NCBI RefSeq assembly: GCF_006345805.1
Contig: NW_021834676.1
Location: 1 to 46,758 of the forward strand
Length of the DNA: 46,758 nt
Direction of reading: 5' to 3'
From: Octopus sinensis
Lineage: Eukaryota
Part shown: positions 1-46,758 of the stretch, one piece after another
Numbering within the stretch: the stretch's first letter is position 1
How the letters are laid out: each line of letters starts with the position of its first letter
Program-made: the position numbers and the translations under genes
The notes under the pieces: generated by a model
Told to the model about the DNA's origin: nothing
The model's database searches: none
Seen by the model: the letters and a program-made list of their open reading frames with translations, nothing else

Positions 1-369
1 ATCTCCAAGTTAAAACATGTCTATCTAAAATGTTCTTCTCTCTCCTTAAAATCAAGTCCCCACTATAATCACAAATAATACCAAATTTTTTATAAATTTT
101 AAGCTATCGTACTATACATCCACTAACCTTGCAGATGAAGGAAGAAAGAGCTGGGCCGAGCGTTCCGTACGGGGATTAAGATGACGAGATACAGTAAAAG
201 CGGCAGGAGGTGAAACCGTTAGATACCCGGTTGATATGGCTATACAACTGGTTAGTTTGGGAGATCGGAAGTGGTCAGTGGAAATATAAGGAACTTGGGA
301 GAAGAAGCAAATGACTTGTGAATCAGGAGTTGTACAATTTTGCCGAAAAAATCCTTGTTAATCAGCTGA

Positions 370-1530
370 CAGCACAATAATTGTTACACATCTCTCAGTG
401 CCCGGTAAGGTCTTTTTTCCATGATTATTCTGAACAAAGTGCGAAATCATCTGCTTGCATCCCAGCAGCCGGAGATATCAGGGTTCAGGCCAAAGAGGTT
501 GATTACTGACAGAACTCTGGCTCTCCGTGTACTCATTGAACACAAGCGGACCTTTCAGCAGGGGCTGCTTTCAGCCTATGTCGACTTCTGCAAGGCATTT
601 GATTCGGTGAACAGGGATGTTGCTTTGGAGGATTCTGGAGCTGTGAGGTGTACCTCCTCAACAGATTGGGCTGACGATGGCCTTGTACACTGGAACAGTC
701 AGTACAGTTTGGATTGGGGAGCTCAACATCTGGCTTTTTCCCAGTTAGATCTAGGGTCCGTCAGGGTTGGGTCTTGGCTCCTACCGTGTTCAATGCCTGC
801 ATGGATTGGATATTTGGCCAAACAGTGGCTCAATCAAGTTGTGGTGCACTCATTGGCGAAACTAGGATTACAGACTCAGATTGTTCTAATAACACAGTTA
901 ATCTTGCTGTTTTTCTGGATGCCTTAAGGAATGCTCTCTTTTGACTGCAAGGAAGCAGAACCACTTAGCCTGGGAGTTTCTTGGGTCAGGACGAAAATCC
1001 AGTCCTTTGTTGGCTTCTTGGTGGACTCTGCCTTGTTTGTCTTCGATGTGTGATAATGTTGAAGTTGTTGACCACTTCACTTACCTCGGCAATAAGATTC
1101 ATTGCAACATTGGCTTCAAGTCCAAAGCTCCAAAAAGATTTGAAGTTGGTTCAGCGGACAGGGATGTTTGGTGCTGCCAATATCTTTGGAGGAGAACAAA
1201 GGTTCCGGTCTTTACGTCTCTGATCCTCCCTGTCCTTATGAGACACAATCTGGGGCTCCTTGGGAGCTGCCTGAACTCCTTTGGTACCAGGACACTTCGC
1301 ATGGTTATGGGTTATCATTGGTCAGATTTCATATCCAACCAACGACTCTACTCAGAAACTGAAATGCATCCTGTTACTTCCATGATTTGGGAGCGCCAGC
1401 TCAGACTGGTTGGCCTTGTTGCTTGATTTTCTCAGTGAGAACCTTCTTACCGTGCCCTCTTCACTGAGGATCCAGTGGAGTTGACGGCTCGTATTAGTCG
1501 ACCACAAGCTACATGGTCGCAGCAGATGGT
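370..1530 (+). mobile_element. Degenerate RTE-clade LINE, reverse transcriptase fragment
   Basis: Frameshifted RT motifs across ORFs 421-927, 714-944 and 941-1426: SGFRPKR, YVDFCKAFDSV, VRQGWVLAPTVFN, VDHFTYLG, ERQLRLVG. Confidence 0.85.
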
Positions 1531-2794
1531 GCTTTCCTCTTCCCACATCCACACACCTGATCTAATCGGTTGACTTATCTTATTTTGGGTACAATGTCAG
1601 ATATCTGTTAAGAGCAATATCGCACCATATTCTGTATACGACAGAATAAGTTCAAATATTTGATTAGGTTTTAGGTGTGGTCCTAATGAAGTTAGACAGA
1701 TTGAAATGATGACTTCTTGTAGCTAATGTTTTATTATGTTTTTAATTACCATTATTCTTTGGATTGAAGCATAACGTCCGTTTGATGTTGAAACGCATTG
1801 AAACGCATATCAGAAATGCTGAATGAGAAAAATTTTCCTGTCATATCCTGTCCAAGGGCCGTAGTCCTTTATGGAGCCTAGAGTTTATAAAGGGTCAGGA
1901 ATTGAACGAGAGTGCAGTATTTTAGGGATCTAAAAAGAGATTTTTGTGAAATCCAAGAAACAATCCAGAAAAATTGGGACATGGGATACAAATGTGGGGT
2001 CGCCAGGAAAGATGATCAAATCTGACATTTATAATGATTTTGGTGGGAGTCGATGCACTCGACTCTATTGTGTTTATTTACTGACGGCAAAACCACTGCA
2101 TACATAGATGAGAACTGGGCCCTAGACCGGTGAGGCCCCAAGGCAACTGCCCAGAATGTTCATGCCTTAAGATGTTACTGGTGCCAACAGTTATATGTTA
2201 GGGGAATTAATGTTTATAGAGGTTGATGTAGTAGCTGCGGAAGAAATGAAGAAATGGTAATATCGTCTCAATTATCGTCTCACAGACACAGAGTTTAGGC
2301 TTTCTGTCTCTTCTACGCCTCCTACAACAGGCTCTACAAAGATTCATTTACCGACACAGTGTAAGCACTAACCCACAGCTACACTGCTTCAGCCCTTTCT
2401 TTCCTCTCTACCCACTTCAATAAACTCTAAAAAAATTTTTAAATCACTCGTCACACTGCAATGATTAAGTCACAGGCATAGTTTATCTGCTCGTGTCTCT
2501 TCTACATCTACAAAATAGCATCGGCAACTGTGTCTTTGTGGAGGCAGTAGTCGCAGCAATAGGAGAGACGGAACGGAATATACAGTCTCTCTGTACGTTG
2601 GTGTGTGCGAGATATTGTGAAGAGGCAGAGAAAAGCAGCAGTGTCTGTGGCTGAGATGTTTCGTTCGGGTTACTTTTGTAGAGGCAGCTCTGGTGGTTAT
2701 AGAAGAGGCAGAAAAAAATGAAAACTCTACCTGTCTGCTAGTTGTCGCATAGTTAGGTGGATTTTTAAATACAGCTTAAGCAAATGATGGACAT

Positions 2795-2839
2795 AGCAGT
2801 AGCAGTAGTAGCAGCAGCAGCAGCAGCAGTAGCAGTAGC

Positions 2840-2880
<41 letters not shown>

Positions 2881-2909
2881 CGGTGGTGGTGGTGGTGGCG
2901 GTGGTGGTG

Positions 2910-2967
<58 letters not shown>

Positions 2968-2983
2968 CGGCAGCAGCAGCAGC
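2795..2983. repeat. Compound trinucleotide microsatellite (GCA/GTA/GTG)n
   Basis: Direct inspection. Confidence 0.95.
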
Positions 2984-3072
2984 ATATGTGCCATATATTC
3001 GTGTGTGTACAGTTCGTGTGTGCGTACCTCTTAGAACGGAATAATAATATAAATGGTCAGTTAAACCGAGTG

Positions 3073-3306
3073 GAGACACGTGGTTTGGTGGTTAAGGTGT
3101 TGAATTCATGACTGTAAGATTATGGTTTCGATTCCTAGACCGGGTGAAGCGCCTTGTTCCTGAGCAAAACACTTCATCTCATGTTACTCCAGTCCCTTCA
3201 GCTGGTAAAAATGAGTAATCCGGCGAGGGATCGGCGTCCCGTCCAGGTGAGAAACATTTACGTCATAGAAACCTGTCCTGTGAGTCTGTACGACTCAAGG
3301 AAGAGC
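3073..3306 (+). mobile_element. tRNA-derived SINE (CORE-like central domain)
   Basis: A-box-like TGGTTTGGTGGTTAAGG, B-box GGTTTCGATTCC, then CCTGAGCAAAACACTTCATCTC; related to 15720-15962 and 46385-46675. Confidence 0.7.
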
Positions 3307-3722
3307 AGTTGAACCGTGACATAATATAAACAGCTAAAACACCGAAAATGGAAAGATCTAAAATCTAAGACATGACAAAGAATGCAGCATTGTGAAAGAG
3401 CTGAGACACTGATAAACGAAAAGTTCTAAGCATCACAAGAAATAGTTGAACGGCAGATTGAAGAACTTTATAAAGTATTTAGTTTCGAATCGCCATATTA
3501 CTGCGTACAACATTCTATATAAAATAATATCCGTAAAATACTCTTTCGATTTATTCCATTGTAATCAAATAAATAATTATTATTTGAAAAAAAATTTCAT
3601 GCACGGCAGTTAATGTAAGGACAATAACTCTACAAGATATATTTTGAGTTATTTCCCTTGGAACAGTAAACTAGTTTTATTAGCAATTTCTTCTATACTT
3701 CTGAAATTGGGATTTATGCTCA

Positions 3723-3758
3723 AACATACATACATACATACATACATACATACATACA

Positions 3759-3790
<32 letters not shown>

Positions 3791-3860
3791 CATACATACA
3801 TACATACATACATGCATACATACATACTTACATGCATACATACAAACATACATAGATACA

Positions 3861-3892
<32 letters not shown>

Positions 3893-4043
3893 CACAGGCA
3901 TACATACATACATACGTACATACATGCATGTATGCATACATACATACGTACATACATGCATGCATGCATACATACATACATACATACATACATACATACA
4001 TACATACATACATACATACATACATACATACATACATACATAC
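3723..4043. repeat. (TACA)n tetranucleotide microsatellite
   Basis: Direct inspection. Confidence 0.95.
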
Positions 4044-4314
4044 ACTATGACACCGTTAGAATCAGATGTGCAGGAGTAGAGGTCCTTTTAAAATTGTTTT
4101 TAATACTTTCTTGTACAGTTATGCCGACTCCACCGGTTTACATCAGTAACTGGTTTATTTCTCCAATTATAGTAATAGAAATACTTTTTACTTACCAACG
4201 AATAGCAATGGCTCGAAACGGCAAAGACTTTACATTCTTCACGAGCGTCTAACTGTGACACGTGTGTGTGTGTCTGTCTGTCTGTAATGTAATATAGCTA
4301 AAATAATGTGTGTG

Positions 4315-4369
<55 letters not shown>

Positions 4370-4840
4370 GCGTTTAAATACTTGGGTTCTTTCAAGCTAA
4401 TATTTAAAACCCTTTATGGATAGCTTTATCTACTTCGAGTTCTACCTTTGAAATACGATTTATTTCACGTTCCTCGAAGTTTTTAAAATTCTGTTGATGT
4501 AAACTGTATGAGAGTTTTTTTGTTTTTGTTTTTTTAATATGTCTTGTACCACGAGGAATTCCGTCAGTACAATCATGGCTGAAACTAACAACAACAACTA
4601 CCGATTAGCCAGTAAGCTACCTCTGAAGACATAAGTACACTTCTCATTTTGCTCAGACTCAACATCTAAAGTAAGATCTACTTCGGTGCTCAGAAAAAGT
4701 CTGTGATAATCTTTCTATTAGAAGTAGGAACTGACTGAAAATACTGGGGGTGAAACTCAGCTCAAGTTAAACACCCTTTACAGCGAAACACTTTCACCAA
4801 CAAACAATTTTCTTTAAAAATAAATGGCTTTAAAAATAAA

Positions 4841-5262
4841 AGGCGTAGGAGTAGCTGTGTGGTAAGTAGCTTGCTAACCAACCACATGGTCCCGAGTTCA
4901 GTCCCACTGCGTGGCATCTTGGGCAAGTGTCTTCTGCTATAGCCCCGGGCCGACCAATGCCTTGTGAGTGGATTTGGTAGACGGAAACTGAAAGAAGCCT
5001 GTCGTATATATGTATATATATGTATGTATGTGTGTGTGTGTCTGCTGTGTTTGTCCCCCTAGCATTGCTTGACAAGCGATGCTGGTGTGTTTACGTCCCC
5101 GTCACTTAGCGGTTCGGCAAAAGAGACCGATAGAATAAGTACTGGGCTTACAAAGAATAAGTCCCGGGGTCGATTTGCTCGACTAAAGGCGGTGCTCCAG
5201 CATGGCCACAGTCAAAATGACTGAAACAAGTAAAAGAGTAAAAGAGTAAAAGAGAGTAAAGA
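4841..5262 (+). mobile_element. Full-length bipartite tRNA-derived SINE with internal microsatellite and (AAAAGAGT)n tail
   Basis: tRNA-like head TAGCTGTGTGGTAAG...GAGTTCAGTCCC, internal (TA)/(TG) tract, 3' half ending TGACTGAAACAAGTAAAAGAGTAAAAGAG; homologous copies at 13600-14008, 15343-15508 and 24376-25872. Confidence 0.85.
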
Positions 5263-5559
5263 GCTTGTTTTTGTGATGCTTATCGATTTTCTGAAAACAC
5301 TGAGAACTTGCCAAAAATCTGCCAGAGAAGAGAGGGAGAAATAATGAAAACAAGCAGCTGCCGCCATCACTAAATTCTCGTGTTTCTCCAAATATAGCTG
5401 AGTTGAGAGACAACTGTGGAATATATCCATCTTTTCTACTTTTTTGAAACTCTCGTTGAGCAAATTTTCAACAAGATTTCGGAAAAATTCAACTGTTCTA
5501 ATGTTGAAAGTTATCGACGATATCACTGGAGAGTACGTGGAATCATTTGATGTTAATTA

Positions 5560-7815
5560 CCTTCATTTACGTAATTGCTATAATTCTTAAAGAACACCTG
5601 CGAGAAGTCTGCAGTATACATGGTAATGAATTTACTGAGCGGAAGCAAGCCAGATGGAAGACAAGACCTAAGAAGACACTAACAATCTGTACCGCCATAT
5701 TGGACGGTTAATCACGATAATAAAACAGATGGGAAGTAATGAGTTAACACCTCATCAATTACATCTTAGGAGTAAATTAACAAAACTCTACAGTGACTCT
5801 TCACACTAGGCTCTTGGCACGAACTCGAAATACTCTAAATGGGACGAACTCGGGACGCTGAGTAGAAAACTCGGCTACCGTAAGGAAATTCTCAAACGAA
5901 CCAATATAAAGAACAAACTTGCTTCGAAGCCAAACACATTATACAGAGAGGTGAGGGAGGAAACCATTGCTGTTAAGAAACACCCTTTCTCAAGATCTTG
6001 AATTATTCTAGTCTAAAATCTGGAATGAAAAGAGGAATTTACTCTTCTGGCATCCTGGCTCAATTCAGTTAGGAGAGAATACTGTAAAACATAAACAACA
6101 GACGGAGAAACTTTCGTCAGAGCTGTAATCAAACTGCATAATGGGAAGGCAACAGGAAGAGAGCTAACAGTTGAATATTGGTACAACAAGATGACAGTTT
6201 ACAGAAGAAAATCCTTAATATGTATATTGAAAAGGACTATGGAAAGTCATACTGATGTATCAAATTGGCTTGCAAAATGGCACGGCCGAATCTTGTGGCC
6301 AAGAATGAAACCATCGAGTTGGTGGAAAGCTATAGCCCCATCGCTTGCCTAGACTTTATGTAACCAACAGCAAACAAACCGCCTCAACCAATTCTTCCCG
6401 GATCATTGCGAGGCCAACGACGAGAGGCAAGTAGGAGGAAAGAAGGGAGTGTGGGGTTGGGACGAATAACATTTGATTGATAAACTTGTAAGAAAACACC
6501 GTAAGTAGCCTTGCGACAGCAGGCGTTCGACTCTGTTCCCTCTTCGTGACTGTTGAAGTGTCTACGTGTGGCAAAAGTCCCTGCTGCCTTACTTGCTGTT
6601 ATTGAGAGTTTAACAAAGACCTGGACAATAATTCTGACACAACTGAGAGCGGAACGATCGCCTCCAATGTTATAAATATTCCAAAGGGAATATTCCAAGG
6701 AGGTAGCACCATTTGCAGTACCAGTGGTGATTCCAACATTTGGCATACATAACATGCCTGTCGACGAAATCCACTCCATAGACATTAAAACCTGCAAGAT
6801 ACTAACATCAGTTGGAAACTTCCACAGAAATAATGACATCGACAGACTCTACTAAAGAAGAGACAAAGGAGGAGGTAGAGGCTTGAGATCAGCGCACACA
6901 GCTTTCTGATGTCGTATAAATCTCTCGGACAGCAGCAAAAAAGAAATACACTCACTTACAACAAAAAGGGGTGACAACAACATTCTACGTGTCGGCAGCG
7001 AGCTCCTCGGGAAGATCTCTCTTCCTGATAACCTCTTGTACAATTCAGCATACGAAAAAAAGACTAAGCATGGTTATGTTTTCCGAAGACTTGAAGACAG
7101 TAATAACAACACAAGTGCAGCCGCCCGTGAACTCGTGAGCGCTACATTACATCGTATTTCGAAGGCTATGCATTTTCAATCCAAGAAGAAGGAATTGTTG
7201 CTAATTATCTAACAATTAAAAGAGATGATGGAGCCTTTAGAGTTCTAAGATGCAACCGAAAATGTAGATTATGTCATATTTCTGTGGAAGACATCACACT
7301 TGGGATTAGCAGCTGTCCGGAAATGTCATCAAAGTGCTGTGACATGACGCTGTTGCAAAAACATTATACAATGCCATTAGGAAACAAGACTGTCGTGGAA
7401 TAAATACAGAGAATCCCCCTGTCGTTGAATGCGTACATAACTATCAGCAGAGGGAATACTGTTGGAAGATTCCCATCAAAACATTGGTCGAGTGTAAATA
7501 TAACCGATTGGATATTGTTGTTTGAGAAAGAGGAGAAAAAAAACCTCTACCGTCATAGAGGTCAGTTGTCCAGCTGATGTGAATATTTCTTCGAAAATCA
7601 AAGAGAAAGAGAATAACACCTGTTTCGAAACCTTCAGATTCCAGATTATACAGATTATAAATTCATATTTGTAACAATAATAGTTGGTGTACTTGGTTAA
7701 GTGACAATGTGGATAAGCTAGGATTTTTAGAAGAAGAAATCAACCACCGAATTCGAACATTACAAATACAAGCGGAACAGTAAAAATGTGCAAGACATTT
7801 CTCAAGTTTAAAATG
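5560..7815 (+). mobile_element. Degenerate R4/Dong-like non-LTR retrotransposon (RT plus restriction-like endonuclease)
   Basis: Broken motifs: YSPIACL (~6330), DRLY..GGGRGL (~6840), KCRLCH zinc knuckle (~7260), NRLDIVV..IEVSCPAD endonuclease (~7500-7580), IIVGVLG. Confidence 0.75.
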
Positions 7816-7929
7816 TTTTTGTTATTTATATTTCAACTATGGAGATTTGTACATTTGTTAAAAACCAGATCTTTCTTCAGAAGAAGAGTTTTGATAATTA
7901 ATACTAGAATAGAACATACCTACATACAT

Positions 7930-7932
7930 CTC

Positions 7933-7989
<57 letters not shown>

Positions 7990-8117
7990 ACTCTCTGTAT
8001 ATACATACACACATATATATATATAATATATATATATATATATGTATATATACGTATGTATAAATATACATGTATATATATGTATATATAATATACATAC
8101 ATATTATATATATATGT

Positions 8118-8157
<40 letters not shown>

Positions 8158-8200
8158 TTATATATACATATATATATATAATATATATATATATATACAT

Positions 8201-8253
<53 letters not shown>

Positions 8254-8271
8254 GTATATATATATATACAT

Positions 8272-8317
<46 letters not shown>

Positions 8318-8332
8318 TATATATATATACAT

Positions 8333-8412
<80 letters not shown>
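7930..8412. repeat. (TC)n followed by long (TA)n/(TACA)n microsatellite
   Basis: Direct inspection. Confidence 0.95.
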
Positions 8413-8414
<2 letters not shown>

Positions 8415-8424
8415 GATGGGTTTT

Positions 8425-8780
8425 TTCGTCGTGAACGACAAATGAGACTTCAGTGAAAGAAAGCGATAATCATGTTCTATAGACACGAATGTATGTCTTG
8501 AGGTCTGTCTTTGAAGCGCAAGCGTGGCCTTCCAACTGACCTTCCTGTTGGTAAGTGGCCAAAAAAGAAGTTTCTTCGGAATTCTGATATCACAGACCAT
8601 CCAAGTGTATTTTGATGAGGATGGCTTCAATACCTGATATGTTGCATTTTGTTAGCGTCTCACTGTTATGGTTTTATGTTGGAGATAGTACGCAAGCATC
8701 GCATATGAAAAGCGGTAAGGTGGAAGATGTGCTTTCGGTATAAAGTCCAAGATTCAGCGCCATAAAGCAATGTTGTCAAA
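8425..8780 (-). mobile_element. Highly degenerate RTE-like LINE 3' fragment
   Basis: Minus-strand remnants IRIPKKLLF and [10 protein letters not shown], typical of the RTE C-terminus. Confidence 0.5.
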
Positions 8781-8787
8781 ACTACCG

Positions 8788-8790
<3 letters not shown>

Positions 8791-8825
<35 letters not shown>

Positions 8826-8935
8826 TATAATATATATATATATAGATAATAGATAGATATATAGATAGATAGATAGTAGATAGATAGATATATATATATA
8901 TATATATTATATAGATATATATATAGATAGATATA

Positions 8936-9019
<84 letters not shown>

Positions 9020-9042
9020 ATATAATATAATATATATATATA
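8791..9042. repeat. (TA)n/(TAGA)n microsatellite
   Basis: Direct inspection. Confidence 0.95.
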
Positions 9043-9684
9043 CGTAAGTATGGATGGATGGATGAGTACTCGGCATATTTATTTTGTGTGTTTTACATAT
9101 TCTGATAGGAGCGAACAGTTGTGTCTCTGTTGTTGCTCGACCTTCCTGAAATAGCAGCCACATCCCCCTCAAACTGTACCTAACTGCCTTAAACAGTGAT
9201 GAACCTGTTAGTAATGGAGTCCTGGATACACTATGCCTGAAAACAAGATAGGATGGACCCTCTCTGATCAGTGTTAGTTTGTTCATTCAGGTCCAACCCA
9301 AATCCAAACAACAACAACTTACCCTGGTCTCTGCGTACAATTATGTGGACTGGCCCATCATTAATTAAACTCATTAGCCATAACGACTGTTAATTAGACT
9401 ATTTATTTATTTATATTGCCTGCAAAACTCACTAACTGAATAAAGTCACTGTGCAATACACAGCCTATATTCAGCGTCTGTGTCGTCTGCTATATATTTT
9501 GGTCGTCTGCAAATGGTTGTTGCTTCATCTAATGATTTTCTTAAACAAACAGATACTCAGAGGAAGTTATGTAAGAAGTTGTGTGGGTTTAATGAACAGA
9601 ATTGAGTATCGTTGCCTTCTTCGTTGCAAATCCTCCCAAATAACCAAACAGGCTAAACAATATACCATTCACTTCATACTAGTA

Positions 9685-9690
9685 TTTATT
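9685..9690 (-). promoter_or_regulatory. Candidate polyadenylation signal (AATAAA) for the His/Met-repeat gene
   Basis: TTTATT on the + strand about 290 nt past the stop at 9982; AT-rich context makes a chance match plausible. Confidence 0.3.
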
Positions 9691-9883
9691 CACTGAAACT
9701 CGGCTTTAGTAAAATAACAATTTCTTTTTTTAAAAAAAAAGAGAAGAAAAAAGAAAGGAAAAACCCAACTGGGACAATTTTGTTCATTGGATTAAAAATG
9801 TCAAGCTATCACAGTTCTTTAATGAATGTAATTGAAATAAATGACGCCAAACAGTATTTTTTGCATTTACAAGAAACGGAGAG

Positions 9884-9932
<49 letters not shown>

Positions 9933-9981
9933 TGTATGTGTGTGTGTGTATGTGTGTGTGTGTGTGTATGTGTGTGTTTTG

Positions 9982-12122
9982 TTAGCCTTCATCGTGTTTA
10001 TGTTTCTTTCCATTATCTCTATGAGCTCTATGGTTCATATGAAGAGGCGCAGTATTTCCAATTAAATCGAGATCACTGCGCATGTCACCAGGCTTGTGTT
10101 CATGGGTAGGCGAAAGATGTTTGCGGGCTTCTTCGGCCGTAATTACACCCACCCCTTCTTCAGAAGCTTTTTCCGTTTTATGACTTCTTTCCTTTCTATC
10201 ATTGTTATTATTATTCTTATCTAGATTAAAATATTTCTCCTTCATATCATGAATTGTTTTGTAAATAGAATATAAATAACCGCTAATTCGGCTTTCTTCC
10301 ACCGGTTTCACATTTTCTTCCAGGTCTTTGTCTTTACCACCTTTCACTACAATTTTTCTCTTTGCAAATGATGCTCCATCAGGTACCTTGTCGTTGCTTA
10401 AACTCTTATCTAGAGCATCGATATCAGGAGCCAAAACACTCCCAGGTTGTGAAAGAGGGTCAGCCTTTTCCTTTTTCTCATGTTCATGATGTTTATAACC
10501 AGATCTCGCATCATTATGCATTAAAAGACCATGTATTAATTCTTCGGCATCTGAAGGACTCGCTGGTTTATCTGTTTTACGAACTTTCTGGAACTTTTTC
10601 TCATCTTCATGGACATGACTTTCTCCTGGTTTGGCGTCATTATGCATAAGAACTCCATGAAGATATTCCTCATAGTCCATTGGACTATTTACCGTTCCTT
10701 CTTTTTTCTTCTTGTCAGCAGTATTTTCCTCTTCTCCTGAATGGCCATGGTGGTCGTTTCCAGGTTTCGAGTCGCCATGCATCATTACACCATGTAAATA
10801 CTCTTCATAATTCTGAACATTAAATTGACCCCTAAATTTAGGGTTTATAGATTTTTTGGCATTGTCCTTGGTGTGATGAAGAAGGCCAGCCTGTGAGTCA
10901 CCATGCATCATAACTCCATGCATTTGTTCTGCTATATCTTGAGGCCCAGCTTTTGTGTTTGTGGCCACAACATTCTCTGATCCGCTATGTTCATGGCTGT
11001 GATCCTTACCAGGGGCACTGTCACCGTGCATCAAAACTCCATGCATTTGTTGCTCTATGTCTTGAGGCCCAGCTTTTGTGTTTGTGGCCACAACATTCTG
11101 TGGGTCACCATGTTCATGGCTGTGATCCTTACCAGGGACATTGTCCCCATGCATCATAACTCCATGCATTTGTTGTTCTATGTCTTGAGGTCCTGCTTTT
11201 GTGTTTGTGGCCACAACATTCTGTGGGTCACCATGTTCATGGCTGTGATCCTTACCAGGGGCACTGTCACCATGCATCAAAACTCCATGCATTTGTTGTT
11301 CTATGTCTTGAGGCCCAGCTTTTGTATTTGTGTGTGCAACATTCTGTGGGTCACCATGTTCATGGCTGTGATCCTTACCAGGGGCACTGTCACCATGCAT
11401 CAAAACTCCATGCATTTGTTGTTCTATGTCTTGAGGCCCAGCTTTTGTATTTGTGTGTGCAACATTCTGTGGGTCACCATGTTCATGGCTGTGATCCTTA
11501 CCAGGGGCACTGTCACCATGCATCAAAACTCCATGCATTTGTTGTTCTATGTCTTGAGGCCCAGCTTTTGTATTTGTGTGTGCAACATTCTGTGGGTCAC
11601 CATGTTCATGGCTGTGATCCTTACCAGGGGCACTGTCACCGTGCATCATAACTCCATGCATTTGTTGTTCTATGTCTTGAGGCCCAGCTTTTGTGTTTGT
11701 GTGAGCAGCATTCTGTGGGTCACCACGTTCGTGGCTGTGATCCTTACCAGGGGCACTGTCACCGTGCATCATAACTCCATGCATTTGTTGCTCTATGTCT
11801 TGAGGCCCAGCTTTTGTGTTTGTGGCCACAACATTCTCTGATCCGCTATGTTCATGGCTGTGGTCCTTCCCTGGTGTCTTATCCCCATGCATCATCACAC
11901 CGTGCATGCTGTCGGCAACAGTTTTTGGTCCAGCCACGTCATCACCACCACCACCATCACCGCCACCACTGCTAGCGCCATCTGGTGGAACATCAGTTTT
12001 CACATCCGAGGTATTTTGATCAATCGCCATTTCCTTAACAAATTCCTGTTGATTCTGCTTCTGTGAGTCCCCATTGACCTCGGTCTGGTTGCCTTGGTAT
12101 TTCAGGTCCGTGGAATTGGAAT
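9982..12122 (-). CDS. Terminal coding exon (~713 aa) of an unrecognised His/Met-rich tandem-repeat protein; putative metal-binding, possibly secreted or luminal
   Basis: Uninterrupted 2.1 kb frame with non-microsatellite composition ending HKHDEG-TAA; 12 copies of (M/L/I)HG(V/L)(M/L)MH(G/N)D; canonical 3' splice site (polypyrimidine tract + TTTTACAG|AT, phase 1) immediately upstream; N-glycosylation sequons NST, NQT and NTS near the exon start. Confidence 0.85.
10897..11934 (-). repeat. Coding minisatellite, 123-bp (41-aa) unit, ~8.4 near-identical copies
   Basis: AACTCCATGCATTTG recurs at 123-bp spacing (e.g. 11281, 11404); unit DIEQQMHGVLMHGDSAPGKDHSHEHGDPQNVAHTNTKAGPQ. Confidence 0.97.
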
Positions 12123-12180
12123 CTGTAAAAGAAAACAGAGAAGAGATTAGAATGCAAGGAACAAACGAAGGAAAGAAGTA
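12123..12180 (-). promoter_or_regulatory. Intron 3' end: branch point, polypyrimidine tract and AG acceptor
   Basis: Minus strand ...CATTCTAATCTCTTCTCTGTTTTCTTTTACAG|AT; branch-point-like TTCTAAT at 12152-12146; AG at 12124-12123. Confidence 0.75.
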
Positions 12181-12572
12181 AAACCAAAACAAGTATTTTC
12201 TTTTTCCATTCAGTCCACGGTTTCTTACTTGGCCGCAACTGTGGATCCACATCAAAAACCACAGATAACAAAACAACAAAAGGACGTGCACATGAAATGT
12301 ATTAACTTGATGCTCAGGAAAGATGGAAAAAAAACAGTGGAGTTCTAGTTGTTTTTTTACGTTTCGTGCATAGCTCTTCGTCAGAAGGAGAAGAAAGGAA
12401 AAGTCCAGGAAACACACGTGTGTGCATACATGGCTGAAGATATATATATATATGAGAGGTCCTCTCATGATAACTGATGCAGTATTACGTGTTCTAACAC
12501 GACATCCACTTTAAGTGGGAGGATTAATACTTCTGTCGCTTTTTACTGCTTCCGACCACCTTTATTGTTTTA

Positions 12573-12690
12573 CTAGCAGAGATACCCGGCGAAGCCCATG
12601 TTACATACAATTGAAGAATTAGACTTTTCTGTTATATTTTCTCTAATGAACTGGAATATCTGTTTCGAATTTCATCAAAATTGCAGATGA
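12573..12690 (-). mobile_element. Helitron-like 3' end remnant
   Basis: + strand A|CTAGCAGAGATACCCGGCGAAGCCC = minus-strand hairpin remnant + CTAG|T; nearby AATTTCATCAAAATTG resembles the Helitron at 30339-31514. Confidence 0.45.
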
Positions 12691-12704
12691 GGGTTATTTC
12701 CCTC

Positions 12705-13570
12705 TTTACACACCTTGTTACTTGCTAGGGAGTCAATAGCCTTGGTGAGCTCTGCTATAGATGGCAGACTGTCAAGTTCACACATGACTGGCAAGATCTT
12801 GACGCCCTCGATTGCAGCTTCAGCTACCGTGGTCTCCCGTGAGTAGAGATCCTGGTATTACTCCACCCATCTATCTATTTGCTCGCTTTGGTCCTTGATG
12901 AGATCCCCAGTAGTTGATTTCAGAGGGGCTGACTTGGTTGCGGATGGACCGAGGGCCTTCTTCAAACCGGCATACATTCCACGGGTATCGCCACTGTCAG
13001 CAGCTGACTGGATACTCTGACAGATTTCTTGCCAATACCTATTTGCACAGCGTCTGGCGGTCAGTTGGGTTTTGTTTCTTGCCTTTCCGAGTTCTTCCAG
13101 TGACTTTGTAGATGAATCACTCTTGTATTGCATCAGAACTGCACGCTTTGCTTCGATAACTGTTTCCAGCTCTGAGAGCCCAGCACTGAACCAATCTGGC
13201 TTTTGCCTTTCTCTCATGCCGAAAGTATCTATTGATGTGGTATACAAAGCTTCCTTGATATAATTCCACCTACTTTCAGCTGAGGAGGTTGGGCAGCTAC
13301 TGAGGGCAACCTTGATAGAAACAGCAAAACATTTTCGCAGTGTTGGGTCCGAGGTTCTGGCAGTGTTAATGCGTGGTCGGGCCATTTTCTTGGAGTAATG
13401 GACTTTGTTAGGCAGAATCCTCACCCTACTTCTTATTTGTGAATGATCTGTGTCACAATCCGCGCTGTGGTAACTAAGGGTCAGTTGAACAGAATTCAGA
13501 TGCACAGGTTATATGTGCAAAATTCAAGTAGTCTCTGACCTTTGTCATTCATGTTGCCAATACCAAAACA
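12705..13570 (-). mobile_element. RTE-clade LINE fragment (end of endonuclease and linker before RT)
   Basis: ORF 12858-13505: SADCDTDHSQI (AP-endonuclease end), RERQKPDWF, ARRCANRYW..IQSAADSGDTRGMY, QIDRWVE. Confidence 0.85.
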
Positions 13571-13599
13571 CATGCACTTACATATATACATACATATAT

Positions 13600-14008
13600 A
13601 TACGATTGATTTGTTTCAGTTCCTGTCTACAACTGAGATACAACTGAGTGGGCAAACAAAAATATGAGACACTGCGTAGTGCTTTTTTATATTTTGATAA
13701 GCCTGGAACTTATTCTATCAGTTTTTTCTTGTGACACCAGTAAGTTCTGGGGATGTAAATAAACGAAAACCAGTTGTGAAGCAGTGATGAGGGAGAAACA
13801 CAAAGACACACACATAGACTTACATATATACATACATATACATACAATTGATTTCTTTCAGTTTCTGTCTACAAAATCCACTGACAAGGCTTTGGTTGGT
13901 CTGAGGCTATAGCAGAAGACACATTCCAAGTTACTACACAGTGGGACTGAACTGAGGACCATGTGTTTTGGAACCAAGTTTGTTACCACACAGCCACACC
14001 TGCACCTA
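13600..14008 (-). mobile_element. Diverged copy of the bipartite tRNA-SINE
   Basis: Reverse-complement similarity to 4841-5262 (ACCACACAGCCACACCTGCACCT head; GGGGATGTAAATAAAC body). Confidence 0.75.
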
Positions 14009-14173
14009 TGTATGTGTGTTTATGTGTGTGTGGGTGGGTGTGTATGTGTGTGTGTATGGGTGTATATATGTATGCATGTATATATGTGTATATATATGTG
14101 TACATATTACATGTACATCTATATATATACATCTAGACATACATGTATACACATACAGGACGCAAAGGATCTT

Positions 14174-14260
14174 GCAGTACATATGTTTCGGGCTTTATTG
14201 AACAACTTATATCAATGCATAATTGATATAACAGGTAGATCAAAAGCCTTCTTCAGCCGC
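14174..14260 (-). ncRNA. Type I hammerhead ribozyme motif (minus-strand copy)
   Basis: GCGG-CUGAAGA (14256-14250)-long stem II-GAAAC (14189-14185)-AUAU-GUA (14180-14178)-CUGC; identical to the + copy at 14696-14782. Confidence 0.7.
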
Positions 14261-14695
14261 GTACAATTACCACACCAAAGACATGTATCACATTATAGCA
14301 GGTTTGAGAAAAAGTTTGAGAAAAAAAACCGAGTTTCTTTGGGAAAGTAAATCCTCATAGGCGTACATGGTATTGCGAGACTCCAAAACAAATCGTCCAT
14401 ACCGTTTTTTCACTCGATAAAGAATGAATACTGGGTAGATTACTTCATATAAGGGAAGGAATTGGATGCTGAGAGAAAGAGGAAAGGAGGGGACGGGGGT
14501 GAAACTTTAATGAAGTAATCTACCCAGTATTCATTCTTTATCGAGTGAAAAAGCGGTATGGACGATTTGTTTTGGAGCCTCGCAATATCATGTACGCCTA
14601 TGATGATTTACTTTCCCAATGAAACTCGGTTTTTTCTCAAATTTTTTCTCAAACCTGTTATAATGTGATGCATGTCTTTGGTGTAGTAGTTGTAC

Positions 14696-14782
14696 GCGGC
14701 TGAAGAAGGCTTTTGATCTACCTGTTATATCAATTATGCATTGATATAAGTTGTTCAATAAAGCCCGAAACATATGTACTGC
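14696..14782 (+). ncRNA. Type I hammerhead ribozyme motif
   Basis: Stem I GCGG/CUGC; core CUGAAGA 14700-14706; stem II GGCUUU/AAAGCC plus perfect 10-bp UUAUAUCAAU/AUUGAUAUAA hairpin; GAAAC 14767-14771; palindromic stem III ACAUAUGU; GUA cleavage triplet 14776-14778. Confidence 0.7.
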
Positions 14783-14982
14783 AAGATCCTTTGCGTCCTG
14801 TTTTTCTTTTGATACCTATATCCTATCACCTATACCACTAGCTGGCATATACAGGTGCTTACATTTATCAAGTATTCACCTGAATTTATTGTACCGTGTA
14901 TACACATATATGTATATCTATAGAAATACATCTATACATATACAGCTATCCATATACATGTATACATATACAGCTATATAAA

Positions 14983-15087
<105 letters not shown>

Positions 15088-15342
15088 CATATACATACAA
15101 TAGAGAGATGTTTTTGTTTCACTTTTAACACGTAATAGTGAAATAGTGGAGAAGATATGATATTGCTGTGGGGTCGCCCTAGGCAAGAAGTTAAATATTT
15201 TTTGCCCATGACACTCCATGGACTCTACGTAAGGCATGTGTAAAATTTGAATGAAATTGGTTGTGTAGTTCTCAAGTTTTAGGGATTCACACAGACAGAC
15301 AGACAGACCCATTCTCAGTTTTATATATATAGATATATATAT

Positions 15343-15508
15343 ACGACAGGATTCTTTCAGTTTCCATCTACCAAATCAACTCACAAGGCTATGATCAGCC
15401 TGAGGCTACAGTAGAAGACTCTTGTCCAAAGTTCCACGCATTGGGACTGAACCCAGAACCATGTGGTTGGGACGCAAGCTTCTTACCACACAGCCACTCC
15501 TGCGCCTA
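15343..15508 (-). mobile_element. tRNA-SINE head (5' half of the bipartite SINE)
   Basis: Reverse complement of 4841-5005. Confidence 0.8.
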
Positions 15509-15649
15509 TTGCTAACCATGAATGCTTTTATAGACTCAAAATTTACATTTTACTAGTTTGCATGATCACGACTCTCTGATGATGAACGGGGACGTGAAAC
15601 TGAGTAACAGCTTCTGAAGCTCTTTTTCGGCTTCGATAAAATAGTGTGT

Positions 15650-15700
<51 letters not shown>

Positions 15701-15719
15701 TGTGTGTGTGTGTGTGTGT

Positions 15720-15962
15720 GTTTAGGGTATTCGGCTCAAGATCGTATGGTCATGAGTTCGATACCCGGCGACACGCGTGTGTCCTTAAACAAACCACTTT
15801 ACTCCATGCTGCTCCAGTTTCCACAACTGGCAATAATGAGCAGTACGTGTAATTCAAATTACATTAAAGTTATGCGAGTCTGTGGAGTACTCAGCCACAT
15901 GCACATTAATTTCACGAGCAGGCTGCCCCTTTGATCGGTTCAACTCGAACCTTTGTCGCCAT
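15720..15962 (+). mobile_element. tRNA-derived SINE, diverged and 5'-eroded
   Basis: B-box GAGTTCGATACC; body homologous to the reverse complement of 46385-46675. Confidence 0.65.
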
Positions 15963-16291
15963 AATTCACAGAATGACTCATTTGCGCTCTACACACAACT
16001 GCCTATATGTATAAATAAACACATTTTTTTTAATTGCTTCCATCGACAATCTTTTTTTTTTACAACTTGGCTTCTATATTTTCCTCACGAAGCATGAAAA
16101 GCCAAACTGCAAGAATTCAGGGTCAAAAGATATCCTCCTCTTATACAAACATCTAAAGACACAGTGGACAATGCCTCGAACACATGATTAAACTGACACC
16201 AGTTTTTGACTGGTATTTTCTTGATCGGATCTGGAGGAATAAAGTGAAAGTCTCCCCCAGAAAGACTTGAATTCTGAGAGAAGGAATATAA

Positions 16292-16506
16292 GAGATACCA
16301 CGACAATATATCCAAGCTTGTCCATTGGACACTTTGCAACAAGTATGAACTTGACAGAGCAAAAAAATTGGTACAACCACAAACCTGAAGGCATTGTAAA
16401 AATAGAAATGCAAAGATCCTATGGAATTTTAAGATTCAGTGCGACCATGAGATAGAGAATATGAAGCCGGACATAGTGTTAATTGAGAAAGAAAACAAAC
16501 GATGCT
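16292..16506 (+). mobile_element. R4/Dong-like endonuclease fragment
   Basis: WYNHKPEGIV, QCDHEIENMKPDIVLIEKENKRC; same family as the minus-strand copy at 18890-19100. Confidence 0.75.
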
Positions 16507-17070
16507 CTACCTCTACCAATTCCCCACCAATCGTCATCATATTCTTCCAGTGCTATCATTCCTTGCCCTGCCATTCCACCAATTCTATCAACCACTTCAA
16601 GAATGAACGAAGCAATTTGACGAAGAGCAATTACAATTTATTGTTGTTCAGCTCAGTTTAGCATTGATCAAGTCGACTTAGGGTCAAAGGTATTCCAACC
16701 GTGACAATCATTACCAACTGATTTTCACATATAGCGTGTCTAAGACTACATTATTTCGTGTGTCCATTACTATTTTTAAGTCTGCTGGGTGTGATAGGAG
16801 GGATATTTCACTACAATATCTAGCAGTTGGAGCGACCACCTAGAGGCTTTCTATTTGCCCCGTTATCGTGAGTTCGTTCCCTAGTCTAATACTTACTGAA
16901 GATTAGTTTTATATGTTTGATGCAATAATCACCAGTATGAATGGTACTTACTTTATCAACACTGAACTGATGATAGAATGTATTCCCTGTTAGATTTGAA
17001 CCCTGGTTCTGGGTTGATGAGATCAAACAAAACTTTGCAGCTACCTCAGCGCCACCTTCAGTAACATAAC

Positions 17071-17302
17071 TATTTCTTTATTACCCACAAGGGGCTAAAC
17101 ATAGAAGGGACAAACAAGGACAGACATAGGTATTAAGTCGATTACATCGACCCCAGTGCGTAACTGGTATTTAATTTATCGACCCCGAAAGGATGAAAGG
17201 CAAAGTCGACCTCGGCGGAATTTGAACTCACAACGTAACGCAGACGAAATACCGCTAAGTATTTCGCCCGGCGTGCTAATGTTTCTGCCAGCTCGCCGCC
17301 TT
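17071..17302 (-). mobile_element. Full-length tRNA-derived SINE with 18-bp TSD
   Basis: Starts AAGGCGGCGAGCTGGCAGAAAC; B-box GAGTTCAAATTCC; TSD CACCTTCAGTAACATAAC at 17053-17070 and 17303-17320. Confidence 0.92.
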
Positions 17303-18039
17303 CACCTTCAGTAACATAACGTTTTATCAAACAGTTTATCAAAGTCTAACCTTGATTTCTCGTTATTGTAGATAAAATAGCATGAGAAATAGCGAGAGAA
17401 GAGGCGTGTCCCTGTTGAGGGGAGGGGGACAAAACTCTTCTCGGTATAACAAGATATGAACTCAATTAATTTGTGACTGATGAATTTCATGACATTGCTA
17501 ATTGAGCGATTAACGAAGGTCAGAGATGTTGGTGTCAAAATCCGGCAGCGATCTTAATGAAGCGGAAAATAAAATGAAGTCGATAAGTTTTCCTTTAAAA
17601 CAAATTCTGTTGGTTATCAACATTTGAATATTTCATGGACCAATAGGTCTTTCTTTTATTTTTTTATTTTATTTTGACTTCTTAAAATACTCTCCATCTT
17701 TCAATAAAGTCATCAAGCAAAATTTTGATCTTATTTTAGTTTCAGTGAAGTTCGATGCCTTTCCAATATTCATCCCTCCCCCACACCACCCACTGGCTGA
17801 TACTCATCAATACGATGGCACTTTGAAAAATATTTCATTTTTTAACAATTCCCTCTGCCAACAAATATACAATTCTATATATTTACTTCATGATCCAATG
17901 ACAAATATTTTTTCCAAATCACAAAATCATAATAATCGATAATGCTCCATAATGTTCAATGTGACTGTGAAACTTAATCGAATTCATGTTTTGTTGTTTT
18001 CTTTGATTTTGCTTTTTTTTCTCACTCTTTGCAAATATT

Positions 18040-18475
18040 CATTATTATCATTGATTTGACTCCGGCTCGTTTTTATTCGGGGTAGAACTTATGTGGATAG
18101 CGGGTTATTACCTGAAACCTTCGGTATCCACAATAGTCTTTCAATAGTCTTTCAAGTGCTTAGAACCCTGCTCATAATCTCTCCTGTCCCTAAGAAGCAA
18201 ATTTTCTGTCGAAGCTCTACAGGACATTCGATTCCAATGTGGCTCAACAATTTCTCTATATCTTTGTTTGCAGTGCCTAATGTACCAATTATTAGAGGCA
18301 CAACCTTTACAATTTCGTCTTCTTTCTTTACGATCCTGGAATCAAACAAACGTAATAAGCAACTTCGCTTTTCTTTGTCTATTCTTCTTGTCTGGTCCAT
18401 TATTTTCTAGCTTCTCGTTCGTTAAAAACGTCGCACAGAATCTTACATTTCTCCCACTCCAGCATTCTTTCAACC
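18040..18475 (-). mobile_element. 3' end of an R4/Dong-like element (second family)
   Basis: ORF 18152-18400 ends VVPLIIGTLGT...LRQKICFLGTGEIMSRVLST*, typical of the RLE-element C-terminus; structured 3' UTR and TAA-rich tail. Confidence 0.7.
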
Positions 18476-18479
18476 CAAT

Positions 18480-18520
<41 letters not shown>

Positions 18521-18533
18521 TTATATTATTATT

Positions 18534-19372
18534 GCCTTCGCACAGCTTCTAGCGCTGGAGAAGTACTACAGTGTCAGCTGTTCACTACCAGTGAACTAAG
18601 GTAACACTTCTTACTTTTCGAGCACCTTCCGGAGTATTCAAGCGGTTCCAAGCAGTGCTGTTTTCTGCAAGTGCTCCACCCTTATTGCAGCCCCTATTTG
18701 TTCCACGTACTTCTCGAGATTTTTGCTCGCTGTTCCCAGAGCTCCCACAATTATTTGTACTTCTGCTTCCTTTTTAATCGACCGCAACTGCTTAACTTCC
18801 TAAGCTAACCTGTCATATCTCTCGACTTTTCTTTCTTCCTTATCGTACACCATGTTGTCAGCTGGGCATGCTATATCTATGAACTAGCATCGTTTGTTTT
18901 CTTTCACAATTAAGACTATACCTGGCTTCCTGTTCTCAATATCATGGTCGCACTGAATCATAAAATCCCATAGGCTCTTTGCCTTTCTATTTTCGACGAT
19001 GCTTTCAGGTTTGTGGTCGTACCAAGATGTTGCTCTGTCAAGTCCATACTTGTTACAAAGTGTCCAAAGGACAAGCCTGGCTATATTGTCATGATGTCTC
19101 TTATTTTCCTTCTGGGCTAGTGGCGTACATTGGCTGGTAATATACCATACGGTTTCACCGTTTTGTTCACAGATTCTGCACTTATCACTTTCTGATGTGT
19201 TGTCTATTCTGTATTTTATGTAGTTTGTTCTTAGTGCTTGATCTCCGTTTCCGCTTTGAAATCAATTTTAGTCATCCACAGACATTTTTTTCTCTGTCTG
19301 TCTTATCTTCAACATCCCTATGAAATTGACCATGCATTCTTTTCTTTACTCACAAATTGGCTGTTGAAACGA
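18534..19372 (-). mobile_element. 5'-truncated R4/Dong-like non-LTR element inserted in (TAA/TAG/CAA)n repeats
   Basis: Minus-strand remnants: DKCRICEQNGETVWYITSQC (CCHC-type knuckle), WYDHKPES, LWDFMIQCDH, IDIACPAD, IIVGALG, LQKTALLGT; flanked by (CTA/TTA)n at 18481-18533 and (TTA/TTG)n at 19373-19415. Confidence 0.85.
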
Positions 19373-19417
19373 TTATTATTATTGTTGTTGTTGTTGCTGT
19401 TGTTGTTGTTGTTGTTT

Positions 19418-19720
19418 AAGGCGGCGAGCTAGCAAAATAGTCAGCACGCCGGGCGAAATGCTTAGCAGCATTTCGTCCGTCTTGAAATTCCGCTGAGGTC
19501 GACTTTATCTTTCATCCTTTCGGGGTCGATAAAATAAGTACCAGTTGCGTACTGGGGTATGGATAATCGACTTACCCGTTCCCCTGCGCTTATTGTTCCG
19601 AGATCGATTTTGCCTTTTATCCTTTCGGGCTCAGTGAAATAAGTACCAGTTACGTACTGAGTTCGATATAAGCGACTAGCCTCCCCAACAAAATTTCAGG
19701 CCTTCTACCTATGGTAGAAA
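19418..19720 (+). mobile_element. Diverged SINE of the 17071 family with partial internal duplication
   Basis: AAGGCGGCGAGCTAGC head; GACTTTATCTTTCATCCTTTCGGGGTCGATAAAATAAGTACCAG, repeated in degenerate form at ~19605-19650. Confidence 0.75.
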
Positions 19721-20348
19721 AGATTATTATCATCATCATCCCCATCATCATTATCCTCATCATCATCATCATCATCATCATCACCATCATCGTCATCGTC
19801 ATCGTCATCGTCGTCGTCGTCGCCATCGTCATATAATTTTCACAGCTATCATTCGTACATTAATTAATATTGTTTATCTTTCACCGCATATTTAATTCTG
19901 CTTCAGGCTTTTTTTCTTCGTAATGTTGCATAATTTAGGCCTAGATCAAATTAACTACCGGAATAATATACCACGTGATCCATAAATCTTCCGGTCGTCC
20001 GTGCATAAAATAAGTTCCACGTTTCTTTTTGTGAAACTCTCAACACATGTTAATCATTCGTCTCCTGTTTATTTTTCTTTTCGTTTGATATTCGACGGGT
20101 GACTGCTTCATTCCTGAATATCTTTAATATTTGTATATCTAACGCATTGAAGAAGAAAGTGGCTGGCATTATAGTAAATACAGCGGAGTATGCTAAAAAT
20201 AAAAACTCGAAGATTCTTTCATAAAATGATAATACACGTGGATGTAGGGCTGGCTTAAGGTACCGGCAACTCGAGCAGTCACCTGGTTTGCCATGTGCTA
20301 ATGGGCTCCAATGAGGGTGTGGCAAAGACGAGGAAAAGTTCCACTACC

Positions 20349-20581
20349 TATTTCTTTACAACCAACAAGGGGCTAAACACGGAGAGGACAAACAAGGACA
20401 GACAAACGGATTAAGTCAATTATATCGACCCCAGTGCGTAACTGGTACTTATTTAATCGACCCCGAAAGGATGAAAGGCAAAGTCGACCTCGGCGGAATT
20501 TGAACTCAGAACGTAACGGCAGACGAAATACCGCTAAGCATATCGCCCGGCGTGCTAACGATTATGCCAGCTCGCCGCCTT
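20349..20581 (-). mobile_element. Full-length tRNA-derived SINE with 15-bp TSD
   Basis: Same family as 17071-17302; TSD AAAAGTTCCACTACC at 20334-20348 and 20582-20596. Confidence 0.92.
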
Positions 20582-20656
20582 AAAAGTTCCACTACCGTCA
20601 GCTTATGCACGGCGAAGTTCAGCTTGCCCAGGGTGCCAGCAACCCCAGAGCCGAGC

Positions 20657-20659
<3 letters not shown>

Positions 20660-20701
<42 letters not shown>

Positions 20702-20866
20702 TGTTCGCGTGTGTGTGCGCGCGTCTGTGTGTATGCATGTGTATGTGCACGCGTGTGTGCGCGTGTGTGTGCGTGTGTGTGTGCGCGCGAGAGAGAGAGA
20801 GTTTGTTTGTGTGCGCATGTATGTGCGTGCGTGTGTATGTGTGCGCGCGCGTGTGTGTATGTGTGA
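20660..20866. repeat. (TG)n/(CG)/(GA) compound microsatellite
   Basis: Direct inspection. Confidence 0.9.
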
Positions 20867-22844
20867 GCGGGGGGGGGACAGAATGTATAAGGTATTCGTG
20901 CCAAGATGAAATAATCCTATTCAAAGGTGAAATGTCACATCAACATTCCACTTTGTCTTCCACTTTGTCGAATTGGTTGGAAGTCGAAGTGACGACTAAA
21001 AGAAATAATTCTTTTTTAAAAAAAGCCCAATAAAAAGGGAAAAACAGCATTGTGAAGGTTGTGATTCTTGAAAAAGATCCGTTCCTGAGAATATCCTTTT
21101 TTCCCTTACAAAGATTTATCACTGACATTTAGGAGGTGGGCTTCGTATTTGAAATACTGGTTTTGAGCAAGGTTGGAAATGGCTGAAACACTTAAATGAT
21201 GTGAAATCAATTTTGTCGCAATTTTCTAGAAAAATCCGATTCTAAATCATCGACTTAAGTTATATGTTTTGCACAGTTTAATTTTCAATCAAATAAGAAT
21301 GCATCTCGACACCAACTAGAAATAGCAGCTGAATTTCACTCGAATAATAATATACAAGCATCTTAAAAAGGAAAGACACATTGGGAAAATGTCAAAAAAT
21401 AGTTAAAACTATTGAAAAGGTTGCAAGACGCAACGAAAATTTTAGGACAAAAATAAGAAAAAAAAGTGGAAATTTTACCGGTGAGTGTGTTAAAAGGCCC
21501 AAAAAGAAAATGACTCTCCCCAGACACATTGGGAATACTATGATTATATGATTGTTCGATCATTATTGATATGGGCCTCAACAGCCAATAACCTCAACAA
21601 CAACATCATCAACAAGAATGAAGACTTCTGAAGACATCGCACAGCCCAATGTATTGGAGACACTTTTGTCGTCCATCAAATTATATAGAATAAAAATTAT
21701 TTTGCAATTAACACACGCGGTCTTGACCACCGAAGACTTCGTTGTTGTTATTGTTTTGAACCATATCAGCCCTGACCCGTAGATGTCAGTATATTTCTAG
21801 TGCAATAAGACCATCAACACTATCACTTTTGATACCGAGACACAGAAAACAATGTCATCCGCAAACTATTGCAAGACTGTTCGAAATGTTTTATAGTATC
21901 TAAGTTCGCTATCTCTCTATTCTGGGTTCAAATGCCCGAATGATCGATCAAATACATACTTTAAAACAGTGTGTGCTGGTACATGCAGCGACATTCACTC
22001 GGCGGTGGATGTAGTGGGGTTGAAAGGGCTTCGACCAGCGAGTCATGTCGGGACTTTTAGTGAGAATACAAGTTCACATGTGGTCCCCGGTTACACTCTG
22101 GGGTAGTGCGTTCCTCTTGCCATCGATAGTCCATCGTCGTAGGGAATTCGCTGACCAGGCTATCGCTGATTATCGGATCAGACGTAGCTTGGGTTTAAAG
22201 CGAGTTCTAGAGACATGCTTTAAGAAAAGCTTAGGGGCTGCTAGACCGCTCCCAGTGGTCTTCCAGCACCCCGGACACAAACCGGAATTTCTGAGGGTCC
22301 GTTCTATTGCTAGATATTCGCTGCCCCTACACTGGGTTCATCTGTCCTTTCGACAGGGCGACATATAAATCGTTGTCCCTGGGTAATGCATCTAAGATTT
22401 GTTAGACTAGAAAAATCGATCTCTGTTGAGTCAAACCTGGAGAAAGAGAAATTAAACTCACTGCCATAGATAATCTGGCCGAGTGGTACCTGTTTTACGG
22501 CTAGATCGACTGGACGTCTCAGATTTGAGTAACTTAACCATGAACCCAGCATGAAGCCTGTGACAGACTGTAGATAACATGTGCATTGGAAAATGGTTGT
22601 TTCACTACTCGTATACTTGCAAAACCACATGGAGACAACGTGAAAAGCAGGAAATGGTCTGGTTTCTCCACTACAGTTCTGATGTTTACAAATCTGGCCT
22701 TTTGCCGAAACAACAGACATCCCTCTTCGCAACAGAATTCCTTTCTGCTTAAAGAATCGCTAAATATAGCAACCAATGCAGCGCCGCTTCTCAATCTGCA
22801 ACATGGGTGCGCTCGGTGTTTCCCGCCAGCAGGGATGGTCATGT

Positions 22845-22865
22845 GTTAGCATGTGTGTACATGTG

Positions 22866-22900
<35 letters not shown>

Positions 22901-23635
22901 AAGAAAGACTGTATGTTTGTGTGTGTGTATGTGTGTGTGTGTGCGTGTGTGTGTGTTTGTATGTGTGTGCATAGGACTGAGAGAGAGAGAGAGAGAGAGA
23001 AAGGAAGACTGTGTGTTTGTGTGTGTGTGTGTGTGTGCGCGCGCGCGTGTGTGTGTGTGTGCATGCGTACGTGTGTTAGTATGTGTGTGCATGTGATTGA
23101 AAGAGAGAGAGAGAGAAAGAAAAAAGAAAGAAAGAAAGACTGTGTGTTTGTGTGTGTATGTGTATGTGTGTGTTTGTATGTGTGTGCATGGGACTGAGAG
23201 AGAGAGAGAGAGAGAGAGAAAGAAAGAAAGACTGTATGTTTGTGTGTGTGTATATGTGTGTGTGCGTGTGTGTGTGTTTGTATGTGTGTGCATGGGACTG
23301 AGGGAGACAGAAAGAAAGACTGTGTGTTTGTGTGTGTATGTGTGTGTGTGTGCGTGTGTGTGTGTGTGCATGCGTACGTGTGTTAGTATGTGTGTGCATA
23401 TGATTGAGAGAGAGAGAGAAAGAAAAAAGAAAGAAAGACTGTGTTTGTGTGTGTGTATGCGTGTATGTTAGTGTGTGTGTGTGTGTTTGTATGTGTGTGC
23501 ATGGGACTGAGAGAGAGAGAGAGAAAAAGAAAGAAAGACTGTGTTTGTGTGTGTGTATGCGTGTATGTTAGTGTGTGTGTGTGTTTGTATGTGTGTGCAT
23601 GGGACTGAGAGAGAGAGAGAGAAAAAGAAAGAAAG

Positions 23636-23671
<36 letters not shown>

Positions 23672-23760
23672 CGTACGTGTGTTAGTATGTGTGTGTGCAT
23701 GTGATTAAGAGAGAGCGAGAGAGGGAGAGATAGAGAAAGACTATGCGTGCGTGCTTGTGT

Positions 23761-23819
<59 letters not shown>

Positions 23820-23826
23820 CGTGCAT
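22845..23826. repeat. Higher-order compound microsatellite, ~9 units of ~100 bp
   Basis: Unit = CATG(T/G)GA(T/C)TGA + (GA)n + AAAGAAAGACT + (TG)n; starts near 22860, 22970, 23090, 23187, 23291, 23397, 23500, 23598 and 23698. Confidence 0.85.
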
Positions 23827-24028
23827 TGGTGCATATCAAATTCATGAGTTTCTGTGTTAACTGCTGCAAGTTTGTCAGTTTCTACACAGACAACCTCACC
23901 AGACAAACACACACGTATACATATAGGTAAATAGATAAATATTCGCACACGTAAATACACACACACACACACACGCACACACACACACACGTATGTATAT
24001 ATGTATGTATATATAGTTTGTATGTATG

Positions 24029-24049
<21 letters not shown>

Positions 24050-24059
<10 letters not shown>

Positions 24060-24073
24060 GTATATAATATATG

Positions 24074-24111
<38 letters not shown>

Positions 24112-24127
24112 CGTATATATGTATATG

Positions 24128-24163
<36 letters not shown>

Positions 24164-24590
24164 TGTATGTATGTATATGCGGAGCGCATAATATGTTCTT
24201 GTGAGCTGGCTGTTTAAATACGTCTGTATTTTTACACATGCAACAAACTCTGCGCATGTAGAGGCATGTGAGTGTGAACAGCACGCGTGCTTGCGTGTGT
24301 AGAGTGAGAAAGAGAGAAGACAAACGGACAGACAGATTGATAAGAATGAGAAGGATTTGTTTTTTAAAAATATTTGCTCTTTTACTCTTTTACTTGTTTC
24401 AGTCATTTGGCTGCGGCCACGCTGGAGCACCGCCTTTTAGTCAAACAAATCGACCCCACGACTTATTCGCTGTAAGCCAAGTAATTATTCTATCGGTCTC
24501 TTTTTCCGAACTGCTAAGTTACGGGGACGTAAACACACCAGCATCGGTTGTCAAGTGATGGTAGGTGGAACAAACCCAGACACACAAATA

Positions 24591-24655
<65 letters not shown>

Positions 24656-25134
24656 CGTATATATGTATATGTATATATATGTATGTAGTATGTATGTATG
24701 TAATGTATGTATGTATGTATATGCGGAGCGCATAATATGTTCTTGTGAGCTGGCTGTTAAATACGTCTGTATTTTTACACATGCAACAAACTCTGCGCAT
24801 GTAGAGGCATGTGAGTGTGAACAGCACGCGTGCTTGCGTGTGTAGAGTGAGAAAGAGAGAAGACAAACGGACAGACAGATTGATAAGAATGAGAAGGATT
24901 TGTTTTTTAAAAATATTTGCTCTTTTACTCTTTTACTTGTTTCAGTCATTTGGCTGCGGCCACGCTGGAGCCACCGCCTTTTAGTCAAACAAATCGACCC
25001 CACGACTTATTCGCTGTAAGCCAAGTAATTATTCTATCGGTCTCTTTTTCCGAACTGCTAAGTTACGGGGACGTAAACACACCAGCATCGGTTGTCAAGT
25101 GATGGTAGGTGGAACAAACCCAGACACACAAATA

Positions 25135-25199
<65 letters not shown>

Positions 25200-25676
25200 C
25201 GTATATATGTATATGTATATATATGTATGTAGTATGTATGTATGTAATGTATGTATGTATGTATATGCGGAGCGCATAATATGTTCTTGTGAGCTGGCTG
25301 TTAAATACGTCTGTATTTTTACACATGCAACAAACTCTGCGCATGTAGAGGCATGTGAGTGTGAACAGCACGCGTGCTTGCGTGTGTAGAGTGAGAAAGA
25401 GAGAAGACAAACGGACAGACAGATTGATAAGAATGAGAAGGATTTGTTTTTTAAAAATATTTGCTCTTTTACTCTTTTACTTGTTTCAGTCATTTGCTGC
25501 GGCCACGCTGGAGCACCGCCTTTTAGTCAAACAAATCGACCCCACGACTTATTCGCTGTAAGCCAAGTAATTATTCTATCGGTCTCTTTTTCCGAACTGC
25601 TAAGTTACGGGGACGTAAACACACCAGCATCGGTTGTCAAGTGATGGTAGGTGGAACAAACCCAGACACACAAATA

Positions 25677-25717
<41 letters not shown>
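24050..25717. repeat. Tandem triplication of a 544-bp unit containing a SINE 3' half
   Basis: GGAGCGCATAATATG at 24181, 24725 and 25269 (exact 544-bp spacing); units nearly identical. Confidence 0.95.
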
Positions 25718-25720
<3 letters not shown>

Positions 25721-25872
25721 ACGGGCTTCTTTCAGTTTCTGTCTATCAAATCCATTCACAAGGCTTTGGTCCGCCCGAGGCAATGGTAGAAGAGACTTGC
25801 TCAAAGTGTCACGCAGTGGGATTGAACCCCCGTGTGGTTAGGAAGCAAGCTACTTACCACACAGCCATTCCA
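25463..25872 (-). mobile_element. Bipartite tRNA-SINE (3' half triplicated, head single-copy)
   Basis: Reverse complement of 4841-5262; head at 25718-25872. Confidence 0.85.
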
Positions 25873-26039
25873 TATATATATATTGTTGTGTCTGGGGAGA
25901 GTCATTCTCTTTTAGTGCCTTATTATATTTAACACACTCACCAGTAAAGTTTCCACTCATTTACTTATTTATTGTTCCTAAAATTTTCGTTGCGTCTTGG
26001 AAACGTTTTAATACTCTTAGATTTTTTTATGTGTGAATG

Positions 26040-26380
26040 AGCTACTCCGTGTCGGATACCGGAATGATATTTGATCCCTTTATAGAGTGTTTGAATGTCG
26101 GTTTATTGTCTGGAATGGGATTGCTTACCTCATGGACAGATAGAAGCTCTTTAACCTTGGTTGGTAATCTACCTAGAACGAAATCTCCGAAATAAAACCT
26201 GGGGCCTTGGAAGTTCCTGGTTTTGTCAATTTTCATGTCACACCGGCGAAAGTCATCTTTGGCCAATAGGTGGAGGTAGAGAAGTGCAAGCTACACTCAC
26301 TGAAAAGTATTCATCTGCACAGGAACTTCCTGTACACCAAATCTTCGTAAAATCATTGAATTGGTTGGTTGGCAGAAACC
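26040..26380 (-). mobile_element. Degenerate RTE-like 3' fragment
   Basis: GRLPTK..LL..E and TFKHSIKGSNI remnants resembling the RTE C-terminus. Confidence 0.4.
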
Positions 26381-26439
26381 TAAAAATGCACTTGTAACTT
26401 ACTCTAAAATGTTTCAAACAGATTCAGTTAACGGCAAAA

Positions 26440-26705
26440 AAGGCTTGGGAACCTCAGGGGAACAGGTCTGGCTCGGCAGGTGTTCCAGTGTATCACAGGC
26501 TGGACCCAGTCGCCATCCTGCCACTATGGTCAAACAATCTTCAAGTAAAAGTAAAAATAAACATCCTTTGAATTTTGGTTGTTGGAATGTCCGCACGCTT
26601 CTTGATAATAATTTCAACAAGAGGAGAGAAAGGCGTACTGCACTTATTGCATGTGAGCTTAAGAAATATTCCCTTGATATAGTTGCACTCTCTGAAACTC
26701 GCGCC
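26440..26705 (+). mobile_element. RTE-clade LINE 5' fragment (start of AP endonuclease)
   Basis: LNFGCWNVRTLLD...RRERRTALIACELKKYSLDIVALSETR. Confidence 0.85.
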
Positions 26706-27580
26706 TCATGTTCTACGACATTGAGTTATTCCCAACCAGGCATTAGGTCTGATATTTTAAATTGAAGGAAGGAAGATATTTGGTCGTGCATGCCTTTCCC
26801 AAGACAACAATGCACTTGTTAGTGGATGGTGTCTCGAAACTGCGAACTCGTCTCGTTGTTTGTTCACGTTTATCTTGATTTATGAGTCATCCAGAAGTGG
26901 GGAAAATTTGACTGAAAGAGAAACGGAGAAGCAGAAAGAAAGAGACAGAGATGAATGACAGAGACAGACGACATGAACGCGTACCGTAAATGTAGCACCG
27001 CCCTAAATTCATCATGCTATTACCACTTGTCATTCTAGTTAAAATGTGGTGAGATAAATAAACAGAACAGTCGTGGTTTTTTCTTGAGGAAAGAAAGAAA
27101 ACATTCTCAGCATACCGAGATATAAGCCTTATTTATTTATAGTCGATGTGGTTTTTAATGTAAATCCAGTGACTCACTTTCAAACAGAATAATTAAATTA
27201 ATATTTAATTCAAAGTAAGCATACGTTTAACTTTATCATATTCAGTAAACAACCCGAGAAATGTGCACTTTTTTTTTTTCTTTAGTAAAGCATAAAATTA
27301 TTGAGGTTTTCGATTTAGAATACTGGAAATCATTTCCTGACCAGAAACTACAAAACGCATAAATTTCCGTTCTCGGAAATCGATCTGAAAAAATTTTGTT
27401 CATTTGCGACAATTTCATCCGTGAAATAATTTCTGGTAAATTAACCTGGAGAACAAAACTAAATTAATGTAGAGAGAAATATTGAAATATTGAAAACTGT
27501 AACATCTCACGCTCCTCACATACAACCTGATAATAAGACGCGTGTATGTATAGATTATATATATATATATATATATATAT

Positions 27581-28826
27581 TGGGTCATGCCATAAATAAT
27601 GCCGTTTTTCATACTTCTTTTATTTTTCAAAATTAAGATAAAGTTCTTTTTTAATCTAAAATATACTCTCCTTCATTTTCTACAATGCTCTTCCATCTAT
27701 CTGGTAGACTTGCAAGGACCCTTTTCCAAAATCACTTGTCCGTGACGAAAAATACTCTTCCAGTACTGTTCTGACCTCGTCTACAGAATTTGTATTTTTT
27801 CCGTCCAAATAATTTTGAAGACTGCGGAATAAATGATAATCAGATGGAGCAATGTCCGGCAAACATGGTGGGTGGGGCATCGTTTCCCATTCAAAATGCT
27901 GAAGCCTTTGGAATGTCATCCTCGCTGTATGTAGCCAAGAATTATCCTGATGGAAGAACACCTTATCGTCTTGAAACAAAGATAGTCGTTTTTCTTCAAG
28001 CGGTCACTTGAGTCACTCAAGCTGCTTGCAGTAGATCTCCTTTGTTATCATTTGGTTTGGGTTTAAAAGTTCAAAGTGGACTAAACCTTTCATATCTCAC
28101 CAAACAGATAACAACACCTGACGTGGGTGAAGACCTTCTTTAGCCTGGGGCACCGGTGTTTCTCCTTTCACTACCCACTGTCTTCAGCGCTTGACATTTT
28201 TATAGAGAACCCTTTCTCGTCTTCAGTCACTATTCGGTCGAACAAAAGGTTCATTGGTGAAACGTGACAGCAAAGAAAAGCACACATTCACTCTTTGCTC
28301 GCGAGTAGAATCGGAAAGTCTAATCCAATTTGGTGACTTTTCCGATGGCACGCATGTGTCAATGAATGGTTGAATGTTAAAATCCAAGCTTCTCTGCTGG
28401 TTCCTCAACAGTTACGAGGGGATTTTGTTCCACCAAGGCTTGCAGGACGTCCTCGTCGAGCTCTACAGATCTTCCAAGGCGAGGTTCGCCTTTTAAGCCG
28501 TGGTTTCAGGTTCAGAATTTTTGGAATCACCGTTGACAATGGTTTATGCTTATTGTCCAGTTCCCATATACTGCATTAATATTCCTCACACTTTCCATTT
28601 CGATGTTGCCTTTATTAAACTCATAAAGCAAAATATGCCGAATATGCTCTTTTGTCACTTTCATAATAGCTTTGGAAAAATAGTTGTTAAAACTGAACTG
28701 CACTCTTCAACACTTACACTAAGAATAAGTACAAGGTAAAATTACTACCTGCTTTTATAGCAAGTTGATGCGGGTAGTTTATTCTGTCCCCCTCTGACTT
28801 TTAATTCATGCAATTGAAAAAACCGC
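27581..28826 (-). mobile_element. Mariner (DD34D-type) transposon, defective
   Basis: FFHQDN...WETMPHPPCLPDIAPSDYHLFRSL; TIR TGGGTCATGCCATAAATAATGC after TA at 27581; other TIR truncated; inverted relative to 33324-34451. Confidence 0.9.
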
Positions 28827-28829
28827 CCT

Positions 28830-28830
28830 C

Positions 28831-28879
<49 letters not shown>

Positions 28880-29340
28880 TGTGTAATATAATATATAAAT
28901 ATATGCATATATACATACATATATGTGCATACCTACATCTATATGTATATATACATACATATATGGGTACAGGACATTAAAAAATCATTGAACACAACGA
29001 GAAACGAAAACATATATATATATATTATATATATATATATTATATATTATATATATATATATATATATATTGTGTGTGTGTGTGTGTAATTTGTATGTAT
29101 ACAAACACGTGTTCATAATATTGGTTTTGGTAGACGTGGGTGTGTATAACGATATATTTATGGAGCCCCACGTACACACACGCACGCACAAATACATATA
29201 GATGCATACCCATCTAATCGTGTATGTATGTATGTATGTATGTATGTATGCATGCATGTATGTATGTATGCATGCATGTATGTATGTATGTATGTATGTA
29301 TGTATGTATGTATGTATGTATATGTGTGTATGTGTGTATA
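28830..29340. repeat. (TA)n/(TG)n/(TATG)n microsatellite cluster
   Basis: Direct inspection. Confidence 0.9.
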
Positions 29341-29657
29341 CGTGTGGTGTTATATGTTTGTATGTGTGCGTGCATGCGTGTCTACGTATGTGTGGGGTTG
29401 CATGCGCGGGATTTAACTGAAAGACAGTTAAACATGTGCACCGAGAGAAACACGTGTATACACATGTTTAACCTTCAACATCTATACACTACGCCTATAC
29501 GGGGTATACAAGCCTCCCACGCGCACAGATAGGCATGCATATATATGTGTGTGTGTTTGTGTATACACATGCCCTGCATGTGTTGACACGTGTGCACTTT
29601 TACAAACTCGTGTTCATGATTAATGAATATATACAAAATACAAACACGTTTAAATAC

Positions 29658-29732
<75 letters not shown>

Positions 29733-29933
29733 CGTGTGTGCGTGTGTGTGAAATGCCCCCGGACACACGTGTTTAGCCCCTGTGTCTAGATGCGACTATT
29801 TTAATAAATTTTAAATACCAGTAGTTTCGACATAAACATAGACACGTACACATTCACATACAGGAATTACAAAAGATACACACAAATCTATGTGCATATA
29901 TGTGATATACAGAAATATATATGCATACATAGA

Positions 29934-29967
<34 letters not shown>

Positions 29968-29992
29968 CATACATACATACATACATACATAA

Positions 29993-30061
<69 letters not shown>

Positions 30062-30338
30062 ATAGTTAGAAATATGTTACAAAAATGAAAATAGCAACTA
30101 CACGTGGAAATGTAAGGGGAAAGTAAGAAAAATCAACGAAAATGCACATTGTAAATAAAAAAAGAAATGGCTTTTTATGAAAGGTAACGACAGATATATA
30201 TATACAATTAGATGAATTGAGGTAGGAATAAAAGTAATAAAAGTCATTACTGAAGTGATTCAAGATATATAGATATATATATCTTGAATTCAGATATATA
30301 TATATATATAATATATATATATAATATATATATATATA

Positions 30339-31513
30339 CTAGCATTATGACCCGTCGTTGCCGGGTCATAGTGCTAGTGCATGTATATATGTGTATATAT
30401 ATGTGTACATATTACATGTACATCTATATATATACATCTACACATAAAATACAAAATACAAAGTTATATCTTGATATCGCTAGTGATAACAATACTCAAA
30501 ATATATAACAGACTGGAATTGTTAGCCCGTCTCTTGTAATTTTGATCAATTGTATCTTGGCCTCCCTCTTGTATAGAAGTGTGGCTACAATCCAGCCTAC
30601 CTCTACTTCTGGGGGGGGAGGGGATTTTTAATTTATATCCGGGACGTCCTACGTCCCAGATATAAAGGTAAAAATAAAATGTTTCCACTTTACAAGTTCG
30701 AGTCGAGTACTCCCTTGCACGCTCCGTTGACTCGAACCTTGCTTCTATTGTGGCGAATTTACCGCCTCTGGTTAGATATCTTTCATAGTCGCACCAAGAC
30801 ACTTTTCGAAGGTGCTTTCCTCCAGGTGTTTTCTCTACATTGTATACTCTATAGACAATATTCTTTTCTTAAATTTTTTTTTTTTTATTATCCATCTGGA
30901 CTATTCCATTTCTGCACGCTAATTTAATTTTTAATTTATTCCCATTCATGTGAAACCACTTATTCAAGTTCAAGTCATTGATGCAATTTTATACCAATTA
31001 CTATTTTTACTTTTGTTATGTTACGATTATATTATACTTTAGTTTGATTTTAATTATTACTTACTACATATAATTCAATTGTTATTATTATTTTTATTGT
31101 TAAAGTGAAAGCATCTGACATAAAATAGAGAAATGTTTTTGTTTCACTTTTAACATGTAATACTGAAAGAGTGGAGAAGATATGATATTGCTATGGGCTC
31201 GCTCTAGGCAAGAAGTTGAACATTTTTTTGACTATAAAACTACACGGACCCTAAGTAAGACACGTGTAAAATTTGAATGAAATTGGTTGTGTAGTTCTCA
31301 AGTTTTAGCGAATCGTAGTGGAGAAGATATGATATTGCTGTGGGCTCGCCCTAGGCAAAAAGTTAAAATTTTTTTTGCCGATGACACCTTTCGGACCCTA
31401 AGTAAGGCGTGTGTAAAATTTGAATGAAATTGGTTATGTAGTTCTCAAGTTTTAGGGAAACACACAGACAGACAGGCAGACACACACACACACATTCTCA
31501 GTTTTATATATAG

Positions 31514-31514
<1 letters not shown>
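30339..31514 (-). mobile_element. Non-autonomous Helitron with both termini
   Basis: Minus strand starts A|TC at 31514 and ends CTAG|T at 30339; terminal hairpin ACTAGCATTATGACCCG/CGGGTCATAGTGCTAGT (30338-30378); (ACAG)n near the 5' end; 147-bp internal tandem repeat (31170, 31317); inserted in (TA)n without TSD. Confidence 0.85.
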
Positions 31515-31544
<30 letters not shown>

Positions 31545-31571
31545 GATATTCAGATATATATATATATATAT

Positions 31572-31828
31572 ATGTAGGTGGTATACGAGTGGGTATATAT
31601 TTATAAAAAAGAAGTTTGAAAACGCCACTATATAAGATAAATTTTAATTTTCTTAGAAATTTTACGTTTCGGTTCTTCTTGAAAAAACGAACCTTATCAA
31701 AAATATTTTTACAAGTGTTATAAAAAAGTTCATAATTGTTTCTTACTAGTCTCATCAGAGTCGACGTGGTGATTTTTTTTTTGTGGGGGGGAGCATAATA
31801 GCTGTCTTGTGTGTTGACTAGATTCGTA
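31572..31828 (-). mobile_element. Dispersed ~260-bp repeat with two decayed hammerhead-like motifs (probable Penelope-like fragment)
   Basis: Close copy at 44801-45062; minus strand CTGATGAGACTAGTAAGAAAC and TTGATAA-GGTTC...GAACC-GAAACGTA. Confidence 0.55.
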
Positions 31829-31840
31829 TATATATATTTA

Positions 31841-32022
31841 TATTTTCGTCTGTCGTTACGTTCTGAGTTCAAATTCCGCCGAGGTCGACTTTGCCTTTCA
31901 TCCTTTCGGGGTCGATAAATTAAGTACCAGTTGCGTACTGGGGTCGATGTAATCGACTTAATCCCTTTGTCTGTCCTTGTTTGTCCCCTCTGTGTTTAGC
32001 CCCTTGTGGGTAGTTAAGAAAT
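31841..32022 (+). mobile_element. 5'-truncated SINE of the 17071 family
   Basis: GAGTTCAAATTCCGCCGAGGTCGACTTTGCCTTTCATCC...TTTAGCCCCTTGTGGG. Confidence 0.85.
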
Positions 32023-32039
32023 CTATATATATTTATATA

Positions 32040-32850
32040 AAGAAATTGTGTTGCAGTGTATTTATGTATTGGAATCTTGAATTGTGTAGGGGACGTATGG
32101 CCCGTGGTCCTAGCTTTGGATGAATTTTGAACCAAATATTGAGGCCGTTTGGGCAATGCTGGTGGTATATTCTCCACATCGTGCAAATGATGTATTGCTC
32201 ACGGCGGTGCTGGAAAGAGTAGATTTTCAATGCGTTAAGGCGGTCCCAATAATCGAGATCAGTTATACCCTTAATTCGTTTAGTGAGTGCCCTCTGGGTT
32301 GATTCAATTTTCGACATGCTTTGTTTTGTGTGGGGAGACCACAGTGGGGCAGCAATATTCGAGATGTGGCCGTACAAAGGAGGAGAAAAGTGGAATGATG
32401 ACAATTGTTCTCTGGACCGGAAGGTTCTTAGGATCCAAGAGCTCATCCTACAAGTTATATCGACCTTATTGTTGATGATGGCACTCCAGCTGAGATTGTT
32501 ATCAACAATTACTGCTAAATCCCTGATGTTATTAGATGCCGTGAGCGGTTCCCCAGAAGGAAGAGAGTACGGCTGATTTAGTATAGACTTTCTTCCAAAA
32601 TGCGTCAGCTCAAATTTTCCCTCGTTCAGTTGCATTTTGTTTTTGTCTGCCCATTGACTCACAGCATAGAGATCAGACTGGAGTTGAGTTCGATCTTCTT
32701 AGTTGATGATTTTCTGGAGCTTATCAGCAAAAATTTTCACTTTGCTATGTTTTACGATGCTGGAAAGATCGTTTATATAGATTATAAAGAGGAGCGGGCC
32801 CAAGACAGTCCCCTAAGGGACAGCACTGGGGACTTTTGCTGGGTTTGAGT
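32040..32850 (-). mobile_element. CR1/L2-group LINE RT fragment
   Basis: GTVLGPLLFIIYINDL, NKMQLNEGKF, RDLAVIVDNNLSW, IESTQRALTKRI, YWDRLNALKIYSFQHRRE. Confidence 0.85.
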
Positions 32851-32879
32851 GGACTACATCGACAGTGTGTGTTGGTGTA

Positions 32880-32882
<3 letters not shown>

Positions 32883-32929
<47 letters not shown>

Positions 32930-32970
32930 ATAATATATATATATATATAGATATATATATATATATAGAT

Positions 32971-33067
<97 letters not shown>
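32883..33067. repeat. (TA)n/(GATA)n microsatellite
   Basis: Direct inspection. Confidence 0.95.
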
Positions 33068-33170
33068 GAGTGTATTTTTGCCACCATTTATTCTTTTGAA
33101 TAATATCAGTGGAATTTTCGAAACATGTGCCGAAAGTAAAGGTATTTGATTTATACCTGCGTTAAACTCC

Positions 33171-33216
<46 letters not shown>

Positions 33217-33323
33217 TATATACATACATACATACATACATACAAACATATATACATACATACATACATACATACATACATACATGCATACATAGAAGCA
33301 TACATACATACACATACATATAT

Positions 33324-34451
33324 AGAGTCATCCCATGAATAATGCAGTTTTTTCAATTGCATAAATTAAAAGTCGGAGGAGGACGGGATAAACTACCTGC
33401 ATCAACTTGCTATAAAAGAAGGTAGTAATTTTACCTTGTAATTATTCTTAGTGTAAGTATTGAAGAGTGCAGTTTCATTTTAACAATTATTTTTTTAAAG
33501 TTATAATGGAAGTGACAAAAGAGCATATTCGGCATATTTTGCTTTATGAGTTCAATAAAGGCAACAATGCAATAGAAAGTGTGAGGAATATTAATGCAGT
33601 ATATGAGGATCAGACAATAAGCATCAGCCAGTGTCAATGGTGGTTCCAGAAAATCCAAGCTGGAAACTACAGCCTGGAAGACGAATCTCATTCTGGAAGA
33701 TCTGCAGAGCTTGACGAGGACGTCCTGCAAACCCTGTTGGAACAAAATCCCATCGTAACTGTTGAGGAACTAGCAGAAAAGCTTGGAGTTGGTCATTCAA
33801 CCATTCATCGACACCTGTGTGCCATCGGAAAAGTTAGCAAATTGGATTAGACTTTCCAAGTCTAATCGCATGCAGAGATTGAATGTTTGCTCTTCTTTGC
33901 TGTCACGTCTCACGAATGAACCTTTTTCCGACCGAATAGTGACTGGTGACGAGAAAGGGTTCTCTATAAAAATGTCAAGCGCCGAAGACAGTGGGTAGTG
34001 AAAGAAGAAACGCTGGCACCCCAGGCTAAAAATAGTCTGTACTCACGTAAGGTGTTGTTAGCTGTTTGGTGGGATATGAAAGGTTTAATCCACTTTGCAC
34101 TTTTAAACCCAAACCAAACGATAACAAAGGAGATCTACTGCGAACAACCTGAGCGGCTTAAGTGAGCGCTTGAAGAAAAACGACCGTCTTTGGTTTCAAG
34201 ACGATAAGGTGTTCTTCCATCAGGATAATGCTCGGCCACATACAGCAAGGATGACATTCCAAAGGCTGGAGCAGTTTGAATGGGAAACGATGCCCCACCC
34301 ACCATATTCGCCGGACATTGCTCCATCTGTTTATCATTTATTCCACAGTCTTTAAAATCATTTGGACGGAAAAAATATAAATTCTGTAGACGAGGCCAGA
34401 ACAGTACTAGAAGAGTATTTTTCGTCACGGACAAGTGAATTTTAGAAGAGG
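33324..34451 (+). mobile_element. Mariner transposon, defective, 3' TIR missing
   Basis: MEVTKEHIRHILLYEFNKG (HTH), IVTGDEK, HQDNARPH, HPPYSPDIAPS; 5' TIR GAGTCATCCCATGAATAATGC; frameshifts and stops. Confidence 0.9.
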
Positions 34452-34914
34452 TAGTCGCGTTCATGCTGGGGCACCGCCGTTTACTTTGCTACACTTTCAC
34501 TAAACTTCCTCAGATATGTGACATTTGGTGGATGGGGGGGTTGACGTTGCTACCCTCATCTGTGTTTCTTGCCTAGAGGTAGGTTCATCTGAAACCCTTG
34601 ACAAATGACGTAAGAATTGTTTACTGATGTGCGAAGGCGCTGAACGAAAAAAAAACGAAATTTAAATCTTGTACTTGAAGAAACTTAATAACGAAAGCAT
34701 CGTGAATATCACAAACTAAATGTATGCGCGGTATCTGTCCCCTCTTTCTTTTCCCGGACGATTTTGTTTCGCCTAGCTTTGAAGTAGGCTGTGTTTGAAA
34801 AATGATGTACGTTGTTGAAGCTGGAACGTCTTGCCAATCTGCTACTCAGAGTTTCACGCAGTCGATTATCGAAGTGTCTTGTGTCGCGAATATTGAGAGA
34901 AATATTATGGTTTA

Positions 34915-35113
34915 CAAAAAGTATCGTTAGCGCGTCGGTAGAAATACCATGTAGTATTTAATTTGGTTCACTAATTTCTGAGTTCAAATTCACTCGAAGC
35001 CAACTTTGCCTTACATCCTTTCGGAATCGATAAAATTCTAACCGAATACTGTGTCGATAGAATCGACTTTCCCCTCTACTCTTAAAACTTCTGAAATTCT
35101 ACCTAAATTAGAA
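34915..35113 (+). mobile_element. Old diverged SINE of the 17071 superfamily
   Basis: GAGTTCAAATT...CAACTTTGCCTTACATCCTTTCGGAATCGATAAAA. Confidence 0.6.
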
Positions 35114-35119
35114 GTGTGC

Positions 35120-35150
<31 letters not shown>

Positions 35151-36734
35151 TGTGTGTGCGTATACACTTGCAATTCTGCTTTTGGGGGGGGGAGGGGGGA
35201 TCAGTGGATATCGAAGCTGGTAAAACTCTTAAGCTATAAATAATTGCGTGTAAATATTGGTTAAAAACCCTTTCGATAGAAAAGTCGAATATTTCGGTCG
35301 ACTCAGAGCTATTGAAGAAAAAAAAAACTTGCCCAAGATACTGTGCAGTGGAATCGATCCAAGAATGACTTGGTCGCAATATGAACCTCTTAGTCACGTA
35401 GGTATTCCTGCATGTACCATTGCTTTGTGTTTCTTAGTTAAACTGTAAAACACTTTTGAGATCGGGTTATTTATGTTTGTGGTAATTTTGCTATTCTAAA
35501 AATATCATAAAAGCGAGTGTATCAAAGGAATATATCCTGGTTGCTTTACATCATGTTAGGGTGGGCAGAGACGAAGCTTTACGCGGAAAATAAATAAGAA
35601 ACTTTTTGATAACGTAAGTGATGACTGCAAAGGAAGTTAATTTCCCTTGAAATCGTGAAGACAAACTATATTTTCTTGTAATTCCCTTTATTTAACAAAT
35701 AAAATAGTCACGATCATAAAATTTTTAAATTATCTTACCAATCTCAACCGAATTATCACCCCGAATTCCCGAGGCATTAAACTTTTATCACTCAAAGTTT
35801 CCCATACAAGACATTTTTTCTCTCTCAGCCAAGTCACCCGTGAATTGGCGAATCATAAATCTTAACACGTTGTTTGTAACAAACAACGCCGAGCGAAATG
35901 TGCTACATGTCGTTATGCCACGTGCACATACGTAAATGTTTGTGATTTTCTTTTTTTACTCCGTCATCTCGAGAATGTGTCATTTAATAAAATAGCACGT
36001 CTCATACGTAATCAGGCGGCATGCTAGAAAGCGCAGCCAAAATATCTCAAACAACATCTTAGTGTCTGAATAAATAGCAGGGTGCATTGGATAATGGAGT
36101 TTGGGATACACTACGTGTGAAAAAGTAGGGGAAGTTAACGGTTTGAAGTCCATTCCTTAGAGCTCTACTGAATCTTTCTTTCTCCATGGATAAAGTTACA
36201 TTTATTCGGTAACTGGACCAGTAATTACTAATTTGTATCAACGAACCAGCGAAGGAGTCTCTACATGGTCGATCGGTTTTCTGAAAATAGCAACTTAATT
36301 TCCCTCAAATCACATTATATCCTCTTCTACATGATATGTGTGATAAAGATATGCATTGTATGGGGATTGTCACAACTGATTGTCTTTGATCATAGGAGGT
36401 AGACAACAGGGTCTAATCAAAACTACGCAACAGCTATAATGGTAATGTTCCTTAGAATCAGAAATGGTGTTAGGAATGAATGTGCGAACAACAGAGACAT
36501 TTCTCTACTCGTTATACTTTGGAAAAGTGTATTGCCGAAAGGAACGAATGGGAAAAGGCTCAAAGTGAGCTGAGAATAGAAAGAAGCGCCATACATATGG
36601 TTGTACTTTGTCTCCGACAGACCCATGTGAGCTGTGTGTGGAACAAAAAAAGCTATTGTATAGTCTTTGTTAATTTCTCGTATTTCACCCAATGTATTTA
36701 GTTGGGCCTGAGACAGGTTGTCAATAGGTTTAGG

Positions 36735-37108
36735 TGTCTGTTACGGTTCATTCGTAGAGCAGATTCCCCTTACACACTGGCAGATGTCTCGGTTCATGTC
36801 GAGGAATTGCACTTCTAAATTCTTTGATGTTACAGAAGGTGTCAAATAGAGCTGTCTGCCAGTGCTAACCTTATTCCCCCTGCATGTCTGCGATGCTCGG
36901 GGACGTACTTCCCGGCTCAACTGAAGCTCACGGGTCCGTAGGTGGTCGGCCTGCGCCGATGGAACCGTGACTGGCTCGCTATCTCCAGTGAACTGGCGCA
37001 GGACCGTCGTGCGTGGGCTGCCATGGTTCGAAATACCTCGAGGGTGGTAGAAGAAGCCGACTCAACTCGCCCAGGGTGAATGTCGCCACATGTACAAGTA
37101 AGTAAGTA
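36735..37108 (+). mobile_element. RTE-clade LINE 3' end
   Basis: ELAQDRRAWAAMV motif; ends in a CAAGTAAGTAAGTA short-repeat tail. Confidence 0.75.
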
Positions 37109-38001
37109 CTCAACTGAAGCTGTGTTACATAAGACAAAACTTGATGCTCATCTGTTTAAGGGTTGCAACCAAAATAAAAATAAAAGCCAGCCCACACTTA
37201 CGACAATGAGAGATTGTGGTTTTCTGATGGTTGTGTCCTTGTCTCAGAGACAGAGGACGTACCGAGCTTGGTAAATGCCTTTTTATGAAACATCCGCAAA
37301 GTTTGACTTGAAACTTAACATCTAGAAAAACTACAATGCTTTAGCAGGCAAGTGTTAAATCTGTCCCAATGAGACAACCTGTGCCCACTTTTATCGAAAG
37401 GGATAAGGTGTAAAGGGAAACCTCTTTACCAATCTGGGTTGTACAATCAGTAATAATGGTAAGTTTGGCAACGGACTAAGCTAAAAGATGAGCAATGCCA
37501 TCCGCGCGGCTGGGAGGTTGAGAGCTACAGTACAACAGCAAGAGGTTTATGGTTCCATTCAAGTGCTCTGCATGCAGAAATAATAATGTTATCAACTATA
37601 TTGAATGGATCAGGGATATAGGCCTTATACCGCAAACAGGTAAATAAAAACTGCAGTGATGGTGAGACATCACAGAGACAGATTCAAGGGCACCATCATT
37701 CTAGAAACGACCAAGCTCCCTACCATGGAAGAGTTGCTGGGACAGAGAGACTTCCGTTGTCTTGGGAATGTCTAAAGTTTGGAGAAAACTCTGTTGTCAG
37801 TATTTTTTATTTCCTGTTGTCTGGTGGCAAAGATGTGTTTTAACTAATGTGAGGAGAGCGGATATTGAATATTGGTAATCGAAGGTGGGTCGCAGTGGCT
37901 GAGAGTAGATACGAGTGGAAGGGGATTAATTCTCTTCTGATATTCGCGACTTGCAGCATTCCATACGGACGGTCATCGTCGATAAATGACCAATCACTAA
38001 C

Positions 38002-38052
<51 letters not shown>

Positions 38053-38384
38053 AATGATAAATATACACATACATACACACACATACCCATATATAACCAG
38101 ATTTCTTATCAAACGACCCTCCGGGAATGTGCATACATTAGTACAGTAACACACAACATTAAACCCTAAAGCACATTAACCACTGAATACACACACACAC
38201 ATAACAAGCGCGCGCGCATGCACACACGCACACACACACAATCACTCGCATACATACTCACTCACATACGTACCCACAAACTCACACACTCACATACTCC
38301 CAAATACGTTTATACAGAGCACGCAGACCATACATACACATGGAAACTAATAAAAGTGTGTATAGACAGAGGAACACAGCCATA

Positions 38385-38618
38385 TATTTCTGTACTACCC
38401 ACAAGGGGCTAAACATAGAGGGAGACAAATAAGGACAGACAAACGGATTAAGTCGATTATTTCGACCCCAGTGCGTAACTGGTACTTAATTTATCGACCT
38501 CGAAAGGATGAAAGGCAAAGTCGACCTCGGCGGAATTTGAACCCAGAACGTAACGGCAGACGAAATACGGCTACGCATTTCGCCCGGCGTGCAAACGTTT
38601 CTGGCAGCTCGCCGCCTT
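38385..38618 (-). mobile_element. Full-length SINE of the 17071 family
   Basis: High similarity to 17071-17302 and 20349-20581; no clean TSD. Confidence 0.9.
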
Positions 38619-38712
38619 AAAGAGGGAAATACCCATAGCCTCGCAGAAGGACAGAGAGTGATGGTGAAATGCATGCTGGGAAATTTTGGTCAGCTGAGCA
38701 CCATTTGTCTGG

Positions 38713-38958
38713 CATTAGTGTAACACGCGGGTTTGTCGTGTCATCTCAATGATCTTTAAAGATGATAGAAGCTGACAGAAATGTATTAGACGTATTGGTC
38801 TAATACATGTATTGGTGTCAACGTGAAGAATGAGATTCTTATCTTCAGAATTATCTTAATGAATATCTCCAGAGAGAGCGTCTAATACATTTCTGTCAGC
38901 TTCTATCATCTTTAAAGATCATTGAGAAGACACGACAAACCCGCGTGTTACACCAATG
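38713..38958. repeat. Inverted repeat, 80-bp arms (MITE or foldback-like)
   Basis: 38713-38792 versus 38879-38958 are reverse complements with 2 mismatches; 86-bp spacer. Confidence 0.9.
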
Positions 38959-39570
38959 TAAATACGTGTTCAATCTGTAAAGACTGTATTCGCCCAGTCG
39001 TAGATTTTGTGCTGTGGTGGTTGTTTGGGCGCGAGTTTTTATCGAACCAATCTATGAGCGAAAGACTTTCAACAATGTCAAAGCCATCTTTTTCTGTCTT
39101 TTTCAAGCAGATTAGGTCCATTTTTAGATAGAAATTCACCGAGGAGAGCGTTGTTCAATGTCACCATCTTTTATAAAACAAGATTAGGTAGAGAGTAATT
39201 TCAAAGCGTTTTGGCTGCTATTTCTAGTATTTCAAATCAGCACGTAGACGTTCCTTTGTGGCTACTGTTAATCACGTAGACAATTTATTTCGGGTCAATC
39301 AGTTGAGTCCATTCTTAAGGGTTGTCCATTCTCTCAAGTGGGGTCTACTCTCCAAGGATGTCCATCGTGTCTTCTCGAGTCCATCCCTTCCCAACTTGGG
39401 TTTCATAGAGGACAGTGAATGGGTTTAATTTATTGAGCAAGTGTGGTTGGCAGGGCGGTGTTAAACTTGCAGCAGATTTCATTGAATTGAGGTTGTTTTT
39501 AGGGCGTCTTTCGTTGTAATGTCATCAGAACAGGACCGAAGTGAATAGGAGAAATATAATTTGGTCTATT

Positions 39571-39799
39571 ATTTACATTATTTACATTTGACGGATATTT
39601 GTCCTCATCTTGTTCATTGTTAACACAACGTTTCGGCTGATATACCCTCCAGCCTTCATCAGATTCGAAATTTCCCCCAAGACACCTGATGAAGGCTGGA
39701 GGGTATATCAGCCGAAACGTTGAGTCAACAACGAACATGTTGAGGACAAATATCCGTCATAAAGTACATAATTCTTCATCTCTTAAATATATAGAACTG
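39571..39799. mobile_element. Penelope-like inverted insertion with 16-bp TSD
   Basis: Arms 39589-39662 and 39686-39759 inverted; unique 40-bp tail; TSD TATAATTTGGTCTATT at 39555-39570 and 39800-39815; hammerhead motif in the arms. Confidence 0.85.
39681..39726 (+). ncRNA. Minimal (dimer-type) hammerhead ribozyme motif
   Basis: GACAC-CUGAUGA-A-GGCUG(loop)CAGCC-GAAAC-GUU-GAGUC; palindromic AACGUU in place of a closed stem III; antisense copy at 39622-39662 lacks the 5' arm of stem I. Confidence 0.6.
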
Positions 39800-40158
39800 T
39801 ATAATTTGGTCTATTTTGTTTGAAAGAAAGAAACAAACAAACAGAGGGAGAAAGAGAGAGAGAGAAAAGGGGAGGAAGAAAGAGGGTGGAAGGGGGGATA
39901 GAAAGAGAGAGAGAGGGAGATGTAAAAGTGAAACCACGTGGCAAAATGATAATGAAATTAGGGGACATCAGTTTGTCACGTGGCAAATTGTAGAGGATTC
40001 TCTGCTGGACACCAAACAGGGGCACAATGTTTTGATTCTAAGAATATCTCGGGCAGAATAGAAGGTTTCATTCATCAGTTTCTGGTGGTTGTGGTGGGGG
40101 AGGGCACATTTAATTAATCACGCGGCTCTACATTCATTCACCGACGCAGAGGAGAGAA

Positions 40159-40160
<2 letters not shown>

Positions 40161-40205
<45 letters not shown>

Positions 40206-40472
40206 ACATACACACACACGCACACGTGGTGGTGGTGGTAGTAATGTTGGTAGTGGTGGTGGTTGTGTGGTGGTGGTGGTGTGGTGGTGGTGGTGGTGGT
40301 GGTGGTGGTGGTGGTGGTGGTTGTGTGGTGGTGGTGGTGTGGTGGTGAGGTGGTGGTGGTGGTGGTGGTGGTGAGGTGGTGTGGTGGTGGAGGTGAGGTG
40401 GTGTGGTGGTGGTGCTTGTGGTGAGGTGGTTGTGGTGGTGTGGTGTGGTGGTGGTGGTGGTGGTGGTGAGGT
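40161..40472. repeat. (CA)n followed by degenerate (GTG)n repeat
   Basis: Direct inspection. Confidence 0.9.
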
Positions 40473-41624
40473 AGCGCTAGAGTAAAGATGGTAGAAATGG
40501 TGGGAAGTAAATATCTTCTGCTTTGGAAGAAACCACTGGCCAAAAACTAAACGGAACGATTTTGTTTCTCAGGAAAAGAAAATGGTAAAAAAAAAAAAAT
40601 TGTTGTAATTTGATAATAAATAAAGTTAACAATGCATGGATAAGGGAACAAGTCAGCAGACTTCCTTTGATATGGTGCCAACTTTTGAAATGGGCCAACA
40701 TTTTCTGCAGTTGAAATGAAGGAAAATGAGAAACAATTATTTTCTCCGACGTTAAATTCTAATTTGAATATTGTTACATAACAGTAATGATGAGTAATTA
40801 GTGAAGCATTAAATTTGGAAAGTTTACGGAAAGGGAGAAACGCAAAAAGTTTCCTGTTCCTCCCTTTCACCAAAAAACCATTAATGGTGGAAATGAAGCA
40901 CAATGGTTCCAAACGGGAATTGAAGTCGATTTGGGAACTTGGCTCATTTTGATATACGCTGTTGTCGTCGTCGTCGGTGGTGGTGGTGGTTGTGGTGGTA
41001 GTAGTTTATGTTTTGTTTTCTTGTGGGAAGAGAAGAGCAACCCCACCCCCCAGACTTTTATCTTTCTTACAAAAAACGGTGAAATCACAGAAAACTGCTT
41101 ATCACTTTGTCGGTGAAAGTTTACTGTAAAGAACACGTGGACTTCTATTTTCGGTAACTTGTCACGTTTCCTAGAAATACGACATACATTAGCACCTGGC
41201 CACAGGTGTGCAGAAAGAGGGAGCGGAGGGTGTAGCAGATGGAATCGACCATTTTATGTCGTTTCGATTTAGTTTGTTGGCTGCGGTGAAAATTAAACCC
41301 AAAACACACATAAAAACTTAGTTGTTGTCATGGAAAAATAGTTGTACTTTATATATATATGTGTGTGTGTGTATATTATATATTACTTATTACTTATTAT
41401 ATTATATTTATCATTCTTTATATACTTTTTGAAAAAAAAGATATATATATATATTATATTAATTATACATATATTATTTGTTATTTATGTATTGGTTTAT
41501 GTCTATCACTGTTTGAGTTGCATAATAGTGGTTTTATCTCTAATTCATATTTTATATATATATATATATACTTTATTTAAAAGCAGCAGAAATATATACA
41601 TGTATACATACAAACGTACATGCA

Positions 41625-41790
41625 TATACATACATACATACATACAAACATACATACAAACATACATACATACATTCATACATACATACATACACACACA
41701 CACACATACATACATACATACATACATACATACATACATACATACATACATACATACATACATACATACATACATACATACATACATACA
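41625..41790. repeat. (TACA)n microsatellite
   Basis: Direct inspection. Confidence 0.95.
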
Positions 41791-41794
41791 TGGT

Positions 41795-42390
41795 GGTTGT
41801 CTACTCCTTATGCAGTGTTTGACCCCCTCCTGTACCTACACCTTAGCTCCATCATGGCATCTGATGTAGCTTTTTAAACCAAACAAATGTTCTGAAAAGA
41901 CACCCACATAGATTGCACTTCCGATTTGGACCACCAAGAGCTGCAGGTAAATTCTGATCTTTGTGGATCTTATAAATGTCTTTTGAGGCCTCCGTTGGAT
42001 TTGCAAACCTTCTGGCATACACTGGATTCAAATGTGTGCACAGACATAGAAGCAGAATAGTTGGTGGAGGTTCGTTTTCCATGCGATGAGATTTGAGCCC
42101 AGCAAAAGCCAGGCATGATCTGTCACAGACAGTTCACACAAAAAGGTCATTGTTGTTCACCTTCTTGATTGTAACATTCTTCTTTAGATCTCTTTTGATT
42201 CTTGCATGCGTTATCCTGGCCTCTTCAAATACTTTCACTCCACTCCACACCTTTGTTCGCCATCCAATTCAATCTCAAGCAAGGGTTTCTATATCTTCTG
42301 GAACCATTCCAAGTGACTTCATGGTAGTCCTTATGCTGTCTTTAAACCTTTTTTAGGTTTATGCCGATAGCGTTTCCCTTGGCGAACCGC
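41795..42390 (-). mobile_element. Degenerate RTE-like LINE 3' end with C-terminal zinc-finger remnants
   Basis: Minus strand GKRYR..KPKKRFKDSIRTTMK and RKCNLCGCLFRTFVWFKKLH. Confidence 0.6.
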
Positions 42391-43141
42391 TAGATTATTT
42401 TATCGATCACGTTTGGCAAACCGCTAAGTTATTTTAAGATTGGACACCTTTTGCCCCATTTCAATCTAATTTTCAACATGGTAAAGTGAAAGCGGATTAG
42501 TATTTTAAGCGTAGAAATCTAATTTTTTATATATGGGGGAGAGATAGATAGAGAAAGGTAGAGATCAATTGAAAGCGAGGGTGAGTCCGACAGAAAGGAA
42601 GAGTAAGAGAGTGGGAAAGTGAGAGAGAAAGAAGAGAGAAACAAAGAGAGAGAATGTGGCGATAAGAAACAGAAAGGAAATATCAGAAAGTAACAACCAC
42701 ACCCTCACCCGCGCGTAGAATGGGTCACCTTAAGGTAGTCTCTATTTATCTTAAGGTAGACCCTTAAGCTGTATGTATACATATATCTATGTATATATCT
42801 CTGACGAAACCTAGAGATATATACAAGTTCATCTACCTATTACCTCAATCCACTTGAGTAATAAAGGTAGAATGAGATAGTTTTATCTATTGGCTGAAAC
42901 AGCTGTAAGTTATTTTACCAATTTATATTTATGTTTTTTGTAATAATTACTGGTATCCTTATATATTGCTATATTTTATATCTTGTATCTTAAATGTAAA
43001 GAATAATGTGCTATATGTATGTTAATATAATTATCAGTTTAATAAATAAATAAGTTAACATTTAAAGTCCTAAGTTAATGAACCACCTATTGTACTCCTC
43101 CATTTTCTTATTTGCTTATATATATATATATATATATATTA

Positions 43142-43185
<44 letters not shown>

Positions 43186-43187
<2 letters not shown>

Positions 43188-44712
43188 TAGTTAGTTAGTG
43201 TTAATTTGGCTCAAAAGCAAATAGCAAGGCCATGTAGGGGGACATGGAGTTAAGTACAGGGTGGTGTTCATGTAAAGAGTTTCAGGCCACTTGAGGTCCA
43301 GGGAGGCTTTGAACAAAGCGGTCGTCGGCATCTTCACCATCTCGTCTGGCCAGCTTGTTCCACGGATCCGCAACCGGGACGGAGAAAGCTCCTCTCCTTC
43401 GATTGAGATGAATTGTCGCAGGTAGAGCTTTTCGGAATGACCCCGCAGCCGACGCTCCGGAGCAGGAGTGAAGAACAGCTCTTTCGAGAGGTTACACTTC
43501 CGCTTATGATGTTGTGGGCGAGAATGAGATCACCAGGCGGCGGCGTTTTTCAAGAGAATAAAGGTCGAGCGTCCTCAGCCTTTCTTCGTAGGACAAATTT
43601 TTGAGACCATGAACATTTGCGGTAGCAGCCTCTGGACTCTTTCGAGGTGCTGTATGTCTTTGAGGAGATAAGGAGAAGAGGCTTGAATCCCATACTCCAA
43701 TATGGGTCTCACCAGCGTGACATAGAGTGGCAGGAATATGGCTGCTGTGAGCATTCCGAATGACCGTCGAATCAAAAACAGATCTCGCGCTTTGTTGGCA
43801 GCATGGACGCACTGGGCCGAAGGCGAAAAGGAGGAATCCACCAATATACCCAGGTCCTTTACCTGATCGGTCCTCTCCAGCAGCAGACGACCCGGCTCGA
43901 AATCAAGTTGAGTTGCAGGAGTAGAGCCGACAGGCAGATGACAGCACTTTGACACGTTCAGACACAGGTCCCAATCGTTACCACTTCCAAATTTGGTGGA
44001 GGCATCGACGAAGATCCTCTATACTACCGCGAGGAGCGACCAGTTTGATATCGTCGGCAAATAGAAGGGTGTGTTTGCGTGAGGTCTGTCGGGCAAGTCA
44101 TTTATGAAGACTAATAACACAAGGGCCCAAGCACTGAACCTTGAGGCACGCCACTGCTCGCACTGGAGACGTCGGACGCGAACCATTAACTTGAACTTGG
44201 AAGGAGCGATCTAAGAGGAAGGCACCAACCCATCGTACAATATCCGGATGGAAACTATATGCTTGAAGCTTGACAAGTAGTAGGCGGTGGTTTTACCGAG
44301 TCAAAAGCTTTGGCAAAGTCCAATAAAACGATGTCAACAGCATCACTATCATCGAGGATGCGCGTCACCAATTCTTCCATACTAGTAAGTTGGTCAAGCA
44401 TGATCTCTTCGGCACGAAGCCGTGTTGGAATCAGTGATCGAGGCTGTGTTTAGGAGTGGAGCATCATACTTTTCTTAAAGAGGTTTCGAACATCTTGCTG
44501 ATTATTGATGTAAGGGAAACCGGTCGGTAGTTAAGCGGGTCTTCGCGGCTCCCTTTCTTGAAAATTGGGCAGATTATCGCTGTTCTCCTGTCTGCAGGTA
44601 TAACACCCGTCGCCAATGACATATTGAATAGTCGTGTTAAGGGCTCGCAGATGACCCGAGCCAACGCTTTGATAACCCGTGGGTGTAATGCCGTCAGGGC
44701 CGTGACCCTTGT
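43186..44712 (-). mobile_element. CR1-group LINE 3' half (RT, defective) with (TAAC)n tail
   Basis: PLNYRPVSLTSIISKMFE, LLDFAKAFDSV, SGVPQGSVLGP, LFADDIKL, KDLGILVDSSFSPS, LYSLEKRR; tail GTTAGTTAGTTAG at 43186. Confidence 0.9.
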
Positions 44713-44800
44713 TGTATGTATGTATGTATGTATGTATGTATTTATAAAAAGTTGTATGTATGTATGTATGTATGTATGTATGTATGTATTTATAAAAAGT

Positions 44801-45062
44801 GTAGGTGGCATACGAGTGGGTATATGTTTATTAAAAAGAAGTCTGAAAACGCCACCATATAAGATAAATTTGAATTTTCTGAGAGATTTTATGTTTCGGT
44901 TCTTCTTGAAAAAACGAACCTTATCAAAAATATTTTTAAAAGTTAAGTGTTATAAAAAAGTTCATAATTGTTTCTTACTAGTCTCATCAGAGTCCACGTG
45001 GTGTTTTTTTTTGGGGGGGTGGCGGTGCATAATAGCTGTCTTGTGTGTTGACTAGATTCGTA
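44801..45062 (-). mobile_element. Second copy of the dispersed repeat at 31572-31828
   Basis: Colinear sequence match. Confidence 0.8.
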
Positions 45063-45458
45063 TATATATATACGTGGATTGGCTGTCTTGTGCTTTGACT
45101 AGAATTGTTGGCTGTAATGTATATATATATGTGTGTGTGTGTGTGTATGTAAGTATGTATATATATATATACAACTAAGAGCACATGTGTTTGAAAAGGT
45201 TTGAAAAGGTTAATCGAAAGTGCTCACACACTAAGAAAAAACTTTTTCCAAAAAAGTTTAGTAACATCCTGATAAAAGACTATAAATATTTTTTTAAAAG
45301 ATTTTTTAAAAATCCCCTTTATACTTAAAAACTGGTAATTGGGTCAGGGCACGTGACTTCCAGACTTTTTCAGGAATAGGAAACCACCTACATATATACA
45401 TTCGCCTTGCTTGACCGCTAAATCTACAAGTTTGGTTGTTTGTTTGTTTGTTTTTCAA

Positions 45459-45508
<50 letters not shown>

Positions 45509-45649
45509 CTCTCTCTCTCTCTCTCTCTCCTCACTCTCTCTCTCTCTTTCTCTCTCTGTTTATTTTCTCTTATTCCATTCTGCCGAAGAACATAGGCTCG
45601 AAACGTAAAAAACTTTTCAATTTTTCCCGAGCGTTAAACAAATATCTTA

Positions 45650-45922
45650 TCTGGCCATCGACAGTTCCCAGATCTCAATATTATTGAACATTTATAGTGC
45701 ATTTTAGAAAAACAAGCAGTCGATGTCCTCTACCATCATCACTACAAGAACTGGAGACTGTTTTAGCTGAAGAATTGACAAAAATCCCTTTGGAAACAAT
45801 TCAAACTTTGTACGAGTCCATACCTCGTAGAATTCAAGCTGTATTTCAAGACGGTCCTACACCATATTAAGATAAATTTGTTTGAAATTTTAAGGTGTTT
45901 CCATTATTTTGTCCAACCCCTG
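45650..45922 (+). mobile_element. Tc1-family transposon 3' end
   Basis: WP..PDLNIIEHL, LYESIPRRIQAV, GPTPY*; terminus ...TTTTGTCCAACCCCTG|TA. Confidence 0.8.
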
Positions 45923-45951
45923 TATGTATATATATGTGTATGCGTGTGTGT

Positions 45952-46015
<64 letters not shown>

Positions 46016-46384
46016 TGTGGTGTGTGCATGTATGTATGTATATTGTATATTATATATAATCCTACACTTGGATCCATCCCTTGGTTGGATCTACAGTTTA
46101 TACTTGATCCCTGTATTTATAGATAAACAGACAGACAGAGTAGATAGATAGATGTGTGTGTGTACATTCATAGTTACAGTATACCACCTACAAACAACTA
46201 AGAGTTACTTCAACGTAATACATGCTCACAATCCAGCCAACCCTGGCGCCTTGTACGTTAATATACCTAGATTCTAATGGATCCTGCAACTGATTTATAA
46301 ATATGCATATATGTGTGTGTGTGTATTTATGCATGTAAGTATGTATGTGCGTATGTATGTATGTATGTATGTATGTATGTATGT

Positions 46385-46675
46385 AGGAGCACTCCGTCGG
46401 TTGCGACGACGAGGGTCCCAGCTGATACGATCAACGGAACAGCTTGCTCGTGCGATTAACGTGCAAGTGGCCAAGCAATCCACAGACATGTGTACCCTTA
46501 ACGTAGTTCTCAAGGAGATTCAGCGTGACATGGTTGGCCCTTTTGCCAGTTGGGTGGACTGGAGCAACGTGAAATAAAGTGTCTGGCTCAAGGACACAAC
46601 GCGTCACCGGGAATTGAACTCACGACCTTACAGCCGTGAGTCGAATGCCTTAACCACTAAGCTACGCTCCCTCAC
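46385..46675 (-). mobile_element. tRNA-derived SINE (CORE-like), near full length
   Basis: Minus-strand head TAGCTTAGTGGTTAAGG..GAGTTCAATTCC, then CCTTGAGCCAGACACTTTATTTC; homologous to 15720-15962. Confidence 0.8.
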
Positions 46676-46712
46676 TATGTGTGTGTGTGTGTGTGTGTGT
46701 GTGTACAAACAT

Positions 46713-46745
46713 ATGAGGGAGTGGTGAAAAGTTCCTGGCTTTAAG
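46713..46745. mobile_element. Possible mariner-type terminal inverted repeat at the window edge
   Basis: TA-TGAGGGAGTGGTGAAAAGTTCCTGGCTTT resembles mariner TIR starts; partner not in window. Confidence 0.35.
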
Positions 46746-46758
46746 AGTCCCGACCTTC

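Follow-up and report, generated by a model that had tools for sequence, protein, structure and literature searches.

Cu(I) and Ag(I) sites outside the cytosol typically combine His with Met ligands, and His/Met copper segments occur in the Ctr1 ectodomain, the ATP7A lumenal loop, the Met-rich insert of CueO, and the CuM site of PHM. Lumenal proteins of another kind, the granins and the histidine-rich Ca-binding protein HRC, are acidic, hydrophilic, and largely disordered, and His-metal or His-quinone links are found in mussel byssus, polychaete jaw, and squid beak proteins. In bacteria, SilE and PcoE are described in PMC5008109 as disordered periplasmic His/Met proteins that fold on Ag+ or Cu+ and also bind Cu2+ and Zn2+; SilE in particular binds Ag+, Cu2+, and Zn2+, and folds upon binding.

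Here, we analyse a 46,758-nt stretch of Octopus sinensis DNA (the window), which contains a terminal coding exon with twelve His/Met repeats. We put at roughly even odds (about 0.5) the reading that the encoded protein is a multivalent lumenal or extracellular metal sponge, largely disordered, with one three-His/one-Met site per repeat and with copper a likelier ligand than zinc.

The terminal exon and its repeat array

The window looks like octopus genomic DNA and contains many microsatellites and remnants of transposons (Table 1). The minus-strand frame from 12120 to 9982 encodes 712 residues, followed by TAA; a preceding reading made from the sequence alone (the sequence-only reading) had correctly called an open coding exon, but its 713 codons include the stop. 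The position of an intron end, comprising a pyrimidine tract and an AG at 12124-12123, sets the exon start at 12122, in phase 1. The exon has a composition of 10.0% His, 4.5% Met, 1.4% Tyr, and 0 Cys. No homologue of its N-terminal linker (residues 1-71) was seen.

Table 1. Coordinates of features in the window
Feature	Position	Strand	Remarks
Terminal coding exon	9982..12122	minus	phase-1 start, 2141 nt, 712 full codons and TAA stop (9982-9984)
Splice acceptor, pyrimidine tract and AG (AG at 12124-12123)	12123..12150	minus	RNA-like contigs stop, DNA-like contig crosses
N-terminal linker, residues 1-71	11908..12122	minus	polar/acidic, Gly-rich; three N-glycosylation sequons
Twelve H1-G-V-L-M5-H6-G-D8-xxx-G12-xx-H15 units	10489..11907	minus	putative metal sites; predicted helix ending at M5/H6, then loop
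Motif starts	11907, 11784, 11661, 11538, 11415, 11292, 11169, 11046, 10923, 10797, 10662, 10536	minus	
123-bp (41-codon) tandem array, 8.2 copies	10897-11907	minus	units 1-9
C-terminal helix, consensus ISDSxLxDIELMKxRYL	10219..10281	minus	family alignment and best-predicted element of model
C-terminal motif, consensus DxRHDLELIGxTxP	10045..10086	minus	family alignment
C-terminal HDEG tail (HDE-x)	9985..9996	minus	not a canonical ER-retrieval signal
Presumed 3' untranslated region, CA microsatellite	9083..9981	minus	AATAAA/ATTAAA hexamers from 9823, 9690, 9593, 9411, 9083
Intron stretches	12600-13560, 13640-13990		high-copy repeats, very high depth in DNA-like run
544-bp unit, head to tail	24214-25813		third copy partial, the other two 100% identical; either recent duplication or assembly artefact
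Mariner/Mos1 transposase remnant	33464-33850	plus	HTH_48, E 1e-20
Weak reverse-transcriptase match	409-924 (stretch 409-927)	plus	

Sampled words of the exon were present at 63-85% in 20 of the 24 listed sequencing runs, 17 of these 20 being RNA by guess (0 are recorded as RNA, and none carries a tissue label). Contigs of four runs were mapped on 11785-13990, a segment that includes the 5' 338 nt of the exon. In three RNA-like runs, from three studies, contigs match 11798/11833-12125 with 0, 0, and 1 mismatch, end their match at 12125, and continue for 292, 248, and 103 letters that fit nowhere on the window, while the read depth over 12155-12376 is zero; in a large DNA-like run, by contrast, a contig spans 11974-12293 unspliced. 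Splicing at the predicted acceptor would give such a pattern, and the exon is supported as real coding sequence. An assembly artefact is rejected as a source of the exon, as both relatives and run contigs match it.

An upstream exon, which would be expected to encode the signal peptide, was not found in the window by an ATG-to-donor scan, by inspection of all 25 [CGT]CAG|G[TC] sites, or by tblastn with 27 N-termini together with a scan for signal-like ORFs. Candidates at 16385, 20283, and 22437 were dismissed on inspection, the one at 20283 reading HGKP, which is not hydrophobic. No second copy of the gene was found within the 46,758-nt window.

The motif [MLI]HG[VL][ML]MH[GN]D occurs 12 times in the exon, the number first reported, with spacings of 41 (eight times), 42, 45, and 42 residues. 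For comparison, HG[VIL][ML]MH appeared once in 1 of 10,000 sequence shuffles and twice in 0. Units 1-8 contain 5-6 His and 2-3 Met each, in agreement with the original count. Of the second His clusters described for the copies, that of unit 9 reads LLHHTK, and HxHxH is present in 7 of the 12 units. Between units 2-8, 109-123 of 123 nt are identical, and the sole amino-acid change at family-motif positions is Leu/Met at position 4. Relatives have 1-10 units, with 6 in the Argonauta fragment and mostly 5-7 in bivalves. When the octopus array grew to 12 is judged from incomplete models, the O. bimaculoides and Argonauta records both beginning at an internal Met. In Pecten maximus (P0020), tandem expansion has independently produced 10 units, the majority of a shorter HxxMH form.

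Spread of the family and its conserved positions

A search with octopus residues 400-712 as query recovered 9 relatives among 2040 candidates, with identities of 88% for O. bimaculoides, 59% for Argonauta, and 25-31% for bivalves. A 28-sequence profile, the kind of search that had been suggested for the unit and the C-terminal region, recovered 83 relatives among 4199 candidates. Organism names are attached to 30 of the 83 matches, and all 30 are spiralian (records from bivalves, 16; gastropods, 4; annelids, 3; cephalopods, nemerteans, and flatworms, 2 each; and a chiton, 1). The basis for a limit to Spiralia is these 30 records together with word-limited searches, the other 53 matches being without a name. 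A second profile round over 8000 candidates added at least two further unnamed proteins and, among the matches listed, no new taxon. When 1.84 billion representatives were searched without an index, 31 matches were obtained, the longest of 529 residues, and no fusion to another domain was seen among those 31.

When the C-terminal parts of 23 non-cephalopod members, which lack the repeats, were made into a profile, it matched the octopus C-terminus with 41 bits (E 6e-5 at database size), which makes the homology independent of the His repeats. In a 26-row tree, cephalopods, unionids, imparidentian clams, and oysters each form groups, while the base is poorly resolved and many branches are long, a shape that is as expected for one fast-evolving orthologue. 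The alignments thus point to an unnamed and apparently undescribed spiralian-wide family, present in molluscs, annelids, nemerteans, and a flatworm. The protein had been called lineage-specific, a description that this spread contradicts, and a cephalopod-specific gene is dismissed on the same grounds, relatives being present in bivalves, a chiton, gastropods, annelids, nemerteans, and a flatworm.

No Pfam family was matched by more than 1 of the 79 members, NCBIfam gave no match above cut-off for 5 proteins, and the profile had no matching chain among PDB sequences at E up to 10, so that the first impression of an unrecognised family is borne out against characterised families in these three collections. 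The ESM Atlas returned nothing usable, a blank that indicates neither absence nor novelty. No description of the family was found by motif, identifier, or topic in the main texts of open full-text papers; a mention in some proteome table is conceivable, the coverage being open main texts and a few supplements. The family appears as an ancient one, mostly with one gene per species, across the superclade that holds a third of animal phyla, and is without a name, domain model, or paper found.

Automatic names of relatives such as 'filaggrin-2-like' and 'exchanger 1-like' mirror composition only, and three sequences from metagenome collections (P0046, P0083, P0035), which are probably host animal DNA, are wrongly named 'antitoxin HigA' or 'transposase-like'; metagenome scans yielded no flanking DNA of relatives. 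In Tegillarca, the gene is apparently split into adjacent N-terminal and C-terminal half models (P0025, P0034). An older Crassostrea gigas gene model (PMC6425005, supplement file 2) joins the family gene to an unrelated upstream repeat protein, and a fused model of this type would mask the gene in proteomic and expression tables.

A consensus built from 297 units of 78 proteins reads G-P-x-D-x-x-[ED]-x-[LM]-H1-G-V-L-M5-H6-G-D8-xxx-G12-xx-H15. The unit is conserved between flatworm and octopus, its copies lying on acidic linkers ahead of the C-terminal region. When units were anchored so as to leave the scored residue free, H1 was present in 235 of 235, M5 in 233 of 235, H15 in 214 of 235, H6 in 246 of 250, and D8 in 236 of 250. 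The His/Met core is therefore kept in orthologues, and its loss, named at the outset as a possible refutation, is removed. Across 68 units from 21 genera, M5 is invariant (68/68), with L38/M20/F7 at position 0 and L62/M6 at position 4. Set against the Leu/Met exchange at these two positions, the constancy of M5 suggests that selection acts on the Met sulphur rather than on side-chain bulk. Accordingly, although the count of 2-3 Met per unit was right, it overstated the likely ligands, the second Met occupying a Leu/Met hydrophobic position. In the same 68 units, His is present at position 13 in 16 and at position 17 in 26. The HxHxH cluster, from which an analogy with ZIP/ZnT loops had been drawn, is present in 31 of 250 family units, and the His at position 15 is the one cluster His conserved; the analogy is unsupported, and the conserved set, as read from the alignment, is three His, one Met, and one Asp. 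The 20-residue repeat core thus holds five nearly invariant candidate ligands.

The C-terminus carries a different signature. The octopus exon shares its HDEG terminus with the O. bimaculoides and Argonauta orthologues, and an HDE-x terminus is present in 16 of the 78 relatives, some of which are incomplete, compared with 0.12 expected from composition; 7 more have KDEL-like termini (e.g. KEEI, RTEM). These termini, together with a lone conserved C-terminal helix that looks like a partner-binding motif, would suit an ER/Golgi-resident chaperone or cargo adaptor, in which repeats and helix bind a partner and HDE-x serves as a non-canonical retrieval signal. We consider such an adaptor quite unlikely, as the strict terminus [KRHQSA][DENQ]EL is present in 0 of the same 78, partly incomplete, relatives, many bivalve members have unrelated basic tails, the DxDxDG loop of the EF-hand lumenal proteins MCFD2 and CREC is absent in the octopus protein, and PDB sequences gave no match. 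It would be compatible with a metal sponge if the client were a metal.

Predicted structure, secretory features, and the proposed metal site

An AlphaFold model from a 79-row alignment has a mean pLDDT of 59 and a pTM of 0.24, values of low confidence, and a two-unit model (pLDDT 59, pTM 0.27, also low confidence) has the same helices. Each complete unit is modelled as one helix that terminates at M5/H6 and places H1 a single turn from M5, followed by a Gly loop, and there is no packing between units. The long C-terminal helix comprises fragment residues 214-234, with pLDDT 77-88 in blocks 211-230. A contact between H15 and the helix is absent from both models. With the low-confidence model as query, Foldseek gave 0 matches and VIA-align a best Z of 2.4, confined to the C-terminal helix. 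Low-confidence models with isolated helices fit disorder, and the protein is predicted to be largely disordered, as 'beads on a string'.

A hydrophobic N-terminal stretch, scored with a hydropathy window and not with SignalP, is present in 23 of the 23 named full-length relatives and is followed by KP in 12. A published SignalP-positive, no-known-domain set includes chiton and Bathymodiolus members (PMC6425005, supplement file 2), for which no family name was found there. In the mature region, 136 of 139 Cys are in close pairs, as expected for disulphides and so consistent with a secretory-pathway reading. Judged from these features, the family proteins likely enter the secretory pathway. The absence of Cys, one of the first observations, holds for the exon and for the cephalopod copies seen but not for the family, since a Cys pair directly precedes the motif in 35 of 78 relatives; in P0024, P0026, P0029, and P0017, most units follow a Cys pair, with 7-12 Cys per protein. 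Cys-paired members and Cys-free cephalopods offer a natural test of whether a disulphide pre-forms the helix. A membrane-like segment (19-residue window >1.6) is present in 1 of 79 sequences, which, with the low frequency of HxHxH, rejects a ZIP/ZnT/Ctr transporter loop. A c-type haem motif is likewise rejected (CxxCH, 0 copies).

The signal-like start, the repeated motif, and the Cys pairs are also features of a multi-copy neuropeptide or prohormone precursor, from which the repeats would be excised as signalling peptides, and the members in supplement file 2 of PMC6425005 passed a published candidate filter. We regard a precursor as highly improbable: KR or RR is present in just 15 of 187 inter-unit intervals, and the motif had no match in the PMC8557429 supplement or in five other PMC6425005 files (file 3 in part), and no relevant match in the searched PMC3890597 supplement files.

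The charge of the proteins raises a further alternative. Of 11 members computed, 10 have a pI of 4.4-5.9, the basic Argonauta fragment (P0003, pI 8.6) standing alone, and GRAVY is -0.8 to -1.3. The computed charge of the octopus protein goes from -42 at pH 7.4 to +16 at pH 5.5, a swing that would suit acidic release from a metal sponge and also feeds the alternative of a granin-like granule matrix protein, whose negative charge would be neutralised as His takes up protons near pH 5.5-6, condensing protein and cargo, with Zn/Ca bridging as a side effect. A signal-like start and a KR/RR pair in the C-terminal helix of many members (19 KR, 18 RR) also fit a granin. Nevertheless, the octopus protein has EK at that dibasic position, the chiton and Owenia proteins are still strongly negative at pH 5.5 (-52 and -27, respectively), and charge condensation needs neither an invariant Met nor a fixed His spacing; we therefore think a granin-like role unlikely.

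A structural cross-linker of extracellular materials, acting through His-metal bridges or His-quinone links, would likewise be secreted, His-rich, and repeated, and the independent expansions in octopus (12 units) and Pecten (10) would suit it. The family, however, mostly has a single gene in each species, gives a tree roughly following bivalve groups, occurs in a soft-bodied flatworm and nemerteans, and, as judged from the octopus protein, is acidic, with few Tyr (1.4%) and 0 copies of GHGxY; we rate this role as very unlikely. A squid beak protein is dismissed by the same absence of GHGxY (which the sequence-only reading had stated correctly), by acidity, and by a family spread far beyond cephalopods.

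The metal-sponge reading draws on an invariant M5 beside positions that swap Leu and Met, three fixed His, and a likely oxidising compartment, which together suggest a soft-metal site. Specifically, H1, M5, H6, and H15, with D8, would close around a soft metal ion and thereby fold the unit, the return of H15 to the helix being suggested by the invariant Gly at position 12. Copper pumped into the lumen of the ER, Golgi, or granules, or into the extracellular fluid, would be held by the sponge and kept redox-quiet, would be released as His is protonated in acidic compartments, and would then pass to secreted copper enzymes or to disposal; with its tandem expansion, octopus would have twice the capacity. 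Three His and an Asp would suit Zn(II) as well, and the invariant His and Met could instead serve protein binding or pH sensing.

Oysters, mussels, scallops, annelids, nemerteans, and flatworms are not known to have hemocyanin. The gene is kept in these lineages, and a hemocyanin-specific role, such as that of a chaperone, is thus unsupported. The octopus expansion may still be linked to copper flux. It is conceivable, though rather doubtful, that a new helix-loop module of three His and one Met forms a dedicated lumenal copper carrier common to spiralians and that its doubling in Octopus tracks a high copper flux. If true, such a carrier would fill a gap in animal copper biology, namely how copper, once pumped into the secretory pathway, is held and passed on. 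Oysters and cephalopods accumulate Cu and Zn strongly, and a copper-binding family would bear on this accumulation and on the loading of secreted copper enzymes.

Comparison with known systems

The proposed sites would resemble the Ctr1, ATP7A, CueO, and PHM segments in drawing their ligands from His and Met, Cys being unavailable in an oxidising compartment; those segments are parts of transporters or enzymes, whereas the spiralian protein is free-standing, without a membrane segment or enzyme domain. It has the acidic, hydrophilic character and, by prediction, the disorder of granins and HRC, but homology to them is undetectable and the spiralian family conserves a strict His/Met repeat. Squid beak histidine-rich proteins resemble the octopus protein in being cephalopod, His-rich, and repeated, and differ from it in the points given above.

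Lophotrochin, trochin, and the 37 spiralian-specific genes of PMC7441323 resemble the family in having a conserved motif that is so far known from spiralians alone. The family motif was not found in four supplementary files of that paper, as covered by the first 400 characters of each cell, a range that includes the motif start of bivalve members (within about 60 residues).

The closest working model, by analogy and with no relation in sequence, is SilE/PcoE. The likeness, which on the spiralian side is predicted, lies in an extracytoplasmic protein that is disordered when empty, carries repeated His/Met motifs on short helices, and binds several ions per chain. The bacterial proteins differ in length, at about 120-140 residues, and their motifs MxxHx6-7HxxM and HxxMxxxHxxM are present 0 times in the octopus protein and in 0 of the 78 relatives, which argues for analogy and not membership. 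Features of the spiralian family beyond those of SilE/PcoE are a GDxxxGxxH loop, Cys pairs, and a C-terminal region that is conserved. If it binds copper, the family would be the animal counterpart of these periplasmic sponges, and lumenal copper buffering would be a candidate role.

Follow-up and report, generated by a model that had tools for sequence, protein, structure and literature searches.

A foldback insertion in an octopus genome carries hammerhead motifs on both strands and is probably a truncated Penelope-like element 3' end

Several features of Penelope-like element (PLE) insertions are documented. In the portion of Craig et al. 2021 (PMC8557442) available to us, an inverted, 5'-truncated PLE copy gives rise to flanking inverted repeats, insertion is biased towards microsatellites and the insertions bear a one-sided tail of 30–40 bp. 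The accessible text of its Files S1 and S2 includes Penelope-13_HM, with an inverted 5' copy and a hammerhead on both strands. The same partial text describes Hydra-clade PLEs as targeting (TA)n and frequently having U.U at positions 10.1-11.1, and gives a helix II region of 53 nt for the Selaginella element PLE-X1_sMoe, the longest outside the present case among those compared. The available sections of Cervera and de la Pena 2014 (PMC4209133) report dual hammerheads that lie on opposite strands, separated by 100–700 bp, as well as a base left unpaired between positions 9 and 10.1, a palindromic helix III and a D. virilis variant with a bulge in helix II; the legend of Fig. S4A, one such section, concerns a truncated PLE whose opposite strand bears a second hammerhead. 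The architecture, hammerheads paired on opposite strands and a PLE hammerhead from an octopus have all been published.

PLE hammerheads are described as weak ribozymes. According to the sections of PMC4209133 at hand, they cleave poorly in vitro, and those whose small helix III is palindromic depend on another copy in the same sense. For the anole PLE, the available part of PMC11167929 reports a hammerhead that requires protein and is dispensable for in vitro insertion, the absence of read ends at the hammerhead cut site, and reverse transcription that begins at two nearby sites defining the tail.

We analysed a stretch of 46,758 nt from Octopus sinensis, called the window below. At 14156-14896 it contains two outward-facing inverted hammerhead copies with a tail and a 12-bp repeat. 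We consider it very likely that this insertion is the 5'-truncated 3' end of a PLE, and predict that its ribozymes are inert passengers. The features discussed are the following:

9982-12122, minus strand: exon encoding a conserved molluscan His/Met-repeat protein, acceptor at 12124-12123
14144-14155, no strand: left copy of the 12-bp direct repeat, probably a target-site duplication, bordering a degenerate TA/CA tract
14155-14448, minus strand: left inverted arm, read as the element 3' end in minus orientation, without the tail
14174-14260, minus strand: type I hammerhead motif, predicted cut after 14178 (C3 14256, G12 14189, A17 14178), in the sense of the His/Met gene
14449-14509, no strand: spacer between the arms (hairpin loop), matching the rest of the window no better than chance
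14469-14503, minus strand: putative 3'-splice-site-like signal, AG at 14470-14469, with a branch-point-like pentamer ~30 nt upstream, 20/20 pyrimidines and CAG
14510-14801, plus strand: right inverted arm, read as the element 3' end in plus orientation
14696-14782, plus strand: type I hammerhead motif, predicted cut after 14778 (C3 14700, G12 14767)
14802-14896, plus strand: one-sided 95-bp tail, matching the rest of the window no better than chance
14897-14908, no strand: right copy of the 12-bp direct repeat, where TA-rich low-complexity DNA resumes

The arms align over 294 columns with 95.9% identity, in agreement with the ~293-bp arms given in an earlier note on this DNA. They differ by 10 substitutions and one 2-bp indel. 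All of these fall in the inner part (182 bp); the remaining, outer 112 bp (14155-14266 and 14690-14801), which enclose the ribozyme, are identical, much as that note had described (~110 identical outer bp, with the substitutions further in). Its 12-bp flanking direct repeat is also borne out: the two copies are the only occurrences in the window on either strand, and they sit where the TA-rich low-complexity DNA that borders the insertion on both sides stops and resumes. Other TA/CA tracts share a 12-mer of at least equal complexity in 37 of 23,874 draws. The tail, claimed to be unique, is one-sided, 95 bp long and without an above-chance match elsewhere in the window; it is predicted to fold into two small hairpins (-14.4 kcal/mol). 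Capture of nearby DNA was considered as a source of the spacer and the tail and rejected, as the best scores of 27 and 24 against the window minus 14001-14909 compare with shuffled means of 27 and 26. No second copy of the foldback family was found within the 46.8-kb window.

Long, near-perfect inverted repeats around a short spacer would also suit an origin as a foldback DNA transposon or MITE of the Tc1/mariner or Mutator kind. On this view, a hammerhead happened to lie in the long terminal inverted repeats or provided the material for them, and the 95 bp would represent flanking or captured DNA. In a Tc1/mariner-type MITE, a TA duplication directly flanks both inverted ends. The inverted unit here ends in TA/CAGG and CCTG/TT, which we take to be one base from a Tc1/mariner-like flank, and mariner-like remnants are present in the window. 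However, the right flank is TT and not TA, and the direct repeat is 12 bp long and lies 95 bp past the right arm, exactly where the TA-rich DNA resumes. The position of the hammerhead, 19 nt from each arm end, follows the PLE plan, and an unrelated element at 39.6 kb repeats the asymmetric layout. We therefore regard a MITE as very unlikely.

The distribution of differences between the arms is uneven. Given 11 events, a clean run of 112 bp has a probability of 0.004 at the outer end, 0.009 at either end and 0.054 anywhere. Arm identity across the ribozyme is thus not expected from plain neutral decay of twin copies (P 0.004–0.05). Different family templates that conserve the ribozyme and gene conversion between the arms both fit, and selection at the foldback site is conceivable but not needed. 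An editing signature between the arms was also considered and dropped: 6 of 8 transitions would yield G-U on the plus strand, which is not significant (two-sided binomial ~0.29, calculated by hand).

The earlier note had proposed a full type I hammerhead in each arm, and as a sequence motif this holds. The core (C3-U4-G5-A6-N7-G8-A9, G12-A13-A14, A15.1-U16.1 and H17) is complete on both strands and closed by three helices, with helix I open in both copies, as in type I. In the plus motif, helix I pairs 14696-14699 with 14779-14782 (4 bp, including one G-U), an extra A is found at 14707, and cleavage is predicted after A14778, next to the palindromic helix III at 14770-14777. Helix III consists of 2 bp and a palindromic loop; the ATG inside it opens 12 codons only. 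Helix II (14708-14766) contains a 10-bp apical hairpin at 14725-14749 and measures 59 nt, close to the ~60 nt claimed for it. Its base comprises at least 6 bp, with a G-C pair at 10.1-11.1 formed only if the extra A after A9 and a one-base bulge are allowed, and an A.C mismatch otherwise. The available part of PMC3088659 rejects mispairs at this position. In each arm, 19 nt separate the end of helix I from the arm end, and the two cores face outward on opposite strands, ~510 bp apart. The descriptor used for the search also admits a cut site at 14797; this is not preferred, as it requires an irregular helix III of 28 nt.

A strict descriptor finds only these two cores in the window, with 0.04 matches per shuffled window (100 shuffles). 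A relaxed descriptor averages 0.28 matches over 60 resampled windows, and the two copies do not count as independent matches; the motif is therefore convincing through its geometry and position, and not through rarity alone. Of 200 shuffles, 198 fold less well than the 59-nt helix II (z -3.3), and the whole 101-nt motif does not outfold its shuffles (z -0.6). An Rfam search of the arms returned no hammerhead match at E up to 10. The same search also misses a textbook minimal pair at 39.6 kb, so that the miss on the arms says little.

A second, decayed motif had been suggested to precede the plus copy. The core-like words at 14600 and 14621 are there as described, but the stretch 14600-14631 (plus strand) does not qualify as a hammerhead: it has A in place of C3, no helix I and at most 2–3 helix II pairs. 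A motif this loose arises in 5.9% of 5000 resampled 190-nt arms.

Further hammerhead-like sequences are scattered over the window. A second foldback with the same plan lies at 39555-39815, with a 16-bp direct repeat and a 27-bp tail. Its arms (39577-39662 and 39686-39772, 87 columns) carry minimal hammerheads facing outward at 39662 on the minus strand and 39686 on the plus strand, with helix I broken in both copies. It shares no sequence with the 14-kb foldback (local score 19). The 37 nt of its core and helix II are identical between the arms, with 8 differences in the other 50 columns (~0.012, calculated by hand). Decayed cores are found at 12384 (minus strand), a minimal one in the sense of the His/Met gene, ~260 nt before the acceptor and with damaged helices I and II, and at 15576-15610 (plus strand), followed by a (TG)n tract. 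In the latter, helix III and the 3' side of helix I resemble Hydra-clade motifs by eye. Identical weak core-like words at 31758 and 44990 (both minus strand) lie in two copies of a dispersed repeat, and their helices are unconvincing. Hammerhead remnants are thus common in this region: within 47 kb there is an inverted pair at each of two places and, in addition, two decayed cores.

The surrounding DNA is microsatellite-rich and contains other repeats. Two inverted copies of ~1.1 kb (27728-28826 and 33344-34442), 86–93% alike and 4.5 kb apart, are presumably mariner-like, and we take further remnants in the window to be LINE- and mariner-like. A tandem duplication with a period of ~544 bp occupies 24000-25700 and includes identical frames at 24441 and 24985.

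The Penelope-like origin suggested in the earlier note agrees with the architecture and the literature, but no parent was recovered. The assignment rests on architecture because no parent reverse transcriptase (RT) or endonuclease was found, and we assign no clade. A 53-aa open stretch of the arm, whose likeness by eye to a GIY-YIG C-terminus was considered, matched none of 1.84 billion representatives and none of 15 candidates in a longer-protein search; the likeness was dropped. All three element frames tested against Pfam returned 0 families; among them is a frame that runs open through the tail for 50 codons, counted from 14745. The arm holds only ~250 nt upstream of the motif, which may all be 3' UTR.

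The exact motif pattern had 0 matches in metagenome contigs. A loose pattern had 24 matches in metagenome contigs and 1 in viral contigs, none of them related. Helix I reaches at least 5 bp in 2 of these 25, and the likeness to the element never extends beyond one 20-nt match, so that we treat them as chance or unrelated. One metagenome contig (L001, 1501-1578, minus strand) contains a plausible long-helix-II hammerhead with a 5-bp helix I and a G-rich helix II base; its helix III palindrome is the same as in the window element, and the sequence is otherwise unrelated. The long-armed sequence of the foldback itself was not found in the open-access literature. Table 1 of PMC13282606, the part of that work at hand, gives 31 recently active Penelope-like families for O. 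vulgaris, and the foldback family may already be among them.

The missing coding remnant also bears on the nature of the donor, which could have been a short non-coding hammerhead unit of the non-LTR retrozyme type (~390–450 bp), mobilised by PLE enzymes and inserted as an inverted pair by the same chemistry. Arm and tail together span ~390 bp, comparable to the mussel retrozyme repeats of 350–390 bp in the available text of PMC7229834, and a preprint (bioRxiv 10.64898/2026.07.22.740005), in the part accessible, derives retrozymes from PLE pseudo-LTRs. However, the defining head-to-tail repeat is absent. The 4-bp helix I and the PLE-typical extra base differ from the 6-bp helix I of canonical retrozyme motifs, as far as these are given in the sections of PMC4209133 at hand. 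We consider such a donor extremely unlikely.

For the preferred PLE origin, a sequence of steps can be proposed by analogy with the PLE literature. An element-encoded GIY-YIG endonuclease would nick the TA-rich target. Reverse transcription would begin from the tail end of this element's RNA and stop after ~390 nt. A second copy, its start lying 19 nt beyond the ribozyme, would be joined in inverted orientation, head to head. Both copies would be cut short at their 5' ends, and repair would leave the 12-bp duplication. The copy ends at 14896 and 14801 may represent two reverse transcription starts, as in the anole element. In the parent, the hammerhead would be part of the pseudo-LTR and process the element RNA either in dimeric form or assisted by protein.

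The fate of a transcript from the insertion itself is predicted to be different. Read-through RNA at the foldback would zip into a 294-bp duplex; for the minus-strand transcript, a single long hairpin of -517.5 kcal/mol is predicted, and imposing the ribozyme fold on read-through RNA would cost a predicted 134.6 kcal/mol on either strand. Even in isolation, the 101-nt monomer fold is predicted to lie 2.6–6.0 kcal/mol above the ensemble, and 12.8 kcal/mol above it in a 257-nt context. The helix III palindrome can form a predicted 8-bp self-duplex of -7.0 kcal/mol, and one transcript of the locus contains only one same-sense motif copy. Lunse et al. 2017 is reportedly a paper on dimer cleavage by PLE hammerheads.

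It had been proposed that the minus copy could cleave the nascent RNA unless masked by the opposite arm, so that the element may act as a self-silenced ribozyme. Masking is supported by the folding predictions, but the self-silenced design is not, as the masking applies to read-through from either side. It follows automatically from outward-facing inverted copies and is thus no evidence of regulatory design; on these models, it is probably real physics but a by-product. The cleavage claim is weak, given the 2-bp helix III and the missing same-sense partner. Since the antisense arm is met first and no same-sense partner exists, cleavage is predicted to be negligible. If the locus is transcribed, the duplex would, on general grounds, more likely be a substrate for A-to-I editing or small-RNA production.

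The gene concerned is the His/Met gene on the minus strand. The insertion lies 2.03 kb from its acceptor (exon boundary 12122), matching the 2 kb stated previously. The exon encodes repeated His-Gly-Val-Met/Leu-Met-His-Gly motifs and contains a 123-bp (41-codon) tandem array of ~8 copies. Among 27 homologues, an uncharacterised protein of Octopus bimaculoides ranks first with 87% identity, followed by Argonauta (59%) and bivalves (27–44%). The protein has no Pfam family and no usable ESM Atlas match; that it is metal-binding and secreted is a guess. The acceptor at 12124-12123 is rated good. Bivalve homologues start with a hydrophobic stretch that is absent from the octopus exon, so that an upstream exon is expected; both cephalopod database entries begin at an internal Met. 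A tblastn search with the 27 homologues gave no match to such an exon. No signal-peptide-like exon was seen before 19657 and none was convincing beyond, and no short homologue was found. Judged from the sequence, an intronic position of the foldback is plausible.

The spacer contains an acceptor-like signal in the hairpin loop, in the sense of the host gene. Of 2263 YAG sites in the window, 11 have at least 18/20 pyrimidines, the spacer site among them. Of the five sites that reach 20/20, all but the spacer site are part of CT microsatellites, and the spacer site is accompanied by a branch-like pentamer. Introns are retained in PLEs, and that of D. virilis terminates at helix I, according to the available sections of PMC4209133; the spacer signal may therefore be the intron end of the parent. 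If so, the PLE family would couple splicing to the release of a long-armed hammerhead. A splice-gated ribozyme can be envisaged at the foldback itself: the minus-strand pre-mRNA would splice into the spacer acceptor, the mask would become intron, the sense hammerhead would become part of a cryptic exon, and the mis-spliced RNA would cut itself. We give this scenario only the slightest chance, and the foldback would matter much more if splicing into the loop were shown to release the ribozyme.

The signal is also relevant to a broader reading as an exapted, conditionally silenced ribozyme, in which the minus hammerhead cuts the His/Met pre-mRNA and the opposite arm restrains it until spacer-acceptor splicing, editing or a helicase releases it. 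The minus copy is in the gene sense, 2 kb before the acceptor, the arms are identical over the ribozyme and the spacer holds a strong acceptor-like site. However, masking requires no selection, helix III has 2 bp, a same-sense partner is absent, the helix II base is irregular, and the predicted ground state is a fold other than the ribozyme monomer. After splicing, pairing between the arms would persist until they are unwound. The search for the upstream exon did not place it, and PLE hammerheads are weak or protein-dependent in the available parts of PMC4209133 and PMC11167929. We found nothing on point about a self-silenced intronic ribozyme in the open-access literature. Exaptation is accordingly only barely conceivable to us, and a PLE remnant with passenger ribozymes is the reading we retain for the comparison below.

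Like the PLE insertions of Craig et al. 2021, the foldback has an inverted 5'-truncated copy, a one-sided tail, an end-near hammerhead on both strands and a TA-microsatellite-like target. It differs from them in having no RT or endonuclease frame, a discernible 12-bp duplication and a tail of 95 bp, compared with 30–40 bp for the insertions in the portion of PMC8557442 at hand. Two general PLE traits are found in the foldback: an AT-rich or microsatellite target with a duplication of variable length, here the 12-bp repeat in TA/CA-rich flanks, and, in every pseudo-LTR copy, a hammerhead close to the 3' end. The motif resembles the PLE hammerheads of D. virilis, Aedes and Saccoglossus in having CUGANGA plus an extra base, a short helix I and a palindromic helix III. 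As with variants in the available sections of PMC4209133, G10.1-C11.1 can form with one bulge, and the spacing of the opposite-strand pair is alike. Helix II and its loop, at 59 nt, exceed the ~25 nt or less in the rows of Fig. S3 of that paper that were compared by eye. We found nothing on point about a long helix II in PLE motifs in the open-access literature.

Hydra-clade PLEs, including Hydra-1_Obim from Octopus bimaculoides, resemble the foldback in their (TA)n targets. Mismatches at 10.1-11.1 are common in them (U.U), at a position where the foldback motif may have A.C, and their 3' hammerhead has a full helix III. In the text available, the 3' end and hammerhead of Hydra-1_Obim are unlike the foldback when compared by eye, and identity with Naiad or Hydra-1_Obim was rejected because no likeness was seen. 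Three of four short foldback probes are absent from the supplement text of PMC8557442 and the fourth occurs once in an unrelated context, in a text whose line breaks could hide a match.

Non-LTR retrozymes resemble the foldback in being short non-coding units of similar length with a type I hammerhead. They are arranged head to tail in tandem, whereas the foldback is an inverted pair, and the window contains no direct repeat of the unit; the foldback locus, unlike these retrozymes, offers no route to a circular monomer. The naturally occurring 59-nt helix II variant is a usable test substrate for PLE hammerhead function. Overall, the foldback extends a well-known class of PLE insertions by one hammerhead-bearing 3' end that has probably not been described before and whose helix II and tail are unusually long.
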